Assembly (NCBI GenBank): GCA_964599625.1
Contig: CAZRGC010000003.1
Span: forward strand, 97,759 to 161,758
Source of the DNA: an uncultured Gammaproteobacteria bacterium
GTDB lineage: Bacteria > Patescibacteriota > Microgenomatia > UBA8517
Direction of reading: 5' to 3'
DNA: 64,000 nucleotides
Shown: piece by piece, positions 1-64,000 of the stretch
Numbering within the stretch: position 1 is the first letter of the stretch
Layout: every line of letters starts with the position of its first letter
The notes under the pieces: generated by a model
Told to the model about the DNA's origin: nothing
Database searches by the model: none
Seen by the model: the letters and a program-made list of their open reading frames with translations, nothing else
Program-made: the position numbers and the translations under genes

Positions 1-1
1 G

Positions 2-361
2 GCAGACGCCGAAAAGATAACACTTCTTAAGTTCAATATAATTTACGAGCTTCTCAAAGAGATTGAGGAAATTATGAAAAAAGGAAAAGTGGTAGAAGTC
101 GGAAAGGCGGAGATATTGGCCATATTCCCGTTTGATAATAAAAAAGTTGCAGGCTCCAAAGTCATTTCCGGAAGAATCACCAAGGGTGACCAGATAATAT
201 TAAGACGGGCTGACAAAGATCTTGGTAAGGCAAAAGCAGTTTCTGTAAGAAAGGGGAAGCAAGAGGTGGGGTCGGTAGGACAAAGTGAAGAATTTGGCGT
301 TATTCTTGAACCACAGCTTGATTTTGCTGTAGGTGACGTGTTAGTATCCGTGGCGAAGTAA
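2..361 (+). CDS. infB: translation initiation factor IF-2, C-terminal fragment (gene starts upstream of window)
   Basis: The frame is open from base 2. The C-terminal beta-barrel region (…GKVVEVGKAEILAIF…VISGRITKGD…EEFGVILEPQLDFAVGDVL) matches the IF-2 C2 domain. The infB-rpsO-pnp neighbourhood is conserved. Confidence 0.8.
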   Translation, partial: ADAEKITLLKFNIIYELLKEIEEIMKKGKVVEVGKAEILAIFPFDNKKVAGSKVISGRITKGDQIILRRADKDLGKAKAVSVRKGKQEVGSVGQSEEFGVILEPQLDFAVGDVLVSVAK

Positions 362-379
362 ACCTGCCTCATTTAAGTA

Positions 380-1345
380 ATGGACAATACTCTATCTCAA
401 TTAATTGATTCGTCTTCATCTGTACTTATTATTTTGCCAACAAAACCGTACTTTGATCAGGTTGCTGCGGGGCTTTCGCTTTATTTATCTCTTAGGGATA
501 AGAAAGATGTGGCTATAACATGCCCAAGTCCAATGACAGTCGGATTTAATAGGCTCATAGGGGTTCAAAAGATTGTTTCTGAGGTTGGCAATAAGAATCT
601 AACAATTAGGTTTGCAGGATACGACGCCACAAACATTGAAAAGGTGAGTTATGATATCGAAAACGGTGAATTCAAACTAACTGTGGTTCCCAAGGTCGGT
701 TTCGATTCTCCTCAAAAGGAAAACTTGAACCTGAATTATTCAGGGATGTCTGCTGACCTTGTTATTTTGGTGGGTGGTGCCAACGAGACTCATTTTCCGG
801 TACTAACCTCACCTGATTTTAGTGTAGAAAAAATTGTTCATGTAGGCACAAGAGTTTTAACCACAACCCGTGAAGTCATGTCGCTTTCGAAACCGGGTTC
901 TTCTACCAGTGAAATTGTTGCCAACATAATTAAGACTAACGAGCTTGCAATGGACCCGGATATCGCAACCAATCTCATCATGGGTATAGAAGAGGGCAGC
1001 TCCCACTTTGAGAGTTCCGAAGTTCGTGCGGAAACCTTTGAGACTTTTGCTTTTCTTTTAAGAAATGGAGGAAGGAGAATGCCTAAAAACAAATTAAGTC
1101 CCATGAATTTTCCTCCAGGATCAATTCCCGGAGTACCCGTAGCCCAGCCAGGGATAAGGCTTCCAAAGATGCCACCGATGCCACCTTTGCAGACTCTACC
1201 TTCTTTTGATGAAGTTCTTGCTCCTGACATGGACTCAACCAAAGAGGAAGAATCTGAAATTGACCCCCCTGACGATTGGCTTCAGCCAAAAGTATTCAAA
1301 GGATCCGTTAACCAACCCGAGTCTTTTAGCGAGAACAAGGGTTAA
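380..1345 (+). CDS. DHH/NrnA-like phosphoesterase fold protein with degenerate catalytic motifs and a Pro-rich C-terminal tail
   Basis: The N-terminal pattern VLIILPTKPYFDQVAAGLSLYLSL…DLVILVGGAN resembles DHH motifs I-III of NrnA (IxHxxPDxDAxGS…DxvixvD) but lacks the His/Asp residues. A DHH gene commonly follows infB/rbfA. The C-terminus is PPGSIPGVPVAQPGIRLPKMPPMPP. Confidence 0.35.
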   Translation: MDNTLSQLIDSSSSVLIILPTKPYFDQVAAGLSLYLSLRDKKDVAITCPSPMTVGFNRLIGVQKIVSEVGNKNLTIRFAGYDATNIEKVSYDIENGEFKLTVVPKVGFDSPQKENLNLNYSGMSADLVILVGGANETHFPVLTSPDFSVEKIVHVGTRVLTTTREVMSLSKPGSSTSEIVANIIKTNELAMDPDIATNLIMGIEEGSSHFESSEVRAETFETFAFLLRNGGRRMPKNKLSPMNFPPGSIPGVPVAQPGIRLPKMPPMPPLQTLPSFDEVLAPDMDSTKEEESEIDPPDDWLQPKVFKGSVNQPESFSENKG

Positions 1346-1395
1346 ATTTCCCCATATGGTTTAAAATGAGATTTTCCTGATCACTTATAGATATT

Positions 1396-2013
1396 ATGGA
1401 CAAAAAAAATGACCCCGTAGGACATGGTTACGGAACAGATACCCAGAGAGTTATAGATACTTATGTTTCTAGTAGAGACATTGAAGAGTATAGAAGGAAC
1501 TTGGGTTTCGAAAACAAAGAATCTTTTTTAGCCAATATTCCCCAAGGTGCAGTACTGCTTGATATAGGTTCCGGTAACAATGAATTTTCCAGAAACATGA
1601 TGGATGTAAGACCTGACGTTAAGATATTTAACCTCAACCCCGCTTTGGCGGACAAAACAAATAGACTATTCAGCAAACGTTACAACAATTCCTCGAACGA
1701 TATAGCAGCAATTAATCCAGGGCTTCCTTACAAAGACGCTTCTTTTGATGTTGTTTTGGACTGCATGGCCAGTATTTACCGAGCAGATCCGATTTTTGGT
1801 ATGACGAGAGAGGAATCAAATTTACAAAAATTAAAGGAGGTTGTTAGGGTTCTTAAACCCAATGGCTTTGCAGCAGTGGGCCCCCTCTTGAGAGAAGACG
1901 AGATTGCAGAGTTAGTTGAGAATTCGAGACGCATTGGTGGTATTTCGGTTCAAAAAGCTAAAATTATCGAGCCTAACTTCCAAAGTTTTCATATCCGAAA
2001 ACTACCTCTTTGA
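1396..2013 (+). CDS. class I SAM-dependent methyltransferase
   Basis: Motif I LLDIGSGNN and the post-I acidic residue are present. VLKPNGF is a motif III-like element. Confidence 0.55.
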   Translation: MDKKNDPVGHGYGTDTQRVIDTYVSSRDIEEYRRNLGFENKESFLANIPQGAVLLDIGSGNNEFSRNMMDVRPDVKIFNLNPALADKTNRLFSKRYNNSSNDIAAINPGLPYKDASFDVVLDCMASIYRADPIFGMTREESNLQKLKEVVRVLKPNGFAAVGPLLREDEIAELVENSRRIGGISVQKAKIIEPNFQSFHIRKLPL

Positions 2014-2114
2014 ACTCAGCCTTGAGTTGTGGTAAAATACCCAAGATGAAAACAAGGTTTTCTCTGAAATGAGGCTACTTTGTTTAACATGACGAATAGT
2101 CTTTCAAGACAACT

Positions 2115-2384
2115 ATGGCACTAGCCAAAGATCACAAACAAGACATTATCAAGAAGTTTTCCCGCGAAAAGGGTGATACAGGTTCTCCTGAAGTTCAGGT
2201 TGCGCTTCTTACCATCCAAATTGAAAAACTCGTAGGGCATCTTAAGGAACACAAAAAGGACGTTCATTCCAGACGTGGACTTTTGTCCATGGTTGCCAAA
2301 AGGCGCAGGCTTTTGAACTATCTTAGAAGAAGAGATGAAGAAAGATACAAAAAGCTTATTGAGGAATTGAAATTAGAGAAGTAA
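2115..2384 (+). CDS. rpsO: 30S ribosomal protein S15
   Basis: An 89-aa protein whose sequence …[39 protein letters not shown] is canonical S15. It lies upstream of pnp. Confidence 0.95.
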
Positions 2385-2402
2385 AATACAAACAGTAGGT
2401 TT

Positions 2403-2456
2403 GAGGTTGAAGATGGTGTCCCGCAACGGCGGGACTTCAGAATACAACCTTCAACT
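2403..2456 (+). promoter_or_regulatory. rpsO-pnp intercistronic stem-loop (nested hairpin)
   Basis: The inner perfect hairpin is gtcccgc-aacg-gcgggac (2418-2435). It is enclosed by gttgaag (2406-2412) pairing with cttcaac (2449-2455). The position is analogous to the RNase III-processed pnp leader of model bacteria. Confidence 0.5.
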
Positions 2457-2470
2457 TACCCCAGAATTAC

Positions 2471-4825
2471 ATGAAGAAAATAACAAAATCTTTAGAGCTC
2501 GGAGGAAAAACTCTGACTCTTACCACAGGTGAACTTGCAGAACAGGCAGCGGGTGCAGTTCTCGCTAGAATGGGCGACACAGTCGTATTGGCAACAGTGG
2601 CCGCAGCTCCACTCAAGATGGAAATGGATTATTTTCCACTTACAGTTGAATACCTCGAAAGACTTTATGCCGGTGGACGTATCAAAGGCAGTAAATGGGT
2701 CAAAAAAGAAGGAAGGCCCACAGATGAGGAAATTCTTTCCGCGAGACTTATAGACAGATCCATAAGACCCCTTTTCCCCAAGACCTACAAAAAAGAAGTT
2801 CAGGTGATTGTCACTGTAATGGCTGTGGACATGGAAAATGACCCTGCCATTTTGGGTGCAATCGCGGCTTCGGCAGCTGTTCACGTTTCTACACTTCCCT
2901 GGAAAGGTCCAGTTGCTCCACTTACGGTTGGACTTATAAACGGAGAGTACAAGATTAACCCGTCAAATTCAGAGATGGAAAATTCACTTATGGATCTTAC
3001 AGTTTCTTCGACAAAAGAGGCTGTTCTCATGATCGAGGCAGGAGCCAAAGAAGTAACAGAAGAGCAAATTGTGGGAGGAGTTGAATTTGCACAGAAAGAA
3101 TCTAAAGCGGTTTTGGCTTTTATTGAAGAACTTGCAAAAGAGGCAGGTAGGGACAGAGAAACATATGTTCCCGAAAAACCTTCTGCTGAACTTGAAAAAC
3201 AAGTAGAAAAACTGGTTGGAGACAAAATTGCGGGTGTTGTTGAAAGCTTGGTTAGTGTAGAAAACGGAAGATCTACAGAGCTTCAGGATTTGATTGACGC
3301 AGTTGTTGCAAATGTTACGGAGGAAGATGCTAAATGGGTTCCTGAGATTGTTGACCATATGAAGAAAGATTATATTCGTAGTCAGATTCTCAAAAAAGGA
3401 AAAAGACCAGACGGCAGGAAACTCACGGAAGTCAGAAAACTTTCTGGTGAGGTTGGCTATTTACCCAGAGTTCACGGTTCGGCTTTGTTCAAAAGAGGGC
3501 AGACACATGTCTTGTCTGTAGCTACGCTTGGTGCTCAGTCAATGGGACTCCTTTTGGAATCTGCAGAAGGCGAAGTCGAAAAAAGATATATGCACCAATA
3601 TTCCATGCCTCCTTATGCCAGCGGTGAGGTTGGAAGATTTGGTAACGCAGGAAGACGCGAAATTGGACACGGTGCTCTCGCAGAACGTGCACTTACACCG
3701 GTAATTCCTTCTCAGGATGAGTTCCCTTACACAATAAGAGTGGTATCAGAAGTTATGAGTTCAAATGGTTCGACTTCAATGGCTTCTGTTGTTGGTTCTA
3801 CATTGTCACTCATGGATGCAGGTGTACCCATAAAAGCTCCTGTTGCAGGTATTGCAATGGGTCTCATTATCGAAAACGAAAAAGAATTTGCGGTTCTTTC
3901 GGATATCATGGGCATCGAGGACTTCAACGGTGATATGGATTTCAAAGTGGCAGGCACCGATAACGGAATTACAGCACTTCAGCTTGATGTTAAGACCCTA
4001 AACCTTACCAAAGAAATTCTGGAGAAAGCACTTGAACAGTCCAAGGATGCAAGGTCCCAAGTGATGAAAGCCATCAAGGACACTTTGGCTGAACCCAGAA
4101 CTACAGTCTCGGAATATGCACCCAAGATTAAAGTGGTTAAGATTCCAGTTGAGAAGATTGGGGAATTTATAGGCCCAAGCGGAAAGAATATCAAAAAGCT
4201 TATGGCTGACACAGGGTGTCAGGTGGACGTTGAAGACGATGGAAGTGTTGCTATATCTGGAGTTGACCCGGACAAGATGCAGCAGGCGGTTGCATTTGTA
4301 GAAGGTTTTGCAAAAGTCGTGCAACCTGGAGAAATTTATGAAGGTGAAGTCGTGAGACTTATGTCATTCGGGGCATTTGTAAATATTTTGCCCGGCAAAG
4401 ACGGCATGGTGCATGTTTCAGACATGGGCCAGGAGGGATTTGTTAAAGATGCAGGAGATGTTGTAAGCATTGGACAAAAAGTTCAAGTTAGAGTTAAAGA
4501 AGTTGACGATATGGGAAGAATCAATCTTTCTATGAATATGGATCCTGCAATGGATGAAAAGATCAAAGCTGAAAGACAAGCAAAGTTTGGTGACAGAGGC
4601 GGCAGAGGTGGCGGACGAGGTGGATTTGGCGGAGGTCGCGGCGGATTTGGAGGCGGCAGAGGTGGCGGACGAGGTGGATTTGGCGGAGGTCGCGGCGGAT
4701 TTGGAGGCGGCAGAGGAAGAAGTTTTGACAGAGCCGATAGGGGTGCAAGTGGGGGACCACATTTTCCTGCATCCAGATTAATGGGTGACAATAATTCTTC
4801 GGGTGGCAACGACTTCGGAAGATAA
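2471..4825 (+). CDS. pnp: polynucleotide phosphorylase with C-terminal RGG/Gly-Arg-rich extension
   Basis: Two RNase PH domains (…RPDGRKL…GSALFKRGQT…; …FNGDMDFKVAGT…), a KH domain and an S1 domain are all present. An extra ~90 aa follows: GDRGGRGGGRGGFGGGRGGFGGGRGGGRGGFGGGRGGFGGGRGRSFDRADRG. Confidence 0.95.
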   Translation: MKKITKSLELGGKTLTLTTGELAEQAAGAVLARMGDTVVLATVAAAPLKMEMDYFPLTVEYLERLYAGGRIKGSKWVKKEGRPTDEEILSARLIDRSIRPLFPKTYKKEVQVIVTVMAVDMENDPAILGAIAASAAVHVSTLPWKGPVAPLTVGLINGEYKINPSNSEMENSLMDLTVSSTKEAVLMIEAGAKEVTEEQIVGGVEFAQKESKAVLAFIEELAKEAGRDRETYVPEKPSAELEKQVEKLVGDKIAGVVESLVSVENGRSTELQDLIDAVVANVTEEDAKWVPEIVDHMKKDYIRSQILKKGKRPDGRKLTEVRKLSGEVGYLPRVHGSALFKRGQTHVLSVATLGAQSMGLLLESAEGEVEKRYMHQYSMPPYASGEVGRFGNAGRREIGHGALAERALTPVIPSQDEFPYTIRVVSEVMSSNGSTSMASVVGSTLSLMDAGVPIKAPVAGIAMGLIIENEKEFAVLSDIMGIEDFNGDMDFKVAGTDNGITALQLDVKTLNLTKEILEKALEQSKDARSQVMKAIKDTLAEPRTTVSEYAPKIKVVKIPVEKIGEFIGPSGKNIKKLMADTGCQVDVEDDGSVAISGVDPDKMQQAVAFVEGFAKVVQPGEIYEGEVVRLMSFGAFVNILPGKDGMVHVSDMGQEGFVKDAGDVVSIGQKVQVRVKEVDDMGRINLSMNMDPAMDEKIKAERQAKFGDRGGRGGGRGGFGGGRGGFGGGRGGGRGGFGGGRGGFGGGRGRSFDRADRGASGGPHFPASRLMGDNNSSGGNDFGR
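4598..4714 (+). repeat. perfect 54-nt tandem duplication (2 copies plus 9-nt partial third) inside the pnp 3' coding region
   Basis: Bases 4598-4651 are identical to 4652-4705 (ggcggcagaggtggcggacgaggtggatttggcggaggtcgcggcggatttgga). The unit is in frame and encodes GGRGGGRGGFGGGRGGFG twice. Confidence 0.9.
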
Positions 4826-4846
4826 TCTTCATTGCCTAAGATTTAG

Positions 4847-5929
4847 GTGATACACTGGAAAGGAATTTTTTTTAAATTTGTTATGGATACTGCCGCACAA
4901 GAAATAAACGTACTTATAGAAAAAGTTAAGGCCTCGGATATGCCCGACAAACTTCGTGAGAGAGTGATGGTAAGACTTAGTCAGTTGGCAAAACTTACAA
5001 ATTCCCCATCTTTTTTGCCAGAATTCGACAGCATGGTCAAATATATTGATTGGATAACAATTCTTCCTTGGAACAAAAGAACTAAAGATGTTTTGGATCT
5101 AGCTAACGCCGCAAAAATTTTGGAAGAACATCATTACGGATTGGCCGAGCTAAAAGAGAGAGTTTTGGAGTACATGAGTGTTATGAAACTTAAAACAGAG
5201 CGCGGAGAAAGTGCAGACATATATAGGGCCCCAATTCTTTGTTTTGTGGGACTTGTTGGTACAGGAAAGACAACGATCGCATATTCTATTGCCGAAGCTT
5301 TGGGACGCCCCATTGCCCGTATTCCTTTTGGAGGAATGGGAGACCCGCTTGATCTTCGTGGACAGTCTCGTATGCACCCCGAAGCAGAGCCGGGGAAGAT
5401 TATTAAAGCACTAAGAGACTGTCAGTCCAAAAATCCTGTCATACTTTTGGATGAAATCGACCGTGTCACAGAACAGGGTAGGGCTTCAATAATGGGTGTT
5501 TTGGTTGAGCTTTTGGACCCTAAACAGAATAAAGCTTTTACTGACCACTATTTAGATTTTCCAGTGGATTTATCCGAAGCATTGTTTATTGCGACAGCAA
5601 ACAACACAACCAATATAGCAACTGCTGTTATGGACAGAATCGAACCAATTTCCATGCCTTCATACTCAGATCAAGAAAAAATAGTAATTGCCAAAAAATA
5701 TATTCTGCCGCACGCGCTTAAAGCGTCAGGGCTTCCCGAGGGGTCTTTAACTATAGACGACGAAGTTTGGATTAATATTGTCCGTCCTTTGGGATTTGAT
5801 GCAGGTATCCGTACATTGGAAAGAAATATAGACGGCGTTGTGAGGAAAGTTGCAAGGTTAATGGTGGAAGGAAAAGCACAAACAGTAAGTGTTACCCCCC
5901 AGAACGTTAAACAATTCATGCCACAGTAA
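4847..5929 (+). CDS. Lon-like AAA+ ATPase module without LAN N-domain and without S16 protease domain
   Basis: The sequence is collinear with the Lon helical linker plus AAA+ module. It has YIDWITILPWNKRT, HYGLAELKERVLEY, Walker A GLVGTGKTT, Walker B ILLDEID, DPKQNKAFTDHYLDFPVDLS and AGIRTLER. The protein ends where the Lon protease domain would begin. The true start may be M4883 (MDTAAQ…). Confidence 0.8.
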   Translation: MIHWKGIFFKFVMDTAAQEINVLIEKVKASDMPDKLRERVMVRLSQLAKLTNSPSFLPEFDSMVKYIDWITILPWNKRTKDVLDLANAAKILEEHHYGLAELKERVLEYMSVMKLKTERGESADIYRAPILCFVGLVGTGKTTIAYSIAEALGRPIARIPFGGMGDPLDLRGQSRMHPEAEPGKIIKALRDCQSKNPVILLDEIDRVTEQGRASIMGVLVELLDPKQNKAFTDHYLDFPVDLSEALFIATANNTTNIATAVMDRIEPISMPSYSDQEKIVIAKKYILPHALKASGLPEGSLTIDDEVWINIVRPLGFDAGIRTLERNIDGVVRKVARLMVEGKAQTVSVTPQNVKQFMPQ

Positions 5930-5992
5930 TGTCACAAGAAAGCTATGCCGCAGTAACTCACTAAGTCTGCGACATAAAATTTACAAGCTATT

Positions 5993-6559
5993 TTGTTGTG
6001 TATAATGTTTGAAATGGCAGAGGTTGGATACAATGTTTACGCACAAGAACGAAGATATATAGAAACCCGTGTTGCTGAGATTACATTGGTGGAGCATATA
6101 GCAACAATGTATAAATCCATTCAAGACAATGTTACTACGGGTTGGCATTCTGTAAACAATACTCAAAACCAAATTCTGGACATATTGGCAAACGATTACA
6201 ATTCATGGCAATCGTTTCCTGAGCACCAAAATAAAGCAGGTTTGGACAGGGGCGCTCACGGTGAATACTTTATGAGACTGATTGGAGCCGGAATATTGGA
6301 GGATTTACCTCACAGATTTTTGTCAGAAGATGGAAAAGACATTTCGGGCGTAGAAATTCTCGCCACTCCTTCAGGAGACGACGGTGTAGGTATATTTGAT
6401 GTGACTTTTAAAATAGAATCAGGCAAAAAGAATGAATTTGGAAGGGTTAGAGTAAACGCAAGTATGCAATCACTTAGAGCTAGGATGAAAGATTTGTCCG
6501 AAGAGATGCGAATTTATAACGAAAGAATAAATGAAGGTAGGGGCGATTGGCAAAAATGA
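5993..6559 (+). CDS. hypothetical protein
   Basis: Supported only as an ORF with coding-like composition. No motif was recognised, and no Lon S16 protease motif (PKDGPSAG) is present. The start may be M6017. Confidence 0.35.
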   Translation: MLCIMFEMAEVGYNVYAQERRYIETRVAEITLVEHIATMYKSIQDNVTTGWHSVNNTQNQILDILANDYNSWQSFPEHQNKAGLDRGAHGEYFMRLIGAGILEDLPHRFLSEDGKDISGVEILATPSGDDGVGIFDVTFKIESGKKNEFGRVRVNASMQSLRARMKDLSEEMRIYNERINEGRGDWQK

Positions 6560-7032
6560 AAATATTAGTCATTTCTGACTCTCATGGACAAATTTCCAAC
6601 CTTGAACATATCTTGGGTTTTGCAAAAAAGATAGGCGCCGGGGCACTTATTCACTGTGGAGATTGGGATAATTTATCTTCCGTAGAAAAAGTTTTGGAGT
6701 CACAAATTCCGCTTTATTCAGTTTCTGGAAATGCCGATGTCGACCCCAGTATTAAAAAAAGACTAGAAGAAGGATCGGAAAAATATGGAGAAAACTTTCT
6801 GTATTTTGAGTTGGAAGGAAAAAAAATCGGAGTGACCCACAAACCTAAAGATGTTAAAAAATATTTTGAAAATAGTGGGGCAGATATAGTTTTTTGTGGA
6901 CATTTACACTCTGTAGACGACAATTTTGTTTCCGGAATCCGAGTTGTCAGACCCGGAGCGGTAAAATCAGGAATAAATATTGTTGTTTATGAAACAAAAA
7001 ATGGAGACCTAGAATTTATAAAAGATGAATGA
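6547..7032 (+). CDS. metallophosphoesterase, YfcE/MJ0936 family
   Basis: It has the calcineurin-like motifs ISDSHG, HCGDW, GNAD and GHLH, and a size of 161 aa. Confidence 0.8.
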   Translation: MAKMKILVISDSHGQISNLEHILGFAKKIGAGALIHCGDWDNLSSVEKVLESQIPLYSVSGNADVDPSIKKRLEEGSEKYGENFLYFELEGKKIGVTHKPKDVKKYFENSGADIVFCGHLHSVDDNFVSGIRVVRPGAVKSGINIVVYETKNGDLEFIKDE

Positions 7033-7615
7033 AAGTATAATTCACGAAAAATACAAAAAACTCCACGAGTTAAAAGACAAAATGGAAAAGGACGAATCTT
7101 TACCTTTGAAAAAGGGTGCCACCCGCCTTGTTTTTGGAACCGGTAACACAGAAGCAAAGATTTTATGTATTGGGGAAGGGCCGGGCTTTAATGAGGACCG
7201 AGAAGGTCTGCCTTTTGTGGGACAAGCAGGGAGGTTGTTGGATAAACTTTTACATCTTGCAGGCATCGAGCGCAAGACGGTATTTATAACAAACGTTGTT
7301 CATCACAGACCCCCTGAGAACCGTGACCCGTTGCCAGAAGAAATATCCGCTTACGGAAAATACCTGGACGAAATAATAAAAATAATAAATCCTAAAATGA
7401 TTATTACACTTGGAAGGTTTTCAATGGCAAAGTTTTTACCTGATGTATTTATTTCTCAGGTGCATGGTAAAAATTACAAAGTTGATTTTGGAGGCAGAAC
7501 AGTAACTATTGTGCCAATGTATCATCCCGCAGCAAGTTTGAGGAACGGCAATATTTTAGAAGCAGAAAAAAAAGATTTTTTAGAACTCGGAAAAATATTG
7601 CGGGATTTTAATTAA
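7025..7615 (+). CDS. uracil-DNA glycosylase, family 4-like
   Basis: Motif A GEGPG is followed by FVGQAGRLLD, and the C-terminal motif is HPAASLR. Confidence 0.75.
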   Translation: MNESIIHEKYKKLHELKDKMEKDESLPLKKGATRLVFGTGNTEAKILCIGEGPGFNEDREGLPFVGQAGRLLDKLLHLAGIERKTVFITNVVHHRPPENRDPLPEEISAYGKYLDEIIKIINPKMIITLGRFSMAKFLPDVFISQVHGKNYKVDFGGRTVTIVPMYHPAASLRNGNILEAEKKDFLELGKILRDFN

Positions 7616-7649
7616 ACCGATTATTGGGTACAATATAGATACTTCGAAA

Positions 7650-9377
7650 ATGAAAACATCTTCGCAAAGCAAAAACATGAATGAAAAAAATATAAAAACC
7701 AATCCCTCGATAATGACAACAAAAGTTACAGGTGGAATGAAATTTATAGCACTTTCGGGAACAACAGGTGTTACAGAGAATCTTTATGTATATGAATACG
7801 GTAACGACATGGTTGTTGTTGACTGTGGTGTCGGGTTTCCCGAATCTGAAATGTTTGGGGTGGACCTGGTTATACCTGATTTTTCTTATATAAAACAAAA
7901 CGCCCACAAATTAAGAGGTGTTCTTATTTCTCATGGACACGAAGACCACATTGGAGGTTTACCTTTCCTGCTAAAGGAAGTAAAAACCACAGTGTATGCC
8001 AGTAAACTTGTTGCCGGTTTTATTCAGGAGAAACTTGATGATGCAGAGGTCCAGGGGAATATTAAAGTCTTTGACCCCGAACGTGATGTTTTGACACTTG
8101 GAGTTTTTAAAGTTACACCTTTCAGAGTTGCCCACTCGGTTCCCGATGGGGTTGGTTTTTGTATCGACACACCCGAAGGAAAAATGTTCCATGTGCCGGA
8201 TTACAAATTTGATTGGACACCTGTAGATGGTAGGCCGTTTGACGTCGCAAAACTTTCTGTTCTGGCATCTGGTGGTGCATTGGCCTTGGCATCGGATTCT
8301 CTGGGGTCTACTTCACCTGGATACACTGAAAGCGAGAGAGAGATAGAAGGCAGAATTGAACCTATTGTGCGGGACGCCAAAGGTAAGGTGTACCTGACCA
8401 CTATCTCGTCAAATATAAGTCGTATGCAGCAAACTCTTAATGTCGCAGCAAAAACAGGAAGAAAAGTATGTTTCATTGGCAGATCTATCGTCAGAAAGTC
8501 CGAAATAGCCAGAGATCTGGGTTTTATGTCGCAGGGGAACGGAATAATTGTTCAACCCAAACAAGCCGCCAAACTTCCACCCAATAAAGTTCTTTATATT
8601 ATTTCAGGTAGTTACGGTCAACCCGGAAGTGCACTATACAGGCTTTGTCTGGGCGACCACGACTTCTTGTCTATTGGCAGTAATGACGTGGTTATATTTT
8701 CGGCAGATCCTGCTCCTCCAGGCAGTAAGGCAAATGTTGATTTTTTGGTAGACAAATTAATCGAGTCTGATGTGGATGTGCATTATTACGACATGCAGGA
8801 AGATCTTCATGTTTCGGGACATGGATGTATCAAAGACATCGAAATGCTTTTTGCTTTAGTTAGACCAAAGTATTTTATACCAATTGGTGGAACAGTAAGA
8901 CACAATAGAGCATATGGACTTATTGCTCAAAGTATGGGTGCCGAAGAAAAAGAAATCCTTGCACTTTTGCCTGGCGACATTGTTGAGTTTAATTCTGGAA
9001 TAGCCAGAAGGTCCGGAAAAATTCAGGTTAAAGAGGTGCTGGTTGACGGATTAGGCATTGGAGATGTTGGCAATTCGGTATTAAGGGATAGACACATCCT
9101 TTCTAAAGAGGGAGTTGTTATTGCAATGTGCCAATTTGATCGCAACAACGGTGTTCTTTCCGCACTCCCCGAAATGATAAGCCGAGGTTTTGTTTTTGAA
9201 CAAAAATATGGCCGGCTTTTGGATGAAGCGTCACGGGACCTTGCAAAGGTCCTGGATAGAAAAAAGAATGTTAACGCGCTTTTTATACGAAACACTACGA
9301 TTGATTTTCTCGAAAAATATTTCTTCCAAAAAACAGGCAGGCGCCCAATGATACTTCCGTTGGTTGTGGAGACTTGA
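7650..9377 (+). CDS. rnj: ribonuclease J (metallo-beta-lactamase/beta-CASP)
   Basis: It carries HGHEDHIGG, the beta-CASP region and a C-terminal domain. The N-terminal ~25 aa are a probable overcall, and the start is more likely M7713 or M7738. Confidence 0.85.
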   Translation: MKTSSQSKNMNEKNIKTNPSIMTTKVTGGMKFIALSGTTGVTENLYVYEYGNDMVVVDCGVGFPESEMFGVDLVIPDFSYIKQNAHKLRGVLISHGHEDHIGGLPFLLKEVKTTVYASKLVAGFIQEKLDDAEVQGNIKVFDPERDVLTLGVFKVTPFRVAHSVPDGVGFCIDTPEGKMFHVPDYKFDWTPVDGRPFDVAKLSVLASGGALALASDSLGSTSPGYTESEREIEGRIEPIVRDAKGKVYLTTISSNISRMQQTLNVAAKTGRKVCFIGRSIVRKSEIARDLGFMSQGNGIIVQPKQAAKLPPNKVLYIISGSYGQPGSALYRLCLGDHDFLSIGSNDVVIFSADPAPPGSKANVDFLVDKLIESDVDVHYYDMQEDLHVSGHGCIKDIEMLFALVRPKYFIPIGGTVRHNRAYGLIAQSMGAEEKEILALLPGDIVEFNSGIARRSGKIQVKEVLVDGLGIGDVGNSVLRDRHILSKEGVVIAMCQFDRNNGVLSALPEMISRGFVFEQKYGRLLDEASRDLAKVLDRKKNVNALFIRNTTIDFLEKYFFQKTGRRPMILPLVVET

Positions 9378-9456
9378 CGTTAATGTTGCAGGCTTGAAGC
9401 TTCCAAGATCTTTTTGTAAAGTATACAATGCATTTGCGTAGTGAAATCAAAATAAA

Positions 9457-11592
9457 ATGAAGCAAAGAAAAAGAATAACAAAACGGGGTTTCAAATTAAA
9501 ACTTAAGAAGGAAACTACTTTTTCTATTGCTCAGATTTTTTTCTTTATTTTTTCTGCTCTTATTTTGGTCTCTTTTTCAAAACAGGGCGCAATTCTTCGG
9601 GGTTTTAATGACTTTTTAACAAATTATTTTGGATGGTCTGCTGTGTTTTTGCCATTTATAACCCTGTCGTTTGCGTTTCTGGTGTCCAAAATTAAATTTC
9701 CTTTGGGTCAACCCAATGTTGTTGTCGGCGGACTTCTTTTTTTTGTTTCTGTGATGGCTTTGGGTAAGGCGGGGGCTTTGGGAGTGGGCTCCTGGGAGAT
9801 GATTGCCAGTTTGATATCTGGGTTTGGGGCTGGATTGGTTTTTTTCTGCTCGGCCTTTATTGGGTTAATAGTTCTTTTTAACACTTCAGTAGATGTTGTT
9901 TTTAAATATTTACAGGGACTTTTCAAGACAGCAAAAGGATATGTAAAAAGCGATACACAATTTAAAGTTAGCGGTTCCGGCATTAGTAAACCCTTAAGCA
10001 CGGGTCCTTTGAAAGTTGTTGGTGGTGGCGCTTCCCCAGCCATTAATTCGAATACTACGGTTACTCCTACAAAAACTACTGTACCCGCAGCCGTTCCTCA
10101 TGCTGCGCTTGAACAAAAGTTGGTGAGCAATGTTCCAGGCGAAGAGATGATTTGGAAATATCCGTCGGTAAATCTTCTTAGTGAAACGGACAATGGTAAA
10201 GCAGAGCGAGGAGATATCAAAGGCAACGCTGATACTATCGAGAAAACCCTGGACTCTTTTGGAATATCTGCGCGTGTTGTGGAAGTAAACCTTGGCCCTG
10301 CTGTCACACAGTATGCCCTAGAGGTGGCACTTGGAACCAAGCTTTCCAAAATAACCTCACTCGAACGTGATTTGGCATTGGCACTTTCCGCACCAACAGG
10401 AACTATAAGAATAGAGGCTCCAATTCCTGGGCGTAATTTAGTGGGAATTGAGCTTCCAAACCGATCTGCCGAGTTTGTGAGTCTAAGAAAAATGATGTCT
10501 TCTGATGAAATGCTGGGTCATAAATCTAAGCTCGCGGTTGCATTGGGTTTTGATGTTTCGGGTAAGCCTATTGTTGCAGATGTTGCCAGAATGCCCCATG
10601 TGCTTATTGCAGGACAAACAGGATCCGGAAAGTCTGTTTGTATAAACACTTTCCTTGCATCAATTCTTTTCAGAGCAGCACCAACCGAAGTAAAAATGAT
10701 ATTGGTTGACCCTAAGCGAGTAGAAATGACTGGTTACAATGGAATTCCCCATTTGTTGACCCCTGTTATAGTTGAGCCGGATAAAGTCATAAACGCTCTT
10801 AATTGGGTAATGGGGGAAATGGATAGAAGATACAAACAATTTGCCGAAGCAGGCGCCAGAAACATTGAGGCTTATAACGAGATGTCCGGTTTTCAAGCCC
10901 TGCCTTATATAGTTGTAGTTATCGACGAACTTGCTGATATTATGCTTTTTTCACCTGTTCAAGTTGAGGACGCCATTACCAGGATTGCACAAATGAGCCG
11001 TGCAACCGGGATACACATGGTCCTGGCAACTCAAAGGCCGTCTGTGGATGTCATTACCGGACTCATTAAAGCAAATGTACCAAGCAGGATTGCATTTGCC
11101 GTGTCGTCCCAAATTGACTCTCGTGTTATTTTGGATACACAAGGAGCAGAAAAGCTTTTGGGTAAAGGTGATATGCTTTATCTACCTCCGGAACAAGCTA
11201 AGCCGTTGAGAATTCAAGGGGCTTTCGTGAATGACAAAGAAATAAACGCTTTGGTATCGTTTATTAAAAATCAGGGAATTGAGCCGCACTACACCGAAGG
11301 TGTCACAACAAGTGTTAAGCCGGGCACTGTTGTAGTTCCGGGAGTTGAAGGAGGGGTTGATGATATGTTCAAAGAAGCGGTAAGGGTGGTGTGTCAATTT
11401 GATCGAGCAAGCGCGTCACTTTTGCAAAGAAAACTTTCAATTGGTTATTCAAGGGCAGCAAGAGTTATAGATCAGTTGGAAGCTGCGGGGGTGGTGGGCC
11501 CCTCTGATGGAACAAGTAAACCCAGAGAAGTATTGGTGCAAAATGCGGAAGAATTCCTTGCCTCATTCGGTGCTCAGCCAGCCCAAGGTTAG
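9457..11592 (+). CDS. ftsK: DNA translocase FtsK/SpoIIIE
   Basis: It has N-terminal TM helices, Walker A AGQTGSGKS, Walker B VVVIDELAD, ATQRPS, and a C-terminal gamma winged helix (LLQRKLSIGYSRAARVIDQLE). Confidence 0.9.
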   Translation: MKQRKRITKRGFKLKLKKETTFSIAQIFFFIFSALILVSFSKQGAILRGFNDFLTNYFGWSAVFLPFITLSFAFLVSKIKFPLGQPNVVVGGLLFFVSVMALGKAGALGVGSWEMIASLISGFGAGLVFFCSAFIGLIVLFNTSVDVVFKYLQGLFKTAKGYVKSDTQFKVSGSGISKPLSTGPLKVVGGGASPAINSNTTVTPTKTTVPAAVPHAALEQKLVSNVPGEEMIWKYPSVNLLSETDNGKAERGDIKGNADTIEKTLDSFGISARVVEVNLGPAVTQYALEVALGTKLSKITSLERDLALALSAPTGTIRIEAPIPGRNLVGIELPNRSAEFVSLRKMMSSDEMLGHKSKLAVALGFDVSGKPIVADVARMPHVLIAGQTGSGKSVCINTFLASILFRAAPTEVKMILVDPKRVEMTGYNGIPHLLTPVIVEPDKVINALNWVMGEMDRRYKQFAEAGARNIEAYNEMSGFQALPYIVVVIDELADIMLFSPVQVEDAITRIAQMSRATGIHMVLATQRPSVDVITGLIKANVPSRIAFAVSSQIDSRVILDTQGAEKLLGKGDMLYLPPEQAKPLRIQGAFVNDKEINALVSFIKNQGIEPHYTEGVTTSVKPGTVVVPGVEGGVDDMFKEAVRVVCQFDRASASLLQRKLSIGYSRAARVIDQLEAAGVVGPSDGTSKPREVLVQNAEEFLASFGAQPAQG

Positions 11593-11673
11593 TGTAATAA
11601 TATAAAATTCCGTTAGGAGATGTTAGGCGATTCGAAGAATCTCCAAAGATGAATTTTATATAAAACAAATTTT

Positions 11674-12303
11674 ATGAAAACAATTGGACAGATACTCAAA
11701 AATGCCCGTGTTGAAAAAAAACTTTCAATTGCTGATCTGGAAGACACCACAAAGATCAAGGAATCTTTTCTAAGATCGATCGAAAATGAAAACTGGTCGT
11801 CACTTCCCGCATTCCCAGTGGTACTGGGTTTTGTAAAGAGCATATCAGGTGTGTTGCATTTAAACGAAAACACAACGGTGGCAATTCTTAAAAGGGACTA
11901 CCCACCCAAGAAACTGACAATAAATCCAAGTCCGGATATTTCTGATAAAAAAATGGTGTGGGGTCCAAAGACGACTTTTTTTGCCGGTGTTTTTTTTGTG
12001 GTTCTTTTTGTTGTTGGGTATTTGGGTTACCAATACTACAAATTTGTTTCTCCACCAATGATAAGACTGGAAAGTCCCAAGGAGAATCAAATGATTTCAG
12101 GGAGTTCTGTTCTCGTGTTTGGTTCAACAGATACAGACGCCAAAATAACTGTAAACAACCAACCTGTTTTGGTTGATGACGGGGGTAAGTTCAAAGTAGA
12201 TCTTGGAGTGAGCAAAGCGACTCAGGAAGTTGTTGTGAAGGCCACGTCCCGTACTGGCAAAGAGAGTGTAGTTTCGCGTAAAATAAACGTAAGTCAAAAC
12301 TGA
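11674..12303 (+). CDS. RodZ-like HTH (XRE) membrane protein
   Basis: The N-terminal HTH (IGQILKNARVEKKLSIADLEDTTKIKESFLRSIENENWSSLP…FVKSI) matches the RodZ signature. A single TM helix and a periplasmic C-domain follow. Confidence 0.55.
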   Translation: MKTIGQILKNARVEKKLSIADLEDTTKIKESFLRSIENENWSSLPAFPVVLGFVKSISGVLHLNENTTVAILKRDYPPKKLTINPSPDISDKKMVWGPKTTFFAGVFFVVLFVVGYLGYQYYKFVSPPMIRLESPKENQMISGSSVLVFGSTDTDAKITVNNQPVLVDDGGKFKVDLGVSKATQEVVVKATSRTGKESVVSRKINVSQN

Positions 12304-12306
12304 TAT

Positions 12307-12540
12307 ATGGACTCTGTTCAAACACTTTTAGTGATCGTAGTGATAAGCCTGACGTTGCTTTTGATGGTTGTGGGTGTTCAAGTGATGCTTATAATTTTTG
12401 ATCTTAGAAAGGCAATCAAAAGACTCAATAGTATTTTGGAAGACTCAATTTTGGGTGGAGGACTTATACGACCCGAAAAGCTGACTTCAGTTATGGAGAT
12501 CCTCAGGAAAAACAAGAAAATTGAGACTCACGGAGGATAG
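12307..12540 (+). CDS. small membrane protein, hypothetical
   Basis: A 77-aa ORF with one strongly hydrophobic helix. Confidence 0.3.
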   Translation: MDSVQTLLVIVVISLTLLLMVVGVQVMLIIFDLRKAIKRLNSILEDSILGGGLIRPEKLTSVMEILRKNKKIETHGG

Positions 12541-12582
12541 GAGTATAATCTATAGGATAGTTTTCGTTTAGAGGAGTGAACC

Positions 12583-12936
12583 TTGAACATAAGATTACCC
12601 TACTGGATTACAGGGATTGCCTGGATCCTTATATTTATCTACCTGGGATACAACAACATCAACTACCTTTCCGGGCGCCCTAACACATATTTTGGCGGTG
12701 TCGAGGCCATGATTCTCGTCATGGGTGGTGTTGGTCTTGTTTTTTCGGTCTTTCAATTTAAGTATGGGCTTTTGGGAGTTGGCATCCTGATGCTGGTGTT
12801 CGCTGTATGTGGCGGGCTTGCGACAATTATCACATCGGTGAACCTGGAATACATGGTGCAGTATTTGAAAGGTTTGTCCTTTCTGGCTCACACCTCCCTT
12901 CCCAATTTTGTGGTTCTTTTTGACAAAGAAAGTTAA
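12583..12936 (+). CDS. membrane protein, hypothetical
   Basis: 117 aa with about three predicted TM helices. A clear terminator follows. Confidence 0.35.
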   Translation: MNIRLPYWITGIAWILIFIYLGYNNINYLSGRPNTYFGGVEAMILVMGGVGLVFSVFQFKYGLLGVGILMLVFAVCGGLATIITSVNLEYMVQYLKGLSFLAHTSLPNFVVLFDKES

Positions 12937-12941
12937 GGCCT

Positions 12942-12979
12942 AACCGCGACGACAAAAAACCGTCGCGGTTATTTTTTTT
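12942..12979 (+). terminator. rho-independent terminator
   Basis: The stem aaccgcgacg/cgtcgcggtt is followed by an 8-T run. Confidence 0.8.
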
Positions 12980-12985
12980 GACCAA

Positions 12986-14815
12986 ATGCGATATACTTTA
13001 CGCATGACGACGAAGGAAATAAGAGAAAAATATTTAGAATTTTATAAAAAACAAAACCATAAGATTATTGCTCCATCTCCGTTGGTTTTGGAAAACGACC
13101 CAACAACGCTGTTTACTTCGTCCGGAATGCAACAAATGATCCCCTACTTAAAAGGTGAGACGCATCCTCTGGGAAAAAGACTTGTTGATTCGCAGCCGTC
13201 ACTCAGGCTGCAAGATTTGGAAGAAGTTGGAGATAATCGTCATACGACTTTTTTTGAAATGCTTGGTAATTGGAGTTTGGGTGATTACTTTAAAGACGAA
13301 CAACTCAATTGGATCTGGCAGTTTTTTACAAAGGAGCTTGGGCTTAATCCCGACAGACTTTACGTGTCATGTTTTGCCGGAAACGAGAGTGTTGCAAAAG
13401 ATGAGGAATCATACGAAATTTGGAAAAAAATTGGTGTTCCCGAAAATCACATTCATTTTTATGATGCCAAAAAAAACTGGTGGAGCAGAGCAGGTGGGCC
13501 CGACCAAATGCCTGCTGGTGAAGTGGGTGGACCAGATAGTGAAGTCTTTTTTGAATTTGAGAATGTGTCCCACAACCCAGAATTTGGCAAATTTTGTCAT
13601 CCGAACTGCGACTGTGGAAAATTCATGGAGATTGCCAACTCAGTTTTTATGCAGTTTAAAAAAGAGAGTAGCGGGAGTTTGAGCGAGCTGCCTCAGAAGA
13701 ATGTCGACTTTGGGGGAGGTCTCGAAAGAATCTCGGCTGCTTTAAACAATGATCCTGATATTTTTAAAATAGACATTTTTGACTCAATTGTTAAGAAGAT
13801 TGAAAAAGAAGTTGGTGCAGAGTACGGAACTGACGAAAAGAAGACAAAGAGTTTCAGGGTTATAGCGGATCATCTTCGTGCTTCCTGCAATCTTCTTTCG
13901 GAGGGCGTCATTCCTTCCAACAAGCTCCAAGGTTATGTGCTTAGGCGTTTGGTTAGACGGGCGATGTTTCACTTTCACTTGTTGGGAAGCGGAATTTCTG
14001 GGAGTGCAGTCTCATCCATCGCTGAAAGCCTTAGAAATGAGTATCCAATTATCGATAAAAACTGGCAAGTTGTATCAGAAAACTTGACTATAGAGGCAAC
14101 AAAGTTTGAATCTGCTCTCAAACGGGGTCTTGCCAAATTGACTAAGGGGGTTTCCGGTGGCAAAAACATTGACGGTAAGTTTGCATTTGACTTGTATCAA
14201 ACAGAGGGTTTTCCTCTTGAGCTTACGCTTGAGATTTTGACTCAAAACGGAATGCAGTTTAGTGACAACGAGAAGAATAATTTTGCATCGGAATTTGAAA
14301 AACATAAAGAAAACTCAAGAACAACAAGTGCCGGAATGTTTAAAGGTGGTTTGGAAAGTAAGAGCGATGAGACAATCACCAAGTTGCATACTGCGACACA
14401 TCTTTTGCATGCATCGCTGAGAAAGGTATTGGGAGAACATGTTTCCCAAAAAGGAAGCCATATTACGAAAGAAAGATTGAGATTTGATTTTTCTCACCAA
14501 TCTAAACTTACTCAAGAACAGATAAAAGAAATTGAAAATCTTATAAACGAACAAATTAAAAAAGATTTACCTGTGTCTTTTGAGATGAAAACTCTTGATG
14601 AGGCGATTACAGAAGGCGCTTTGCATTTTTTTGCGGAGAGATATGGGAGTGAGGTTAAAGTCTATACGATTGGTGACCCTAAGGGTGATTATTTTTCTAA
14701 AGAAATATGTGGCGGTCCCCATGTTGCCCACACTGGCGAGGTTGGTAATATTAGTATAATAAAGCAAGAGAGCATTGGTTCAGGAACAATTAGGATTTAT
14801 GCGTCTATAACCTGA
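12986..14815 (+). CDS. alaS: alanine--tRNA ligase, short form lacking C-Ala domain
   Basis: FEMLGNWSLGDYFK marks the class II AlaRS core. The editing domain motifs HTATHLLH and CGGPHV are present. The protein ends after the editing domain at 609 aa. The start is possibly M13004. Confidence 0.85.
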   Translation: MRYTLRMTTKEIREKYLEFYKKQNHKIIAPSPLVLENDPTTLFTSSGMQQMIPYLKGETHPLGKRLVDSQPSLRLQDLEEVGDNRHTTFFEMLGNWSLGDYFKDEQLNWIWQFFTKELGLNPDRLYVSCFAGNESVAKDEESYEIWKKIGVPENHIHFYDAKKNWWSRAGGPDQMPAGEVGGPDSEVFFEFENVSHNPEFGKFCHPNCDCGKFMEIANSVFMQFKKESSGSLSELPQKNVDFGGGLERISAALNNDPDIFKIDIFDSIVKKIEKEVGAEYGTDEKKTKSFRVIADHLRASCNLLSEGVIPSNKLQGYVLRRLVRRAMFHFHLLGSGISGSAVSSIAESLRNEYPIIDKNWQVVSENLTIEATKFESALKRGLAKLTKGVSGGKNIDGKFAFDLYQTEGFPLELTLEILTQNGMQFSDNEKNNFASEFEKHKENSRTTSAGMFKGGLESKSDETITKLHTATHLLHASLRKVLGEHVSQKGSHITKERLRFDFSHQSKLTQEQIKEIENLINEQIKKDLPVSFEMKTLDEAITEGALHFFAERYGSEVKVYTIGDPKGDYFSKEICGGPHVAHTGEVGNISIIKQESIGSGTIRIYASIT

Positions 14816-14878
14816 TATTATATAGTCATATTAAAACAAGATATCAGTTTTGTTTTGCTATAAATAGCTGCCCAAAAG

Positions 14879-17107
14879 ATGAATTTAAAAGATTTTTTGT
14901 CCAACAAAGGAAAACCACCCGAACTCTATTGGTCGTTGGTATTGGAAGACGGTTGGGTTCAAGCCGGTATTTGGTATATAGATCAGTCTGTTGCGCAGGT
15001 TGTTGGAACAAGTCCCGCAGCAGCATGGGAAGTCAAAGAAGAATTGGTTGGAGCAACTGATTCAGCTTTGTCTTCGGCGATTCAAAGACTTCCGGAGGAT
15101 TACCCCGAACCCAACAAGACAGTGTTTGGCGTTCCTTCTTCATGGGTCAAAAACGGCGAGATCGACGAAGATCATTTGAGGTTGATTAAAAAAATTTGTT
15201 CAGAACTATCATTGATACCTGTGGGTTTTGTTGTGCTTCCTGAAGCAATTGCACATCTTTACAAGTCTGAAGAAGGGGCGCCTGTTAATGCGATAGTAAT
15301 GGGAATAGGGAGAGAGAATTTGGAAATTGCAGTGTTTTCTTTGGGTAATCTGTTGGGTACAACTCAGGTTGCCAGAAGTGTGTCTTTAATCGATGATGTT
15401 ACCGAGGGGCTATCCAGATTTGAAAGCTCTTCACCGCTCCCGTCTAGGTTTATTCTTTTTGACGGAAAAGGGGGAGAGTTGGAGGATGCTAAAGACCAAA
15501 TCCTAAAAAATCGTTGGGAAGAGAGTGAAAGAGTCAAATTTTTACACACACCAAAAGCTGAAATATTGCTCCCCGAAAGGAAAGTTTTGGCAACGTCTTT
15601 GGCGGGTGCAAACGAAATTGCAGATGTCTCAAAAGTTGAAACTCAAGACCAAAAAGAAGTTATCGAAGGTCCCTATACGGAGAACATCCCACCCGAAACA
15701 GCAAATGTCCAGGAAACAAACGAAGTTACACCTGAAGACCTTGGTTTTTCTTTGGATTCCGACGTGAGTTTGAACAAACAGGTTGAACCTGATGTTGTAA
15801 AAGCTTTTGAAAAACCGCCGGCTACTGAGCACGTGCAGCCCACGATTCACCGTCAATCTCCTGTTTTTGAACATAAGCCAAAAATTAACCTTAAAGAAAT
15901 GTTCAATAAAGTGAAAACAAAAGCATCGGCTTTGCTGAAAAGACTTTCGTTTTCGGCAAAAATCTCTTCTGCCAGACATGGAGTGATGAAGCCGGTGTAT
16001 CTGGTTGTTCTTGTGCTTGTTTTGGCAGGACTAGGGGCGCTTTGGTGGTTTGTACCCAAAGCGGAAGTAGTTGTATATGTTAGGCCTCAAATAGTTCAGG
16101 AAGAAACAGAAGTTGTATTTACAACTAGTGGCCAGGGTGACATAAATTCGGGGTTGGTTGCTGCCAAATCCGTGACCTCTAATGTTAGCGGCGAAAAGAC
16201 GAAGTCGGCAACTGGAAGCAAACTTGTCGGTGACAAAGCCAAGGGTACAGTACAAATTCAAAACGGCACAGCATTTCCAATCAATCTGACTGCCGGAACT
16301 TTTTTGGTGTCGTCGGGTAATTTAAAATTCGAACTTGATCAGGCAGCCTCAGTCTCTGCTGCGCTGTCCCCGACTTCGCCGGGAACGGCTAGCTTGTCTG
16401 TGACGGCGGGTTCGATAGGCGCGGAATACAATTTGGCAAAAAGTGAAGTATTCAAGGTAGGCAATTATCCCAAAGCCGAGGTTGATGCCACATCAATAAC
16501 CGACTTTGCAGGAGGAAGCTCCAGACAGATTTCAGCCGTAAGCAAAGTGGATATTGAAACATTGCAAACTTCACTTAAAGAGGAGCTAGTACAAAAAGCA
16601 AAGGAAGATTTATCGTCTAAGGTTTTAGACGGCCAAGTGTTGGTTTCTGATTTTGTTTCAAGCGATGTTGCATCCGAAACATTTGATCACAAACAGGGTG
16701 AAGAAGCCAACAACGTTAAGTTAAATATGGAGATTGCTGCCAATGCGCTTGTGGCCGACAAGAACAATTTATATGATTTTGCATCAAAAGTTCTGACTGA
16801 CAAAAAACCGGAGGGTTTTGTTTTAAGAAACGAACAAATAAAGTTCGAGTTTAGTTTTGTGGAACAAAAAGACGAGGGTTATGTTTACAAGGTAAAAATC
16901 AATGCAAATTTCCTACCTTCATTTTCTGAGAAGGACATAGTAGATAAAATTATTGGAAAGAACCGGGCAACCGCAAAAAATTATCTGTCGAGTATTCCTG
17001 GCTTCGTAAGGGTGGAACTGAAAATCAATCCGCCTTATCCGTTTATATTTAACAGCCTTCCAAGAGTTAGAAAAAACATTGATATTACAGTTGAGGCAGA
17101 CAGGTAG
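14879..17107 (+). CDS. membrane-anchored protein: N-terminal actin-like (FtsA/PilM-type ASKHA) domain, one TM helix, large extracytoplasmic domain
   Basis: Residues 1-250 show ASKHA-like topology (SLVLEDGWVQAGIW as phosphate-1; GVPSSW…LIPVGFVVLPEAIAHLY; AIVMGIGRENLEIAVFSLG) with degenerate ATP motifs. A TM helix is VYLVVLVLVLAGLGALWWFV. The remaining ~350 aa are Ser/Thr/Val-rich. Confidence 0.4.
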   Translation: MNLKDFLSNKGKPPELYWSLVLEDGWVQAGIWYIDQSVAQVVGTSPAAAWEVKEELVGATDSALSSAIQRLPEDYPEPNKTVFGVPSSWVKNGEIDEDHLRLIKKICSELSLIPVGFVVLPEAIAHLYKSEEGAPVNAIVMGIGRENLEIAVFSLGNLLGTTQVARSVSLIDDVTEGLSRFESSSPLPSRFILFDGKGGELEDAKDQILKNRWEESERVKFLHTPKAEILLPERKVLATSLAGANEIADVSKVETQDQKEVIEGPYTENIPPETANVQETNEVTPEDLGFSLDSDVSLNKQVEPDVVKAFEKPPATEHVQPTIHRQSPVFEHKPKINLKEMFNKVKTKASALLKRLSFSAKISSARHGVMKPVYLVVLVLVLAGLGALWWFVPKAEVVVYVRPQIVQEETEVVFTTSGQGDINSGLVAAKSVTSNVSGEKTKSATGSKLVGDKAKGTVQIQNGTAFPINLTAGTFLVSSGNLKFELDQAASVSAALSPTSPGTASLSVTAGSIGAEYNLAKSEVFKVGNYPKAEVDATSITDFAGGSSRQISAVSKVDIETLQTSLKEELVQKAKEDLSSKVLDGQVLVSDFVSSDVASETFDHKQGEEANNVKLNMEIAANALVADKNNLYDFASKVLTDKKPEGFVLRNEQIKFEFSFVEQKDEGYVYKVKINANFLPSFSEKDIVDKIIGKNRATAKNYLSSIPGFVRVELKINPPYPFIFNSLPRVRKNIDITVEADR

Positions 17108-17145
17108 CACTTAACTTCATCCAAATAATTGTTTATATTTGTGAG

Positions 17146-17826
17146 ATGGATCAACGTACAGTTCTTAGAATATCGGCAATAATCTCAGGTATATCAGGGG
17201 TAATAATACTGGTTGGAGTTTTTTATCCAATAATTTCATACAATTCATCAAAAACCATACCACTCGTTGCACCCGTAACCGAAGAAAATTCCGGTAACCC
17301 TGTTGTTGAAGGTTATCAAACCACACAAAGTTTGGACTACACCCAGGCCAGCAATTGGTTTCAGGGTGGTAATGTTACCAAGAGTGACTTTATTTCTTCG
17401 AAAATTGAATACTACACAATAACCATCCCCAAACTGAAAATTGACTCTGCAACTGTGGCAATTGGTGGAGAGGATTTAAGCAGCCACCTTATACAGTATC
17501 CCGGAACCGCCGTACCGGGAAAAAGGGGAAACTCAGCGATTTTTGGACATTCTATTTTGCCAATTTTTTACAACCCCAAAAATTATCTTGCAATATTTTC
17601 ACTTCTGCCAACCCTTAAGAAAGGTGACGAGATTTTCATCAACTACGACGGTATAGCCTACACTTATAAGGTTGAGTCCATGTTTGAAGTTCTTCCAACA
17701 GACATTCAAGTTCTTGACCAGGATTCCTCTGACTCATTTTTGACACTTGTCACATGCGTACCTCCGGGAGACCCAGGACAACCAAGGAGGCTTGTTGTTA
17801 GGGCAAGAGTTGTTCCGCCTACTTAA
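17146..17826 (+). CDS. sortase family transpeptidase
   Basis: It has an N-terminal TM anchor, a catalytic His context AIFGHS, the Cys motif TLVTC, and a conserved Arg (RLVVRAR). Confidence 0.8.
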   Translation: MDQRTVLRISAIISGISGVIILVGVFYPIISYNSSKTIPLVAPVTEENSGNPVVEGYQTTQSLDYTQASNWFQGGNVTKSDFISSKIEYYTITIPKLKIDSATVAIGGEDLSSHLIQYPGTAVPGKRGNSAIFGHSILPIFYNPKNYLAIFSLLPTLKKGDEIFINYDGIAYTYKVESMFEVLPTDIQVLDQDSSDSFLTLVTCVPPGDPGQPRRLVVRARVVPPT

Positions 17827-18219
17827 ATGAAAATCATCGGAATAGATTACGGAAGAAAAAAAATAGGAGTGGCACTTTCTATAAACGGATTTGTGGAGCC
17901 AATCAAGGTGTTGCATCTTTCCAACTACCAAGATGGTTTGCAAAAAATAAGAAGCGTGGTTGAATCCGAGAGTCCAGAAAAGATTGTCGTGGGTGTTTCT
18001 GAGGGCGAAATGGGCCTTGAGATAGAAGATTTTGCTGATGACTTGGCAGAAATGCTCAGTCCAACTCAGATTGAACTTTTTGATGAGACCCTCTCTACAA
18101 AAGATGCTAACTTTATTGCCAGGGAATCTGGTGTCGGACGTAAAAAGCTAAAAGAGATGGAAGATGCCTATGCGGCTACGATAATGCTCCAAAACTATTT
18201 AGACTCAAGCGTCTCGTAG
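17827..18219 (+). CDS. ruvX: Holliday-junction resolvase-like RuvX/YqgF
   Basis: The N-terminus is IIGIDYGRKKIGVALS and the size is 130 aa. It is adjacent to mltG, as in many bacteria. Confidence 0.8.
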   Translation: MKIIGIDYGRKKIGVALSINGFVEPIKVLHLSNYQDGLQKIRSVVESESPEKIVVGVSEGEMGLEIEDFADDLAEMLSPTQIELFDETLSTKDANFIARESGVGRKKLKEMEDAYAATIMLQNYLDSSVS

Positions 18220-18273
18220 TTTGCCAATTCTTGGCTGGTCCTAAAAAAGATAGTTTGGATTTGTCGAAAAAGG

Positions 18274-18507
18274 TTGACACGCCAGCCTTCGTGTTATACT
18301 TTTATTACACAAATGTTTAAAACAGTTATAGCACCAATACAGGCTTGGTTGATGAGTCAAGGAAGATGTGTGGGTTGTGGAACTGAACTTTCGGAAGGAA
18401 CAACCAAAAGTACAAGATTTGGTGAACAGGTTACCTGCAAAAAATGCGGTAGGATTTTTATCAAGAAAGACGGAAAATACCGCAGGGCCCTTCTTGAAGA
18501 GGTTTGA
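18274..18507 (+). CDS. small zinc-ribbon protein, hypothetical
   Basis: Two CxxC pairs are present (CVGCG…CKKCG). The start is possibly M18316. Confidence 0.35.
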   Translation: MTRQPSCYTFITQMFKTVIAPIQAWLMSQGRCVGCGTELSEGTTKSTRFGEQVTCKKCGRIFIKKDGKYRRALLEEV

Positions 18508-18515
18508 TTTTTTAA

Positions 18516-19487
18516 ATGAAAAAGCTACTTTACGTTCCTTTGTTTCTCTTGTTGCTTGCTTTGGGAATTTTTGCCTGGTTTTACTCAGTAATTAAACCCG
18601 TGGCATCAACCAAAGAGTTCACAACTTTTGTAATCAATAGGGGCCAGTCTGCAGGTCAAATTGCTCAAAATTTGGAAAGTTCTGGGATTATAAGAAGTGC
18701 TTTGGCTTTCAAAGTTTATCTTCAATTCACAAATCAGTCTGGAAAAATTCAAACGGGTGAATTTAGACTTTCGCCGGGACTTTCGCTGTTCGAAGTTGTT
18801 GATGCATTGCAAAAAGGACCATTGGAAATTTGGGTCACAATACCCGAAGGACTAAGAAGAGAAGAGGTGGCTTCAAGATTTGCAGATACTCTTGGAAAAG
18901 ATCAGCTGTTTGTCGACGAATTTTTGAGTCTGACTGAGGGCAAAGAAGGAATGCTTTTTCCTGACACATATCTGTTTCCTAAAGAAGCGTCTGCGTCATC
19001 AATTGTTAAAAAGTTGTTGAGCAATTTTGATGCCAAAACCCAAGGTTTGTCTTCCGCAACCAACCTTAACCCTAACCAAGTACTAACATTGGCATCCCTG
19101 ATCGAGAGAGAGACAAAAAAAGGCAGTGAAAGAGAAATTGTTGCGGGAATACTTTTGAAACGCATGGAAGCGGGTTGGCCCCTGCAGGTTGATGCTGCCG
19201 TTCAGTATGCAGTTGCAGATAAAAAGTCGGGAGGAAAGTCTTTGGATAATTGGTGGCCGATATTAACCAGAGATGACTTGGGAATAGATTCACCATACAA
19301 TACTTACAGGTTTCAGGGCCTACCACCGGCACCAATTGCAAACCCAGGGTTGACCGCAATTAAAGCTGCTTATAGTCCCCAAGACTCAGAATATTGGTAC
19401 TATATACATGACAACTCAGGTGTAATCCACTACGGCAGGACACTTGAAGAGCACAACCAAAACATTGCAAAGTACTTGGGGAAATGA
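18516..19487 (+). CDS. mltG: endolytic murein transglycosylase MltG (YceG-like)
   Basis: It has a signal/TM N-terminus and the YceG signature YNTYRFQGLPPAPIANPG. Confidence 0.85.
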   Translation: MKKLLYVPLFLLLLALGIFAWFYSVIKPVASTKEFTTFVINRGQSAGQIAQNLESSGIIRSALAFKVYLQFTNQSGKIQTGEFRLSPGLSLFEVVDALQKGPLEIWVTIPEGLRREEVASRFADTLGKDQLFVDEFLSLTEGKEGMLFPDTYLFPKEASASSIVKKLLSNFDAKTQGLSSATNLNPNQVLTLASLIERETKKGSEREIVAGILLKRMEAGWPLQVDAAVQYAVADKKSGGKSLDNWWPILTRDDLGIDSPYNTYRFQGLPPAPIANPGLTAIKAAYSPQDSEYWYYIHDNSGVIHYGRTLEEHNQNIAKYLGK

Positions 19488-19500
19488 TCTATATTACCTG

Positions 19501-19528
19501 TTGACATGGTGTATTTTTCTAATATAAT
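19501..19528 (+). promoter_or_regulatory. sigma70-type promoter for rpoB (TTGACA-N16-TATAAT)
   Basis: Both hexamers are exact consensus. Two hairpins follow in the leader at 19538-19557 and 19562-19581. Confidence 0.65.
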
Positions 19529-19605
19529 CCCCATTAGGCGTACATAGATTGGTACGCCAGTCCCGCTTCTTTGTAGCGGGAATTTAGTGTCTTTAAACTA
19601 CAAAA

Positions 19606-22600
19606 ATGAACTCAAAAACTAACCGCAGAAATTTTGGTAAAGATGACACAAACCTCCCAGTCATAAATTTATCAGAAGTCCAAACAGAAAGCTGGAAGTG
19701 GTTTTTGACAGAAGGAATCAAAGAAGAACTCATTCAAATTTCCCCAATTGATGATTTTACCGGGAAAAACTGGCAACTAATTCTCGGAGACCATTCCTTG
19801 GGAGTCCCCACAATTTCTCCAAGACAGGCACAGAAAAAAGGCATAACATACTCCTCACCTTTGAAGATAAGAGCAACTTTAGTAAACAAGAAAAATGGAC
19901 GTGAAGTAACCCAGGATGTTTTCTTGGGAGATATTCCACAAATGACTACCCGTGGCACCTTCATCGTTAACGGAATTGAAAGAGCAGTTATCAACCAGAT
20001 TGTCAGATCTCCGGGAGCATATTTCTCAGGTGAACTCGATCCTTCATCAGGAAGGGTTTTGTATAAGGCTGAAATCAGACCACTTCACGGAAGTTGGTTG
20101 GAATTTGAAGTTACAAGAGGTGATCTCATTTATGCAAGAATTGACAGGCGCAGAAAAGTGTTGGCGACCACTTTCCTGAGGGCAATGGGTCTTGAATCCG
20201 ATCAGGAAATAATGTCTGCCTTTGCAGATTCTGATAAACATGCAGAACATAAATATATTGCCACAACACTTGCTAAGGATTCCACAAAGACTAGGGAAGA
20301 AGCTCTTATAGAAATTTACAGAAAAATGAGGCCAGGAGAACCAGCTGTTTTGGACAATGCCGAAACACTTTTTGCTACTCTTTTTACAGACGGCAGAAGG
20401 TACGACCTTGGTAAAGTTGGAAGGTTCAAGATTAATAAAAGACTTGGTGTAACTCTTCCCAACGATAAGTCCACATGGGTTTTAACAAAACAAGACGCAG
20501 CCGCATCGATCAATTACCTTTTGGGACTCCAAAATGGAAACGGAAGAATTGACGACATTGACCATCTTAGCAATCGAAGACTCAGAAGAGTTGGTGAACT
20601 TGTTGCTGTCAACGCATTTAGAGTGGGACTTTTAAGACTTGAAAGGTCCGTTAAGGAAAAGATGAGTTTGATTTCCCCTGATGACAAACCTCTTCCTGCA
20701 AGCCTCATCAACGCAAGACCTTTAATAGCATCACTAAACGAATTTTTCCGAAGCAATCAGCTGTCAACCATATTGGATGACACAAACCCCTTGAGTGAGG
20801 TAGATAACCTTAGACGTGTTTCTGTTCTTGGTACGGGTGGTATAAACAGGGAACGTGCAAGTTTCTCAATTCGTGACGTTAACGCTTCTCAATATGGAAG
20901 AATTGATCCGGTCAGAAGCCCTGAAGGACCAAACATTGGATTGGTAACATATCTTACCCTTTACGCAAAAGTAGACGAATTTGGATTTATTCAGGCTCCA
21001 TACAAAAAAGTTGAAAAAGTTAACGGAAAAATGAAAATCTCAGATGAGGTGTCCTACCTTACAGCCGACGACGAAGAAGACAAATACATTACCCATTCGG
21101 GAGTTGGAGTCGATAAAGACGGTTTTATAACAGATACTCGTGTACCGCTTAGACAAAGAGGAAAGTTTATCGAAGGTGACGTCGAGCTTGTTGAGTATAT
21201 TGACATTACACCTAGAGAAGTTATTGGTGCATCTGCTTCTCTCATTCCGTTTTTGGCCAACGACGAAGGTAACAGAGCCCTCATGGGAAGTAACATGCAA
21301 TGTCAGTCTGTTCCTCTTGTAAATCCGGAATCTCCAGTGGTCGGAACTGGTATGGAAAAGGTAATTTCGGCAGGAATGCAGAGAGTTTTTACAGCCAGGC
21401 ACGCAGGAGTTGTTGAATGGGTTGACGGGGAAAAAGTAATAGTCAAACTGGACAAGAAGGAAGAGACAGAGCCGGGAACCGAGATGGAGGACGTTGAGAT
21501 TACTGACGGAGGAAAGAAAGAAGTCTATTATCTTACAAAGTTTAAGCGCACTGCTCACTCAACTGCTTACAACCAAATAGCACGGGCAATGCCAGGCCAG
21601 AAAGTTAATGTTGGAGATCTTTTGGTGGACGGTCCTGCAAGTCAGCACGGAGAGCTTGGACTTGGACGTAATTTGGTGGTTGCTTATGCAAACTATGGTG
21701 GATACGGTTTTGAGGACGCTATTCTCATATCCGACAGATTAGTCAGAGAAGATCTTTTGACCTCTATTCATATCGAAGAATACGACGCCGAGGTTGTTGA
21801 TACCAAACTTGGTCCTGAAGAAATTACCAACGACATTCCTAACGTTTCCGAAGCCGAACTTGCAAATTTGGCAAGTGATGGAATTGTAATGATTGGAGCC
21901 GAAGTTGGCCCCAATGACATTTTGGTGGGTAAAATCGCACCAAAAGGAGAAACAGAGCTGACATCTGAGGAGAGGCTTCTGAGAGCCATATTCGGTGAAA
22001 AGGCAAGAGAAGTTAGAGACACATCTCTAAGAGTTCCTCATGGAGAAAAAGGAATTGTAGTTGATGTTCAGGTTTTGGATCGCGACAAGGGTGATGAACT
22101 AGGGGCAGGTGTAATCAAAAAGGTTATAGTCAGAGTAGCCCAAATCAGAAAGATCACAGTAGGTGACAAAGTTGCGGGCCGTCACGGAAACAAGGGTGTT
22201 GTTGCTAAAGTAATGCCAGTTGCAGACATGCCTTATATGGAAGACGGAACACCTGTAGATATTATTATCTCCCCACTTTCTGTTATTTCCCGTATGAATT
22301 TGGGACAGCTCATGGAAGCACATCTCGGATGGGCACTTCTTAAAAAAGGTGACAAAGCTGCACTCCCTGTTTTTGACAAGATTGGTGCAGACACAATTAC
22401 AAATGAGCTTAAAGATGCCGGTCTTCCTGTAACAGGAAAAACACGACTTTATGACGGTAGAACCGGTGAGCCGTTCAAAGAGGATACTGTGGTCGGAGTT
22501 TCATACATCATGAAGCTTATCCACATGGTGGAGGACAAGACTCATGCACGCTCAACAGGTCCGTACTCACTGGTTACACAACAGCCGTTGGGAGGAAAAG

Positions 22601-22974
22601 CTCAAATGGGAGGTCAGAGACTTGGAGAAATGGAAGTCTGGGCACTCGAGGCACACCGTGCCAGCCATACATTGCAGGAAATGCTTACCATTAAATCCGA
22701 CGATGTGTTAGGGCGTGCCAAAGCATTCGAAGCAATTGTCAAAGGAATTGATATTCCAGAAGCAACAATACCAGAGTCGTTTAAGGTTTTGGTTAGGGAA
22801 CTTAACTCATTGGGTCTTGCAATTGACCCTAAAGGAGTTAGCCTTGCAAAGGTAGAGGAAACATCAACAGACGAAGGGGCGATTCTTGCAGAAGCAGCCG
22901 GAGCTGAATTGGTTGCAACAGAAGAACTTTTAGCCAAAGACAGTCCAATGGAAGTCGAGGAGGCGGCAGTCTAA
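19606..22974 (+). CDS. rpoB: DNA-directed RNA polymerase subunit beta
   Basis: 1122 aa with conserved RpoB blocks (…GRHGNKGVVAKVMPVADMPYMEDGTPVDII…). Confidence 0.97.
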   Translation: MNSKTNRRNFGKDDTNLPVINLSEVQTESWKWFLTEGIKEELIQISPIDDFTGKNWQLILGDHSLGVPTISPRQAQKKGITYSSPLKIRATLVNKKNGREVTQDVFLGDIPQMTTRGTFIVNGIERAVINQIVRSPGAYFSGELDPSSGRVLYKAEIRPLHGSWLEFEVTRGDLIYARIDRRRKVLATTFLRAMGLESDQEIMSAFADSDKHAEHKYIATTLAKDSTKTREEALIEIYRKMRPGEPAVLDNAETLFATLFTDGRRYDLGKVGRFKINKRLGVTLPNDKSTWVLTKQDAAASINYLLGLQNGNGRIDDIDHLSNRRLRRVGELVAVNAFRVGLLRLERSVKEKMSLISPDDKPLPASLINARPLIASLNEFFRSNQLSTILDDTNPLSEVDNLRRVSVLGTGGINRERASFSIRDVNASQYGRIDPVRSPEGPNIGLVTYLTLYAKVDEFGFIQAPYKKVEKVNGKMKISDEVSYLTADDEEDKYITHSGVGVDKDGFITDTRVPLRQRGKFIEGDVELVEYIDITPREVIGASASLIPFLANDEGNRALMGSNMQCQSVPLVNPESPVVGTGMEKVISAGMQRVFTARHAGVVEWVDGEKVIVKLDKKEETEPGTEMEDVEITDGGKKEVYYLTKFKRTAHSTAYNQIARAMPGQKVNVGDLLVDGPASQHGELGLGRNLVVAYANYGGYGFEDAILISDRLVREDLLTSIHIEEYDAEVVDTKLGPEEITNDIPNVSEAELANLASDGIVMIGAEVGPNDILVGKIAPKGETELTSEERLLRAIFGEKAREVRDTSLRVPHGEKGIVVDVQVLDRDKGDELGAGVIKKVIVRVAQIRKITVGDKVAGRHGNKGVVAKVMPVADMPYMEDGTPVDIIISPLSVISRMNLGQLMEAHLGWALLKKGDKAALPVFDKIGADTITNELKDAGLPVTGKTRLYDGRTGEPFKEDTVVGVSYIMKLIHMVEDKTHARSTGPYSLVTQQPLGGKAQMGGQRLGEMEVWALEAHRASHTLQEMLTIKSDDVLGRAKAFEAIVKGIDIPEATIPESFKVLVRELNSLGLAIDPKGVSLAKVEETSTDEGAILAEAAGAELVATEELLAKDSPMEVEEAAV

Positions 22975-23023
22975 AAAAATTGAAGCTTAACCAAGGCTAA
23001 AAATTTGGTAAAATACGAAAATT

Positions 23024-26000
23024 ATGGAACAAATGGCAGATCTAAAAAACTTAGCAGACTTTAAGAGTCTTTTGGTGCGTTTCGCGTCACCGGAAGAAAT
23101 CAGAGCTTGGAGCCGTGGAGAAATAACCAAACCCGAGACAATCAACTACAGAACCCTCAAGCCGGAGAAAGATGGACTTTTTGACGAAAGGATCTTTGGA
23201 CCTACAAAAGATTGGGAGTGTTATTGTGGTAAGTACAAGAGGATTAGATACAAAGGAGTTATTTGTGATAAATGTGGTGTCGAAGTCACCCAATCTCGTG
23301 TTAGACGCGAAAGAATGGGTCATATCACACTTGCTTCGCCGGTTGCACATGTCTGGTTCTTTAAAGGTGCACCTTCAAAGATCTCACTTCTTTTAGGGGT
23401 TGCTCCAAGAGGAATTGAACAAGTGGTCTATTTTGCAAGATATTTGGTCACTGAAGTAGACGAAGAGAAGAAGAAAGATGCCATGAAGAGCATTGAGAAT
23501 GCCAAGAATGAAAGACTCGACGAAATCGCAGAAGGTTTTAAATCCAGAAAAGATGCACTCAAGCAAGAAGAGAAAGAAGCTAAGGACAAAATATCTGCAA
23601 AAATCAAAGACAAAGAACAGGCGTCATTAGCCATAAGTGAAATCGAGCTTTCATTAAGAAAGAAAGAAGCTGCAGTAGGCGAAGAAGAAAAAGGTACTAT
23701 TTCCAAAACAGAACAGCTTTTTGAAAATCTTAACCTTGTAATTAAAAGCCTTAAACCTCTTAGTATTCTTTCTGAAGAAGAATACGATGAGCTTTATCAG
23801 CATGGTGCAGCAGATTTCTTTACAGCCAAAATGGGTGCTGACGCAGTATTGGAAGCCGTATCCAAACTTAATTTGGAAGAAATAGTCAAACCTTTGAGAG
23901 AAGAAATCACAACAATTAAGGGTGGAAGTAGCAAGTATGTGAAATTGGTTAAAAGACTCAAGCTTATAGAAGGACTCAAAAGAGCAAAGGTAAATCCTTC
24001 GTGGATGGTTCTTAAGGTTCTTCCGGTGCTTCCGCCAGACTTGAGACCAATGGTTCAACTTTCAGGCGGGAGATTTGCAACAAGCGATCTTAACGATCTT
24101 TATAGAAGAGTAATCAACAGAAACAACAGATTAAAACATCTTATTAGTCTTGGTGCCCCCGAAATTATCTTGAGAAACGAAAAGAGAATGTTGCAGGAAG
24201 CAGTCGACTCTTTGATTGATGCATCCCAAAGAAAGGCAACAAGAAAGTCCCGAGGTAGACAACCATTAAGGTCGCTTTCCGACATGCTTCGTGGTAAACA
24301 GGGAAGATTCAGACAAAACCTTTTGGGTAAACGTGTCGACTATTCCGGCAGGAGCGTCATCATCGTCGGACCCGAACTCAAACTCACTCAGTGCGGACTT
24401 CCCAAAGATATGGCTCTTGAAATGTTTAAGCCTTTTGTTCTTCGTGAAATGATTGCCAGAGGAATTGCACCCAACGTAAAAAGTGCCAAAAACATGCTCG
24501 AAAGACGACCTCCCGAGGTGTTTGATATTTTGGAAGAAATCACCAAAGATCATCCTGTGCTTTTGAATCGTGCGCCAACTTTGCACAAACTTTCAATTCA
24601 GGCTTTTTATCCTGTTCTTATTGAAGGGAGCGCAATAAGACTTCATCCTGCAGTTTGTAGCGGATTTAACGCAGACTTTGACGGAGACCAGATGGCTGTA
24701 CACGTTCCACTTTCAAAACAGGCTATCGAAGAGGCCAGAGCCTTGATGCTTCCATCCAACAACTTGCTTAGACCTGCTGACGGATCTCCTGTTGCCACCC
24801 CTTCGTCTAAAGAAATTGCTTTGGGCGCTTATTATCTCACCAGTGATGACGACAGAATTCCGATGGGTGAAACTGTTTTTTCAGACAAAGACGAAGCCAT
24901 ATATGCATATCAGTGTGGACGAATTGAGGTAAGGCAAAAAATAAACGTTTATATGAGTGGCAAAATAGTTACAACAACAGTTGGAAGAATTCTTTTCAAC
25001 GAAGTTTTGCCAGAGAACTTTGATTATGTGAACGAGGCGGCGACATCATCGCTCATCAAGGGACTATTCGTAAAAGCTTATGCCACAGTATCCAAAGATA
25101 GAGTTGTTCAAATGGTAGACGACATTAAAGACCTCGGATTTTTGGGAGGGACAATGTCTGGTATATCTTTTGGAGTGTTTGATGCCAAAGTCTATCCCGG
25201 AAAAGCAGATGTTCTTAAAGAAGCAGATGCAAAAGTTGCCGAAATCGAAGACAACTTTGATCAGGGGCTTATCACAGCAGAAGAGAAAAAGCGCCTTACT
25301 CAGGAAGTTTGGATCGACGTTTCTGAGGACTTGGCAGACAAGACTTGGAACGAAATGGAGCCCACAAACCCAATTAGGGTTGTTATTGATGCAAAAGTAG
25401 GTCGTGCAAGCAAAGATCAAGTTAAACAGCTTGCAGCCATCCGCGGACTTGTTGTTGACCCGCTTGGAAAAATCGTTGAACTTCCTATTAAGTCCAACTT
25501 CAGGGAAGGACTTTCGATATTTGAATATGTTACATCATCTCGTGGTTCCAGAAAGGGTCTTACCGATACAGCTATCAAAACCGCCGACGCAGGTTATCTT
25601 ACACGCCGTTTGGTAGACGTTGCTCATGACGTGATCATTAGACTCGAAGATTGTGAAGCCAAAGAAGGACTAATCATTAAAAGAGACATCAGGACACCGG
25701 CATTTTATGCCAGAATCCTTGGAAGGTTTGCAGCAAAAGATGTTGTAGGGAAAGATGGGAAGAAAGTTTTGGTTCCCGCCGGCGAGCTTATTGACGAAGA
25801 AAAAGCAAAAATGATCGACGAAAGTGGAATTTCAGAACTTACTTTGAGATCTCCTCTGGAGTGCAGGGCCAGATATGGAATGTGTGCCAAGTGTTACGGA
25901 TGGGATTTGGGTACCAAGAAAGTTGTTGATTTGGGAATGCCTGTGGGAGTTGTTGCTGCACAATCAATCGGAGAGCCTGGAACCCAGCTAACACTTCGTA

Positions 26001-26743
26001 CTAAACACGCAGCTGGTGTGGTTGGAGTAGACGTTACACAAGGTCTTCCTAGGGTTGAAGAACTTGTGGAATCAAGAATTCCCAAAGTTGTGTCTGCACT
26101 TTCAGAAATCGCAGGCAAAGTCAGAGTTGGTGAAGCAGAAGAAGGTTGGACTGTTACCGTTGTTAGCAAGGGTACTCCCAAAGAAGAGAAGTCATACATT
26201 ATTCCAAAGACCTTGGAACTGGCAGTGGGAGATGGAGATCTTATAGACTCGGGTACACCTTTGGCCAAAGGACCGCTTGATATCAAAGATGTTCTTTCTA
26301 TAAAAGGGCTGAGAGCTGCTCAGGAATATTTGGTAAACGAAATCCAAAGAGTCTATGAATCTCAGGGAATTCCCATTAATGACAAACACTTTGAGGTAAT
26401 TGTCCGAAAGATGAGTGATGAAGTAAGGATTGTTACAACAGGAGACACTCCTTTCCTTCCGGGAGAGCTTACAAGTCGTGCAGTATTTGAAGAAGAAAAC
26501 GAAAAAGTTTTGGCAGCGGGTGGGGAACCTGCAAGCGCACAACAAGTTGTCTTGGGAATTACCAGAAGGGCTTTGTACACAGACAGCTGGCTTTCGGCAG
26601 CATCTTTTGAACAGACAACAGATGTTCTTACGGAGGCTTCACTCTTGGGCCGAGAAGACAGGCTTATTGGACTCAAGGAAAACGTTATCATCGGAAGACT
26701 TATTCCGGTTTCCCCAGAACGGGCCGCCTTGCCTCAGAAGTAA
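23024..26743 (+). CDS. rpoC: DNA-directed RNA polymerase subunit beta'
   Basis: 1239 aa. The Zn finger is CYCGKYKRIRYKGVICDKCG and the catalytic motif is NADFDGDQM. Confidence 0.97.
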   Translation: MEQMADLKNLADFKSLLVRFASPEEIRAWSRGEITKPETINYRTLKPEKDGLFDERIFGPTKDWECYCGKYKRIRYKGVICDKCGVEVTQSRVRRERMGHITLASPVAHVWFFKGAPSKISLLLGVAPRGIEQVVYFARYLVTEVDEEKKKDAMKSIENAKNERLDEIAEGFKSRKDALKQEEKEAKDKISAKIKDKEQASLAISEIELSLRKKEAAVGEEEKGTISKTEQLFENLNLVIKSLKPLSILSEEEYDELYQHGAADFFTAKMGADAVLEAVSKLNLEEIVKPLREEITTIKGGSSKYVKLVKRLKLIEGLKRAKVNPSWMVLKVLPVLPPDLRPMVQLSGGRFATSDLNDLYRRVINRNNRLKHLISLGAPEIILRNEKRMLQEAVDSLIDASQRKATRKSRGRQPLRSLSDMLRGKQGRFRQNLLGKRVDYSGRSVIIVGPELKLTQCGLPKDMALEMFKPFVLREMIARGIAPNVKSAKNMLERRPPEVFDILEEITKDHPVLLNRAPTLHKLSIQAFYPVLIEGSAIRLHPAVCSGFNADFDGDQMAVHVPLSKQAIEEARALMLPSNNLLRPADGSPVATPSSKEIALGAYYLTSDDDRIPMGETVFSDKDEAIYAYQCGRIEVRQKINVYMSGKIVTTTVGRILFNEVLPENFDYVNEAATSSLIKGLFVKAYATVSKDRVVQMVDDIKDLGFLGGTMSGISFGVFDAKVYPGKADVLKEADAKVAEIEDNFDQGLITAEEKKRLTQEVWIDVSEDLADKTWNEMEPTNPIRVVIDAKVGRASKDQVKQLAAIRGLVVDPLGKIVELPIKSNFREGLSIFEYVTSSRGSRKGLTDTAIKTADAGYLTRRLVDVAHDVIIRLEDCEAKEGLIIKRDIRTPAFYARILGRFAAKDVVGKDGKKVLVPAGELIDEEKAKMIDESGISELTLRSPLECRARYGMCAKCYGWDLGTKKVVDLGMPVGVVAAQSIGEPGTQLTLRTKHAAGVVGVDVTQGLPRVEELVESRIPKVVSALSEIAGKVRVGEAEEGWTVTVVSKGTPKEEKSYIIPKTLELAVGDGDLIDSGTPLAKGPLDIKDVLSIKGLRAAQEYLVNEIQRVYESQGIPINDKHFEVIVRKMSDEVRIVTTGDTPFLPGELTSRAVFEEENEKVLAAGGEPASAQQVVLGITRRALYTDSWLSAASFEQTTDVLTEASLLGREDRLIGLKENVIIGRLIPVSPERAALPQK

Positions 26744-26789
26744 GGTAGATGATACAATACAGCCTTGAATTAACCTAAACCGATTTATT

Positions 26790-27215
26790 ATGCCAACAAT
26801 TAACCAACTTACCAGGAAAGGTAGAAAAAGAGTTATTAAGAAAATGAAAACTACTTCTCTCAAGAAGTGGTTTAACGCTAAAGAAAGAAGTTTCAAAGAA
26901 AACCCTTCGGCTTTCAAAAGAGGGGTGGTTTTGGCTGTGCGTACTATGACTCCCAGAAAACCAAATTCGGCTCTTCGAAAAGTTGCCAGGGTTAGGCTTT
27001 CCAACAAGCAGGAAGTTACAGCTTATATTCCAGGTGAAGGGCACGAACTCGCCGAGCATTCTATCGTATTGGTCCGAGGAGGGCGTGTTAAGGATTTGGC
27101 CGGGGTTAAATATCATGTAGTTCGTGGAAAGTTTGACACAACCGGTGTTACTGGAAGAATTAACGGTCGAAGCAAATATGGAGCAAAGATGAATCAAAAA
27201 GCAGCAACTAAATAA
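26790..27215 (+). CDS. rpsL: 30S ribosomal protein S12 (with ~13-aa N-terminal-region insertion)
   Basis: [16 protein letters not shown]…[18 protein letters not shown] is canonical. The extra segment is [13 protein letters not shown]. Confidence 0.95.
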
Positions 27216-27217
27216 AT

Positions 27218-27697
27218 ATGTCACGAAAAGGACAGTTCAGAAGAATAAAAGCACAGCCCGACCCGGTTTACGGAAGTTTCCTTATTTCCAAGCTCATCAA
27301 CAGGGCAATGTTTGATGGCAAAAAGTCTGTTGCCAGAAAAGAAATATATAGCGCGCTCGAGATCATAAGAGAAAAGATGGGCGAAGATCCGGTTAAAGTC
27401 TTCGACAGAGCAATGGAAAATATTAAGCCTGTGATGGAAGTCAGACCCAGACGTGTAGGAGGAGCTGCCTATCAGGTTCCTCAACAGGTCAGAGGTGATA
27501 GGCGTGAATCTTTGGGAATAAGGTGGTTGGTTGCAGCAGCAAATTCAAAATCCAACTCCGAATTCAAGACATTTGGTCACAAAATGGCCCAAGAAATAAT
27601 GGACGCGGCAAAGGGCGAAGGGGCGTCTGTCAAAAAGAGACAGGATGTCGAACGTGTTGCCGAAGCCAACAAAGCCTTCAGCCATTTTAGATGGTAA
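27218..27697 (+). CDS. rpsG: 30S ribosomal protein S7
   Basis: Canonical S7 sequence, 159 aa. Confidence 0.95.
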   Translation: MSRKGQFRRIKAQPDPVYGSFLISKLINRAMFDGKKSVARKEIYSALEIIREKMGEDPVKVFDRAMENIKPVMEVRPRRVGGAAYQVPQQVRGDRRESLGIRWLVAAANSKSNSEFKTFGHKMAQEIMDAAKGEGASVKKRQDVERVAEANKAFSHFRW

Positions 27698-27731
27698 ATA
27701 TGGTTTGTCACTCAAGGTGATAATATAAAAC

Positions 27732-28511
27732 ATGTCTGGCCCCGATTCCCCTTTTCACTCAGACTCAAGTGTTTTCGAAACAAAAAACTCTCATATAGAC
27801 ACCCCTTTAGAGACAGTAATAAAAGCGGATTATTGGGCCAATTCACATTATCCTCAAATGTGGATAGCAAAACGCCTGGTTACAACGCACGCAGCTTTGG
27901 AACAGGTGCTTGCGGGAAAGTTGTTGTGGAGTGATTTTTCCACATCACAACTCCCCGACGTTTTTATTGAACCCCATATGAAAGAAAAGGCAAATAAAGC
28001 ACATGCTGCATATGGGCAACCTGCAATAATGGATCGTGATCTTAACAACCTGTGGAGGTCTGATGTAAGTGATGTATCAAATACACTTTGGAATTTGCTG
28101 CCCGACAAGGGAGACCCGTTGGAAATCCAAGACGTAACAATTGCCAAAGCCTTGAAAGACCCAAAAAATAAACAGTTTTTTGGGTCGTTGTTGGGTGTAT
28201 TGGCGGCAGAGAAGTCGGCCTTGGAAAGCCAGGAGTGCCTGGAGATATCAAAAGACCTGCGTGAGTCATTAAGAGACCTTCATCATAAAAAATTTGACCG
28301 CGGGTATAGTTTTTCTTTAAAGGAACAAGCTGACTTAAGGGTCAGATGGAACGCTATTTCAGACCGTCTCGAGTCTGTTTTGCAGCGGGAGCTTTCAAAG
28401 GCCAATCAAAAAGCAAAACTGATGCTTAACGATAGCCAATTGGAGTTTCTAACGCATCAAATCCATGTTGGTTCGAGAGTTGTGGCCAGTACGCCGATGG
28501 AGTCTTTTTGA
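27732..28511 (+). CDS. hypothetical protein inserted between rpsG and fusA
   Basis: A 259-aa ORF starting 34 nt after rpsG. No recognisable motif. Its composition looks GC-richer than the neighbours. Confidence 0.5.
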   Translation: MSGPDSPFHSDSSVFETKNSHIDTPLETVIKADYWANSHYPQMWIAKRLVTTHAALEQVLAGKLLWSDFSTSQLPDVFIEPHMKEKANKAHAAYGQPAIMDRDLNNLWRSDVSDVSNTLWNLLPDKGDPLEIQDVTIAKALKDPKNKQFFGSLLGVLAAEKSALESQECLEISKDLRESLRDLHHKKFDRGYSFSLKEQADLRVRWNAISDRLESVLQRELSKANQKAKLMLNDSQLEFLTHQIHVGSRVVASTPMESF

Positions 28512-28591
28512 TTCATATTGAGCTTTGGAGTTTTAACTGATAAAATCACTTTTGCTTCCGATAGGGAGTTTTTTGTTTGGATCTTACTTAA

Positions 28592-30763
28592 ATGGCAGAA
28601 GTTGCAAAGAAAAAGGCAAGTATTGTTATGACGGCCACCAAGGACCGTGTAGTTTCCTATGAAAAAATTAGAAACATAGGAATTATTGCCCACATCGACG
28701 CAGGAAAAACTACAACAACAGAGAGGCTTCTTTATGAAACAGGCAGGACCTACAAATTGGGGAGTGTCGATGATGGAACCACAGTTACAGATTGGATGGC
28801 CCAAGAAAGGGAGCGTGGGATCACAATTGTTTCTGCTGCAATCACCGCTTTTTGGGACCTTAAAACAGATTCGTCTGTAGAAGCTGGTCATTACAGAATT
28901 AACCTTATTGATACACCAGGCCACATCGACTTTACTGCAGAGGTAGAAAGAAGTTTGAGAGTTCTAGACGGTGCTGTAATGGTATTTGATGGAAGGACAG
29001 GTGTTGAGTCCCAATCCGAAACAGTTTGGAGACAGGCAGATAAATACAACGTCCCAAGAATTTGTGTTCTAAATAAACTCAACTTGATTGGAGCTGACTT
29101 TGAAAGCTCAATCCAATCAATCAGAGAAAGACTCAAGGCAAATGCATCCCCGGTAGTAGTTCCAATTGGTCAAGAACACGACCACAGAGGTGTTGTGAAC
29201 CTTATTACAATGAAAGCTTTGACATTCAAAGCTATCGAAGACCACGAACTTACAGAAGGAGAAATTCCTGCAGAAGTTGCCGACATGGCCCAAAAATACA
29301 GAGCCGAACTAATTGAAAAGGTTTCAGAATTTGACGACGAAGCTCTTAACATGTTTTTGGAAGGAAAAGAACCGGATGAAATAACTCTTAAGCGGGCAAT
29401 CAGAAAAGGAGTTATTGCCGGCAAGTTCTTCCCCGTATTTGGTGGAGACAACAGAACTGCAGAAAGCCAGTTGCTTTTGAACGGGGTTGTGGAATTTTTG
29501 CCGTCTCCAATCGACGTTCCACCTGTGGTCGGTTCAAATCCCAAGACCGGAGAAGAAGAAAAAAGAGAAAGAAAGAACGAAGCTCCGCTTTCCGCTTTGG
29601 CATTCAAGGTTATCACGGATCCTCATGTAGGACGATTGGTTTATATGAGAGTTTATTCCGGAACACTCAAAACAGGACAAGAAGTCTATAACTCATCCAA
29701 ACAAAAATACGAAAGAATTGGAAAACTGGTTCTTTTGCACGCTGACCAAAGAGAGCTTATTGAAGAAGCATTCGCAGGAGAAATTGTTGCGGTTGTCGGT
29801 GTAAAAGATACTTCTACAGGTGATACGGTTTGTGATTCGGATCATCCAATATTCTTGGAGTCAATTTCGTTCCCAGAACCTGTCATATCACTGGCAATCG
29901 AACCCGCAACCAAATCTGATCAAGAAAAAATGGGAATTGCCCTTTCCAAGCTTTCGGACGAAGATCCAACCTTTAGAATCAAAAGCAATCCCGAGACAGG
30001 GCAGACAATTATCTCCGGTATGGGTGAGTTGCAGCTAGAGGTTTTGGTAGACCGTATGAAACGGGAATTCAATGTTGTCGCTAATACCGGTGCTCCGCAG
30101 GTTGCGTACAAAGAAACAATCAAAAAATCAGGCGATGGAGAAGGAAAATACATCAGACAAACAGGAGGACGCGGACAGTATGGACACTGTCTCCTTAGAC
30201 TTGAACCTTTGGGCAGGGGTGAGGGTTTTGAATTCAAGAGTGAAATCAAAGGAGGGGCAATTCCACAAGAATACATTGGGCCAATCGAAAAAGGTGTCAA
30301 AGAAAAGATGGAGAATGGAGTTTTGGCGGGCTTTCCTATGGTTGACATGAGAGTTGTCGTTTATGACGGATCATTCCACGAAGTTGACTCTTCTGAAATG
30401 GCCTTCAAGATTGCAGGATCGATGGCTCTTGAGGATGGTTTCAAAAAATCAGATCCGGGACTTTTGGAGCCCATAATGAAGATAGAGGTTTTCACCCCAG
30501 GTGAATTCATGGGAGATGTCATAGGAGACCTTTCTAGTAAACGTGCACAAATTTCAGGGTCCGAAGAAAAAGCGGGAGAAACAGTTATCTACGGCAGTGT
30601 TCCTTTGGCCGAGCTTTCTGGTTATGCAACCAAACTTAGGTCGTTGACTCAGGGTCGTGCCAGGGCCTATGTGGAGCCGTCACACTATGACGACGTTCCT
30701 TCGCATATAGCCGCGCAGGTTATAGAAAAGGCAGGTAAAGTTACAATGGCCAGGGGCCAGTAA
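28592..30763 (+). CDS. fusA: elongation factor G
   Basis: G1 is AHIDAGKTT, and DTPGH, NKLD-type motifs and domains III-V follow. Confidence 0.96.
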   Translation: MAEVAKKKASIVMTATKDRVVSYEKIRNIGIIAHIDAGKTTTTERLLYETGRTYKLGSVDDGTTVTDWMAQERERGITIVSAAITAFWDLKTDSSVEAGHYRINLIDTPGHIDFTAEVERSLRVLDGAVMVFDGRTGVESQSETVWRQADKYNVPRICVLNKLNLIGADFESSIQSIRERLKANASPVVVPIGQEHDHRGVVNLITMKALTFKAIEDHELTEGEIPAEVADMAQKYRAELIEKVSEFDDEALNMFLEGKEPDEITLKRAIRKGVIAGKFFPVFGGDNRTAESQLLLNGVVEFLPSPIDVPPVVGSNPKTGEEEKRERKNEAPLSALAFKVITDPHVGRLVYMRVYSGTLKTGQEVYNSSKQKYERIGKLVLLHADQRELIEEAFAGEIVAVVGVKDTSTGDTVCDSDHPIFLESISFPEPVISLAIEPATKSDQEKMGIALSKLSDEDPTFRIKSNPETGQTIISGMGELQLEVLVDRMKREFNVVANTGAPQVAYKETIKKSGDGEGKYIRQTGGRGQYGHCLLRLEPLGRGEGFEFKSEIKGGAIPQEYIGPIEKGVKEKMENGVLAGFPMVDMRVVVYDGSFHEVDSSEMAFKIAGSMALEDGFKKSDPGLLEPIMKIEVFTPGEFMGDVIGDLSSKRAQISGSEEKAGETVIYGSVPLAELSGYATKLRSLTQGRARAYVEPSHYDDVPSHIAAQVIEKAGKVTMARGQ

Positions 30764-30805
30764 AGTATTTGACTTAAAAACCCCGCGGTGTAAACTGAAT
30801 TAAGT

Positions 30806-31600
30806 ATGAATTTCTTTAAGAAAGTTGCTTCTAGTGTTTATTCCCCGGAGTTCTATTCCCAAATACCCAAAATGACACTTGGTTCTGTGTTGGGTTATTT
30901 TTTCTTGCTGCTTCTAGTGGTCGAACTTGTCATGTTTGGCAAAAGCATGCCGGAGTTTATGTTTGGTTTCTCAGGAAAGATAAAATCTACAATAAGCGAG
31001 GTTATCGACACTTATCCCAGTAATTTGGTTTTGACAATCAAAGATGGAGCGCTTTCCACCAATGTTAAGGAGCCTTACTACCTTATGGATAAAACCAACA
31101 ACAAGTTCGCGGTTATAGACACAAAAACTGCATACTCTGCCGATCAATTTAAAAAGTACAACGTACCGGTCTGGGTTACCAAAGATACTGTTTTTTACCA
31201 AGACAGCGACCAAATCAAGAGCAATAGTTTTGTAGAGATGAAAGATATGGTGGTAAACAAAGAACTTGTAAACAGTTTTTCTGCCAAAATATCTCCCTGG
31301 ATTCCATATTTTGGCCCTGTTGTTATGATTTTTGCACTCGTAACTCTTTACGCCCTCCAATCTTTCAGACTGGTTTATGGGTTTTTCCTTGCACTTTTAA
31401 TTTTGCTGGTTGCCAAAATGACCAAGAAAAGTCTGACGTATAAAGAATCTTACAAAGTAGGGATATTTGCCATGACACTACCCTTTATTTTAGAAGCGCT
31501 TAATACCTATATCGGTTGGAAGGCTTTTCCGTTCACTTTTACTATAATTGCACTTATTGTTGTTGGCGTAAATTTTGCAGGATCCAACTCGAAGAAGTAG
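30806..31600 (+). CDS. hypothetical membrane protein between fusA and tuf
   Basis: 264 aa. It has an N-terminal TM helix, a central soluble region and about four C-terminal TM helices. Confidence 0.45.
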   Translation: MNFFKKVASSVYSPEFYSQIPKMTLGSVLGYFFLLLLVVELVMFGKSMPEFMFGFSGKIKSTISEVIDTYPSNLVLTIKDGALSTNVKEPYYLMDKTNNKFAVIDTKTAYSADQFKKYNVPVWVTKDTVFYQDSDQIKSNSFVEMKDMVVNKELVNSFSAKISPWIPYFGPVVMIFALVTLYALQSFRLVYGFFLALLILLVAKMTKKSLTYKESYKVGIFAMTLPFILEALNTYIGWKAFPFTFTIIALIVVGVNFAGSNSKK

Positions 31601-31610
31601 AATATTCCTA

Positions 31611-31640
31611 TTGACAGCTTTATTTAGGCTCAATTATAAT
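31611..31640 (+). promoter_or_regulatory. sigma70-type promoter for tuf (TTGACA-N18-TATAAT)
   Basis: Exact consensus hexamers 115 nt upstream of the tuf ATG. An inverted repeat gatttcttagagaaatc lies downstream of the -10. Confidence 0.6.
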
Positions 31641-31754
31641 TGCTCTAGGTAATTAGATTTCTTAGAGAAATCATAATAACTTTGGAGGCTAAATATGCCT
31701 CTTGTTTTTTGAAAGACAGTTATTTATACTAGCATTTCGGTAAAATTAAAAAAA

Positions 31755-32945
31755 ATGGCAGACGCAAAACAAAAATTTGATCGCAGCAAACCACACGTAA
31801 ACATTGGTACTATTGGTCACGTTGATCACGGAAAGACAACCTTGACCTCTGCTATCACCATGGTTCTTGCCAAGCAAGGACTCGCCACAGCTAAGAAATA
31901 CGAAGACATCGATTCAGCCCCAGAAGAGAAAGAAAGAGGAGTTACAATCAACCTTTCTCACCAAGAATACCAAACAGCAAAAAGACACTATGCTCATATT
32001 GACGCTCCTGGCCATGCCGACTATATCAAGAACATGATTACCGGTGCAGCACAAATGGACGGAGCAATTCTGGTTGTTTCCGCAGCAGACGGACCCATGC
32101 CTCAGACAAGAGAACACGTTATTTTGGCCAGACAGGTTAACGTGCCAGCTTTGGTAGTTTTCCTCAACAAATGTGATACAGTTGATGATCCAGAAATTAT
32201 CGACTTGGTAGAAGCAGACGTAAGAGAACTTCTCAAAAAATACGAATACCCAGGAGATGAAGTTCCTGTAATTCGAGGTTCCGCTCTCAAAGCAGTCGAA
32301 GGCGACGCAGAAGCAGAAAAGAAGATCACAGAGCTCATGGATGCAGTAGACAGCTACATCCCTGATCCTGTAAGACAAACAGATAAACCTTTCTTAATGC
32401 CTGTTGAAGACGTATTTACAATTTCAGGACGCGGAACAGTTGTTACAGGTAGAGTAGAACGCGGAGTTATCAAAGTTAACGAAGAAATTGAAATAGTTGG
32501 TATCAAAGACACAGCAAAGTCAGTTGTCACAGGTCTTGAGATGTTCAGGAAGACTTTGGACGAGGCTATGGCAGGTGACAACGTTGGAGTTCTTCTAAGA
32601 GGTGTAGAAAAAGATCAAGTAGAAAGAGGACAAGTTCTCGCAAAGTCGGGAAGTGTTACTCCGCACACAGAATTTGAAGCAGAAGTTTATATTCTTTCAA
32701 AGGAAGAAGGAGGAAGACACACGCCTTTCTTTACAGGTTACAAACCTCAGTTTTATATTAGGACTGCAGATGTAACAGGAGAAGCAACACTCCCCGAAGG
32801 AATCGAAATGGTTATGCCTGGCGACAACGCTAAGATGAAAGTCAAACTTATTCAGCCAGTAGCTCTCGAGGAAGGTCTTAGGTTTGCAATCAGAGAAGGC
32901 GGACACACAGTAGGTGCAGGAGTTATCACCAAGGTACTTGTATAA
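31755..32945 (+). CDS. tuf: elongation factor Tu
   Basis: [17 protein letters not shown] and NKCD motifs in a 396-aa protein. Confidence 0.97.
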
Positions 32946-32985
32946 CCGCTAAAAGCTTTCACGCTTCTAGCTCTTTCATAAGGAT

Positions 32986-33291
32986 ATGGCAATTAGACTA
33001 AGAGTCAAACTTAAAAGTTATGACCACAGGGTCTTAGATGAAGCAGCCGGTAAAATTATAGATACCGCGCTATCATCTGGTGCAAAAATTGTCGGTCCTA
33101 TTCCTCTCCCCACAAACCGCAGCGTAATGGCAATCAAAGAATCACCATTTACGGACAAAGACGCTCAGGAACACTTTGAAGTTCTAACCCACAAAAGACT
33201 TATTGATATTTTGGACCCAACCCCCAGAACTGTTGATTCTTTGGGCAACCTCGACCTCCCTGCGGGAGTTTCTATCGAGATTAAGATGTAA
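32986..33291 (+). CDS. rpsJ: 30S ribosomal protein S10
   Basis: A 101-aa protein with the [16 protein letters not shown] signature of S10/NusE. Confidence 0.95.
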
Positions 33292-33310
33292 GGCCTCTTG
33301 TTCGACCAAA

Positions 33311-33346
33311 CCCCATAGTTGGAATAACTGAACTACCTGATATAAT
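33311..33346 (+). promoter_or_regulatory. promoter-only copy of island cassette (CCCATAGTTGGAA-N16-TATAAT)
   Basis: It shares the CCCATAGTT-(-35) core with the three full cassettes. It lies immediately after the rpsJ stop. Confidence 0.45.
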
Positions 33347-33392
33347 GCCAATGTCTGAATTAAGTTAGATCTTTGTACAATCAAAAAGGAAT

Positions 33393-33701
33393 TTGACTAT
33401 GGATCCGATAAGAGTAGTTGTTGCAGTGGATGGCGACAAGGCAAAGTTCCACACCACTTTTCCGTTGGACGTGTATTTACCAGGACGACAAAAAAGGTCT
33501 GAAAAAGGCCAGGAGCTGGTAAACAAGTTGAAAGAGGTCAAGGGTATTAAAAACGAAGAGTTGGATATCTGGATCTACGAATATGAAATTTCGGCCAATA
33601 AGCTACACGCCTTTAAATGGAAGGATGAGGTCGCACCTGCTGTAGTTGAGGTTCTCAAGACCTTTTACAATCTCGGCACAGTCGAAATTGTATACGAATA
33701 A
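33393..33701 (+). CDS. hypothetical protein (island ORF 1)
   Basis: A 102-aa ORF with no recognisable motif. It is preceded by the cassette promoter. Confidence 0.4.
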   Translation: MTMDPIRVVVAVDGDKAKFHTTFPLDVYLPGRQKRSEKGQELVNKLKEVKGIKNEELDIWIYEYEISANKLHAFKWKDEVAPAVVEVLKTFYNLGTVEIVYE

Positions 33702-33734
33702 TACCCTGTCCGAATATCTGTTGTGTTAGTTTTT

Positions 33735-33823
33735 GCTCCGCTTTGTGGAAATTTCCCGGGCGGAGTTTTTTGTGGCCAACATTAGTCCCATAGTTGGATT
33801 TATGGTGGTTAATCTGCTAGAAT
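33735..33823 (+). repeat. hairpin + T-run + promoter cassette, copy A
   Basis: ctccgc…gcggag stem, TTTTTTGTGGCC, CCCATAGTTGGAT-N18-TAGAAT. Confidence 0.7.
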
Positions 33824-33866
33824 CCGCTAGCACGTTGAATTATTACAGAACGTCCTTGGAGGAACA

Positions 33867-35015
33867 ATGATTCTTGGACTGAAATTAACTGTCGAAAACG
33901 ACGATATTGTCGACATTGGCGGAGATTTGTACGTCAAAAACTCCAAAGCCATGAAGCGTCTTCACAGGGAGCTTCGCTACCTGGGATACCAAATCGACAA
34001 CTTGCGGCACGATAAATACCGCTTGGACAAGGGAGCCACCCCGCGCGAAATGGAAAAAGGTGGTTGGTCGCTTTGGTTTGCCAAGTTACCCAATATCAGA
34101 CGTGGTGTCTGTGGAAGCTGTGGAGCAACCATTTCCACTCTCGGCATTCAGTCACACGGCCACAAATGCGAGAGGTGCGGCGAAGTGACCTACTGGGAAA
34201 TGGTGGAAGGATCAGTAATCCGGTTCGTCTTTTTGCAAAAAGAGGGCCGTGGAATGTGGGATCCCGAGCTTAAGATGAAAGTGCACCATTGGGATACGCG
34301 TGAAGGGCTTTTATATCTTTACCCGGAAGCCTTGGAAGGTGGCCTTTCGACTGTGACGGGAGATACAGCACGGCAGTACTTGGGCAATAACCACGAAAAG
34401 TGGAATGTAGTCACGATCGATGGCCAAAAAATTATCGTGATCAAGTACCCCAAGCAGTGGCGGCGCGATACGGCTGTTATCGAACCTTATGAGATTTACG
34501 GTCATCAGTGGAATCACAAGATCGTCAAAATCTACAAAGGTAAACATTACAGTGACTGGGACCGGCTCCCTGTTCCCGAGACATTTTCTATCTACGAAAC
34601 CTGGCACTGGGACAAGCTTGTGGCTTCGCCAACATTGCACAGGCGTGTATTGCAGGCTGTTCACAACACCGATGACAAGGGTTGGCACTACCAAGACGGT
34701 CGTCCCTGGTTTAGAGAAGGAAGCTGGAAGGGCATGGCAAAGTTTATTCGCCATTTTACAGCCCTTGATGCTGATGCCTTTGACCGAGCCTGGCCACGTT
34801 TCAGAAACGACGGTCCCGGCGGGATCGACGACTTGGCACACTTCTGTCACCCCAAAGCCATCACTCGTGATGAGCCAAACATAGGTAATGTTCTTGTTGC
34901 CATGGGGAAACGCATGGAAAATAAGTCTCTCACGCGCGATGAGATCGAAGCAGCCAAACGCGGCTTGAGCGATCCATTGACGGGTGATTTTTTACGTTCC
35001 CTGCGTAAGCGTTAG
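33867..35015 (+). CDS. hypothetical Trp/His/Arg-rich protein with Cys4 zinc ribbon (island ORF 2)
   Basis: 382 aa containing CGSCG…(14)…CERCG and many W/H residues. Its GC looks clearly higher than the surrounding ribosomal genes. Confidence 0.45.
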   Translation: MILGLKLTVENDDIVDIGGDLYVKNSKAMKRLHRELRYLGYQIDNLRHDKYRLDKGATPREMEKGGWSLWFAKLPNIRRGVCGSCGATISTLGIQSHGHKCERCGEVTYWEMVEGSVIRFVFLQKEGRGMWDPELKMKVHHWDTREGLLYLYPEALEGGLSTVTGDTARQYLGNNHEKWNVVTIDGQKIIVIKYPKQWRRDTAVIEPYEIYGHQWNHKIVKIYKGKHYSDWDRLPVPETFSIYETWHWDKLVASPTLHRRVLQAVHNTDDKGWHYQDGRPWFREGSWKGMAKFIRHFTALDADAFDRAWPRFRNDGPGGIDDLAHFCHPKAITRDEPNIGNVLVAMGKRMENKSLTRDEIEAAKRGLSDPLTGDFLRSLRKR

Positions 35016-35018
35016 TTT

Positions 35019-35106
35019 TGGAGTCTCACTCCGCCTTGTGGAAATTTCCCGGGCGGAGTTTTTTGTGGCTAAAATAAGCCCCATAGTTTGACATAACTTT
35101 GAACCT
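35019..35106 (+). repeat. hairpin + T-run + promoter cassette, copy B
   Basis: ctccgc…gcggag stem, TTTTTTGTGGCT, CCCATAGTTTGACA-N17-TATATT. Confidence 0.7.
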
Positions 35107-35156
35107 TTGATATATTCACAAGGTTTATTTGCACATTATGGTTAAAAGGAGAGACT

Positions 35157-35660
35157 ATGGGAATTACCCATGCAGAGGGTGTTGACTTGCAAGAGTGGGC
35201 GAATGCTCACAAACCGGATGATGACTTGATTTACAGGGATGGTTATTGGCATCAAATCATCTTTGTCCGGGATCGCTTGCCACAGCCGCTTTTTGGCTCA
35301 TACGAAGAGTACAAAGCCAATCCGGTACGCGTGGTGGGTGATCATACAAGCAAATCAGTACTCCTTCCTGTTTACAGTATCAAATTTGCTCCTCTCGAAA
35401 TTCGGATGCGTTACAACTTTTACGACTGGAAAGTGAGTGTGGTATCTCAAGTTCCCATCAGGTCGAACTTTTACCCGTTCCTTTTTAGAGATGAAGCTGT
35501 GCACCCGGTTTATTTTGAGGGTTTTACCAATGACTGGGTTTTTGGCTCCTACTCTGCCGACAACACCAAATTTTCTGTTGAAATTAGCAACGAACACATG
35601 TTGTTCGCTTTCATGGCTATTTTAGCGGGTGATTTGGGCTTGGGAGGCAATAAGAAGTAG
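35157..35660 (+). CDS. hypothetical protein (island ORF 3)
   Basis: A 167-aa ORF with no recognisable motif. Confidence 0.4.
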   Translation: MGITHAEGVDLQEWANAHKPDDDLIYRDGYWHQIIFVRDRLPQPLFGSYEEYKANPVRVVGDHTSKSVLLPVYSIKFAPLEIRMRYNFYDWKVSVVSQVPIRSNFYPFLFRDEAVHPVYFEGFTNDWVFGSYSADNTKFSVEISNEHMLFAFMAILAGDLGLGGNKK

Positions 35661-35673
35661 TTTGGAGCTCAAC

Positions 35674-35761
35674 TCCGCTTTGTGGAAATTTCCCGAGCGG
35701 AGTTTTTTGTGGCAAAAACAAGTCCCATAGTTTGACAAAGCCTCGAATATGGTTTTATAAT
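35674..35761 (+). repeat. hairpin + T-run + promoter cassette, copy C
   Basis: ctccgc…gcggag stem, TTTTTTGTGGCA, CCCATAGTTTGACA-N18-TATAAT. Confidence 0.7.
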
Positions 35762-35922
35762 CATCTGTTGTCAGAAATTTGTACTTTACAAAAAATAGCT
35801 TGGCAGGCAGCTTTTTACCCGTAAAATTTATGGTTGAAAAGCTGCCTACGGATGATAGTGAGGCGTATGGGAGCACTCCTAAAACAAAAACCAAATAAAA
35901 ATTAGAAAGTAACAGGAGCAAA

Positions 35923-36300
35923 ATGTCTCAATCTCAAAAGCGCGTTTCCGAACGCGAGGTACCCGAAGTCAATCCCAACAAGAGGTTTTTCCCAGACTTT
36001 CCTCTTTGCAACGACACGGCTACCCACACAAGCTATTCATACAGGAACAAGAAGGATGTCGGTGAAAAGGGTGTCGCCTTGGTAGAGGCTGTTTTGGCAA
36101 TCCACGGCGTGATCGATCTGACGATCTCAAAGAATGAACTTCGGGTCGTCAAACAACCTGCCCACACCTGGGAAGAGGTTACACCTTTGATCCACAATGC
36201 TTTCAGGCATGTTTACGGCGACGATATCAAATTTATCGGAGAAAACAAGGCTATTTTGGCCTACAGACGTCTCCGAGTTGCCATGAACGTGGCTAAGTAA
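35923..36300 (+). CDS. hypothetical protein (island ORF 4)
   Basis: A 125-aa ORF. The 160-nt leader contains an 11-bp hairpin at 35805-35847. Confidence 0.4.
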   Translation: MSQSQKRVSEREVPEVNPNKRFFPDFPLCNDTATHTSYSYRNKKDVGEKGVALVEAVLAIHGVIDLTISKNELRVVKQPAHTWEEVTPLIHNAFRHVYGDDIKFIGENKAILAYRRLRVAMNVAK

Positions 36301-36315
36301 CATCAATGGCCTTCC

Positions 36316-36393
36316 GGCCCAAATCTCACAAGGTTTGGGCCTTTTTTGTGGGTTTGACCCGTGCTTGCGGCGTTTTGGTATATCTGATATAAT
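36316..36393 (+). repeat. degenerate cassette copy D: hairpin + T-run + promoter in front of rplC
   Basis: The stem is ggcccaaa…tttgggcc, followed by TTTTTTGTGGG and TTTGACC. A -10 TATAAT lies at 36388-36393 with a weak -35 TTGCGG. Confidence 0.55.
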
Positions 36394-36539
36394 TCCGAAT
36401 AACAAATATGGTGGTTACAATGTTTGCTCAACCACGCTAAGTTAGTCTTTGGCAGATGCCTCACTGGCGCCTTCCGAAGGCGCTTTTTTGTTTAATGTCC
36501 TTCGACTCGCAAGAGCTCGCTCTAGGATCCAAAACAAAT

Positions 36540-37265
36540 ATGATCAACACAATTTTAGGTTCCAAGCTGAAAAACAGTCAAACCTTCTTGCAAGGGTTTA
36601 GGATTCCCGTGACCAAAATCATGGCAGGCCCCTGTACAGTCACTCAAATTAAGAAAATGGACAAAGATGGATATTGGGCAGTTCAGATCGGATTCGGTAC
36701 CAGACGCACCAAAGTTACTTCAAAAGCACTCCAAGGACACCTCAAACTAACAGCAAAAGAAAACCTTTTCCCCAGACATCTTAGAGAAATAAGATTAACA
36801 GAAGAACCCGAGTTTAAAGTAGGCGATACAATAAATGTCGCCGATATTTTTGCTGCAGGGGACGTTGTTGCTGTCACTGGGGTTTCCAAAGGCAAGGGAT
36901 TTGCCGGCGTTGTCAAAAGGCACGGTTTTCGTGGAGGACCCAGAACTCATGGACAATCTGACCGCGAACGCGCACCCGGATCAATCGGACAAACAACAAC
37001 ACCAGGCAGGGTCTACAGAGGCAAAAGAATGGCAGGAAGAATGGGTGGCGAACAAATAACCATCAAAAATTTGCATGTGGTATCAGTGAATGCAGACACC
37101 GGCGAGGTGGAAATTTCAGGACAGGTTCCGGGATCCGTTGGAACACTTCTTTCAATCAAAAAGATCAAAGCAGGCAGTCTTAAAGATTTGGAACACGAAA
37201 CAGTTGCTCAGGTAGTAGAAGGAGAAGGTGCTAAGGTTGCAGGTTCGGCACCAAAATCAGAATAA
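36540..37265 (+). CDS. rplC: 50S ribosomal protein L3
   Basis: Homology begins at MINTILGSKLKNSQTF (M36540). The longer ORF starting at 36456 is an upstream overcall. Confidence 0.9.
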   Translation: MINTILGSKLKNSQTFLQGFRIPVTKIMAGPCTVTQIKKMDKDGYWAVQIGFGTRRTKVTSKALQGHLKLTAKENLFPRHLREIRLTEEPEFKVGDTINVADIFAAGDVVAVTGVSKGKGFAGVVKRHGFRGGPRTHGQSDRERAPGSIGQTTTPGRVYRGKRMAGRMGGEQITIKNLHVVSVNADTGEVEISGQVPGSVGTLLSIKKIKAGSLKDLEHETVAQVVEGEGAKVAGSAPKSE

Positions 37266-37270
37266 TCAAA

Positions 37271-37933
37271 ATGCTGAAAATAAATTCATACACACTCAAA
37301 GGTGAGAAGAAAGGAGAAATAGTTCTTCCCAAGGAGTTTGATGTCAAACTAAATCTTCCTTTGTTGGCTCAGGCAATTAGAGTTTACGAAGAAAGATCTC
37401 ATGTCGGTCTTAGAAACACAAAAACAAGATCCGAGGTCAACAGAACCACCAAAAAAATTTACAAACAAAAAGGAACAGGTGGGGCCAGACATGGAAGCAG
37501 ACGCGCTAACGTGTTTGTGGGCGGAGGCATAACTTTTGGTCCCAGACCGGAACGAAGAATCTTAACTCTTACTTCGGCTCTTAAGTCTTTGGCAAAAATG
37601 ACAGCCTTTGTTTACAAAGCAAGTGAAAAGTCGCTGATTGCTGTCGAAGGCCTTTCTAAAATTGATAAGACAAAAGTAGCCGGAGAATTTCTCAAAAAGT
37701 TATCCACCGAGCTTAAGGCAAATAGGTTCACTTTTGTAATTGCAGACAAAAACGCCGCTTCAAGAAAGTTCCTTAGAAACTTGGGCAATGCTGTTCCGAT
37801 TTCGTTCAAAGAAGTTAGCGCCTTTGATGTGGCCCGCGGTGGTGTTGTAATAATGGACGCTGATATTTTTGAAAAAGCAGCCGACAAAGCCGTAAAGACT
37901 GTCAAAAAGATAGCTGTTAAGAAGCAAACATAA
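37271..37933 (+). CDS. rplD: 50S ribosomal protein L4
   Basis: KQKGTGGARHGSRRANVFVGGGITFGPRP. Confidence 0.95.
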   Translation: MLKINSYTLKGEKKGEIVLPKEFDVKLNLPLLAQAIRVYEERSHVGLRNTKTRSEVNRTTKKIYKQKGTGGARHGSRRANVFVGGGITFGPRPERRILTLTSALKSLAKMTAFVYKASEKSLIAVEGLSKIDKTKVAGEFLKKLSTELKANRFTFVIADKNAASRKFLRNLGNAVPISFKEVSAFDVARGGVVIMDADIFEKAADKAVKTVKKIAVKKQT

Positions 37934-37950
37934 GAAATAAATATATAACT

Positions 37951-38226
37951 ATGATTAAACCAGTATTTACAGAAAAAAGTTTAACGCTTGCCAGACAGGG
38001 TAAGTATTCATTTTGGGTGGACAAAAATGCAACCAAGCCCGCGCTTAAGGCTGCCATTGCAAAAATGTTTGGAGTTCATGTTTTGTCCATTAAAACAATC
38101 ACCATCCCGGGTGAATCCAAAAGAAATGTACGAGGCAAAAAGATAGTTGTTCTCCCAAGTAAGAAGGCGGTTGTAACTCTCAAAAAAGACGAAAAAATAG
38201 ACATTTTTGAAGAAACCAAGAAATAA
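37951..38226 (+). CDS. rplW: 50S ribosomal protein L23
   Basis: A 91-aa protein with canonical L23 sequence. Confidence 0.93.
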   Translation: MIKPVFTEKSLTLARQGKYSFWVDKNATKPALKAAIAKMFGVHVLSIKTITIPGESKRNVRGKKIVVLPSKKAVVTLKKDEKIDIFEETKK

Positions 38227-38264
38227 AACATAGAATATAGAACATAAAACATAAAAAATAAAAT

Positions 38265-39017
38265 ATGAAAAGACTCAAATCAATATTATCCAAAAAATCA
38301 GGACGTGCAGGGGGAACAGTTGTTGTCAGACACCAAGGTGGACGACACAAAAGATTTTTGAGAGAAATCGATTTTAAGCGTGTTCACAAGGATGTTTGGG
38401 GAGTTGTTCAGGCAGTAGAATACGATCCCAACAGAAACTCAGAAATCGCCCTGGTACTTTACGAAAACGGCAAGAGAGGGTATATTTTGTCTCCTGTCGG
38501 TCTTACGGTTGGGATGAAGGTGATAAGCTCAGAGTCCGCGCCAATAGAGCCCGGGAACTCACTTCCTTTAAAATTGATTCCAGTGGGTGCTCAGGTTCAC
38601 AACATAGAATTAACAAAAGGCAAAGGTGGCCAAATAGTTAAAGGGGCAGGAAGCGCAGCCGTTATTTTTGGACGTGAAGAAGCTTGGATTTTGGTTAAGC
38701 TTCCGTCTGGAGAAATCAGAAGATTTGATCCGGAATGTTATGCCACAGTTGGTCAAGTCGGCAATGTTGATGCCAAAAACGAGATAATGGGGAAAGCGGG
38801 AAGAGTGAGGCATATGGGTGTAAGACCTTCAGTTCGTGGAGTTGCAATGCATCCTAATGCACATCCTCACGGAGGAGGAGAAGGAAGAAGTGGAATTGGT
38901 ATGAAGCACCCCAAGACTTTTTATGGTAGAAGTGCAGTCGGAAAAACAAGGGCTAAGAAAAAATATTCTGATAGACTAATAGTTCAAAGGAAGGGAGGCA
39001 AAGCCCTTCTGGGTTAA
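38265..39017 (+). CDS. rplB: 50S ribosomal protein L2
   Basis: GGRHKRFLREIDFKR…HPHGGGEGR. Confidence 0.96.
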   Translation: MKRLKSILSKKSGRAGGTVVVRHQGGRHKRFLREIDFKRVHKDVWGVVQAVEYDPNRNSEIALVLYENGKRGYILSPVGLTVGMKVISSESAPIEPGNSLPLKLIPVGAQVHNIELTKGKGGQIVKGAGSAAVIFGREEAWILVKLPSGEIRRFDPECYATVGQVGNVDAKNEIMGKAGRVRHMGVRPSVRGVAMHPNAHPHGGGEGRSGIGMKHPKTFYGRSAVGKTRAKKKYSDRLIVQRKGGKALLG

Positions 39018-39025
39018 TTTAAATT

Positions 39026-39307
39026 ATGGCAAGAAGTTCAAAAAAGGGTCCGTTTGTAGACCCGATACTAGTCAAAAAGTTGGAAAAAGGAATGGGCACA
39101 AAAGAAAGCCCTATCAAAACCTGGTCCAGAAGATGCCAAATTTCACCGGAATTTGTTGGTAAATATTTTCAGGTTCATAACGGTCGTGTATTTATCGATG
39201 TATTTGTAACAGAAGACATGGTCGGCCATAGGCTTGGTGAGTTTTCACCTACAAGAACATTCAGAGGACACGGAGAGATAGTCAAAAGAACGATGGACAA
39301 GACGTAA
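39026..39307 (+). CDS. rpsS: 30S ribosomal protein S19
   Basis: [11 protein letters not shown]…[32 protein letters not shown]. Confidence 0.95.
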
Positions 39308-39341
39308 ATGTCTTCGTCTGGCGACGTAAAAAAGTAAAACT

Positions 39342-39803
39342 ATGGAAAAAACATACACATCAACTCAAAAATATCTGATTATGAGTCCTAGAAAAATAAG
39401 ACTTGTAACTGAACTTGTAAAAAAGATGAAACCGCTTGATGCGATTGAGAAGTTGCCCTTTGTTCAAAAAAGAGCAGGAGAGGTTGTTGCAAAAGTAATA
39501 AAAAGCGCTTTAGCAAACGCTAGAGTTCAGGGTGCGACCGATACAGATTTGGTTTTTAAAGAGATTCAAGTTGGCGAAGGACCCAGACTCAAAAGAGGTA
39601 GGGCTGCAAGCCGCGGAAGATGGCATCCGTTTAAACACAGAATGTCACACATTAGAGTGGTTTTGGTATCAGGTAAACAAGTAAAGACAGTGGAAGCCGA
39701 AGTGACCAAGAAAGTAGAAGATAAAGAAGTCAAAGCAGAAGTAGTGAAGAAAGAGACGCCGGCAAAAAAAGCCGCAGCAAAGAAAAATGGGACAAAAGGT
39801 TAA
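39342..39803 (+). CDS. rplV: 50S ribosomal protein L22 (Lys-rich C-terminal extension)
   Basis: An L22 core with a KKVEDKEVKAEVVKKETPAKKAAAKK tail. It overlaps rpsC by 17 nt. Confidence 0.92.
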   Translation: MEKTYTSTQKYLIMSPRKIRLVTELVKKMKPLDAIEKLPFVQKRAGEVVAKVIKSALANARVQGATDTDLVFKEIQVGEGPRLKRGRAASRGRWHPFKHRMSHIRVVLVSGKQVKTVEAEVTKKVEDKEVKAEVVKKETPAKKAAAKKNGTKG

Positions 39804-40443
39804 TCCAATCGGTATAAGAATCGGAAGCTACCTTCCTTGGAAATCAAGATGGTTTGCCGACGGTGGTGTTCTGAAGGACTTTTTGGTGGAAGATATCAAA
39901 ATCAGAAAAGGACTCATGGAACGTCTCAAGCTTGCCGGAGTCACAACTGTTGAAATCGAAAGACTTCCCAAAAGCATGGTGATTTCGATAACAGTCAGTA
40001 GGCCAGGAGTTGTAATTGGGCGAGGCGGAACAGGAATCGAAGACGTCAAAAAATTCGTAATGAGCATAATTAACGAGGTTAGAAAGAAAAAAGTTAAAGA
40101 TCTTAAAATCGACATTAGAATCAATGAAGTCAAAAATGCAGAACTTTCGGCACATCTTGTTGCAGGAAGGATTGTGGGAGAGTTGGAACGTAGAATTCCC
40201 CACAGACGTGCAGTTACAAAAGCTCTCGAAAGAGTAATGGCCTCGGGGGCCTTGGGAGCCAAAGTTGTTTTGGCAGGGCGCATAAACGGAGCAGAAATCA
40301 GCAGAGTTGAAAAGTTCCATGTTGGATCTGTTCCCACTCAAACACTTAGAGAAACTGTCGATTATGCACAGACACCGGCATCGCTTAAAAGAGGTTATGT
40401 CGGGGTAAAAGTTTGGATACACAAAAAACAGGAAGGTAATTAA
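39787..40443 (+). CDS. rpsC: 30S ribosomal protein S3
   Basis: MGQKVNPIGIRIG followed by a KH domain. Confidence 0.96.
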   Translation: MGQKVNPIGIRIGSYLPWKSRWFADGGVLKDFLVEDIKIRKGLMERLKLAGVTTVEIERLPKSMVISITVSRPGVVIGRGGTGIEDVKKFVMSIINEVRKKKVKDLKIDIRINEVKNAELSAHLVAGRIVGELERRIPHRRAVTKALERVMASGALGAKVVLAGRINGAEISRVEKFHVGSVPTQTLRETVDYAQTPASLKRGYVGVKVWIHKKQEGN

Positions 40444-40448
40444 CGATT

Positions 40449-40859
40449 ATGATGCAACCAAAGCGAAGAAAGTTTGTAAAAGAGTTTAGGGGAAGACGAC
40501 GCGGTCTCGCTACCCGCGGTGCCAGTATGGCTTTTGGAGAATTTGCACTGAAGGCTCAGGAAGTTTCTTGGATAACATCTGCTCAGATTGAGGCAGCTAG
40601 AAGAAGCATAACCCACAATCTAAAAAAAGGTGGACGTGTTTGGATTAGAATTTTTCCGGACAAGCCCATTACCAGTAGGCCAGCAGGAAAAAGAATGGGT
40701 GGAGGAAAGGGAGATATTTCGACATATGTTGCAGTAGTTAAACCCGGAATGATACTTTTTGAAGTTGCAGGGGCAGCGGAAGATGTGGTTAGGACTGCAT
40801 TCAAAAGAGCATCCGCCAAGCTCCCGATAGATGTCAAGATAGTTACAAGAGAAGACTAA
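40449..40859 (+). CDS. rplP: 50S ribosomal protein L16
   Basis: A 136-aa protein with canonical L16 sequence. Confidence 0.95.
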   Translation: MMQPKRRKFVKEFRGRRRGLATRGASMAFGEFALKAQEVSWITSAQIEAARRSITHNLKKGGRVWIRIFPDKPITSRPAGKRMGGGKGDISTYVAVVKPGMILFEVAGAAEDVVRTAFKRASAKLPIDVKIVTRED

Positions 40860-40863
40860 GACT

Positions 40864-41091
40864 ATGAAAAGAAAAGAATTTACAGATTTAAAAACAAAAC
40901 AGATAAAAGACCTTTTAAAAATGGTTTCTGCCAAAAGTCTTGAGGCGGGCAAGAAACAAATGGAAGTGTCCGGAGGAAAAGAAAAGAATCTAAGATCGGT
41001 CAAAAATATCCGAAAAGATATTGCCAGAATTTTGACGTTAATCAAAGAAAAGCAGATAATCGAGACTTTGGAGAAAGGAGTGAATAAATAA
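40864..41091 (+). CDS. rpmC: 50S ribosomal protein L29
   Basis: 75 aa in the conserved position after rplP. Confidence 0.85.
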   Translation: MKRKEFTDLKTKQIKDLLKMVSAKSLEAGKKQMEVSGGKEKNLRSVKNIRKDIARILTLIKEKQIIETLEKGVNK

Positions 41092-41094
41092 TTT

Positions 41095-41340
41095 ATGAAA
41101 ATTTTTAGAGGAAAAGTAATCGGTAAAAAGATGACCAATACTGCGACTGTGGCTGTAGAGCGTGTTATTGTTCACCCTCTTTATCAAAAAAGATTCAGAC
41201 GCGATACAAAATATCAAGTCCACGACGAGATGGATACAAAAGTTGGTGATACTGTCAAATTTGCAGCCAGTAAACCCTATTCAAAGACAAAGAAATGGAA
41301 AATTTTGGAGATAGTTAAGGAGAAAGGGGGAGCCAAATAA
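41095..41340 (+). CDS. rpsQ: 30S ribosomal protein S17
   Basis: GKVIGKKMTNTATVAVERVIVHPLYQK. Confidence 0.93.
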   Translation: MKIFRGKVIGKKMTNTATVAVERVIVHPLYQKRFRRDTKYQVHDEMDTKVGDTVKFAASKPYSKTKKWKILEIVKEKGGAK

Positions 41341-41705
41341 TGGTGCAGTTAAGAACAATGTTGGTTCCTGCAGACAACAGCGGAGCCAAAAGACTCCAGA
41401 TAATTGGAGTTCCTGGAAGAGTTGGTAAAATTGCCACTTTGGGAGATGTTGTTCTTTGTGTAGTCAAAGGCGCGGACCCAACAGGTGTGGTGGCTGATCA
41501 CGAAAAAGTGAAAGTGCTTATCGTACGCACCAAAAAAGAAGTAGGCAGACCAGATGGAAGCTATATCAGATTTGACGATAACGCAGGGGTGGTAATTGAT
41601 AAACAAGGGTTGCCAAGGGGTACCAGAATATTGGGACCGGTTGCCCGCGAGGTTAAAGAGGCAGGGTACAACAAAATTGCATCACTCGCCCGTGAGGTTA
41701 TATAA
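41340..41705 (+). CDS. rplN: 50S ribosomal protein L14
   Basis: MVQLRTMLVPADNSGAK. Confidence 0.96.
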   Translation: MVQLRTMLVPADNSGAKRLQIIGVPGRVGKIATLGDVVLCVVKGADPTGVVADHEKVKVLIVRTKKEVGRPDGSYIRFDDNAGVVIDKQGLPRGTRILGPVAREVKEAGYNKIASLAREVI

Positions 41706-41720
41706 GCAAACAAAACAAAT

Positions 41721-42035
41721 ATGCTCAAAATTAAACTTGGAGACACAGTCAAAATAACAGCAGGCAAAGACAAAGGCCGCGAAGGGAAGGTTGAAAAAAT
41801 CTACCCAGAGGACTCAAAGGTTGTTGTGCCAGGCGTAAACCTGTACAAAAAACACGTTAAAGGTTTTGGTGACGTTAAGGGTGGAATCTACGAAATTCCC
41901 AGAGCTTTGGGATTTGGAAAAATTGCACTTATATGTCCAAAATGCAAAAAAATAACCAGAGTTGGTTTCAAATTTGCGGGTAAGGAAAAAGTGAGAGTTT
42001 GCCGCAAGTGCGGAAAAGAAATCGACGGTAAATAA
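41721..42035 (+). CDS. rplX: 50S ribosomal protein L24 (zinc-ribbon variant)
   Basis: A KOW domain GDTVKITAGKDKGREGKV. The C-terminus carries CPKC…CRKC. Confidence 0.9.
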   Translation: MLKIKLGDTVKITAGKDKGREGKVEKIYPEDSKVVVPGVNLYKKHVKGFGDVKGGIYEIPRALGFGKIALICPKCKKITRVGFKFAGKEKVRVCRKCGKEIDGK

Positions 42036-42040
42036 ACAAT

Positions 42041-42619
42041 ATGGAAAATAATAAACAAAGATTACAGGTTAAATACGAAAAAGAGGTTAAGCCGGTTTTG
42101 ATGAAAGAGTTTGGCATCAAACACGAACTGGCCACTCCCAAGATTGCCAAAGTGGTTGTTAATATGGGAGTCGGAAAACTCTCCAAGAACCAAGCCCAGA
42201 TGGACGCACTTAAAAAAGATATTGCTACCATGACAGGTCAGGCGCCGTCGGTCAGAAACGCGAAGGTTTCTATTGCGAGCTTCTCGCTCAGGGAAGGACA
42301 GCCTGTAGGTTTGTCAGTGACTCTTAGAGGTGCCTCTATGTACGGTTTTCTGGATAGACTAGTTTCTATAACCTTACCGCGTCTTAGGGACTTTAGAGGA
42401 GTTTCTGGTAAGTCTTTTGACCAGGCAGGCAACTACACCCTTGGTTTTCAGGAACATACGGTTTTTCCGGAAATTGACCCGACCCGGTCTGCTCAGCCTC
42501 ACGGAATGGAAGTAACAGTAGTTGTAACAGGCACCGATCCGTCAGATAAATCAGGCACAAACGTGGTAAAATCCAAAAGACTTTTAGAGCTTATGGGTAT
42601 GCCTTTTGAAAAACCCTAA
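42041..42619 (+). CDS. rplE: 50S ribosomal protein L5
   Basis: A 192-aa protein with canonical L5 sequence. Confidence 0.95.
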   Translation: MENNKQRLQVKYEKEVKPVLMKEFGIKHELATPKIAKVVVNMGVGKLSKNQAQMDALKKDIATMTGQAPSVRNAKVSIASFSLREGQPVGLSVTLRGASMYGFLDRLVSITLPRLRDFRGVSGKSFDQAGNYTLGFQEHTVFPEIDPTRSAQPHGMEVTVVVTGTDPSDKSGTNVVKSKRLLELMGMPFEKP

Positions 42620-42655
42620 GGTTTTTGGTTCTAAAGTACAAATAAATATAAACAT

Positions 42656-42841
42656 ATGGCAACAACAGCAAAAGAAGTAAGAGAAACAAAAAAATTAAAG
42701 TACGCAATTAGGTACCGCAATAGGTGCCGCCTTTGCGGAAGAAGCAGAGGTTACCTTAGAAAATATGGTATTTGCAGACTGTGTTTTAGAGAGCATGCCT
42801 TAAGAGGTGAAATTCCAGGTGTCAGAAAGGCAAGTTGGTAA
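42656..42841 (+). CDS. rpsZ: 30S ribosomal protein S14, type Z (zinc-binding)
   Basis: A 61-aa protein with CRLCGR…CRLC. Confidence 0.93.
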
Positions 42842-42853
42842 TTAATAATAACT

Positions 42854-43261
42854 ATGAAAAAAGCAGAAACAATCAAACACGGAACAGTTAACTACGGAGT
42901 AGGAGATTTTCTTATAAAAATCAAAAACTGTTCTATGGCCAAAAACAAAAGCCTGGTAACCAGATATACAAAACACAATATGGCTATCGCAGAAACTCTC
43001 AAGAAACTTGGCTATTTGGACGAAGTCAAAAAAGACGGACTCAACCTCCATCTTTCTCTGACATTCAAAAACAAAAGACCTGTAGTTATGGACCTCAAAC
43101 TTGTTTCCAAACCAGGACTTAGGGTTTACAAGGGAGTAGATGAAATTGAAAGCAAAAAAGGACCTTCCCTTCTTTTGATTTCTACACCTTTGGGAGTAAT
43201 TTCTTCCAAAGAAGCCATCAAAAAGAGAGTTGGCGGAGAAGTAATAGCAGAAATTTGGTAA
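42854..43261 (+). CDS. rpsH: 30S ribosomal protein S8
   Basis: A 135-aa protein with canonical S8 sequence. Confidence 0.93.
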   Translation: MKKAETIKHGTVNYGVGDFLIKIKNCSMAKNKSLVTRYTKHNMAIAETLKKLGYLDEVKKDGLNLHLSLTFKNKRPVVMDLKLVSKPGLRVYKGVDEIESKKGPSLLLISTPLGVISSKEAIKKRVGGEVIAEIW

Positions 43262-43265
43262 AAAT

Positions 43266-43814
43266 ATGTCAAAGATAGGAAGACAACCAATTAAAATTGC
43301 CCAAGGAGTAACGGTTGCGGCCGACAAATCAAATGTCAAAGTCACCGGTCCCAAAGGAACGCTTGATCTTGCATTGCCTGCAGGTGTAAGTGTGGAAGTT
43401 AAAGATGGTGAAGCGCTTGTGAATGTCAAAGGCACAGGTAAGTTTTACTCTAGCCTTCACGGAACAATCCGTTCGCGCATCAACAACAATGTAAAAGGTG
43501 TGAGTACGGGTTGGAATAGACAGCTTGAACTTGTGGGTACAGGTTTTAGGGCCGAAGTTTCGGGAAAAACATTGACACTTACTGTAGGATATTCTCACCC
43601 TGTAAAAATCGAGGCACCCGAAGGGATTACGTTCAAGGTGGAAAAATTAATAGTAACCGTTGAGGGTTACGATAGAGTAGTTGTCGGACAAGTGGCTGCA
43701 AATATCAGAGCAGTAAGACCGCCCGAACCATACAAAGGAAAAGGAATTAAATATGTCGACGAGGTTATAAGAAGAAAGCCTGGTAAAGCTGCAGCAAAAA
43801 CAACAGGAGCATAA
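43266..43814 (+). CDS. rplF: 50S ribosomal protein L6
   Basis: 182 aa with duplicated L6 domains. Confidence 0.95.
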   Translation: MSKIGRQPIKIAQGVTVAADKSNVKVTGPKGTLDLALPAGVSVEVKDGEALVNVKGTGKFYSSLHGTIRSRINNNVKGVSTGWNRQLELVGTGFRAEVSGKTLTLTVGYSHPVKIEAPEGITFKVEKLIVTVEGYDRVVVGQVAANIRAVRPPEPYKGKGIKYVDEVIRRKPGKAAAKTTGA

Positions 43815-43832
43815 TCCCAGCAGTAAAATATT

Positions 43833-44192
43833 ATGAAAACAATACAACTTAAAGCTAAAAGACAAGCAAGAAGAAAAACAAGTGTTAAGTCCAAGATTTT
43901 TGGGACAACCGATAGGCCAAGACTTTCCGTTTTCAGGTCCAACCTGCACATTTACGGACAGTTGGTGGACGATGTTAAAGCTATTACAGTCGCAGCTTTT
44001 TCCGACCTTAAACTCAAAAAATCAGATAAAATGACAAAATCGCAAATTGCAGAAGCGGTTGGCGAGGAACTTGCCAAGCTCGCAGTTGCTAAAAAAGTCA
44101 AAAAAGTAATTTTTGACAGAAACGGATTTATTTATCACGGACGAGTAAAATCACTGGCAGAGGGAGCAAGAAAGGGAGGATTGGAGTTTTAA
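43833..44192 (+). CDS. rplR: 50S ribosomal protein L18
   Basis: A 119-aa protein with canonical L18 sequence. Confidence 0.93.
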
Positions 44193-44201
44193 GATATAAA
44201 T

Positions 44202-44708
44202 ATGGCAAATTTTAACCGAACATATGCCGACCAGGCACCAAAAGAATATGAGGAGACAGTTGTTCAAATAAACAGGATCTCCAAAAAGACAAAAGGTGGA
44301 AACACAATGAGATTTTCTGCACTTATTGTGGTGGGCAACAGAAAAGGAAGAGTTGGGGTTGGTATGGCCAAGGCACACGACGTTAGAAACGCAATCCGAA
44401 AATCAATCGAGGCAGCCAAAAGAAATTTGGTGGACGTTCCTCTTACTGGAACAACCATCCCTTACTCAGTAAGCGAAAAGTATTCTGCAGCTAAAATTCT
44501 TTTGAAACCAGCACCCCCCGGATCCGGAATTATTGCAGGCGGACCAATGAGAGTTGTTTTGGAAGCGGCAGGAATCAGAGATGCAGTCGGAAAAATTTTG
44601 GGAACAAAGAATAAAATTTCTAATGTTTATGCGACACTCAAGGCGCTGGAGCAAGTATCACGCCTTGTTGTTATGAAGAAAAATGAGCCAAAAGCAGAAA
44701 CTAAATAA
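44202..44708 (+). CDS. rpsE: 30S ribosomal protein S5
   Basis: A 168-aa protein with canonical S5 sequence. Confidence 0.95.
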   Translation: MANFNRTYADQAPKEYEETVVQINRISKKTKGGNTMRFSALIVVGNRKGRVGVGMAKAHDVRNAIRKSIEAAKRNLVDVPLTGTTIPYSVSEKYSAAKILLKPAPPGSGIIAGGPMRVVLEAAGIRDAVGKILGTKNKISNVYATLKALEQVSRLVVMKKNEPKAETK

Positions 44709-44710
44709 CT

Positions 44711-45118
44711 ATGAGCAAATTACCAAAAGTTGTAACAAAGTCAAAAAAGAGAATCGGTAGAGGTTTTGGAACCGGTAAAGGTGGACACACCACAAACCGC
44801 GGACAGAAGGGGCAAAAATCCCGTGGTTCCATTGGAGTTCTTTTCGAAGGAATGAAAGTCAAGAAGTCACTTCTTAAAAGACTTCCATTGCAGCGCGGAA
44901 AAGGAAAGTTCAAAGCCAACGGAAAACCGGTTATTGTTACCCTTACCGACCTGGATATTCTCCCAACCGGTAGTGAAATTACTTTAGATCTTTTGATCAA
45001 AGAGAACTTGGTCGACCCTATTTTAGGCCGAAAATTCGGAGTAAAAGTCTTGGGAGGAGGAAAATCTACCAAGAAATTTACTTTCAAAGTCCCAACTTCC
45101 AAATCTGTAGCCAAATAA
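44711..45118 (+). CDS. rplO: 50S ribosomal protein L15
   Basis: GRGFGTGKGGHTTNRGQKGQKSRG. It follows rpsE directly, so there is no rpmD. Confidence 0.94.
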   Translation: MSKLPKVVTKSKKRIGRGFGTGKGGHTTNRGQKGQKSRGSIGVLFEGMKVKKSLLKRLPLQRGKGKFKANGKPVIVTLTDLDILPTGSEITLDLLIKENLVDPILGRKFGVKVLGGGKSTKKFTFKVPTSKSVAK

Positions 45119-45122
45119 ATAT

Positions 45123-45599
45123 ATGACAGAAAGTCCAACACCTGTTGGAGAAGAAGCAGAAAAACTACAAAAAACATCACTTTTAGTGATGTATTCACGC
45201 CAAGATATGGCAGATACAGCCCTTGAGGTAATAAAAGAACTTAGGGAAGCAGGTCTTAATGTCATCGATATAAACGATAAGATTGCAGATGGCTCGTGGG
45301 TGGGTGAGTCGGATAAAATATTGGAAAATACCCCAGCAGTTCTTGTTATTCCATCAAAATCCATAAAAGAAGATGGTTTGGTTAAGGACGCAGTTTACCG
45401 TGCCGACATGCTAAGGGTAGAAAAAAGAAAGAGAATCGTTCCAATATTTTTTCAGGCTAATGCAAATGTTTCGATAGGAGGCCTTGGCAGCCTTGCCGGA
45501 ATAAATTGGGACGGTGAGACAGAAGGGATTCAAAATTTTGATAAGACTGCAGCTTTCGGCCACCTCAAAACTTTTGTCGCCCAAAATACTAATTCATAA
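45123..45599 (+). CDS. TIR-like (Toll/interleukin receptor / SLOG-type) single-domain protein, putative
   Basis: The TIR fold order is followed: betaA LLVMYSRQD, alphaA ALEVIKELREAG, betaB NVIDIN…IADG, AVLVIPSKS, and betaD RIVPIFF. The call rests on motif topology only. Confidence 0.4.
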   Translation: MTESPTPVGEEAEKLQKTSLLVMYSRQDMADTALEVIKELREAGLNVIDINDKIADGSWVGESDKILENTPAVLVIPSKSIKEDGLVKDAVYRADMLRVEKRKRIVPIFFQANANVSIGGLGSLAGINWDGETEGIQNFDKTAAFGHLKTFVAQNTNS

Positions 45600-45601
45600 A
45601 C

Positions 45602-46030
45602 ATGGAAACAATTAAACCTAACGGGTTTTTGACAAGCTTCGAGTTTGAGGGATTAAAACTTCCTGTGGAATACGTGAGAACAGATCAAGTTTGTGAGGGT
45701 GTAACTTGCGACGTTTACAAATTTTGGGGAGACAAAAAGAAGGACTTGGCGATAATAACAATACAACCTGACGCCAAAACACCACCCCAAAAAGTTTTGT
45801 CGGGAGAAAAAACAATCGAAGGATATATTTCGGGATCGGGTGTATTTACAGTGAAAAAGGACGACGGGGGTGAAGAAAGAATATTGGTAGAAGATAAGCC
45901 CACAGAGTACTTTTCAATTCAAGTAAACGTAGGGGACACAATGCAATGGAAAGCTTCGGAAGATTCTATTCTTACTGTTTTTGAAGTTTGCTACCCCCCA
46001 TACGAAGACGGCAGGTTTCAAAATCTTTAG
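45602..46030 (+). CDS. cupin-fold protein, putative
   Basis: A beta-rich 142-aa protein with a GYISGSG…(acidic)…ILVEDKP pattern like cupin motifs 1 and 2. Confidence 0.35.
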   Translation: METIKPNGFLTSFEFEGLKLPVEYVRTDQVCEGVTCDVYKFWGDKKKDLAIITIQPDAKTPPQKVLSGEKTIEGYISGSGVFTVKKDDGGEERILVEDKPTEYFSIQVNVGDTMQWKASEDSILTVFEVCYPPYEDGRFQNL

Positions 46031-46045
46031 TGTTATACTTCCAAT

Positions 46046-46489
46046 ATGTCCCGCGATAGATTCAGACTTCTTGCAGCGTGTTACTTATTGCCAATAAAGG
46101 GGAAGAAAGTTCTTTTGTCCCGCCGTTTTAACACTGGCTGGAAGGATGGTTGGTATTCCTTGATTGCAGGGCATTTGGATGGCAACGAATCTGTAAGCGA
46201 CTCAATGATTCGTGAAGCGAAAGAGGAGTCTGGTATTGAAATTGCCAAAAAAGACTTGGTTCCTTTAACCTCCGTTCACCACAAAACAGAAGACTCAGAA
46301 TATGTGGACTTTTTCTTCGCAGTAAAAAAGTGGAAAGGTGAACCGCAAATCAAGGAGCCCAACAAGTGTGACGATATGTCCTGGTTTCCAATAGACAAAC
46401 TTCCGGAAAAATTACTTCCACACGTTAAGCAAATAATTCAAAACCTGGACTCCAATGTTCCTTTTTTTGAACACGGATGGAACAAATAA
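46046..46489 (+). CDS. NUDIX hydrolase
   Basis: The Nudix box GHLDGNESVSDSMIREAKEESGIEI fits Gx5Ex7REUxEExGU. Confidence 0.8.
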   Translation: MSRDRFRLLAACYLLPIKGKKVLLSRRFNTGWKDGWYSLIAGHLDGNESVSDSMIREAKEESGIEIAKKDLVPLTSVHHKTEDSEYVDFFFAVKKWKGEPQIKEPNKCDDMSWFPIDKLPEKLLPHVKQIIQNLDSNVPFFEHGWNK

Positions 46490-46504
46490 CTGCTAAACTA
46501 TTTT

Positions 46505-47476
46505 GTGGCTCAAAAAGAAGACGACTCCTACCAAAAATATCTTGAAGACAAACACTTGGCATTTGCAACGCCCGAAAGTCTGGTATCGTCTATGGTAAAA
46601 AAGGCAACGGGATCAGAACCCTTTTCTGTCGAAAAGTTGATTCAGGGTGAAGTGAACGAGGTTTATGATGTGGAGGCTGGTGGTCAAAATGTAATAGTAA
46701 GAATTTCCCGACAAGGACCGGAAAATTTTGAAACCGAAGAAACTGTAATACGCCTCGCTTTGCAAGCAGGTGTACCCGCTCCCAAAGTTCTTCTTTTGGA
46801 ATCTGCCTCAACCGAAACCGAAGAATTGACCTTTTGTATAGAAGAAAAGATTGAAGGAAAGCCATTGAAAGAATTACTAAAAACTCTGGACGCAGAAACT
46901 CTCAAGGCAATTCTGATTCAGTCGGGCGAGATATTATCCCGTATCCATTCATTGGAAACGGACAGATTTGGGCCCTTGGATAGGCAGGTCTTTTATCCTT
47001 CATGGACAGAATATTTATTCAGGAAGGAAGAAAATAAACGTGAGATAATTGAGTATGGCTCTAAAGTGGGACTCCTGCCCGGTGTTATAGATAAAGCCTT
47101 TTCTATACAAAGGAAAAACTCAGGAATTTTGGAAATACAAATCCCCTATATTCTGCACGGCGATTTTAGTCCCAAACACATTCTCACGAATGGAAAAACA
47201 GTCACTGGAATAATAGATTTTGAAGACGCCAAAGGAGGCGATCCGGTGAGAGATATTGCTTGGATGAACTTTTTTTATGGCGATTCGGTAAATCTTGAGT
47301 GGTTTTTAGAAGGATACGGAAGGGAAAAAACAGGAATGGACTTTGATATAAAAATGAGACTTTTGAAAGTTAACTTGGGACTGGACCTGTTGGATTATTA
47401 CGGATCAGAAGGTAATATTTCAGGACTTAAATACTCGAAACGTAAATTGGAGGAAGAGATGGAATTTTTCAAATGA
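46505..47476 (+). CDS. phosphotransferase-family kinase (APH/choline-kinase-like fold)
   Basis: The Brenner motif is ILHGDFSPKHIL and the metal-binding segment is IIDFEDAKGGDPVRDIAWM. A Lys-containing N-lobe is present. Confidence 0.65.
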   Translation: MAQKEDDSYQKYLEDKHLAFATPESLVSSMVKKATGSEPFSVEKLIQGEVNEVYDVEAGGQNVIVRISRQGPENFETEETVIRLALQAGVPAPKVLLLESASTETEELTFCIEEKIEGKPLKELLKTLDAETLKAILIQSGEILSRIHSLETDRFGPLDRQVFYPSWTEYLFRKEENKREIIEYGSKVGLLPGVIDKAFSIQRKNSGILEIQIPYILHGDFSPKHILTNGKTVTGIIDFEDAKGGDPVRDIAWMNFFYGDSVNLEWFLEGYGREKTGMDFDIKMRLLKVNLGLDLLDYYGSEGNISGLKYSKRKLEEEMEFFK

Positions 47477-47483
47477 CCCGACA

Positions 47484-48065
47484 ATGAATTCAAACACAAT
47501 AGTAATTTTGGGAACCCTGATTGGTGCAATTGGCTCGATCTTTTATCTTGTCGACGTTGTTAAGGGAAAAATAAAACCCAATCGGGTTTCTTTTATTCTT
47601 TGGTCACTCCCACCATTGATATCTGCATACGCAAATATTAAAAGTGGCGGTGGAATTGAATCTTTAATGACTTTTAGTGTTGGTTTTTTTCCACTGCTTA
47701 TATTTTTGGCAACTTTTCTCAACAAAAAATCCGTTTGGAAACTTACCAAATTTGATTTTGTTTGCGGCGCACTTTCACTTTTGGGATTCCTGCTTTGGCA
47801 GGTAACAAAAGAAGGATATTTGGCAATAACTTTTAGTATAGTTTCCGATTTTTTGGCTGGAATTCCCACCATAACAAAAACTTACAAACACCCAGAAACG
47901 GAACTGGCTTGGCCCTGGTTGATGCCGGTCTTGGGAGAAATTCTTACACTTTCCACACTTGGGGATATTACTTATCTCAACTCAGGTTTCATGATTTACG
48001 TAACTTTGTATAACACAGTCATTTTTCTTTTGGCGCAGTATAAAATCGGAAAGATATGGAAATAA
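47484..48065 (+). CDS. integral membrane protein, hypothetical
   Basis: 193 aa with about six TM helices. Confidence 0.45.
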   Translation: MNSNTIVILGTLIGAIGSIFYLVDVVKGKIKPNRVSFILWSLPPLISAYANIKSGGGIESLMTFSVGFFPLLIFLATFLNKKSVWKLTKFDFVCGALSLLGFLLWQVTKEGYLAITFSIVSDFLAGIPTITKTYKHPETELAWPWLMPVLGEILTLSTLGDITYLNSGFMIYVTLYNTVIFLLAQYKIGKIWK

Positions 48066-48562
48066 TTAAACTACCTGTTTCAGAGTGGAAAAGTTATAAA
48101 GCAATAAGGCTTCGAGCTCTCAAGGAAGACCCTCAGGCATTTGGAGCCTCATACGACGATGCGGTCAAATTTGACGAGTCCGAATGGAGACGCAGGCTTG
48201 AAAATGCCGAAAATTCGGACAGAAGTTGGTTATGGTTTGCACAAGAAAACCAGAAAATTGTAGGCCTTATTGGGGCATATATGGAAAAAGGTGCAACAAA
48301 TGAGGCAACTATAGTTTCTGTTTTTGTTCCCAAGGAAGAAAGAGGGAAAGGAATATCGAGCCTTTTGATGGATAAGATGATATCCGAACTTTCAGCTAAA
48401 CCATATCTCAAAAAAATTAATTTGACTGTGAACAAAGACCAAGTAGCGGCCGTAAATCTTTATACAAAGTTTGGTTTCGTAAAAGTCGGTGAGCAAAATT
48501 TTAAAATGGGAAACGGTCAGAAGGCTGTGGAATTTGTTATGGAAAGACAAATTAGCACTTAA
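48056..48562 (+). CDS. GNAT family N-acetyltransferase
   Basis: Acetyl-CoA motif A is VFVPKEERGKGISSLLMDKM. The size is 168 aa. Confidence 0.7.
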   Translation: MEIIKLPVSEWKSYKAIRLRALKEDPQAFGASYDDAVKFDESEWRRRLENAENSDRSWLWFAQENQKIVGLIGAYMEKGATNEATIVSVFVPKEERGKGISSLLMDKMISELSAKPYLKKINLTVNKDQVAAVNLYTKFGFVKVGEQNFKMGNGQKAVEFVMERQIST

Positions 48563-48606
48563 GGTCTGTCATTGATAACTTAGTTGCGATATAATTCAAC
48601 TTCGGT

Positions 48607-49890
48607 ATGTTTGAACAAATTTTGAATTTCTTCAAGAAAGCTGTAACCACACCTTCTATTAGGAAGAAGCTTCTGGTTACCGCGGTTATCCTTGTTGTAT
48701 TTCGTTTGGCAGGACATATCCCGGCCGCAGGAATAGATCGCAATACACTCACCGCACTCTTTTTGGGAAGCCCTCTTCTTTCGCTTTTGGATGTGTTTTC
48801 CGGAGGAACTCTTGCAAACTTTTCTATTTTGGCCTTAGGGCTTAACCCTTACATCAATGCATCCATTATTTTGCAGCTTTTGGGTTATGTAGTTCCATCG
48901 TTGGAAGCCTTGCAAAAAGAGGGTGAGTACGGCCAGGAGAAAATAAATCAGTACACAAGGCTTTTGACAGTGCCTCTTGCGGCTCTCCAGGCGTTTGGTA
49001 TGTACGCACTCCTTAAGGGGCAAAATGTAATTTCCAATCTTGCTCCTTTGGAACTTTTGGCTTTGGTGATTACGATGACAGCCGGAACTGTTTTCTCGGT
49101 TTGGTTGGGAGAGCTGATTAGCGAGTATGGATTTAAAAATGGAGTTTCCCTGCTAATTTTTACAGGAATAGTAGCAAGACTTCCTGTTGTTTTGGGACAG
49201 TCGGCCAGTGTTGTACAGTCGCAGGATATTCTGAAAGTAATTCTCTTCCTGGTTGTAGCAGCTTTGGTTGTGGGAATGATTATTTTCATAAGTGAAGCTT
49301 CCCGCAAAATCCCAATACACTATGCAAAAAGACGCACCGACACAGGTTTGGGGGCAACTTCCTATTTACCACTAAGACTCAATCAAGCAGGTGTGATTCC
49401 TATCATATTCGCGGTTTCATTGGTTTTGATACCTTCGCTTATGGGTCAGTTTTTGGCCAACATTCCAAATGCTGCTGTTGCGAATGCTGCCAGATTCATA
49501 AGTACTGCATTTAATCCCCAGTCTGTTGTCTATAACCTTACATATTTTGTTTTAGTGTTTGGTTTCACTTATTTTTATACAGCGGTTATTTTCAATCCGG
49601 ATAAAATTTCCGAAGATTTACAAAAAGGTGGAGGTTTTATTCCGGGAATCAGACCCGGAAAAGAAACATCCAAATATTTGTCTTTCGTTTTGTCTCGTTT
49701 GACAGTGGTTGGAGGAGTGTTTTTGGGTTTGGTTGCTGTCATGCCTTCTTTCTTTCAAAATTCGATTGGTGCCAGTAATTTAGCAATTGGAGGAACTGGG
49801 GTGTTGATTGTTGTTTCTGTGGCTTTGGAAATTGTCAGAGAAATGGAAGGTGAGTTGGTAATGGGTAAGTATGAAGGTTTTCTAAGATGA
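48607..49890 (+). CDS. secY: preprotein translocase subunit SecY
   Basis: 427 aa with 10 TM helices and canonical SecY blocks. Confidence 0.96.
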
Positions 49891-50519
49891 ACATCATTTT
49901 AATTGGGCCTCAAGGGTCCGGAAAAGGAACTCAAGCAAGACTTATTTATGAGAAGTTTAACTTTTTTTATTTTGAGTCTGGGGCCTTCTTGCGAAAAATT
50001 GCCGAAAACAATCAGGAGCTGAAAGAAGCATTGGCCTCTGGTATGTTAGTACCAGACAGGGAAATGACATCATACCTTTCTGCTTTTTTGGATCAGGAGG
50101 GTCTTTATGACGATGTGATTTTTGACGGGTTTCCAAGAACTGTTGACCAATTTAAGTTTTGGAGAAAATGGCTTGAAGACAAAGAGGTGAAATTGGACCT
50201 AACACTCCTTCTGGTTATTAGCGAGGACGAAACAGTCAGAAGACTGTCGGCAAGAAGGCTCGATCCCGCCAGCGGGGCCATATACAATTTGGTGACAGAT
50301 CCCCCACCCAAAGAAGTAGACATTAGCAAATTGGTTCACAGGGACGACGACAAACCCGAGGCAATTAAAAAAAGGCTTGCTTTATACAAGGAACGCACAG
50401 AACCCCTGATAGAGGAACTCAGGAGTGTGTCAGAGGTTGTGGAAGTCAGCGGAGAACGACCAATTGACGAGATTGCCAAGGAGATTAGAAAGATTATAGA
50501 ATACCGCCTCAGGTCATGA
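49887..50519 (+). CDS. adk: adenylate kinase
   Basis: P-loop [11 protein letters not shown], with a LID domain lacking Cys. Confidence 0.93.
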
Positions 50520-51265
50520 TTACAATTAAAACTGACGAAGAGATCAAAATAATGGCGGAGGGTGGCGCCAAACTTGGACGGGTTAAAAACTCCCTCAAAG
50601 AAGCGGTGGCTTCGGGTGTCAGGGCCTCTGAGATAGACAAGTTGGCCGTTGAGCTCATCAAAAAGGAGGGAGCGGAAGTGGCATTTAGCAAAGTGAAAGA
50701 CTACAAATGGGCTACCTGCATAAATGTAAATGAGAGTCTGGTGCATGGAATTCCCCATGACTCAATAGTTTTCAAAGATGGCGATGTTGTTTCAATAGAT
50801 GTTGGGGTTTATTACAAGGGCTTTTTTACCGACACTTCTATATCTACAGTCATCAACCCTTCTCCCGAAGTAAAAAAATTTGTGAATATAGGAAAGATGG
50901 CTCTTGAGAAGGCAATATCCAAAGTAAGGATTGGAAACTATATATACGACATCTCAAAGGTGATCGAAGACGCCGTCGAAGGTGCAGGCTACGCAACAGT
51001 CAAAGCCCTTGTGGGGCATGGTGTGGGGCGTGAGCTTCACGAGGATCCGCAGATACCATGTTTCGTTCCCGGCAAACGTGAGGAAAGCCCGGAAATCAAA
51101 AAGGGTATGGTTTTGGCCGTGGAGGTAATGTATGCTATGGGAAGCGATAAAGTGGCCATCGCCGAAGACGGGTGGACAATTGTTATGCGTGATGGTAAAA
51201 TATCAGCACTTTTCGAGGAGACAGTGGCAGTAACCGAAAAAGGCCCTAAGATACTGACTCTTTAA
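50516..51265 (+). CDS. map: methionine aminopeptidase type I
   Basis: A pita-bread fold with conserved metal ligands (D…D…H…E…E context). Confidence 0.92.
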   Translation: MITIKTDEEIKIMAEGGAKLGRVKNSLKEAVASGVRASEIDKLAVELIKKEGAEVAFSKVKDYKWATCINVNESLVHGIPHDSIVFKDGDVVSIDVGVYYKGFFTDTSISTVINPSPEVKKFVNIGKMALEKAISKVRIGNYIYDISKVIEDAVEGAGYATVKALVGHGVGRELHEDPQIPCFVPGKREESPEIKKGMVLAVEVMYAMGSDKVAIAEDGWTIVMRDGKISALFEETVAVTEKGPKILTL

Positions 51266-51316
51266 GTTAGTTATATCCACGTAAAGTAGGTAGTCTAAGG
51301 CTATCTGTGTCAAAAA

Positions 51317-51532
51317 ATGAAAACGACAAGCGTACTGGAAGTTGACGGAACAGTTAGTCAGGCCTTGCCCAATACAATGTTTAGGGTTGATTTGGCTGAC
51401 GGCCGAGAGGTCTTGGCAACTTTGAAAGGCAAAATGAGACGAGCCTATGTCAGGATTTTTCCGGGCGACAGGGTTAAAGTTGAAATGACACCTTTTGACG
51501 AAAAGAGAGGGAGAATAGTTTTTAAGTATTAA
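51317..51532 (+). CDS. infA: translation initiation factor IF-1
   Basis: A 71-aa S1-like protein with canonical IF-1 sequence. Confidence 0.95.
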   Translation: MKTTSVLEVDGTVSQALPNTMFRVDLADGREVLATLKGKMRRAYVRIFPGDRVKVEMTPFDEKRGRIVFKY

Positions 51533-51565
51533 AAAGAGAAAGGAATTTATATCAATAAGATAGCT

Positions 51566-51679
51566 ATGAAAGTTATAAGCTCAATCAAGCCAAGATGTAA
51601 GGACTGCAAAATTGTCAAAAGACGAGGGGTGCTTTATATTATTTGCAAAAATCCTAGGCACAAACAGCGTCAAGGTTAA
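51566..51679 (+). CDS. rpmJ: 50S ribosomal protein L36
   Basis: Translated manually because it is under the 60-aa ORF cut-off: [37 protein letters not shown]. It carries the C-x2-C…C…H zinc ribbon. Confidence 0.9.
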
Positions 51680-51689
51680 TTTTAAATAA

Positions 51690-52100
51690 ATGAGAATTGT
51701 AGGTATTGATTTACAAGACGGTTGGAAGGTAGACTACGCTCTGACAAAAATCAAGGGGCTTGGATGGACATTGTCCAGAAAAGTCATGAAAAGCGTAGGA
51801 GTTGATTTGGCAAAAAGAGTTTCAGAACTTACAACCGACGAGGTTAGCAAGATCTCTGCAGAGCTCGAAAAATATACAGTAGAAGGAGATTTGGCCAGGG
51901 TTGTCAGAGGTAACATTCAAAGACTGCAAGTAATCGGATCTTATAGGGGTTTGAGACATTCCAGAAATCTTCCGGTTAGGGGTCAAAGAACCAAAACTAA
52001 CGGTCGTACAAAACGAGGTAAAAGAAAGACAGTTGGTGCATTCAAGAAAGAAGTTCTTTCCAAGATGGCAACTGCCAAAGCTGAAGACGCAAAGAAATAA
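51690..52100 (+). CDS. rpsM: 30S ribosomal protein S13
   Basis: MRIVGIDLQDGWKVDYALTKIKGLG. Confidence 0.95.
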   Translation: MRIVGIDLQDGWKVDYALTKIKGLGWTLSRKVMKSVGVDLAKRVSELTTDEVSKISAELEKYTVEGDLARVVRGNIQRLQVIGSYRGLRHSRNLPVRGQRTKTNGRTKRGKRKTVGAFKKEVLSKMATAKAEDAKK

Positions 52101-52109
52101 TTTATTTAA

Positions 52110-52490
52110 ATGGCTACAACAACTAAAAATATTAAAAAAGAATCCAAACTCGGAAAGATTTACGTTTCTGCTTCGTTCAATAATACATTGGTTACCATTA
52201 CAAACGATCGTGGGGAAACACTCGCTTGGGGTAGCTCAGGTGCGTCAGGTTTCAAAGGAACAAGGCGCGCAACTCCTTATGCTGCAACAACTGCAGTTGA
52301 GAAAGTCTTAGGAAAAGCTAAATCTGAATTTGGTGTTGAAGAAGTTGAGATTTACGTAAAAGGTCCCGGACCGGGCAGAGATGCCGCACTGCGTGCTGTA
52401 AGAAGCACTGGGGTTAAAATCAATTTGATTGCGGACATCACACCGGTTCCACACAACGGACCAAGACCCAAGAAAAAGAGGAGAGTGTAA
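52110..52490 (+). CDS. rpsK: 30S ribosomal protein S11
   Basis: A 126-aa protein with canonical S11 sequence. Confidence 0.95.
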   Translation: MATTTKNIKKESKLGKIYVSASFNNTLVTITNDRGETLAWGSSGASGFKGTRRATPYAATTAVEKVLGKAKSEFGVEEVEIYVKGPGPGRDAALRAVRSTGVKINLIADITPVPHNGPRPKKKRRV

Positions 52491-52520
52491 GCAAATAAAT
52501 AAAACAAAAATAAAAAAGAC

Positions 52521-53120
52521 ATGGCAAAATACGTAGGACCAAAAGATAGACTTTCAAGACGCGAAGCGTTTGATATTTTTAGTGCTGGAACAAAACTCAC
52601 AAGACTCAATGTTCCGCCCGGGGTTCATGGGCCAAAAGGTTCCAGATCTTCTTCCCAATACGGAAAGCAGCTCAGGGAAAAACAAAAGGTCAAAAGAATG
52701 TATGGCATTATGGAAGCACAGTTCGAGAGGTATGCAACCGAAGCTTTCAAATCCAAAGGAAACACAGGTGAAGCACTTCTATCTGCTCTTGAGAGACGTT
52801 TGGATAGTGTTGTCTACAGACTTGGCCTTGCTCCCAAAAGGACATCTGCAAGACAGCTTGTTTCTCACAGACACGTGCTCGTGAACGGAAAAAAGCTTAA
52901 TATTCCTTCGTACAAAGTCATGGTGGGGGATACAATTTCCCTGGATGGTAAGGGTATGAATATTCCCGAAATCAAAAAAAGCATCGACAATGACGAGTAC
53001 AAAGCCCCTGAGTGGTTGGAAAGAAAAGCTGCAGCAGGAAAAATGGTTAGAGAGCCAAAAAGAGGAGATATAACAGAACCTATCAGCGAACAGGACATAG
53101 TAGAGTTTTATAGTAGATAA
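52521..53120 (+). CDS. rpsD: 30S ribosomal protein S4
   Basis: A 199-aa protein with an S4 domain. Confidence 0.95.
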   Translation: MAKYVGPKDRLSRREAFDIFSAGTKLTRLNVPPGVHGPKGSRSSSQYGKQLREKQKVKRMYGIMEAQFERYATEAFKSKGNTGEALLSALERRLDSVVYRLGLAPKRTSARQLVSHRHVLVNGKKLNIPSYKVMVGDTISLDGKGMNIPEIKKSIDNDEYKAPEWLERKAAAGKMVREPKRGDITEPISEQDIVEFYSR

Positions 53121-53198
53121 AGACAAATTGAGGCTATTTTGTGCCTAAATAGGCAATTTCAGAATTGGTGTTGAAAAACACTTAAATTAGGTTTAAAA

Positions 53199-53224
53199 TA
53201 GCTCAATTCCCAAGAAATCTTGGG
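53199..53224 (+). terminator. hairpin + T-rich tract between rpsD and rpoA (possible intra-operon attenuator)
   Basis: cccaag-aaat-cttggg followed by acttttattt. Confidence 0.4.
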
Positions 53225-53251
53225 ACTTTTATTTGTAAGCGAGTTAATAAT

Positions 53252-54169
53252 ATGAACGAACCAATGTTTGAGATCAAAGAAGAAGGAAAGTCGGCAAACT
53301 ATTCAAAGTTTGTGATTTCTCCTTTGGAGAGGGGTTACGGACTTACAGTCGGAAACTCTCTCAGGAGAGTTTTATTGACCAGCCTTTCCGGAATTGCAGT
53401 TACTTCTGTTAAGATTGCAGGTGTTAAGCACCAATTCTCAAGCCTTAGCGGCATGAGAGAGGATGTAGTAGAGTTTGTTTTAAACCTCAAAAAAGTCAGA
53501 TTCTCCGGAGACATAGATAAAGTAACCAAAGCCACAATCGAAGTAAGTAAAGAGGGTGAATTCACAGCAGAAAACATTAAAGTTTCAGGAGGGGTAAAGG
53601 TTGTTAATCCGGAACTGGTACTAGGAACACTCAACAAGGGGACAAAACTTTCTGCGGAGCTCACAATCGAAAAAGGAGTAGGTTTTTCTCCCGCGGAAGA
53701 TAGATCAGTGGAAACAATTGGACTTATCCCCATGGACGCATCTTTCTCTCCTGTCAAAAGAGTAAGCTACAAAATCGAAGAGACACGTGTTGGACGCCTT
53801 ACAAACTACGACAAACTTATTTTGGAAGTCTGGACAGATGGCACAATGGACGCCGCAGATGCAGTTACCGAATCTGGTAAAATTTTGGTTTCTTACTTTG
53901 GACAGGTGGTAAACCCCAAAAAAGTAGAGGAAGCCGAAGTCGAAATTAAAAACGACCTTGGTTTGGTGGGTAAACTCTCTGTAGAAGAAATTGGACTCCC
54001 AACAAGAGTCGCAAATGCTTTAATCAAGGCTGGTTTTGAAACAGTCGAGCAATTGGCATATGCCAAGAAAGAAGATTTGGTCAAAGTCAGAAACTTGGGA
54101 GAAAAGTCCCTCAAAATTATAGCGGCTGCACTCGGAACAAAAGGAGTCGAGTTCCAGGCTATAAAATAA
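53252..54169 (+). CDS. rpoA: DNA-directed RNA polymerase subunit alpha
   Basis: An N-terminal domain plus a C-terminal domain (…RVANALIKAGFETVEQL…). Confidence 0.95.
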   Translation: MNEPMFEIKEEGKSANYSKFVISPLERGYGLTVGNSLRRVLLTSLSGIAVTSVKIAGVKHQFSSLSGMREDVVEFVLNLKKVRFSGDIDKVTKATIEVSKEGEFTAENIKVSGGVKVVNPELVLGTLNKGTKLSAELTIEKGVGFSPAEDRSVETIGLIPMDASFSPVKRVSYKIEETRVGRLTNYDKLILEVWTDGTMDAADAVTESGKILVSYFGQVVNPKKVEEAEVEIKNDLGLVGKLSVEEIGLPTRVANALIKAGFETVEQLAYAKKEDLVKVRNLGEKSLKIIAAALGTKGVEFQAIK

Positions 54170-54215
54170 TAGTCCCGAACTTCGATTTTCTACATTCTGT
54201 CTTAAATTTCATCAC

Positions 54216-54695
54216 ATGAACAAGAAAGTCTTTGGAAGAAAATTGTCCAGAAGCAGGCCTGCAAGAGAAGCTTTATTTGCCTCAATTGCTCGCGCAATGC
54301 TTCTTAATGGAAAAGTTGAAACAACCAGGGCCAAAGCCAAGGCTACTCTTGGCATGCTTGAAAAAATGGTAACAGTTTCCAAAAAGGGAACAGTTGCAGG
54401 TATGAGGCGTGTTTTGGCAGATCTGGATAATCAAAGAGATGCTCTAAACGCTTTGTATCAGGAGGTTGCACCATCGTTTACAAGGACGTCCGGTTTTATC
54501 AGACTTATCCAACTTCCAAACAGGAAGGGTGACAATGCCCAGATGGTAAGGATGGAATGGACTGATAAAATTGTCAAAAAAGCCGTGCCCGCCGGCAGGC
54601 AGGAAAAAGTTGTTAAAGAACCTAAGAAAAAAGAAGTTAAAAAAGTAGAAAAATCGGCTAAAAAAGTAGCAACAAAGAAAGAAACAAAGAAATAA
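54216..54695 (+). CDS. rplQ: 50S ribosomal protein L17 (Lys-rich C-terminal tail)
   Basis: An L17 core followed by a KKEVKKVEKSAKKVATKKETKK tail. Confidence 0.93.
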   Translation: MNKKVFGRKLSRSRPAREALFASIARAMLLNGKVETTRAKAKATLGMLEKMVTVSKKGTVAGMRRVLADLDNQRDALNALYQEVAPSFTRTSGFIRLIQLPNRKGDNAQMVRMEWTDKIVKKAVPAGRQEKVVKEPKKKEVKKVEKSAKKVATKKETKK

Positions 54696-54696
54696 A

Positions 54697-55116
54697 ATGA
54701 AAACATACCAGCCATCATCCAAAGAAATCACAAGAACCTGGCGTGTAATGGACGCCAAGGATAAGATTTTGGGTAGATTCGCCACAGAAGTTGCAATAGC
54801 ACTTACAGGCAAAGACAAAGTTACCTACAGCACACATATGGATTCTGGTGATTTTGTGGTTGTTTTGAACTCCGAAAAAGTAAAGGTAACAGGCCGAAAG
54901 GCCTCTCAGAAAGTTTACAGAAGCCATTCTGGATACCCAGGTGGTTTTCGAGAAAGAAAGTTCTCCAAGGTTATGAACGAACATCCTGAGAGAATCTTGG
55001 AAAATGCAATTTCCGGAATGCTTCCTGACAACAAACTCAAAGCCAAAAGAATGGCAAGGCTCAGAGTTGTGGTAGGTGACAAAAATCCGTATTCGGATAA
55101 AATTGAGAAACAATAA
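54697..55116 (+). CDS. rplM: 50S ribosomal protein L13
   Basis: A 139-aa protein with canonical L13 sequence. Confidence 0.94.
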   Translation: MKTYQPSSKEITRTWRVMDAKDKILGRFATEVAIALTGKDKVTYSTHMDSGDFVVVLNSEKVKVTGRKASQKVYRSHSGYPGGFRERKFSKVMNEHPERILENAISGMLPDNKLKAKRMARLRVVVGDKNPYSDKIEKQ

Positions 55117-55118
55117 CT

Positions 55119-55523
55119 ATGGCAAAGAAACTTGATTACACATACGCAATTGGTCGCAGAAAAGAATCCCAGGCAAGGGTGAGGGTATACCGTGGCAAAG
55201 GAGAAAACACTGTTAACGGAATGCCGGCATCAAAATATTTCGAGGGTGAACTTTTCCAAAAAATGCTTGCAAAGCCGATGGGTGCAACCGAAACATCCGA
55301 CAAGCATTATTATTCCGGACGCGTTGTGGGCGGCGGGAAAATGGGACAGCTTTCCTCGTTGATCCTGGCACTTTCCAGGGCTTTGGTAAAGATTTCTCCC
55401 GAAAAAAACAGAATAGTTCTTAGAAAATTAAATCTTCTCACCCGTGATTCCAGAATCAGACAACGAAGGATGGTTGGAATGGGTGGAAAAGCCCGCAGAA
55501 AGAAACAATCTCCAAAACGTTAA
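55119..55523 (+). CDS. rpsI: 30S ribosomal protein S9
   Basis: A 134-aa protein with the canonical C-terminus …RRKKQSPKR. Confidence 0.94.
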   Translation: MAKKLDYTYAIGRRKESQARVRVYRGKGENTVNGMPASKYFEGELFQKMLAKPMGATETSDKHYYSGRVVGGGKMGQLSSLILALSRALVKISPEKNRIVLRKLNLLTRDSRIRQRRMVGMGGKARRKKQSPKR

Positions 55524-55567
55524 CGGTTTTCTTTTTCCATAGCTTCACTTTGTAGTACAATCTTTCT

Positions 55568-55939
55568 ATGGTAAGTGATCGTATTTTGGCAGAGGCTAAA
55601 AAATATATACCTGAGTGTGACTACATCGTAGATCTTTTTGACCTAATGTTTATTTGGGTTAGCGACAAAGCACTAAAGGAGACAGGTTTTACCAAGGATG
55701 AGATTTTGAGGATGCGAAACCTTGATCTTATAGCCGAAGGAATGTATTCCGAAGTTGACTTGCGCAAGCAACTTATTGAAAGAATTACCAAAAAACAGGG
55801 CGAAAACACTTACATTCTCAAAACCGCCAAGGGTCTTTTGAATGTGCGTTATCAATATCAGGCATTTCAATTTGATGGCGGCTGGTACATAACGGGAAAG
55901 ATTTTGGAAACCTCCCCCGCCCCAAATCCTCAGTCTTAA
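55568..55939 (+). CDS. hypothetical protein
   Basis: 123 aa with no confident family. A PAS-like fold is possible. Confidence 0.35.
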   Translation: MVSDRILAEAKKYIPECDYIVDLFDLMFIWVSDKALKETGFTKDEILRMRNLDLIAEGMYSEVDLRKQLIERITKKQGENTYILKTAKGLLNVRYQYQAFQFDGGWYITGKILETSPAPNPQS

Positions 55940-55954
55940 GTTATAATTTTTACA

Positions 55955-56998
55955 ATGTCAGAACCACTTTATGATCCGACGGTTTTGGAAAAATATGAAG
56001 TGCCGGAAGCTTTCCGTTATTCGTTGGACGAAGAAGAGGTGACCAACGAAGAAATTTCGGCTGTCAGGCGTTTGGTAAGGGAAAATAAAATAGAGCAAAA
56101 AGGAGCATTTGCAGCAGGTATTAAATACGCGAGGCAAGAGATAATAGCGCTGGAGAATGATCTGGGTCTGGTTCAGAAAGATGAAAGGTCGATGCAAGTA
56201 GCTGTCTTACCCGACGCAGTATTTGAAAAGGCATACTTTGATCTTACCCGTCAAGAAGCCGGAGACAGTGGTGGCGGTTATGCAAACGCACTGGGAAGTG
56301 TTGTATTAAGAGCAAGTACCGACCCTGCATATATAAAATCTTCAATGGTTTACCACGAGTTTGTACATAAGTTTATAGATAAGCATATACAGGTTTTTTC
56401 CAAGGTAAGACGCCCAAGTGGCAGAATTGCCCATGATTATGTAGATAGAAGATCGGGTCTATCGGTGGAAAATGTAACCAAAGAAAGCTCGGCAAAAGGG
56501 ACAAAACCCCGCGGCGAACTTTTGAATGAGCTGGGAAACTACATGGAACAGCATAGGTTTATTTTAAATATATTGGATAAGCCCGAATTTGCTGAAGAAA
56601 AACAGAGGCGCGAGAAACTTCTCAGATCGATGGGTTTTGGAGAATCGGGAGGGTTTTGGATAGCAAATGTCAAAAAGCAGGATGGGAGTACATTGCAGAT
56701 AAACCTTGATAGAGACAGTATTCATATTGACGAAAACGGGGATTTTAATCCCGCAACCCTGTTTTTTTATATGCAACTTGCAACGGATTTGGGAAAGGCA
56801 TGTGACCCACAAAACGATGGGGCGGCTTTCAGGAAGCTTCTTTTGGATTGTAAAGTTGATCCCTCAAAACAAAACGAACTCAGAAAGATGGTGGATATGG
56901 GAATGGGAGAGGGTTTTTACACCAGATTAAAGTCGGCGGGTTACCAATCGGACGATGAACTTTTAGACCTCATTGTAGAGGTGCAATCCAAACTATAG
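55955..56998 (+). CDS. hypothetical protein with HExxH motif (putative zinc metallopeptidase)
   Basis: MVYHEFVHKF is the only recognisable motif. The size is 347 aa. Confidence 0.35.
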   Translation: MSEPLYDPTVLEKYEVPEAFRYSLDEEEVTNEEISAVRRLVRENKIEQKGAFAAGIKYARQEIIALENDLGLVQKDERSMQVAVLPDAVFEKAYFDLTRQEAGDSGGGYANALGSVVLRASTDPAYIKSSMVYHEFVHKFIDKHIQVFSKVRRPSGRIAHDYVDRRSGLSVENVTKESSAKGTKPRGELLNELGNYMEQHRFILNILDKPEFAEEKQRREKLLRSMGFGESGGFWIANVKKQDGSTLQINLDRDSIHIDENGDFNPATLFFYMQLATDLGKACDPQNDGAAFRKLLLDCKVDPSKQNELRKMVDMGMGEGFYTRLKSAGYQSDDELLDLIVEVQSKL

Positions 56999-57180
56999 TG
57001 AAACCTATTGTGTGGTAAAATAGGCTCCTACGGGGTGTAGTTTTAGCCAGCAGGCGAAATACACACTTTAGTCTTAGTTACAAACGGGGTGTAGTTTACC
57101 CGGTAAGCTTCGATGGGTCCCTTCCCATCTCAGGTGCTTTGCACCAAGCTTGGCCAGTAATCTCCACCCCTCGCATAGCT

Positions 57181-57253
57181 CGGGGTGTAGTTTACCGGTA
57201 GAATGGGCGCATGGGGTGCGTCCGGACTGAGTTCAATTCTCAGCACCCCGACC
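57181..57253 (+). tRNA. tRNA-Pro (anticodon GGG)
   Basis: A hand-folded cloverleaf. The acceptor is cggggtg/caccccg. The D-arm is gttt-accggta-gaat (A14, G18G19, A21). The anticodon arm is ggcgc-atGGGgt-gcgtc (U33). The variable loop is 4 nt. The T-arm is ctgag-TTCAATT-ctcag. The discriminator is A, followed by CC. Confidence 0.8.
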
Positions 57254-57754
57254 GAATGGTGGGTTTAGTTTATAAAGGTCGGCAAGGGTTTTTTTGACGC
57301 TTTCAAAACCGATATTTTTAAGATTTGGAATATCTTTGATATCCACCCAAACCAGTTCTGATACGTCGTCACTTGCTTCTATCTCTCCACCCGTAATCTC
57401 CACAATAAACTGAAATACTAATATTGGTTTGTCCGCATCACCATATGTGTCGGGATAATTCCCGAGAAGTCTGATTACTTTAACATCAAGCCCTGTTTCT
57501 TCTTTTGTTTCCCGAATAGCAGCCTCTTCAGCTGACTCTCCCGGGTTTATAAATCCTCCAATCACATCATATGTTCCTTTGAATGGTTCGTTTTTTCTTA
57601 TTGCCAGAAGTACTTTATTGTTTTTTATGGGAATTGCTGAGGCGCCGGGTACAGGGTCTTGGTAAATACTAAACCCGCAGTCCAAACAAATGATTTTGGT
57701 TTCTTTGAGGTCCAGTTTCCGACTTCCGCAAACAGGGCAAAATATATATTTCAT
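57233..57754 (-). CDS. NUDIX hydrolase with N-terminal zinc ribbon (NudC-like)
   Basis: The zinc ribbon is CPVCG…CLDCG and the Nudix box is GGFINPGESAEEAAIRETKEETGLDV. The start is taken at MKYIF (57754), where ATGA overlaps the upstream gene's stop. The longer ORF running to 57874 is rejected. Confidence 0.75.
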   Translation of the reverse strand: MKYIFCPVCGSRKLDLKETKIICLDCGFSIYQDPVPGASAIPIKNNKVLLAIRKNEPFKGTYDVIGGFINPGESAEEAAIRETKEETGLDVKVIRLLGNYPDTYGDADKPILVFQFIVEITGGEIEASDDVSELVWVDIKDIPNLKNIGFESVKKTLADLYKLNPPFGRGAEN

Positions 57755-58311
57755 TTTTCTACCTTCGAATTTTCGAACATTGTCTTTAGTGTCTTCCAAT
57801 TCTCTGGTAACGGTGTGCCATTTTGTGATAATTCCAAAGCAAAAAGAATTATTTTTTCGTCTCCATCTTGCCAATCCTCAATTCTTCTGTCGGGATAATA
57901 ATAACCATTCGGTGGTATTTGGATGTCTTTGTTTACCTTGTAATCAGTAAAATACTGAGGTATTTTGTCGGGAAACATGTGTGCAATTCCCGAAAAGGCG
58001 TCCATAACAGAAGCGGCATATTTTGAACCGTTTTCGGAAACATCAGGGCCGTCTTCCACATGTCTTTGTAAATTTTTTATATGCATGTGCAACACTTTTG
58101 TTTCAAATACTTTCTTTTTTCCATCCTTGGTTACCGGCAGATAAACCTGACTTCCACCTTGGTCCAAGATGTAATCATGTGACACTTTGTCCAATACACT
58201 TCTGGCTTTTTCCCTGAAGTCGTTGCCAAGACGTTCTGTTAAGTGCAAATTATTTTCGGCAAGTTTTCCTGTGTGTTGTCTCAATTCTATTTTGTCGTTT
58301 GTTGAGTCCAT
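57751..58311 (-). CDS. hypothetical protein, cotranscribed with NudC-like gene
   Basis: A 186-aa ORF with a 4-nt overlap onto the downstream NUDIX start. Confidence 0.45.
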   Translation of the reverse strand: MDSTNDKIELRQHTGKLAENNLHLTERLGNDFREKARSVLDKVSHDYILDQGGSQVYLPVTKDGKKKVFETKVLHMHIKNLQRHVEDGPDVSENGSKYAASVMDAFSGIAHMFPDKIPQYFTDYKVNKDIQIPPNGYYYPDRRIEDWQDGDEKIILFALELSQNGTPLPENWKTLKTMFENSKVEK

Positions 58312-58366
58312 GGAGATAGTCTAACATTTTAATTGCTTTTTTATCTGCTAAGGAGTAAAAAAAGCT

Positions 58367-58981
58367 ATGCCCAAGAAAGAAACACATTCTTTGATTGAGT
58401 ACTTGGCAATACGCGAAGAAGAACGAATGAAAGCTGTTCGCGAGGGAACACCCGGAGTGCAAAAACGGCTTAAAGAAATGATTCTTCACAGATGGGGGGA
58501 GATTTTGGCAATAAAACAAACAGAAATCCCGCCCGAAATCCATGAAATGGTTGGGTACAAAATGCCGAAAACCGCGGCAACAGTTCTTTGGATGTCGCCT
58601 TCCCCAAACGATTTTGATGTTTTTGGTAAAACCGACATTGATTCAGTGAGTCTTTTTACACAACTTGCCCAAAACACACTTTGGGAAGCCAATAAAAAAA
58701 GTGACGTTTTGAATTATTTCCAAAAACTTGCCGATAATTTGTCGGATTTGAAACACAAATTTAAAATTCCCACCGAGATCAGATATTTTTCACCGCGTCT
58801 AAATGAAAGTGTTTTGCAAACATTATGGAGGCTTCCTTCACCTTGGCTTTGGGGATTTGATGACCGCGATGAGGTTGTTGACTTGCGAAGGTCGCCAATG
58901 GGTATGTGGAAAGACAACGACAGACAACAAGTTATAAATTATATGAGAGTTGTTGCTGACAACATTGAGTATATTCATTAA
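58367..58981 (+). CDS. hypothetical protein
   Basis: A 204-aa ORF with no recognisable motif. Confidence 0.4.
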   Translation: MPKKETHSLIEYLAIREEERMKAVREGTPGVQKRLKEMILHRWGEILAIKQTEIPPEIHEMVGYKMPKTAATVLWMSPSPNDFDVFGKTDIDSVSLFTQLAQNTLWEANKKSDVLNYFQKLADNLSDLKHKFKIPTEIRYFSPRLNESVLQTLWRLPSPWLWGFDDRDEVVDLRRSPMGMWKDNDRQQVINYMRVVADNIEYIH

Positions 58982-59042
58982 TTCTACCTTCATCCTGTAA
59001 TTGCTTCTTGTAATTTGTTTTTACAAATAGTAAAAAGTACCA

Positions 59043-60131
59043 ATGGCAAACAAGAAAAAACCCGAAACAGACGCACCGGTCAAACAAGAAGGTGCATCCG
59101 CAAAGCTTCAGGCAATCAAACTTGCCATGGATCAGATTGAGAAACAATACGGAAGGGGTTCCATTATGCGACTTGGAGAAAGAACTCCGGAGCAAATGAA
59201 AATAGAAGTAATCTCAACAGGGGCAGTTGCCTTGGACTTGGCACTTGGAGTGGGTGGATTTCCCAGGGGAAGGATAATTGAAATCTATGGACCAGAAGCT
59301 TCCGGAAAAACTACACTGGCATTATCAGTAATTGCAGAAGCTCAGAAAAAAGGCGGGCAGTGTGCTTTTGTAGATGCAGAACATGCTCTAGACCCAGTAC
59401 GGGCCGAAACAATAGGAGTTGATTTGGACAATCTTCTTATGAGCCAGCCTGATACAGGCGAGCAGGCTTTAGAAATTACAGAAACTTTAATCAGGTCGGG
59501 TGCGCTGGACGTTGTCGTTGTTGACTCGGTCGCCGCTCTTGTGCCGCGGGCAGAGTTGGAGGGTGAAATGGGTGACTCTGTCATGGGTATGCAGGCACGC
59601 CTTATGTCCCAAGCATTAAGAAAGCTCACAGGCGCAATTTCCAAGTCTAAAACTGTTCTTATATTTACAAACCAACTCAGACAAAAAATCGGTGTCATGT
59701 TTGGAAATCCGGAGACAACACCCGGCGGACTTGCGCTTAAGTTTTATGCATCCGTAAGAATTGACACCAGAAGGATAGAAGTCCTGAAAGATGGTGAACG
59801 TGTAATTGGTTCACGCCACAGGGCCAGAATAGTCAAAAACAAAGTTGCGCCCCCTCTTCGAGTAGCTGAATTCGACATAATGGAGTCAGAAGGAATATCC
59901 AAGTCCGGCGGACTTTTGGATGTGGGACTTGAGCTTGGTATAGTTGGAAAAAACGGTTCATTCTTTAATTACGACGGTAAACCCATAGCCCAAGGAAAAG
60001 AGGCTGCCAAAATGTATCTTTCCGACAATCCCAAAGTTGCAGACGAGATAGAAAAGAAAATCCGCGATATGGCAACCTCCGGAAAAAAGCTTCCCAAGGA
60101 AATAGGCGAAGAAGATTCAGAGGAAGAGTAG
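59043..60131 (+). CDS. recA: recombinase RecA
   Basis: Walker [11 protein letters not shown]1/L2 loops, and an acidic C-terminus. Confidence 0.97.
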
Positions 60132-60140
60132 AATAAGATT

Positions 60141-60746
60141 GTGCCGACAGTCACTTCATTAAAAAGCCAGAAAAAAGACGGAAGAGTTAATGTTTTTATA
60201 GATGGCAAATTTGGATTCGGAATAGACCTGGACAATTTAGTTCTCCAAAAAATAAAAATCGGAAAAGAGTTTACCGACGAAGAATTGGCAGAGGTGGTTA
60301 AAAAAGCAGAGTTTCAAAAGACTTTGGACAAACTCTTGGCATATGCAACACTCAGACCCAGGTCAGAAAAGGAAGTGTCCAACTACTTCAAAAGAAAAAA
60401 GATTCATGATAGTTTATGGAACACCCTTACCGACAAACTTCGGCATTTTGAACTTTTGGACGATCTTAAATTTGCCCGTTGGTGGGTGGACCAAAGGCAA
60501 TCTTTCAAGCCCAAGCCAAAAAGAATATTGGTTGCGGAACTAAAGACAAAGGGTATAAAAGATGTTTTTATTGAAGAGGTTTTGGGTGAAACAAAATTGG
60601 ATGAGGTGGTTATGGCCAAAAACATTTTGGAAAAAAGATCCTATAAATGGGCCAAATTTGAACCAAGGATAGCACGACAAAAAATGGCGCAATACCTGGG
60701 TGGAAAAGGTTTTTCTTGGGAAACTATTGAGAAAGTTCTTCCTTGA
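60141..60746 (+). CDS. recX: RecA regulator RecX
   Basis: GTG start, 201 aa, three helical repeats (…LRPRSEKEV…LDDLKFARWWV…LKTKGI…). Confidence 0.75.
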   Translation: MPTVTSLKSQKKDGRVNVFIDGKFGFGIDLDNLVLQKIKIGKEFTDEELAEVVKKAEFQKTLDKLLAYATLRPRSEKEVSNYFKRKKIHDSLWNTLTDKLRHFELLDDLKFARWWVDQRQSFKPKPKRILVAELKTKGIKDVFIEEVLGETKLDEVVMAKNILEKRSYKWAKFEPRIARQKMAQYLGGKGFSWETIEKVLP

Positions 60747-60862
60747 TTAGAGGTGGTCTAAGATGGTAAAATAGCACAGTCAAAGATTATGGTTAAAAGA
60801 GCACAAAATTCAGCCCCTTTTGCCACAAGGCTTTCTTAAGCCCCTCTTTGCGTTATTAGAAT

Positions 60863-62026
60863 ATGTCTAAACAGGACGAATATATCGAAAAATTGGCCAA
60901 AGTGGCTAAAATGACCTCTGAAGAGGCTAAGCGAGCTCTTCTTGACGAGGTACAAAAGGATCTGGTGGGCGAAATTGCCAAGAAGATTAGAGCCGCGGAA
61001 GAAAAGATTAAAGAAGAGGCCAAATTAAAGGCTCAGGAAATTCTTTTGGACGCCATGAAACAGGGAGCCACCCAATACACCGCTGAGTACACAGTTTCTG
61101 CGGTTACAGTCCCCAACGAAGACGTCAAAGGAAGAATAATAGGTGCGGGTGGAAGGAACATCAGAACTTTTGAAAAAGAAGCAGGTGTGGAAATTGAAAT
61201 TGACGAAACAAACGAAATCAGACTTTCCTCGTTCGACGCAATAAGACGTGAAATTGCCAGGAGATCTTTGGAAATACTTATCAATGATTCAAGAATTCAG
61301 CCTTCCAGAATTGAGGAAGTGATTAGACAAGTGAAAGCAAGTATGGAGGATGTTCTTTTGGAAGAAGGAAAGAAAATCACTCACGAGTGTGGTGTTTACA
61401 ATCTTCCGCTTGAGCTTATGAAGATGATAGGCAGATACAGGTTTAGAACTTCTTACGGGCAGAATTTGGGCATCCACACAATCGAGGAAACCAAAATGGG
61501 AGTTGCTATCGCCGAAGAGATCGGCGCCAATACAGACATTGTAAGACTTGGATGTTTACTCCATGACGTTGGTAAAATTGTCACCGACGAAGAAGGTAAT
61601 CATGTGGAGTTGGGAGTGAATCTTCTTAAAAAGTACGGCATTCCCAAAGAGGTGGTTGCTTGTGTTGCAGAGCATCATGAGGATAGACCTTTTTCTTCAA
61701 ACGAGTCAGTTTGTGTGTGGATAGCAGATGCAGTTTCGGGTTCCCGCCCTGGTGCCAGATATGAACCACACGAAGGTTATGTTAAAAGAATGAGCAAGAT
61801 TGAGGAAATCAGCAAAGGTTTCCCGGGTGTTGACGCAGTATTTGCTTTCCAGGCAGGCCGTGATGTTCGTGTTATTGTTAACCCTGATGAAGTAGATGAT
61901 GACAAACTTACAGTTTTGGCACACGATATTGCCAGAAAATTAGAAAAAGAAGCAGAATATGCAGGTCAGGTTAAAGTATCTGTGATTAGAGAAGTTAGGG
62001 CCACCGAAATTACTTCAGCAAAATAA
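60863..62026 (+). CDS. rny: ribonuclease Y (KH + HD domains), no N-terminal TM anchor
   Basis: A coiled-coil N-terminus, KH domain GRIIGAGGRNIRTFEKEAGVEIEID and HD domain LHDVGK…HHE. It lies downstream of recA as in Firmicutes. Confidence 0.88.
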   Translation: MSKQDEYIEKLAKVAKMTSEEAKRALLDEVQKDLVGEIAKKIRAAEEKIKEEAKLKAQEILLDAMKQGATQYTAEYTVSAVTVPNEDVKGRIIGAGGRNIRTFEKEAGVEIEIDETNEIRLSSFDAIRREIARRSLEILINDSRIQPSRIEEVIRQVKASMEDVLLEEGKKITHECGVYNLPLELMKMIGRYRFRTSYGQNLGIHTIEETKMGVAIAEEIGANTDIVRLGCLLHDVGKIVTDEEGNHVELGVNLLKKYGIPKEVVACVAEHHEDRPFSSNESVCVWIADAVSGSRPGARYEPHEGYVKRMSKIEEISKGFPGVDAVFAFQAGRDVRVIVNPDEVDDDKLTVLAHDIARKLEKEAEYAGQVKVSVIREVRATEITSAK

Positions 62027-62105
62027 TTTTTTAAATTATAAATTTAGTTTCTATCTTTGCCCGAAATCTTGACTTTTTATTCAATGTGTCATATCCTTTT
62101 CGGTA

Positions 62106-62381
62106 ATGACAAAAGGTGAACTTATGGATCAGGTCGCAAGAAAAGCGCACCTCACAAAAAAAGCCGCAGAAGAGGCAGTAGAAGTTTTTTTGGACGAAAT
62201 TGGAAGAGTTTTGGGTAAGGGAGAAAAAGTAGTTTTGTCAGGCTTCGGAACTTTCAGAGTTATCTCCATGAAAGGTAAAACCGTAAAAATTCCCAAAACC
62301 GATAAACTGGTTACAATAAAATCACATAGATCTCCAAGGTTTACTCCTGGTAAAAAACTCAAAAGACAAGTAAGCAGATAA
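62106..62381 (+). CDS. hup: HU/IHF family DNA-binding protein
   Basis: 91 aa with the …GFGTFRV…R.PRF…G… beta-arm. Confidence 0.9.
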   Translation: MTKGELMDQVARKAHLTKKAAEEAVEVFLDEIGRVLGKGEKVVLSGFGTFRVISMKGKTVKIPKTDKLVTIKSHRSPRFTPGKKLKRQVSR

Positions 62382-62444
62382 TTTCCTCGTTATATTTCAA
62401 AGTAGTATACTGGGCCCAGGGGCTAGTTAGCTGTAATAACTATT

Positions 62445-63431
62445 ATGGATAGAGCTGTCATTGTAGATCATCTTGTTAAAAACTTCGAAGTACCCGTAAG
62501 GGGTAAGGGTCTGTCTGGTGCTATTTCTTCATTTTTGTCTCCCAAGGTGAAAACCGTAAACGCTGTCCGCGATATAACCTTTACAATTCAACCGGGTGAG
62601 TTGGTGGGTTTTATCGGCCCAAATGGCGCAGGTAAAACAACCACACTCAAAACACTTTCCGGCCTTTTGTACCCAACTAACGGATTTGTACAAGTCCTTG
62701 AGTTCGACCCTTGGGATAGACGGCCGGAGTTTTTGAAACAAATAGCACTTGTTATGGGTCAGAAAAATCAGATGTGGTGGGATTTGCCTGCAATTGAAAC
62801 TTTTGAACTAAATAGAGCAATTTACGAAATTCCTAAAAAGGAGTACGAAGACTCACTTAAAGAACTTGTCGGTATGTTAGAGGTTGGCAAACTTTTGGAT
62901 ACACCAGTTAGAAAATTATCTTTGGGGCAGAGGATGAGGATGGAGTTGATCGCGGCGTTGATTCATAAACCAAAAATTCTTTTTTTGGATGAACCCACCA
63001 TTGGCTTAGATCTTGTTGCTCAACAAAAAGTTCGTGATTTTATATACGAATACAACCGAAAATACAAAGCAACAATATTGCTCACATCTCACAACATGGA
63101 CGACCTTACAGACTTGGCCAGACGGGTGATTGTAATAGATGAAGGGAAAATGTTATTTGATGGGGTTATCGATGAACTTGTATCAAAATTCGCAAAAGAC
63201 AAAATAATCAAAGTTACCTTTAAAGGCGGCGAAGACATTAAAGAATTGGAAAATATTGGCAAAGTCAAAAAGTTAAATTATCCAACAGCGGTTATTAGTG
63301 TTCCCAGGGATACTGTGCCGGTTGCTGCTTCAGAGCTTTTGCAAAACTATCCTGTGGAAGATCTGACAATTGAGGAGGTTCCCATTGAAGACATAATTAG
63401 AAAAGTCTTTAAAGGAGAACTCAAAAAATGA
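62445..63431 (+). CDS. ABC transporter ATP-binding protein (ABC-2/DrrA-like)
   Basis: Walker A GPNGAGKTT, signature LSLGQRMR, Walker B ILFLDEPTIGLD, H-loop TSHNM. Confidence 0.9.
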   Translation: MDRAVIVDHLVKNFEVPVRGKGLSGAISSFLSPKVKTVNAVRDITFTIQPGELVGFIGPNGAGKTTTLKTLSGLLYPTNGFVQVLEFDPWDRRPEFLKQIALVMGQKNQMWWDLPAIETFELNRAIYEIPKKEYEDSLKELVGMLEVGKLLDTPVRKLSLGQRMRMELIAALIHKPKILFLDEPTIGLDLVAQQKVRDFIYEYNRKYKATILLTSHNMDDLTDLARRVIVIDEGKMLFDGVIDELVSKFAKDKIIKVTFKGGEDIKELENIGKVKKLNYPTAVISVPRDTVPVAASELLQNYPVEDLTIEEVPIEDIIRKVFKGELKK

Positions 63432-64000
63432 ACACTCTGATTTCTGTCTTCAAGATATCGTTTCAACAAGAATTTATTTACAAAGCAAACTTCATTATGT
63501 GGAGAGTCAGAAATATATTTCAGATAATTGTTAATTTCTTTTTATGGACAACTATTTTTGCCGCAAAAGACAGTCAATTTTTTGGTTATGACAAAACAAT
63601 GATACTAACATATGTTTTTATGCTCATGGTGGTAAGGTCAATAGTTTTGTCCGGTCGTGCAAGCGATGTTTCAACAGATGTATCCGAAGGTAACATTTCG
63701 AACTACCTTCTCAAGCCAATAAGCTATTTTAAATATTGGTTTGTAAGAGACATTGCCGGAAAATCGTTGAATCTTTTTTTTGCTTTTTTGGAATTTGGTG
63801 CTTTGTATATTATTTTGCAGCCGGAAATTTTTATCCAAAGTAATCCCTTGTACTTACTCCTTTTTGCTCTGTCATTGGCTATCGCAATACTTATTTATTT
63901 CAATGTTGTTTTCTTAATTTCTGCAGTTCCTTTTTGGGCTCCTGAACTCGGATGGGCATCACAATTTTTGGTGGCTGTGGTTGTTGTTGAGTTTTTGTCC
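63428..64000 (+). CDS. ABC-2 type transporter permease (5' portion, runs off window end)
   Basis: An ATGA overlap with the ATPase gene. Multiple TM helices in an open frame continue to the end of the window. Confidence 0.7.
   Translation, partial: MNTLISVFKISFQQEFIYKANFIMWRVRNIFQIIVNFFLWTTIFAAKDSQFFGYDKTMILTYVFMLMVVRSIVLSGRASDVSTDVSEGNISNYLLKPISYFKYWFVRDIAGKSLNLFFAFLEFGALYIILQPEIFIQSNPLYLLLFALSLAIAILIYFNVVFLISAVPFWAPELGWASQFLVAVVVVEFLS

Follow-up and report, generated by a model that had tools for sequence, protein, structure and literature searches.

The polyribonucleotide nucleotidyltransferase (PNPase) encoded in the 64,000-nucleotide stretch of DNA analyzed here (the window), from a bacterium of the Microgenomates (Patescibacteria) with a tiny genome, carries a tail beyond its S1 domain. 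This tail is probably a functional C-terminal module shared by a large lineage within the Microgenomates that comprises Woesebacteria, Blackburnbacteria and their relatives, namely a docking peptide borne on a basic, RNA-capturing tether. This analysis established that the tail exists, is conserved, is under purifying selection and is predicted to be disordered, and it traced the history of the repeats. The tail is an old, clade-wide, selected module and not a recent oddity. The locus is organized as follows.

2115-2384, plus strand: rpsO (ribosomal protein S15), an 89-aa ORF directly upstream of pnp.
2471-4825, plus strand: pnp, polyribonucleotide nucleotidyltransferase, 784 aa including the tail; stop codon at 4823-4825.
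2486-4537, plus strand: PNPase core, aa 6-689, with two RNase PH domains, the alpha domain, KH and S1.
4544-4585, plus strand: short predicted helix after S1 (DSSP), aa 692-705, MDEKIKAERQAKFG, at the start of the linker.
4589-4750, plus strand: predicted-disordered Arg/Gly-rich linker, aa 707-760, with 7 RGG and 9 RG (translation, pLDDT and composition).
4596-4716, plus strand: perfect in-frame tandem array (TRF, exact-match search and codon table).
4751-4780, plus strand: tip GGPHFPASRL, aa 761-770; clade consensus from alignments [G/A]-P-H-F-P-[T/A]-S-R-[L/F/Y].
4781-4822, plus strand: C-terminal 14 residues past the tip, MGDNNSSGGNDFGR; relatives usually end in KKDF[N/G/S/D]R or KKRF/KRRF.

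The rpsO-pnp order is the usual arrangement. In related loci, rpsO was also found 5′ of pnp by tblastn, and its counterpart in L001 was assigned to PF00312 Ribosomal_S15 (Pfam). The pnp ORF runs unbroken through to the end of the tail, with no frameshift or stop codon ahead of it, an eventuality that the initial annotation had allowed for. A protein identical to the window PNPase is present in the public collection (P0001).

Pfam returned the domains in the expected order (two RNase_PH, RNase_PH_C, PNPase, KH_1 and S1), the last of them closing at aa 688. Of the NCBIfam equivalogs for PNPase, PRK11824 (NF008805) reached 879.9 bits against a cut-off of 471 and spanned aa 6-689, and TIGR03591 reached 868.5 bits against a cut-off of 525. 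In a 150-sequence alignment, the motifs RREIGHG, SSNGSTS and GDMDFK were conserved and R395, R396, N432, G433, S434, S436, D488, D490 and K492 were invariant; from what is known of E. coli PNPase, we take these to be the phosphate- and metal-binding active-site residues of the second RNase PH domain. The AlphaFold2 model built from a 150-sequence alignment was confident over the core (mean pLDDT 84.7 for the whole chain). By architecture and equivalog scores, the PNPase core is complete, with predicted phosphorolytic 3′-5′ exoribonuclease activity.

Since S1 ends at aa 688 and PRK11824 covers aa 6-689, about 95 aa lie beyond S1, in frame and of the RGG type, as first reported. The window PNPase has the same domain order as canonical bacterial PNPases (E. 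coli, Caulobacter crescentus, Streptomyces antibioticus and mycobacterial; e.g., 4AM3, 3CDI, 7OGK, 1E3H, 7LD5), and its best PDB matches had E-values around 1e-188. However, solved bacterial PNPases end at most about 25 residues past S1, whereas the window PNPase runs 95 aa further. The alignments with solved PNPases stop at query residues 688-701, with human mitochondrial PNPase giving one low-complexity extension to 736.

The helix at the start of the linker was present in two AlphaFold2 models as H692-706 and H692-705 (DSSP). Residues 707-784 had pLDDT values of 30-37 in both runs (alignments of 107 and 150 sequences), which supports a disordered tail, a point that the initial annotation had marked for checking, low pLDDT being a proxy for disorder. 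The window tail, which includes RGGRGGGRGGFGGGRGGFGGGRGGGRGGFGGGRGGF, contains 7 RGG and 9 RG with spacers of 0-4 residues and falls under the Tri-RGG definition of at least three RGG 0-4 residues apart (Thandapani et al. 2013, as cited in PMC9312465). By the same pLDDT proxy, the RGG region lies in a predicted-disordered stretch, as the RGG/RG class requires. No Pfam or NCBIfam family matched the tail, and the test for RNase E homology was negative. The tip profile had no meaningful PDB match, and the sole PDB sequence resembling the whole window tail was the RGG tail of yeast Dbp2 (E = 0.23).

Nearly every complete relative sampled, at 51-100% identity, carries a predicted-disordered, Arg-rich, net-positive linker of 19-97 aa followed by the tip, which is located about 15 residues before the C-terminus. 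These relatives belong to Woesebacteria, Blackburnbacteria and other Microgenomates. Tail and tip were found in all 120 closest homologues bar one truncated entry, and in 119 of 120 relatives of a Blackburnbacteria PNPase. Of 267 full-length sequences, 262 carry PHFP no more than 30 aa from the C-terminus, and 2 others carry PHHFP. Among 69 complete metagenomic tails, with identities as low as 51%, 68 had the tip. Its P, H, F, P and R residues were invariant in the 107- and 150-sequence alignments, on par with catalytic-core residues. The initial annotation had missed this tip, the most conserved element of the tail.

The tip was specific to PNPase in the databases searched. The degenerate DNA pattern GGPHFP[T/A]SR[L/F] had 61 matches among 185,579 GTDB species genomes; 59 were located in pnp, at its 3′ end, and none of the assemblies contained a second match. 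The other two (L040 and L055) fall in short ORFs and were rejected as chance matches. A tip-only profile of 32 positions, searched against 1.84 billion representative proteins, returned 8 matches, 7 of them PNPase C-terminal pieces (5 with recognizable S1-end sequence); the eighth, P0126, was a spurious repeat protein. Thus, no credible non-PNPase carrier was found among these representatives, a library clustered at 50% identity in which PNPases collapse into few representatives and non-PNPase carriers could therefore be hidden. Searches seeded with the Blackburnbacteria PNPase, with the most divergent tip variant (P0168) and with metagenome contigs still returned tip-bearing sequences, and the outer phylogenetic boundary of the module lies beyond the reach of these searches. 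No description of the tail or of the GPHFPxSRL motif was found in the literature on PNPase C-terminal extensions, Patescibacteria disorder and the candidate phyla radiation degradosome, and the tip is apparently an undescribed peptide motif.

The composition of the linker was compared across 153 unique tails. Arg content was 13-29% (sd 3%), median Lys content was 3%, Gly content ran from 4 to 43% and net charge was always +3 to +12. Arg content and positive charge persist among relatives in which Gly varies from 0 to 43% and the RGG count from 0 to 10; between sub-clades, median Gly was 0.35 versus 0.18, with no difference in positive charge. The proposed survey of relatives for RG-rich tails thus had a divided outcome: Arg-rich, positive tails are near-universal in the relatives sampled, but RGG is not conserved and is only the local form of the linker in the window's sub-lineage. 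Neither Gly content nor RGG count is conserved, which leaves functions specific to RGG, G-quadruplex recognition among them, unsupported as the selected property.

We propose that the flexible, Arg-rich, net-positive linker, whose length and sequence would change fast by in-frame tandem duplication and contraction, extends from S1 at the face where RNA enters the trimer. Its most likely role would be that of a non-specific RNA-capturing tether that raises substrate affinity and reach, in RGG/RGGF form in the window's sub-lineage. The GPHFPxSR[L/F/Y] tip, about 15 residues from the C-terminus, would most likely dock on another macromolecule in trans, and each trimer would present three such tethered docking peptides. 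What we infer, as opposed to show, is that the tail binds RNA, that the tip docks in trans and which partner, if any, it would contact.

Alternatively, the tail could be autoregulatory, with the tip binding its own enzyme, at the S1/KH entry, at the RNase PH core or on a neighboring subunit of the trimer, and gating RNA access, while the basic linker competes with RNA or hands it over. The confinement of the tip to PNPase fits a binding site on the enzyme itself, and the tail leaves the S1 domain beside the RNA entry pore. A PNPase tail of this kind would resemble the C-terminal tip of Hfq, a proposed regulator of the Hfq core. However, the tip stayed at pLDDT 30-37 and undocked in two AlphaFold2 runs, which modeled the PNPase monomer and so speak to docking on the same chain. 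We consider autoregulation unlikely.

The identity of a possible partner was approached through the gene neighborhood and the other ribonucleases of the window.

4847-5929, plus strand: stand-alone Lon-type AAA+ ATPase module (Pfam AAA and Lon_lid), without an N-terminal or protease domain.
7650-9377: RNase J.
60863-62026: RNase Y, 387 aa.

The Lon-type AAA+ gene begins 21-58 nt past pnp, and in most related loci it also lies 3′ of pnp. TIGR00763 (lon) covered model positions 253-573 of 795 only, with a score under the cut-off. No terminator-like site or convincing promoter was found between the two genes, and the Lon-type AAA+ gene is possibly a co-transcript with pnp; its product is only a candidate partner of the PNPase tail. 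The scanned ORFs confirmed the earlier statement that RNase J and RNase Y are present in the window and that RNase E is not seen there. [quoted passage not shown]

This setting invites another reading, in which PNPase and not an endonuclease is the hub of RNA decay. Three RGG-type tails per trimer would phase-separate with RNA, and the tip would recruit RNase J, the truncated RNase Y, a helicase or the Lon-type AAA+ ATPase, giving a degradosome or condensate that does without RNase E and is built around a new docking motif. The tail would then replace the scaffolding regions given elsewhere by RNase E or full-length RNase Y. Its Arg/Gly/aromatic composition is like that of condensate-forming tails (CsdA and the yeast Dbp2 match above), the window RNase Y is N-terminally reduced, and the order pnp, Lon-AAA, UDG, RNase J is widely conserved in related loci. 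On the other hand, the linkers of many relatives are short (19-45 aa) and Gly-poor and contain 0 or 1 RGG, which makes them poor candidates for phase separation, and the synteny is one of housekeeping genes, broken by insertions of 1-4 kb in many loci. Such a hub therefore seems doubtful. If it were true, RNA decay in this Microgenomates lineage would be organized around the exonuclease PNPase.

The proposed tether with its docking tip can be compared with several known systems. The C-terminal scaffold of RNase E is disordered and has Arg-rich RNA-binding segments and short conserved docking microdomains (PMC4435900, PMC9775385). The window tail resembles this scaffold in its predicted disorder and Arg-rich segments. 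In contrast, it is carried by an exonuclease and not an endonuclease, measures about 100 versus about 500 aa and has one conserved microdomain, a candidate docking site, versus several. The linker has the Arg-rich disordered character of a degradosome scaffold, though it is only 19-97 aa long, and no membrane-targeting segment was seen in the PNPase tail.

DEAD-box helicases (E. coli CsdA/DeaD, the CshA group and yeast Dbp2) likewise carry C-terminal Arg/Gly-rich low-complexity sequence on an RNA-remodeling enzyme. However, those tails belong to another enzyme and resemble the window tail in composition, with no significant homology, and the GPHFPxSRL ending has not been reported for helicase tails. 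The Arg/Gly-rich tails of E. coli CsdA promote condensation (bioRxiv 10.64898/2026.09.17.752289), which corrects the earlier statement that Arg-rich disordered tails in bacteria are known mainly from RNase E.

Eukaryotic RGG/GAR domains (fibrillarin, nucleolin, FUS) share with the window tail the repeated RGG/RGGF, the 0-4 residue spacing and predicted disorder. Here, however, the composition is convergent and arises in a bacterial housekeeping gene, and relatives have the module with few or no RGG. A eukaryotic origin was rejected, as the tail lies within a vertically conserved bacterial gene and the linkers of relatives are non-RGG. The C-terminal tips of SSB and Hfq offer a likeness in layout: a folded nucleic-acid-binding oligomer, a variable disordered linker and a short conserved C-terminal peptide. 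The SSB and Hfq tips are acidic and their linkers are not Arg-rich. The GPHFPxSRL sequence is unrelated to either tip.

Within the linker, TRF detected an array with a period of 54 nt, 2.2 copies, 100% matches and a score of 242, the only tandem array scoring at least 80 within the 64 kb. TRF and exact-match search confirmed the two identical units previously noted at 4598-4651 and 4652-4705, each in frame and encoding GGRGGGRGGFGGGRGGFG; the partial third copy spans 11 nt (4706-4716) and not the 9 nt given before. In 100 shuffles of the window that kept its dinucleotide composition, the 54-nt unit was not matched a single time. Antisense ORFs over the repeat (4418-4832, minus strand) were dismissed as by-products of GGN/CGN codon runs.

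Both 18-aa units recur in the closest relative (L001/L016), which is 92% identical at the aa level. Its two DNA copies in L001 differ at 10 of 54 positions (identity given as 88%). Compared with copy 1 of the window, L001 copy 1 shows 7 differences and L001 copy 2 shows 15. Since the same protein units are encoded there by diverged DNA copies, the array predates the split and two units are the ancestral state. The perfect identity of the window units therefore reflects recent homogenization of an older two-unit array, by gene conversion or by loss and re-duplication, with copy 1 overwriting copy 2. Consequently, the "very recent duplication" first suggested holds as recent homogenization or re-duplication, but the array itself is older.

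The suggestion of slippage or phase variation also survived in part. Tail length and repeat structure vary among the closest homologues (P0001-P0010), as length polymorphism only, and 15 of 58 related tail sequences contain in-frame arrays, with periods of 12-54 that are all multiples of 3. However, the 54-nt unit is 18 codons in frame, so tail length alone can change and ON/OFF switching does not follow. A phase-variable (contingency) locus was therefore rejected, as copy-number change leaves the reading frame intact.

Perfect repeats are prone to mis-assembly, and no contig is recorded for the window PNPase in the look-up collection, so that the second unit could in principle have been generated by the assembler. 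This is very improbable: the array is only 121 nt, within the span of single reads, and the two-unit protein of the closest relative is encoded by diverged DNA in both a Logan contig and an NCBI MAG contig.

Comparison of the window with L001 gave dN/dS values of 0.043 for the tail, 0.069 for the RGG array, 0.053 for the tip and 0.028 for the core, with a synonymous divergence of about 1. The tail is under purifying selection, on a par with that acting on the catalytic core. Together with clade-wide conservation, the tail and core values make the RNA-binding or scaffolding role envisaged by the initial annotation a reasonable supposition. The abundant synonymous change in the tail argues against constraint at the DNA or RNA level; with nothing in Rfam matching the window at gathering thresholds, an RNA-level explanation was disfavored. 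The synonymous divergence of the relatives excludes their being contaminant copies of one sequence. Although the DNA is repeat-prone, here and in the related tails with arrays, and linker length spans 19-97 aa, a functionless, neutral low-complexity expansion, slippage junk tolerated at a protein terminus, is scarcely credible and is already contradicted by the low dN/dS of the tail (0.04-0.07) at this synonymous divergence, the always net-positive linker and a tip unchanged across PNPases with cores down to 51-56% identity.

PNPase is among the best-studied enzymes of RNA decay. In the systems studied so far it is, to our knowledge, a client that docks onto the disordered scaffolds of RNase E or RNase Y. 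In this large uncultured lineage with very small genomes, a disordered Arg-rich region and an invariant docking-type peptide sit on PNPase itself. We know of almost no experimental work on RNA decay in Patescibacteria, and the 10-residue peptide and the deletable tail give a concrete handle on its organization. Furthermore, nature offers one constant tip on linkers that range from RGG-rich to Gly-poor and in length from 19 to 97 aa, a series that could be used to ask what a ribonuclease gains from a basic disordered tether.

The pnp gene (2471..4825, + strand) is uninterrupted and encodes a PNPase of 784 aa with complete Pfam architecture, in which S1 ends at residue 688. Residues 6–689 matched the NCBIfam PNPase equivalogs with scores far above the cut-offs. 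An identical sequence exists in the public protein collection, and its nearest relatives are labelled Patescibacteria, Microgenomates or Woesebacteria; the Microgenomates group of Patescibacteria includes Woesebacteria and Blackburnbacteria. By all sequence tests, the product is a bona fide PNPase. Approximately 95 residues lie C-terminal to its last folded domain, comprising a short predicted helix, an Arg/Gly-rich linker, the tip GGPHFPASRL (761–770) and 14 final residues.

The tip, overlooked in the initial annotation, is the key element of this tail. The best 120 homologues (71–100% identity, 763–814 aa except for one truncated entry) shared the same order after S1: a short charged segment, a variable Arg/Gly/Ser/Phe-rich stretch, GGPHFP[T/A]SRL and a short C-terminal segment. 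With a Blackburnbacteria PNPase as query, the motif was found in 119/120 matches, the single exception being truncated; the most divergent tip variant retrieved new sequences that also carried the tip, two as PHHFP. Metagenome contigs contained it in 68 of 69 complete tails, down to 51% identity, and PHFP occurred within 30 residues of the C-terminus in 262/267 full-length proteins. The consensus is [G/A]-P-H-F-P-[T/A]-S-R-[L/F/Y]-hydrophobic followed by ~8 residues, the protein usually ending in KKDF[N/G/S/D]R or KKRF/KRRF. In a 150-sequence alignment, the tip P, H, F, P and R were invariant, with cores only 54–93% identical to the window protein.

A tip-only profile searched against 1.84 billion representative proteins gave eight matches, seven of them PNPase C-terminal pieces (five with recognisable S1-end sequence). 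The tip is therefore, at the sequence level, specific to PNPase and rare over bacterial PNPase diversity as a whole. The eighth match, considered as a non-PNPase carrier, was rejected as a spurious repeat protein. Searches found the motif neither in the PDB nor in the searchable literature, and the literature searches yielded no report of a comparable PNPase tail. A degenerate DNA pattern of the tip, run against one genome for each GTDB species, matched 61 times; 59 of these matches fall at the pnp 3′ end, in Woesebacteria, Blackburnbacteria, Microgenomates or 'Patescibacteria group' MAGs. Exact tip-type DNA matches (GGPHFP[T/A]SR) outside pnp, in Chryseobacterium lathyri (locus L055, 6434..6462) and an Omnitrophota MAG (locus L040), sit in short unrelated ORFs (69 and 20 aa); they were treated as chance because, by our own calculation from the pattern's information content, about nine chance matches were expected. 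Many scanned MAG records (loci L004, L009, L015, L016, L018 and others; binchicken, SRP co-assemblies) are titled 'uncultured Gammaproteobacteria bacterium' and hold a pnp locus of Microgenomates type in the same gene order; a record titled Alphaproteobacteria (L041) likewise holds such a locus. Because of this locus, the titles appear to be wrong.

Across 153 unique tails, the linker spanned 33–95 aa. Arg content was 13–29% (sd 3%), median Lys 3% and net charge +3 to +12 throughout, whereas Gly made up 4–43% of the linker and RGG motifs numbered 0–10. Because Arg and positive charge persist while Gly and RGG vary, the selected properties are Arg-borne positive charge, flexibility and the tip. 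The survey of related pnp genes proposed in the initial annotation thus revealed clade-wide Arg-rich tails with variable RGG content, and RGG, the form described there, is not what is conserved. 'RGG box' fits only the local form: the window linker has 7 RGG and 42% Gly, its sub-clade is Gly-rich (medians: Gly 0.35, 5 RGG, 74 aa), and the linkers of more distant members are shorter and Gly-poor, with abundant Arg, Glu, Asp and Pro (medians: Gly 0.18, 1 RGG, 44 aa; range 19–97). Nei-Gojobori dN/dS between the window and L001, a locus of the closest relative (92% aa identity), was 0.028 for the core (dS saturated), 0.043 for the whole tail, 0.069 for the RGG array and 0.053 for the tip. With these values, neutral junk without function is effectively excluded for the module.

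The RGG tail with its perfect 54-nt duplication, first read from sequence alone, was confirmed by the uninterrupted ORF, Tandem Repeats Finder (54-nt period, 4596..4716, 2.2 copies, 100% identity), the exact units and the absence of unit matches in 100 shuffles of the window (0/100). It is the sole tandem array with a score ≥ 80 in the 64 kb.

4598–4651, + strand: first perfect 54-nt copy in the pnp tail
4652–4705, + strand: second perfect 54-nt copy in the pnp tail

The partial third copy measures 11 nt rather than the 9 nt reported. Both units are in frame, with GGRGGGRGGFGGGRGGFG as the translation. The closest relative (L001/L016) carries the same two 18-aa units, with DNA copies 88% identical. 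Differences within these units, both between the relative's copies and between the genomes, are nearly all synonymous; replacements lie at the array end (FQRGR in L001 versus FGGGRGR in the window). Over 54 nt, the two window copies showed 0 differences and the two L001 copies 10; window copy 1 differed from L001 copy 1 at 7 positions and from L001 copy 2 at 15. Given the shared units and this pattern of differences, the two-unit array is older than the split of the two genomes, and in the window lineage copy 2 was recently overwritten by copy 1, via gene conversion or loss and re-duplication. The earlier reading of a recent duplication or phase variation is largely wrong, as the array predates the split and the unit is in frame; in-frame slippage alters tail length and is incapable of switching pnp off. 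Tandem arrays occurred in 15/58 related tails (periods 12–54 nt, all multiples of 3, 60–100% identity), and in-frame slippage and duplication are the general evolutionary route of these linkers. A second young repeat was seen in the pnp tail of L048 (CAYSOV010000001.1), where a 30-nt unit (2.6 copies, 97% identity) encodes GSPRSRFGEA three times within a Gly-poor linker. An assembly artefact, formally conceivable for the exact copy number only, is effectively excluded for the tail module.

Two AlphaFold2 models were built, one from a 107-sequence and one from a 150-sequence alignment. In each, the core is confident and residues 692–705 form a short helix; residues 707–784, including the tip, had pLDDT of 30–37, a proxy that supports the disorder prediction suggested initially. 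Neither model docked the tail or tip onto its own chain. Solved bacterial PNPases run on for at most ~25 residues past S1 and do not include the tail; the sole PDB sequence resembling it, the yeast Dbp2 RGG tail (E = 0.23), does so compositionally.

Gene order around pnp (orf321, rpsO, pnp, Lon-type AAA+, (Metallophos), UDG, RNase J, FtsK) is common to most related loci fetched, even with PNPase cores only 56–60% identical.

380..1345, + strand: orf321, 321 aa, no Pfam or NCBIfam match
4847..5929 (likelier start ATG at 4884), + strand: stand-alone Lon-type AAA+ module, 348–360 aa, Lon model match
5993..6559, + strand: 188-aa ORF between the Lon-type AAA+ and Metallophos genes, no family match
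7650..9377: RNase J
60863..62026, + strand: RNase Y, 387 aa, part of RNase_Y_N followed by KH and HD domains

The Lon-type AAA+ gene covers only positions 253–573 of the 795-position Lon model, and its product has neither the N-terminal nor the protease domain. It follows pnp after 21–58 nt with no terminator-like site found between them. In most related loci it lies downstream of pnp, in many directly adjacent and in others after 1–4 kb insertions; its identity is 52–96%, in some loci above that of PNPase (L013: 70% vs 56%). Orf321 precedes rpsO-pnp in most related loci (34–83% identity) and is a clade-conserved protein without family assignment. The 188-aa ORF had zero tblastn counterparts over loci L001–L064 and looks like a lineage-specific insertion in an otherwise conserved order. 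Elsewhere in the window, three large ORFs without a Pfam match at E ≤ 1e-5 lie on the + strand at 14879..17107 (742 aa), 33867..35015 (382 aa) and 55955..56998 (347 aa). ARAGORN placed a tRNA-Pro (GGG) at 57181..57253 (+); Rfam at gathering thresholds returned no family for the whole window, tRNA included. Nearly all long ORFs (rpoB/rpoC-sized genes, a ribosomal protein cluster, recA, rny) are on the + strand, and cumulative GC skew rises steadily across the first 10 kb, consistent with one leading-strand replichore segment.

Most plausibly, the tail, which we take from established PNPase structures to exit S1 on the side of the trimer where RNA enters, would be a flexible, Arg-rich, net-positive tether that raises RNA capture and retention. 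The RNA-binding or scaffolding role proposed initially is a reasonable guess, which the clade-wide presence of the tail and the selection on it now support. As an invariant 8–10-residue peptide ending a fast-evolving linker, the tip has the hallmarks of a short linear docking motif. We favour docking in trans on another macromolecule, with three tethered copies per trimer, because neither model placed the tip against its own chain and the searches met it on no other protein. Alternatively, the tip might dock within the PNPase trimer for autoregulation, or the tail might serve as a handle for the Lon-type AAA+ protein encoded next to pnp. The tail could also organise a degradosome or condensate as its hub. 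Both RNase J and RNase Y are present in the window, as noted initially. The B. subtilis RNase Y is 529 aa long, with a transmembrane segment and an extended coiled coil. Its N-terminal domain is presumed to make contact with degradosome partners (PMC9775385). The window RNase Y begins MSKQDEYIEKLAKV, without a hydrophobic membrane anchor or most of the N-terminal coiled coil, and matched only the last 63 positions of the RNase_Y_N model (137–199 of 201). This short form, a single observation from the window, is compatible with scaffolding shifted to PNPase.

The tail would act like a miniature RNase E C-terminal scaffold, an Arg-rich disordered region with a conserved microdomain. Similar Arg/Gly-rich tails are carried by DEAD-box helicases such as CsdA. 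The tail is homologous to neither of these. Its layout may be likened to that of SSB and Hfq, in which a folded oligomer is followed by a variable linker and a conserved C-terminal tip. The module is a selected, clade-wide C-terminal addition to a well-known enzyme, and the searches turned up no earlier description of it. The tail is not paradigm-changing as it stands; together with its tip, it offers a precise, testable entry point to RNA decay in Patescibacteria.

Follow-up and report, generated by a model that had tools for sequence, protein, structure and literature searches.

In Lon, the textbook example, ATPase and protease are joined in a single polypeptide, and a natural lineage without the protease and the N-terminal domain is therefore informative. 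In the LonA of Meiothermus (MtaLonA), Tyr397 in pore-loop 1 (PL1) and Trp431 in pore-loop 2 (PL2) contact the translocating substrate and are both needed for degradation (PMC8503904). The engineered fragment Lon(235-584) of the E. coli enzyme (6N2I), which binds ADP, crystallizes as an open helical hexamer (PMC6722904). LonC, in turn, is described in PMC3391209 as a Lon-like protease that works without ATP-powered unfolding.

In the window, by which we mean the whole 64-kb stretch of DNA under analysis, an ORF listed at 4847-5929 (+ strand, as are all features located below) encodes 360 aa when read from a GTG. The 120 closest database homologues, all 348-351 aa long, begin to align at the Met whose codon starts at 4883, and for this reason the coding sequence most likely spans 4883..5929, with the ATG at 4883 as the probable true start in place of the GTG at 4847, and specifies 348 aa plus a stop. 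In this ORF, Pfam recognized AAA (5.4e-18) and Lon_lid (PF22667; 2.2e-10), and neither Lon_C (PF05362) nor LON_substr_bdg (PF02190) was detected at E<=1. The NCBIfam lon model TIGR00763 was matched only at profile positions 253-573 of 795, with a score of 327.3 bits that lies below the family cut-off of 608; PRK10787 likewise stayed below its cut-off (251 vs 891). The top solved structures were LonA proteases (B. subtilis, human LONP1, and E. coli), which run collinear with the query from its helical part through to where the lid ends, and the best of them, B. subtilis Lon 3m6a (4.6e-78), was collinear over query residues 6-346. The identity to Lon residues ~245-580 is ~40% and extends over the whole length of the ATPase.

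The N-terminal helical region (aa 1-106; 4883..5200), which aligned to Lon residues ~245-350, matches the C-terminal portion of the LonA HI(CC) region, comprising the three-helix bundle and the linker helices that precede the nucleotide-binding domain. The HI(CC) region of LonA has been reported to resemble the H1/M domain of ClpB (PMC6722904). An AF2 model obtained from a 61-sequence alignment (pLDDT 92, pTM 0.86) placed helices in this region at residues 2-17, 22-37, 44-60, 73-83, and 88-106; a shallow alignment of sequences >80% identical gave a pLDDT of 62, and the resulting model was discarded. The retained model superimposed on LonA AAA+ modules with TM values of 0.80-0.88, and on the E. 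coli fragment 6N2I, which has the same extent, with a TMq of 0.86 and a TMt of 0.89. At the other end, the Lon lid, the small alpha-helical AAA+ subdomain, occupies aa 280-333 (5720..5881; Pfam PF22667), and the chain terminates 2-3 residues past it, with no docking loop or tail evident. The ORF thus consists of the LonA three-helix bundle, a complete AAA+ module, and the Lon lid. An earlier note on this DNA had described just such a stand-alone Lon AAA+ module, starting in the helical region and ending at the AAA/protease boundary, with intact Walker, sensor, and arginine-finger motifs and with neither the N-terminal substrate-binding domain nor the S16 protease domain; the domain matches, the structural alignments, and the residue comparisons given below all agree with that description.

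The homology search recovered >120 clusters (90% identity level) from Microgenomates and Woesebacteria in which AAA and Lon_lid are the only domains, and a search from a 40%-identical member yielded 117 further clusters of the same architecture (342-493 aa), including Dojkabacteria, Nomurabacteria, and the "Patescibacteria group". Among the top 150 of the 50%-identity representatives, ~25 independent clusters were protease-less. In a scan of species-representative genomes, 107 relatives were found and 80 kept, the retained loci belonging to Woese-, Shapiro-, Gottesman-, Levy-, and Daviesbacteria. Contrary to what the earlier note had supposed, protease-less Lon homologues are therefore not rare; they form a large family across Microgenomates and other CPR lineages. 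That note had also raised the possibility of a well-populated family of AAA-only Lon paralogs already annotated as such, and here only the first half stands: the family is well populated, and its annotation is either generic or wrong. Its members are named "AAA family ATPase", which is merely generic, or "ATP-dependent Lon protease", in which the label "Lon protease" is wrong. No dedicated model for the family was found in NCBIfam or Pfam, full-text searches of the literature brought up no account of a CPR Lon without the protease, and Lon is not discussed in the complete-genome Microgenomates paper. The nearest named full-length Lons come from Clostridiales and Deinococcus, not from CPR.

In an NJ tree of the AAA+ region (90 sequences, including 40 canonical LonA; 338 columns), the protease-less proteins split from the 40 canonical LonA in 200 out of 200 bootstraps, and the divergence within the protease-less clan (0.77) was on a level with that among LonA (0.78). 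This separation points to one old clade of single origin and not to scattered truncations. The clade exhibits the signature LRGxS[RK]xxP[DE]AEPG, ANN[TL], and W...RPLG[FY]DxG[IV]R in proteins of ~340-420 aa that contain only AAA and Lon_lid and end at the lid. The 348-aa protein of the window conforms to this format and carries the signature as LRGQSRMHPEAEPG, ATANNT, and W296...RPLGFDAGIR. The window gene accordingly belongs to the Microgenomates branch of a CPR-wide protease-less clade, a large and uncharacterised family in which it does not stand out.

A column-by-column comparison of 81 Microgenomates members with 40 LonA revealed a strongly conserved ATPase site. The Walker A motif, or P-loop, GLVGTGKTT (aa 123-131; 5249..5275) replaces the canonical GPPGVGKTS of LonA, with G123, G126, G128, K129, and T130 invariant in all 81 family members and all 40 LonA, and with L124, V125, and T131 specific to the family. 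In the Walker B motif VILLDEID (aa 186-193; 5438..5461), no family member departs from D190, E191, or D193; D190 and E191 are invariant in LonA as well, and D193 is shared by 39 of the 40 LonA. The sensor-1 Asn N240 (5600..5602), the arginine finger R252 together with D251 of its DR motif (5636..5638), and the sensor-2 R310 located inside the Lon lid (5810-5812) are invariant in both groups. Other invariant positions are family-specific, namely N241/T242 following sensor-1, W296, and the RPLG[FY]D stretch (R301-D306) preceding sensor-2, around which the family reads LG[FY]DAGIR vs YTREAGVR in LonA. Judged from these columns, the residues for ATP binding and hydrolysis (K129, D190/E191, N240, R252 acting in trans, and R310) are all intact.

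The pore loops, in contrast to these catalytic residues, have been remodelled. Pore-loop 1 of the window protein, RGQSRMHPEAEPG (aa 159-171; 5357..5395), aligns with the canonical LonA RGHRRTY[VI]GA[ML]PG, the core TY[VI]GAMPG having become MHPEAEPG. The position of the pore-loop-1 Tyr is occupied by Tyr in 40 of 40 LonA and by His in 67 of the 81 family members, and the residue that follows it is Pro in 77 of the 81; across the wider clade, the residues that take the place of the Tyr vary (H, N, S, F, among others). Six of the 81 members have Tyr or Phe there, so that some gripping ability may persist. Within the same loop, all 61 of 61 sequences carry E169, and 56 of the 61 have D or E at position 167. 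In the pore-loop 2 region, RVTEQGRASIMG (aa 194-205; 5462..5497), the aromatic position is lost (G199): it is F or Y in 30 of 40 LonA and G, A, or S in 81 of 81 family members, and the canonical GDP of this region reads [AS]SI in the family. By ungapped offset from Y397, position 199 is equivalent to W431 of MtaLonA. Among the 50%-identity cluster representatives with a readable loop, a non-canonical pore-loop 1 is found in all of the protease-less ones, whereas the N-domain-bearing canonical LonA show RGHRRTY or close variants in which the Tyr is always kept. Both substrate-gripping aromatics of Lon have thus been lost, and pore-loop 1 has gained an acidic P-[D/E]-A-E-P-G motif with an invariant Glu, a change that the earlier note had missed.

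We regard the family as almost certainly a functional, protease-less, Lon-derived ATPase, and its best overall explanation, which we hold to be probable, is an active, non-proteolytic remodeller or switch. The protein very probably descends from LonA as a stand-alone ATPase, the CPR-wide clade having lost the substrate-binding domain at the N terminus as well as the S16 protease at the C terminus. It may assemble into a Lon-like hexamer, because the arginine finger that acts in trans is conserved and because a helical hexamer is seen in crystals of the equivalent E. coli fragment, and its motifs predict that it hydrolyses ATP. Without Tyr/Trp paddles and without a degradation chamber, proteins would be neither threaded nor destroyed; to the specific idea of a non-threading remodeller we nevertheless give only tentative credence, somewhat short of even. 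The most likely role would be that of a non-proteolytic ATP-driven remodeller, a chaperone, or a nucleotide-controlled binding switch that acts on one or more specific clients. An acidic pore makes basic protein clients likelier than nucleic acid passing through the pore, and the clients are probably basic proteins.

The genomic neighborhood offers candidates for such clients. In the window, the gene lies in a conserved, co-directional block comprising infB, a DHH-like gene, rpsO, pnp, the ATPase gene, an optional metallophosphoesterase gene, a UDG-family gene, rnj, and ftsK. The upstream neighbor, PNPase (2471..4825; two RNase_PH, KH, and S1 domains by Pfam), ends 57 nt before the ATPase ATG and is found upstream in 72 of 80 loci; it carries an Arg/Gly-rich C-terminal tail and a GPHFP[AT]SR motif. 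Downstream are a UDG-superfamily protein (7025..7615; Pfam UDG 1.3e-31), present in this direction in 59 of 80 loci, and RNase J (7650..9377; Pfam RNase_J_b_CASP and RNase_J_C), present in 71 of 80. Between the ATPase gene and these conserved genes lies an orphan ORF of 188 aa (5993..6559), which yielded no match in Pfam, NCBIfam, PHROGs, or PADLOC and has a homologue in only one of the 80 loci (L062, 34%). We rejected it as a protease or partner on account of this lack of family match and of conservation and regard it as a lineage-specific insertion, in keeping with the earlier note, which had seen no protease motifs in it. A role of the ATPase in anti-phage defence was also rejected, as its PADLOC matches were weak and at the level of the P-loop only (best DolB, 7e-06, 23 bits) and as it is a core gene within a conserved housekeeping block.

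The order dnaJ-nusA-infB-x-rpsO-pnp-ATPase-UDG-rnj(-ftsK) is held in a Nomurabacteria and a Dojkabacteria contig as well. The UDG gene directly adjoins the ATPase gene in L081, L082, and the rearranged L084, and in the last of these the ATPase-UDG pair is retained with overlapping stop and start. CPR gene order is conserved in general, and nearly all genes of the window lie on one strand. Moreover, nusA-infB-rpsO-pnp is an ancient bacterial operon. Given this ancient operon and the near-uniform strand, the linkage is only suggestive of co-expression of the ATPase with the information-processing genes nusA-infB-rpsO-pnp and rnj, and the neighborhood counts as weak evidence of function.

The alternative that survives best is that the ATPase serves as an accessory of RNA or DNA metabolism by acting on its neighbors, for instance on PNPase through the basic RGG tail and GPHFPTSR, on RNase J, or on the UDG-family protein. 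Its attraction lies in the persistence of the pnp-[ATPase]-UDG-rnj order from Woesebacteria to Nomurabacteria and Dojkabacteria, in an ATPase-UDG adjacency that outlasts rearrangement, and in the pairing of an Arg/Gly-rich PNPase tail and a conserved short motif with an acidic pore-loop 1; nor was a promoter- or terminator-like site found between pnp and the ATPase gene, in a scan that performed no better than, or below, the expectation from shuffled sequence. The same linkage may however be merely historical, considering the age of the operon and the long co-directional blocks that are typical here, and it is broken in several places: pnp is missing upstream of the ATPase gene in L073 and L080, and four genes are inserted between the two in L083. 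In addition, the C-terminal motif of PNPase is lineage-specific and the ATPase is not. We therefore consider this reading rather unlikely; it constitutes a special case of the remodeller or switch and is not exclusive with it. A bolder version, for which we would claim only a slim chance, is that CPR turned Lon into a non-threading AAA+ machine whose acidic pore works on the basic disordered tails of RNA-processing or ribosome-associated proteins, such as the RGG tail and GPHFPTSR of the upstream PNPase. If true, a Lon-type ATPase would be an ATP-dependent regulator of RNA decay or of ribonucleoprotein assembly in reduced genomes.

A second alternative is a split Lon, in which the ATPase would be the unfoldase half of an enzyme whose S16 or ClpP/HslV-type peptidase is encoded elsewhere in the genome. 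In favor of this reading, two-component AAA+ proteases are known (ClpXP, HslUV), and the ATPase site is wholly intact. To search for the missing domains, we built our own HMMs for Lon_C and the Lon N-domain from 40 full-length LonA representatives; as a control, both recognize the respective domain in almost every full-length Lon among the representatives. At E<=10, neither produced a match in the stop-to-stop six-frame translation of the whole 64-kb window or in the six frames of 80 related loci (1.6 Mb). There was no Lon_C signal in any of 237 family proteins (120 plus 117 database relatives), and no S16 domain within ~10 kb in 84 loci (80 searched in six frames and L081-L084 by their called genes). 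The sequence inspected amounts to ~64 kb of the source genome and ~20 kb surrounding each orthologue; as this is a minor fraction of any of the genomes, some room is left for a distant peptidase gene. The PL1 Tyr and the PL2 aromatic, which Lon translocation needs, are lost precisely in the protease-less clade, and the loss of both speaks against an unfoldase working for a protease on another chain. ClpX and HslU, as examples of partner ATPases, retain the aromatic pore loop, which we count against a split Lon, and the chain ends so shortly past the lid that it has no docking tail. The earlier suggestion of an unfoldase, or of a partner for a separately encoded protease, is weakened by these observations, and we judge a split Lon to be improbable.

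Still less probable, to a degree that we would call very unlikely, is an inert scaffold that keeps the Lon fold after ATP hydrolysis has gone, as a mirror image of LonC. The altered context of Walker A and the changes near sensor-2 are the kind of departure that this reading predicts, but the P-loop Lys/Thr, the Walker B Asp/Glu, the sensor-1 Asn, the arginine finger, and the sensor-2 Arg are all invariant, and this invariance spans a clade as divergent as all LonA.

The orthologues in 80 species-level genomes are 339-363 aa long and share a single end point in the alignment; L054, a further copy outside these 80, is truncated by a contig end. Often only tens of nt separate the end of the ATPase gene from the next conserved gene. 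Among ATPase orthologues, pS is saturated at 0.74-0.79 while pN is only 0.04-0.14, and the closest pair has a dN/dS of ~0.014. In identity, the ATPase matches or surpasses PNPase, RNase J, and FtsK in 51 of 57 genomes, with a median of 72% vs 64, 62, and 67%, respectively. The ATPase is under very strong purifying selection. A gene end that falls on the AAA/protease boundary could raise the suspicion of a full-length lon that was turned into a pseudogene by truncation or frameshift, or that was misassembled, but the architecture common to the 80 species representatives and >230 database clusters, the shared end point, the selection, the tight packing of the flanking genes, and the failure to find a protease or N-domain remnant in any frame searched reduce the chance of either to practically nothing.

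The protease-less lineage is as old and as divergent as LonA, is more tightly constrained than PNPase, RNase J, and FtsK, and has had its pore rebuilt. On the preferred reading of an active, non-proteolytic Lon-derived ATPase, the Lon motor would have been re-used for something besides degradation in much of the bacterial tree, with a bearing on protein quality control in the ultra-small CPR bacteria, whose genomes measure ~1 Mb. When metabolism is reconstructed from these genomes, automated "ATP-dependent Lon protease" labels should not be taken to mean a capacity for proteolysis. The surprise lies mostly in the correlated loss of the protease and of the pore-loop aromatics, together with the extreme conservation of what remains. 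As the ATPase is small and soluble-looking and its family well defined, it is directly amenable to biochemistry.

Set against the described systems, the CPR ATPase stands closest to LonA (endopeptidase La, MEROPS S16, TIGR00763), with which it shares the three-helix bundle, the nucleotide-binding domain, the pre-sensor-1 region, and the Lon lid, and whose catalytic ATPase residues are identical to its own. LonA has in addition a LAN/PUA-like N-domain with a long coiled coil and an S16 Ser-Lys protease domain, both of which the CPR ATPase lacks. Where LonA has Tyr-[Val/Ile] in PL1, the CPR ATPase has mostly His-Pro and two acidic residues, and the PL2 aromatic is replaced by Gly or Ala. Four features that define LonA are accordingly missing, namely the protease domain, the N-domain, the pore-loop aromatics, and a score above the family cut-off, and the CPR ATPase should therefore not be annotated as a Lon protease. 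The E. coli fragment Lon(235-584) has near-identical boundaries (query 1-344 corresponding to chain 4-337 of 6N2I), but it is a laboratory truncation with canonical pore loops, whereas the CPR ATPase is natural, evolves independently, and has remodelled pore loops. LonC likewise represents a natural uncoupling of the two Lon activities, though in the opposite sense: it keeps the protease while its AAA-like domain is inactive, and the CPR ATPase keeps the ATPase while the protease is absent. By functional analogy, ClpB/Hsp104 (vs ClpA) likewise offers an AAA+ ring of a protease-associated lineage that works without a peptidase. ClpB keeps its aromatic pore loops and threads its substrate. In the CPR ATPase family these aromatics are lost and, unlike in ClpB, the mechanism need not be threading.

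The adjacency of the ATPase gene (encoding a protease-less Lon-type AAA+ ATPase) and the UDG-superfamily gene was the most persistent gene pair that we observed. The ATPase gene directly adjoins the UDG-superfamily gene in distant CPR lineages as well, as found in three contigs (8001-9748 in L081, 8001-9873 in L082, and 8001-9556 in L084). The pair was kept even in the rearranged locus L084, which lacks pnp and carries the nusA-infB block in inverted orientation, and there the two genes exhibit a stop/start overlap.

Downstream of the ATPase gene in the window, an orphan ORF of 188 aa (5993-6559, + strand) precedes the metallophosphoesterase gene, with which it overlaps by 13 nt. This ORF produced no match in Pfam, NCBIfam, PHROGs, or PADLOC, and its sole homologue among the 80 related loci was found in L062, with 34% identity. 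Two further + strand ORFs, of 742 aa (14879-17104) and 321 aa (380-1342), could not be assigned to any Pfam family at E ≤ 1e-5. The latter, located between infB and rpsO, is conserved in 63 of the 80 loci; in L084, a DHH-family protein is encoded beside infB. The alanyl-tRNA synthetase (12986-14812, + strand), which harbors tRNA-synt_2c and tRNA_SAD, comprises only 609 aa and stops just past the second additional domain, typical bacterial AlaRS being longer.

Almost every sizeable ORF of the window (1-64000) is carried by the + strand. The GC skew was positive in every 2-kb bin, and the cumulative skew therefore rises monotonically. The window, with rpoB/rpoC and the ribosomal-protein operons included, looks like one leading-strand stretch.

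The C-terminus of the PNPase (gene 2471-4825, + strand) bears an Arg/Gly-rich tail of ~95 aa with RGG/FGG repeats, after which comes the short conserved motif SGGPHFP[AT]SRL (4540-4825; also noted in loci L001-L064). At least three RGG/GGR repeats were present in the PNPase of 35 out of 72 related loci. The GPHFP motif was observed in nearly all Woesebacteria-type loci, and different terminal motifs (DDHPLTRQFRRER..., EFDRFSHFRKR) were found in the Levy-, Shapiro-, and Gottesman-type loci. The region has the appearance of a disordered basic tail joined to a docking peptide, and such a tail is out of the ordinary for a bacterial PNPase.

The homology search of 50%-identity cluster representatives with the ATPase as query also retrieved long Lon-related proteins whose lengths lie between 900 and 1700 aa, except for one of 3865 aa (P0121-P0138, P0142, P0151, P0154, P0157, and others). 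These harbor a Lon_C domain, mostly without the Lon N-domain, and each contains two to four separate stretches matching the AAA+ module, which could be tandem or interrupted modules. Many exhibit a pore-loop 1 of the LRGHNRTW type, and against the ATPase query these long proteins score above canonical LonA.

Follow-up and report, generated by a model that had tools for sequence, protein, structure and literature searches.

An accessory gene island with repeated terminator-promoter modules between rpsJ and rplC of a Woesebacteria-like genome

Gene content and boundaries of the island

The window, i.e., the whole 64-kb stretch of DNA analyzed here, belongs to a Woesebacteria-like (CPR) genome and carries four accessory (cargo) genes, orf1-orf4, between the ribosomal genes rpsJ and rplC (Table 1). 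The island spans 33292-36364, beginning 1 nt past the rpsJ stop codon and ending at the native rplC promoter, and is flanked by tuf and rpsJ on one side and by rplC and rplD on the other. Its insertion point is an operon boundary, where the tuf-rpsJ unit, with rpsJ as the last gene, meets the native rplC promoter and its attenuator leader. The RpsJ protein of the window is 94% identical to that of the relative L004 and 87% identical to that of L025.

The orf1 product yielded no significant match in Pfam, PHROG, PADLOC or NCBIfam. The products of orf2 and orf3 belong to conserved hypothetical families, the former distributed across Patescibacteria (102 homologues) and the latter found in Patescibacteria (56 homologues). 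The predicted structure of the orf2 protein is confident (pLDDT 92) and gave no significant match to PDB folds, while a homologue of orf3 with 60% identity is encoded in the rpsJ-rplC island of L025. For orf4, a weak match to Nfu_N (PF08712) was obtained, with an E-value of 2.4e-5 and a score of 24.7 bits, under the Pfam cut-off of 27. The predicted 5' UTR of orf4 contains a 21-nt inverted repeat (35805-35847) and returned no hit in Rfam.

Table 1. Features of the rpsJ-rplC region (window coordinates)
Feature	Coordinates	Strand	Details
rpsJ (S10)	32986..33291	+	last gene ahead of the island; ORF list, tblastn anchors
Promoter-only copy P1	33309..33346	+	ahead of orf1; box CCCATAG 33312-33318, -35 TTGGAA 33319-33324, 16-nt spacer with TG, -10 TATAAT 33341-33346
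orf1	33399..33701	+	cargo gene 1; 100 aa, function unassigned
Module copy A	33724..33823	+	between orf1 and orf2; hairpin 33736-33765, T6 33766-33771, GTGGC 33772-33776, 10-nt A-rich spacer, CCCATAG 33787-33793, -35 TTGGAT 33794-33799, 18-nt spacer, -10 TAGAAT 33818-33823
orf2	33867..35015	+	cargo gene 2; 382 aa, Zn-ribbon
Module copy B	35017..35116	+	between orf2 and orf3; hairpin 35029-35058, T6 35059-35064, GTGGC 35065-35069, box 35080-35086, -35 TTGACA 35088-35093, 17-nt spacer with TG, -10 TATATT 35111-35116
orf3	35157..35660	+	cargo gene 3; 167 aa
Module copy C	35661..35761	+	between orf3 and orf4; hairpin 35673-35702, T6 35703-35708, GTGGC 35709-35713, box 35724-35730, -35 TTGACA 35732-35737, 18-nt spacer, -10 TATAAT 35756-35761; 12/12 hexamer match
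Predicted orf4 5' UTR	35762..35922	+	~160 nt
orf4	35923..36300	+	cargo gene 4; 125 aa
Right-end island terminator	36316..36351	+	GGCCCAAATCTCACAAGGTTTGGGCC stem-loop, then TTTTTTGTGG; 11 pairs
Native rplC promoter and conserved leader	36365..36539	+	no module copy; TTGCGG 36365-36370, TATAAT 36388-36393; helix P1 pairs 36411-36416 with 36430-36435; attenuator hairpin 36466-36484 with T6
rplC (L3)	36540..37265	+	first gene of the downstream r-protein operon

Anatomy and conservation of the terminator-promoter modules

A module of ~87-100 nt is present in three full copies and one promoter-only copy. The direct-repeat search recovered the full copies as an 87-nt family (33724-33810, 35017-35103 and 35661-35747) with 75-85% identity, each comprising an intrinsic-terminator hairpin with a T6 tract and, 21 nt downstream, a conserved box and a sigma-70-type promoter. 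The sequence-only reading had counted five such cassettes; four of them stand, whereas the fifth, in front of rplC, proved to be the native promoter and leader of that gene.

The 30-nt hairpin pattern CTCCGCYTTGTGGAAATTTCCCGRGCGGAG has exactly three matches in the 64 kb, with 0 expected (100 shuffles). In copies A-C the arms read CTCCGC/GCGGAG, and the hairpin starts 34, 13 and 12 nt past the stop codons of orf1, orf2 and orf3, respectively. Folding gave -16.4 (A), -21.2 (B) and -20.8 (C) kcal/mol, and -18.2 kcal/mol for the hairpin at the right end of the island; z-scores of the four against shuffles ranged from -2.0 to -2.7, and TTTTTT begins at the first base past the stem in 4/4 cases. With a stable G+C-rich stem, a T-tract and a place after a co-oriented stop codon, hairpins A-C are predicted intrinsic terminators, so the first half of the module has the character that the initial reading had ascribed to it and had proposed to check by folding. 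Copy B would provide the 3' terminator belonging to orf2, and copy A would end the orf1 unit and start that of orf2. The three hairpins differ only in the base pair that joins positions 7 and 24 of the 30-mer, which is U·G in A, C-G in B and U-A in C; this one pair is a modest indication that the stem has been kept by compensatory change.

Other hairpin families occur at the same junction in relatives. The right-end stem-loop of the window island (36316-36341) is of a different family from copies A-C, one that also closes the island of L124. A further family, TAGCCCTGAAC...GTTCAGGGCTA followed by T7, was found only in rpsJ-rplC islands, in five genomes and with three copies in L025. The family of copies A-C is represented 3' of the orf2 homologues in L007/L010 and L123 (23 invariant alignment columns), a moderate likeness that could also reflect convergence.

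The second half of the module has the sigma-70-type promoter features previously read from it, and each of the four cargo genes has, as also proposed, its own box promoter upstream, with -35/-10 spacers of 16-18 nt. Hexamer matches range from 10 to 12/12 for P1, B and C, and an extended TG is present in two of the four. The promoter of copy A, taken from sequence reading and not in the promoter-scan list, matches our sequence model R1 with an E-value of 1.7e-7, and P1 matches it at 33307-33349 (E 1.7e-5). The motif CCCATAGTTKGA has four plus-strand matches in the window, all in the island (33312, 33787, 35080 and 35724), and a single other match, with one mismatch, at 8927 on the minus strand; 0.49 matches were expected, and five were reached in 0/100 shuffles. 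Other strong promoters of the window (19501 and 31611) lack the box.

Conservation along the module is uneven. The stretch from the hairpin to GTGGC is identical at 39-40 of 41 positions and CCCATAG at 7/7, while the 10-nt spacer is 60-70% identical and the interval from -35 to -10 is poorly conserved, a pattern that fits selection or gene conversion acting on functional parts. Copies A-C are recent paralogues, so their mutual likeness alone is no proof of function, and comparison between genomes divides the earlier claim of conservation beyond the hexamers. The box was invariant in 12/12 aligned instances from seven genomes, whereas the -35 hexamer varies, and further relatives carry it as CCYATAG. 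GTGGC, by contrast, is not conserved between genomes and marks no special site; in relatives, the T-runs of island terminators and rplC attenuators are followed by GTG, GG or GGC.

Across 947 kb, model R1 gave 14 matches with E < 2e-5, all on the gene strand; 12 of these are training sequences, the independent instances being L034, L037 and, later, L123, L124 and L125 only. Thirteen of the 14 lie in rpsJ-rplC gaps and one lies right after fusA, ahead of another inserted ORF, so that the motif is not scattered, as the sequence-only reading had required, although the surveyed DNA comes mostly from the surroundings of ribosomal and translation genes, where independent promoters are few, and the island specificity may partly reflect this sampling. 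A box promoter occupies the position of P1, right after the rpsJ stop, also in L034, L037, L046, L124 and L125, and the complete genome CP066686.1 carries one with an E-value of 1.9e-8. Outside the ribosomal cluster, box-like promoters precede orf2 homologues in L123 (E 2.9e-5) and in Collierbacteria (L008, L011 and L018); a search of the regions ahead of orf2 homologues from other CPR classes found none.

The rpsJ-rplC gap in relatives and the native rplC leader

The rpsJ-rplC gap measures ~120-210 nt in ~27 loci and 0.3-7.6 kb in ~38, and on comparison of these sequences it is an insertion hotspot with unrelated cargo. A strong terminator lies right upstream of the native rplC promoter in the window and in L004, L124, L025, L032, L034, L125 and L046, mostly genomes that carry box promoters. 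Such a terminator is lacking in 26/40 islands of relatives; insulation is therefore no requirement for insertion at this site. The hairpin fused to a promoter and repeated within one island was found only in the present genome. L025 repeats another terminator and a box promoter without constant fusion, and the other multi-gene islands checked contain no such repeat.

The native rplC promoter and leader are lineage-wide; 59 loci carry them, 57 of which remained in the trimmed alignment, and the leader is conserved in more than 55 related metagenomic loci. The promoter, previously read as TTGACC, is in fact TTGCGG-17-TATAAT, and, apart from the TTTTTTGTGG tail and a generic extended -10, the element has nothing in common with the modules. 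In 34 sequences, the two helices of the leader are 89% paired, with five pairs showing compensatory change, and the observed score was reached in 0/500 shuffles. A covariance search of 31000-39000 against Rfam 15 gave a best hit of 25.6 bits versus a gathering score of 50, and the leader matches no family. With a conserved, covarying structure immediately in front of an r-protein operon, this leader is a candidate attenuator. It is conserved yet unannotated, and gene callers currently fold it into N-terminally extended L3 proteins.

Interpretation and comparison with known systems

We consider it probable that the island is a tandem of "moron-like" units, each self-promoted and self-terminated, which together shield the rplC attenuator from read-through. 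Each unit would consist of a box-abutted sigma-70-type promoter (CCYATAG at the -35), a gene and a strong intrinsic terminator, and the repeated "cassette" would be the junction of two units, where the terminator of one gene precedes the promoter that drives the gene behind it. Taken singly, the elements are ordinary promoters and intrinsic terminators; it is their context that carries the information. The terminators would halt read-through transcription originating at tuf-rpsJ or at any of the island promoters, and the last of them (36316-36347) would protect the rplC leader/attenuator, whose transcription would then begin at its own start. The shared box would subject all four cargo genes to a single input, which may be a sigma/RNA-polymerase contact or a DNA-binding factor. 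We infer initiation and termination at the modules, as well as their history, from sequence features. The hairpin resembles the terminators behind orf2 homologues in two other genomes, which suggests that it was probably, at first, the terminator at the 3' end of orf2 and that it was then joined to a box promoter and copied locally to the three junctions; selection would have kept stem and box alike.

The modules could instead be primarily recombination scars and only secondarily transcription signals, serving as portable sites of homology or recombination at which cargo is gained, lost or swapped at the rpsJ|rplC junction, e.g., by homologous recombination after natural transformation, in an integron-like, integrase-free manner. 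Close relatives differ in cargo, yet have the promoter box and terminator families in common, and the spacing from terminator to box is exactly 21 nt in 3/3 copies, which suggests that the junction was copied as one piece. A degenerate second copy of the 3' end of rpsJ persists in the L025 island, the native promoter and leader seem to have a degenerate duplicate at the left end of the window island, and orf2 is found together with its promoter and terminator in three different genomic contexts. Natural competence is moreover on record for Patescibacteria (PMC10633639; preprint PMC10187176). We nevertheless regard this explanation as rather unlikely, given that no recombinase, integrase or transposase was found in any island examined (the island proteins of the window and of the relatives carry no recombinase domain), that attC-like core sites and target-site duplications are absent, that our results include no recombination breakpoints within modules, and that fused or repeated modules occur in only 2 of ~12 multi-gene islands. 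Vertical inheritance with local duplication explains the shared modules equally well. Similarly doubtful is a broader proposal, in which Woesebacteria would use the rpsJ|rplC junction as a dedicated "expression dock", its cargo exchanged between genomes by recombination at the CCYATAG promoter and a few terminator families and governed as a whole by one box-reading factor. If true, it would mean integron-like capture and co-regulation without an integrase, set within the gene cluster that is the most conserved in the genome and kept separate from the previously undescribed rplC attenuator.

Two further explanations concern the repeat itself. The 30-nt inverted repeat, with the perfect palindrome GGAAATTTCC at its centre, might be mainly a double-stranded DNA operator for a dimeric regulator and not a terminator; located ~50-80 bp ahead of each box promoter, it would form a composite regulatory region with CCCATAG. 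The core of the palindrome does not vary among the copies (3/3), the repeat-promoter distance is fixed, and in Collierbacteria L008 a comparable hairpin with a T-rich tail lies ahead of the box promoter of the orf2 homologue, even though the adjacent gene on that side is on the opposite strand. We hold this to be quite improbable, as substitutions among the copies keep pairing and not sequence, and stem sequences differ wholly between genomes (CTCCGC, CCCCCC, TAGCCCTGAAC and GGCCCAAA) while the hairpin, the T-run and the position after a stop codon stay constant. Moreover, P1 and the box promoters of L004, L034, L037, L123 and L125 have no upstream hairpin, and in L007 and L123 the family hairpin follows orf2 with no promoter behind it. 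That the module is a generic interspersed repeat (REP-, MITE- or Correia-like) landed in the island by chance seems most improbable. Logan short-read contigs with orf2 have a length of ~1.32 kb, with breaks precisely at the repeats, which implies that assemblers see repeated sequence, but three local copies alone account for these breaks. Outside the island, the 64-kb window contains 0 copies, and the window-type hairpin was absent from the 120+ related loci and the viral contigs searched. All copies share a single orientation and lie exactly between a stop codon and the next gene start, with neither terminal inverted repeats nor target-site duplications.

The locus exemplifies how a reduced, uncultivated CPR lineage accommodates variable accessory genes in its ribosomal cluster while leaving the cluster undisturbed. 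The CCYATAG element abutting the -35 is a concrete, testable promoter element in a group whose transcription signals are almost uncharted, and the modules may offer ready-made expression parts, should genetic tools for Patescibacteria be developed.

In its parts, the module resembles junctions between operons with intrinsic terminators and sigma-70 promoters, having a G+C-rich stem-loop and T-run after a stop codon on the gene strand, followed by TTGACA-/TATAAT-like hexamers with a spacer of 16-18 nt and, in some cases, an extended TG. Unlike usual junctions, it is repeated three times within 2 kb, and unlike usual sigma-70 promoters, it has an invariant CCCATAG/CCYATAG box that abuts the -35 and varies less from genome to genome than that hexamer does. 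UP elements are A/T-rich; the box is not.

Integron cassette arrays are likewise tandems of unrelated small genes with similar imperfect inverted repeats and varying cargo. Their attC sites have RYYYAAC ... GTTRRRY (R''/R') cores, and their cassettes are mostly promoterless. The window island has no such cores, no integrase gene (intI) or attI adjacent, a promoter for each gene, and repeats followed by T-runs as in terminators. The rplC leader invites comparison with the E. coli S10 leader, which mediates L4-dependent attenuation, and with the Archaeoglobi L4 r-leader candidate (Eckert and Weinberg 2020, PMC7247131), all being structured leaders with a terminator hairpin before rplC-rplD-rplW-rplB. 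It differs in lying between rpsJ and rplC and not upstream of rpsJ, and it belongs to the Woesebacteria/Microgenomates lineage.

Phage morons are close counterparts, as promoter-gene-terminator units inserted within a conserved cluster with cargo that varies between relatives; the orf2 unit, too, occurs in different contexts. The host locus here, however, is the chromosomal tuf-rpsJ/rplC ribosomal cluster and no prophage, with no PHROG matches, no phage genes nearby and no match to the hairpin in viral contigs. For Gammaproteobacteria, Brandis, Cao and Hughes 2019 (PMC6735719) describe multigene insertions between concatenated ribosomal and transcription operons. As in those insertions, accessory DNA is tolerated at operon boundaries in the conserved rpoBC-str-S10-spc cluster, although the boundary in the window is set by the native rplC promoter and leader and would fall inside the single S10 operon of E. 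coli. In contrast to the case described there, the site in the window is hypervariable across one CPR lineage, with a box and terminator families shared among its islands.

Terminator-promoter modules of the island

Between rpsJ and rplC, the sequence-only reading had described five copies of one hairpin, T-run and promoter cassette. Three full modules (A, B and C) and one promoter-only copy (P1) were recovered, and the core observation therefore holds; the supposed fifth copy is instead the native promoter and leader of rplC, and the count of five is wrong. A repeat search of the window returned a direct repeat of three 87-nt copies, 75-85% identical. The 30-nt hairpin pattern (CTCCGCyTTGTGGAAATTTCCCGrGCGGAG, followed by T6) had three matches in the window versus none in 100 shuffles. 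The motif CCCATAGTTKGA had four + strand matches, every one inside the island, and a sole further match, with one mismatch, on the opposite strand at 8927; the expectation was 0.49, and none of the 100 shuffles reached five. The observation is thus largely correct and lies far beyond chance.

Each element of the module is a known kind of signal. The folding energies of the three hairpins, and the TTTTTT that immediately follows each, agree with the intrinsic terminators proposed earlier. From the hairpin to GTGGC just two positions vary among the copies (7 and 24 of the 30-mer), and these pair with each other, as U·G in A, C-G in B and U-A in C. The box CCCATAG, abutting the -35, is identical across all four island promoters, one of which stands ahead of each of orf1-orf4, as had been claimed (promoter scan and sequence reading). 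The 10-nt spacer from GTGGC to the box is 60-70% identical between copies, and the -35 to -10 interval is poorly conserved; this uneven pattern can be taken as a sign that selection acts on the copies. Since hairpin and box are exactly 21 nt apart in every module, the junction appears to have been copied as a unit.

Features of the island and its flanks (window coordinates unless a related locus, L004 to L125, is named)
Feature	Position	Strand	Detail
tuf	31755-32945	+	ORF list
rpsJ	32986-33291	+	ORF list
Promoter-only copy P1	33319-33346		TTGGAA-16-TATAAT, with TG (promoter scan)
orf1	33399-33701	+	100 aa
Direct repeat, copy A	33724-33810		hairpin -16.4 kcal/mol
Promoter, copy A	33794-33823		TTGGAT-18-TAGAAT (read from sequence)
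orf2	33867-35015	+	382 aa
Direct repeat, copy B	35017-35103		hairpin -21.2 kcal/mol
Promoter, copy B	35088-35116		TTGACA-17-TATATT, with TG (promoter scan)
orf3	35157-35660	+	167 aa
Direct repeat, copy C	35661-35747		hairpin -20.8 kcal/mol
Promoter, copy C	35732-35761		TTGACA-18-TATAAT (promoter scan)
orf4	35923-36300	+	125 aa
Native rplC promoter	TTGCGG 36365-36370, TATAAT 36388-36393	+	
Leader helix P1	36411-36416 with 36430-36435	+	
Attenuator hairpin	36466-36484	+	
rplC promoter-leader	36365-36539; L004:7500-7650; L025:5100-5284; L125:5800-6003		~55 further loci
rplC	36540-37265	+	ORF list

The 5' part of the window holds rpoB, rpoC, rpsL, rpsG, fusA, a DUF1189-type membrane gene, tuf and rpsJ; 3' of the island follow rplC, rplD, rplW, rplB and the remaining S10/spc genes, all on the + strand. 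The window L3 is 73-79% identical to L3 from named Candidatus Woesebacteria / Microgenomates genomes. The four cargo genes are foreign to the usual content of a ribosomal cluster, and G+C is 0.48-0.53 in orf2 versus ~0.42 in the flanks. Searches of their proteins against Pfam, PHROGs, PADLOC and NCBIfam gave no significant match (orf4 has a weak Pfam match to Nfu_N, under the cut-off), and orf1 showed no similarity to orf4.

Logan contigs of the same organism (L001-L003: SRR31638238, SRR29708228, SRR14932608) are ~1.32 kb long and end exactly at copies A and B; in routine assemblies the ribosomal cluster therefore breaks up here, at the repeats. Long, hairpin-rich 5' UTRs of 110-180 nt come after several box promoters (window 35762-35922; L025:2620-2800; L037:1975-2110), and those in L025 and L037 have AAATATTGCGGA in common; such UTRs may be cis-regulatory RNAs.

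Box promoters and terminator families in related genomes

A regular expression (CCATA[GA], 0-3 nt, then TTG...TAnnnT) applied to the + strand of all loci gave 12 sites, 11 of them within rpsJ-rplC gaps, which make up ~10% of the sequence. CCCATA is invariant in all 12 aligned sites; the -35 varies (TTGGAA, TTGGAT, TTGACA, TTGAAT, TTGATT, TTGACT). The sites were used to build a sequence-only model, R1, whose search of both strands of 947 kb yielded 14 matches at E < 2e-5, without exception on the gene strand and 13 of them within rpsJ-rplC gaps, in a survey biased toward ribosomal neighbourhoods and with 12 of the 14 being training sites. The two matches that were new to the model, in L034 and L037, each begin a few nt past the rpsJ stop. 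The sole match outside a gap (L082:2323) lies directly past the fusA stop, 5' of an inserted 233-aa ORF; this box promoter and family-less ORF (L082:2309-3086) form a second insertion point in the str/S10 cluster with the same promoter type.

Further instances are two box sites in L124 (CCTATAG and CCCTGTAG), CCTATAGTTTGAT-17-TATAAT in L123, 5' of an orf2 homologue that does not lie in the ribosomal cluster (E 2.9e-5), CCCCATAGTCTTGACT-17-TATCAT 1 nt past the rpsJ stop in the closed Woesebacteria genome CP066686.1 (E 1.9e-8), and CCCTATAGTATTGACT and ACCTATAGCTTTGACT at Collierbacteria orf2 homologues. The orf2 homologues of other CPR classes have plain TTGACA promoters with the box absent, and the other near-consensus window promoters (19501, 31611) have no box. 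On this evidence the box (generalised as CCYATAG, 0-2 nt from the -35) is a real, lineage-restricted promoter element, which within the surveyed sequence marks inserted accessory genes. The earlier suggestion of conservation beyond the hexamers is borne out for the box and fails for GTGGC, which is not a separate site, since a T-run followed by GTG, GG or GGC recurs at the relatives' island terminators and rplC attenuators alike.

Two other identities for the box were rejected. The reverse complement of the CCCTATAGT variants is ACTATAGGG, reminiscent of a phage-type (T7-like) promoter; this would face away from the genes, it is not present in the window boxes (CCCATAG), and the gene strand has a -10 at the correct spacing. 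A CtsR-like operator, considered because AGTCAAA occurs in the reverse complement, is missing the second heptad of the CtsR consensus. Against viral contigs the box-promoter pattern had 14 matches, about chance level by a rough estimate with 16 specified bases, and the hairpin pattern had none.

Hairpins similar to that of the window follow the orf2 homologues of Woesebacteria L007/L010 (CCTCCGTTTTTTGGGAAATTTTCTCAGACGGAGG plus T7) and of L123 (CCTCCGTTTTGAGAGATTTTTCTCAGACGGAGG plus T7), fold at -20 to -23 kcal/mol and align with it at 23 invariant columns. Their position after orf2 homologues in two other genomes suggests an origin in copy B, 3' of orf2, with A and C as its local duplicates. 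A second family (TAGCCCTGAAC...GTTCAGGGCTA plus T7) is confined to rpsJ-rplC islands, occurring three times in L025 and once each in L032, L034, L039 and CP066686.1; a third (GGCCCAAA...TTTGGGCC) provides the closing hairpin of the island in the window and L124, and a fourth (GGCGCTTACC...GGGAGCGCC) is common to L004 and L124. Among ~12 multi-gene islands, a terminator or terminator-promoter junction is repeated within one island in the window and L025 only, and a search of ten other islands found no repeated modules; such repetition is local duplication and no rule.

Downstream of the last island terminator, the native rplC -35 follows after 18 nt. Strong terminators directly 5' of the rplC promoter occur in the window, L004, L124, L025, L032, L034, L125 and L046, mostly box-promoter islands; 26 of 40 islands have none at this position, and in "empty" genomes, with a short gap and no cargo genes, the stretch from rpsJ to the rplC promoter holds no terminator.

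The native rplC promoter and leader

What lies between orf4 and rplC, previously called a degenerate module copy, shares nothing with the modules beyond the TTTTTTGTGG tail and a generic TGnTATAAT. The position of rplC was determined in 80 metagenomic loci with relatives of RpsJ (73-95% identical). In 59 loci (57 aligned after trimming) it follows this same promoter and a ~90-100 nt conserved leader, and for this reason we read the element as the native rplC promoter with a candidate autoregulatory attenuator. The promoter has cTTGCG or TTGACG and a 17-nt spacer ending TTTGnTATAAT. The leader comprises a 5' helix (GTGGTT/AACCAC, in some GGAGG/CCTC), a conserved middle segment and a 3' hairpin (GGCGCC...GGCGCC) followed by a T-run, 20-90 nt ahead of the rplC start.

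RNAalifold returned only 4 pairs because the leader alignment shifts, and the two helices were therefore specified by hand and their pairs counted. They are 89% paired in a 34-sequence alignment, with both-side changes at five pairs; none of 500 shuffles reached the observed covariation score, and sliding the helix partners cut pairing to 39-62%. No Rfam 15 family matches the leader, and an Rfam scan of 31000-39000 at E <= 10 gave sub-threshold chance matches only. In a published survey of r-leader candidates (PMC7247131), Archaeoglobi are the only group listed with a leader upstream of rplC. We take the leader, which occurs throughout this Woesebacteria/Microgenomates lineage, as a candidate for a new r-protein attenuator (L4 or L3), and rpsJ appears to belong to the tuf unit in this lineage, with the island at an operon boundary.

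The native rplC promoters of some island-bearing genomes have a near-consensus -35 and the conserved upstream context GAAGCTAATTGACG; those of "empty" genomes are mostly cTTGCG, a correlation that is not strict. The near-consensus -35 may compensate for lost tuf-rpsJ read-through. ORF calling (36456-37265) and most database L3 entries use an upstream ATG within the leader/attenuator, giving entries of 251-293 aa versus a conserved core of ~241 aa. The conserved start, MINTILG at 36540, is preceded by CCAAAACAAAT, not a Shine-Dalgarno sequence, and L3 N-termini are probably mis-annotated in this lineage.

Gene insertion at the rpsJ-rplC boundary

The distance from rpsJ stop to rplC start differs greatly among close relatives, being ~120-210 nt, promoter and leader alone, in roughly 27 loci and 0.3-7.6 kb in roughly 38; the junction is an insertion hotspot. 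Inserted genes differ from genome to genome and are mutually unrelated, including an RRM protein, a DEAD-box helicase, a PD-(D/E)XK nuclease, a zincin, an HTH_3/DUF3467 protein, a histidine phosphatase, an epimerase, DUF7919 and many family-less proteins; no integrase or transposase was found among them in the relatives' islands. A recurrent gene of ~180-194 aa, directly past rpsJ, opens many islands (e.g. L035, L043, L047, L086, L087).

The orf2 and orf3 families consist of hypothetical proteins across Patescibacteria (102 and 56 matches, respectively). Their nearest homologues also lie in the rpsJ-rplC gap, with other neighbours (L004, 69%; L124, 64%; L025, 60%), and remoter ones adjoin Lon in CP066686.1, a serine recombinase in Collierbacteria, and LexA, RhuM and a type I restriction system in L123. 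For orf2, a 27%-identical match reaches a Woesearchaeota MAG, and the family alignment shows a Zn-ribbon (CxxC...CxxC) that is invariant, along with a conserved motif of consensus DKGWHYQDGRPWF. Its confident AlphaFold model (pLDDT 92) found no fold match in the PDB; orf2 may be a new fold or family.

At L025:1340-1385, ~110 nt downstream of the true rpsJ end, lies a degenerate duplicate of the final ~27 nt of rpsJ with a stop codon (GGTGTCAGCATAGAAGTTAAAATGTAG), which may be an insertion scar. The left end of the window island (33292-33390) resembles a degenerate native rplC promoter and leader: CTCTTGTTCGACC corresponds to CTCTTGCGTGACC in relatives, CTGATATAAT recurs at 36384-36393, and TAAGTTAGATCTTTG corresponds to the leader's TAAGTTAGTCTTTGG at 36438-36452. 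This suggests insertion of the island into the promoter-leader region, or its formation with duplication of that region.

A box promoter precedes every cargo gene and a strong hairpin with T-run follows it, and insulated, separately promoted units are the best-supported interpretation of this arrangement. Transcripts begun at tuf-rpsJ or at any island promoter would halt at the next hairpin, and each cargo gene would be re-initiated by its own box promoter, the shared box offering a possible common regulatory input. The rplC leader would then be made solely from its own start, which the attenuator needs for correct folding. That the modules instead serve recombination or gene capture would fit the different cargo inside shared modules, the duplicated rpsJ 3' end in L025 and the degenerate promoter/leader duplicate at the island's left end; with neither a recombinase nor breakpoint evidence in its support, we consider it unlikely. 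A double-stranded DNA operator at the palindrome is disfavoured, since genomes keep the structure but differ in its sequence, and a hairpin is missing at many box promoters. A generic dispersed repeat is likewise disfavoured, there being no copies elsewhere in the 64-kb window or in any of the related loci searched.

Together, our results point to a promoter box specific to this lineage, to terminator families that can be reused and to a hypervariable islet on the rpsJ|rplC boundary as new features and, as a by-product, to an apparently undescribed rplC leader/attenuator. An integron attC reading was rejected, as integrase and core sites are absent and promoters are present. Insertions at the boundaries of concatenated ribosomal operons are known in Gammaproteobacteria (PMC6735719). 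The nearest analogy to the insulated units is the phage moron, the same self-contained promoter-gene-terminator unit; unlike it, the units of the window lie in a chromosomal ribosomal cluster.
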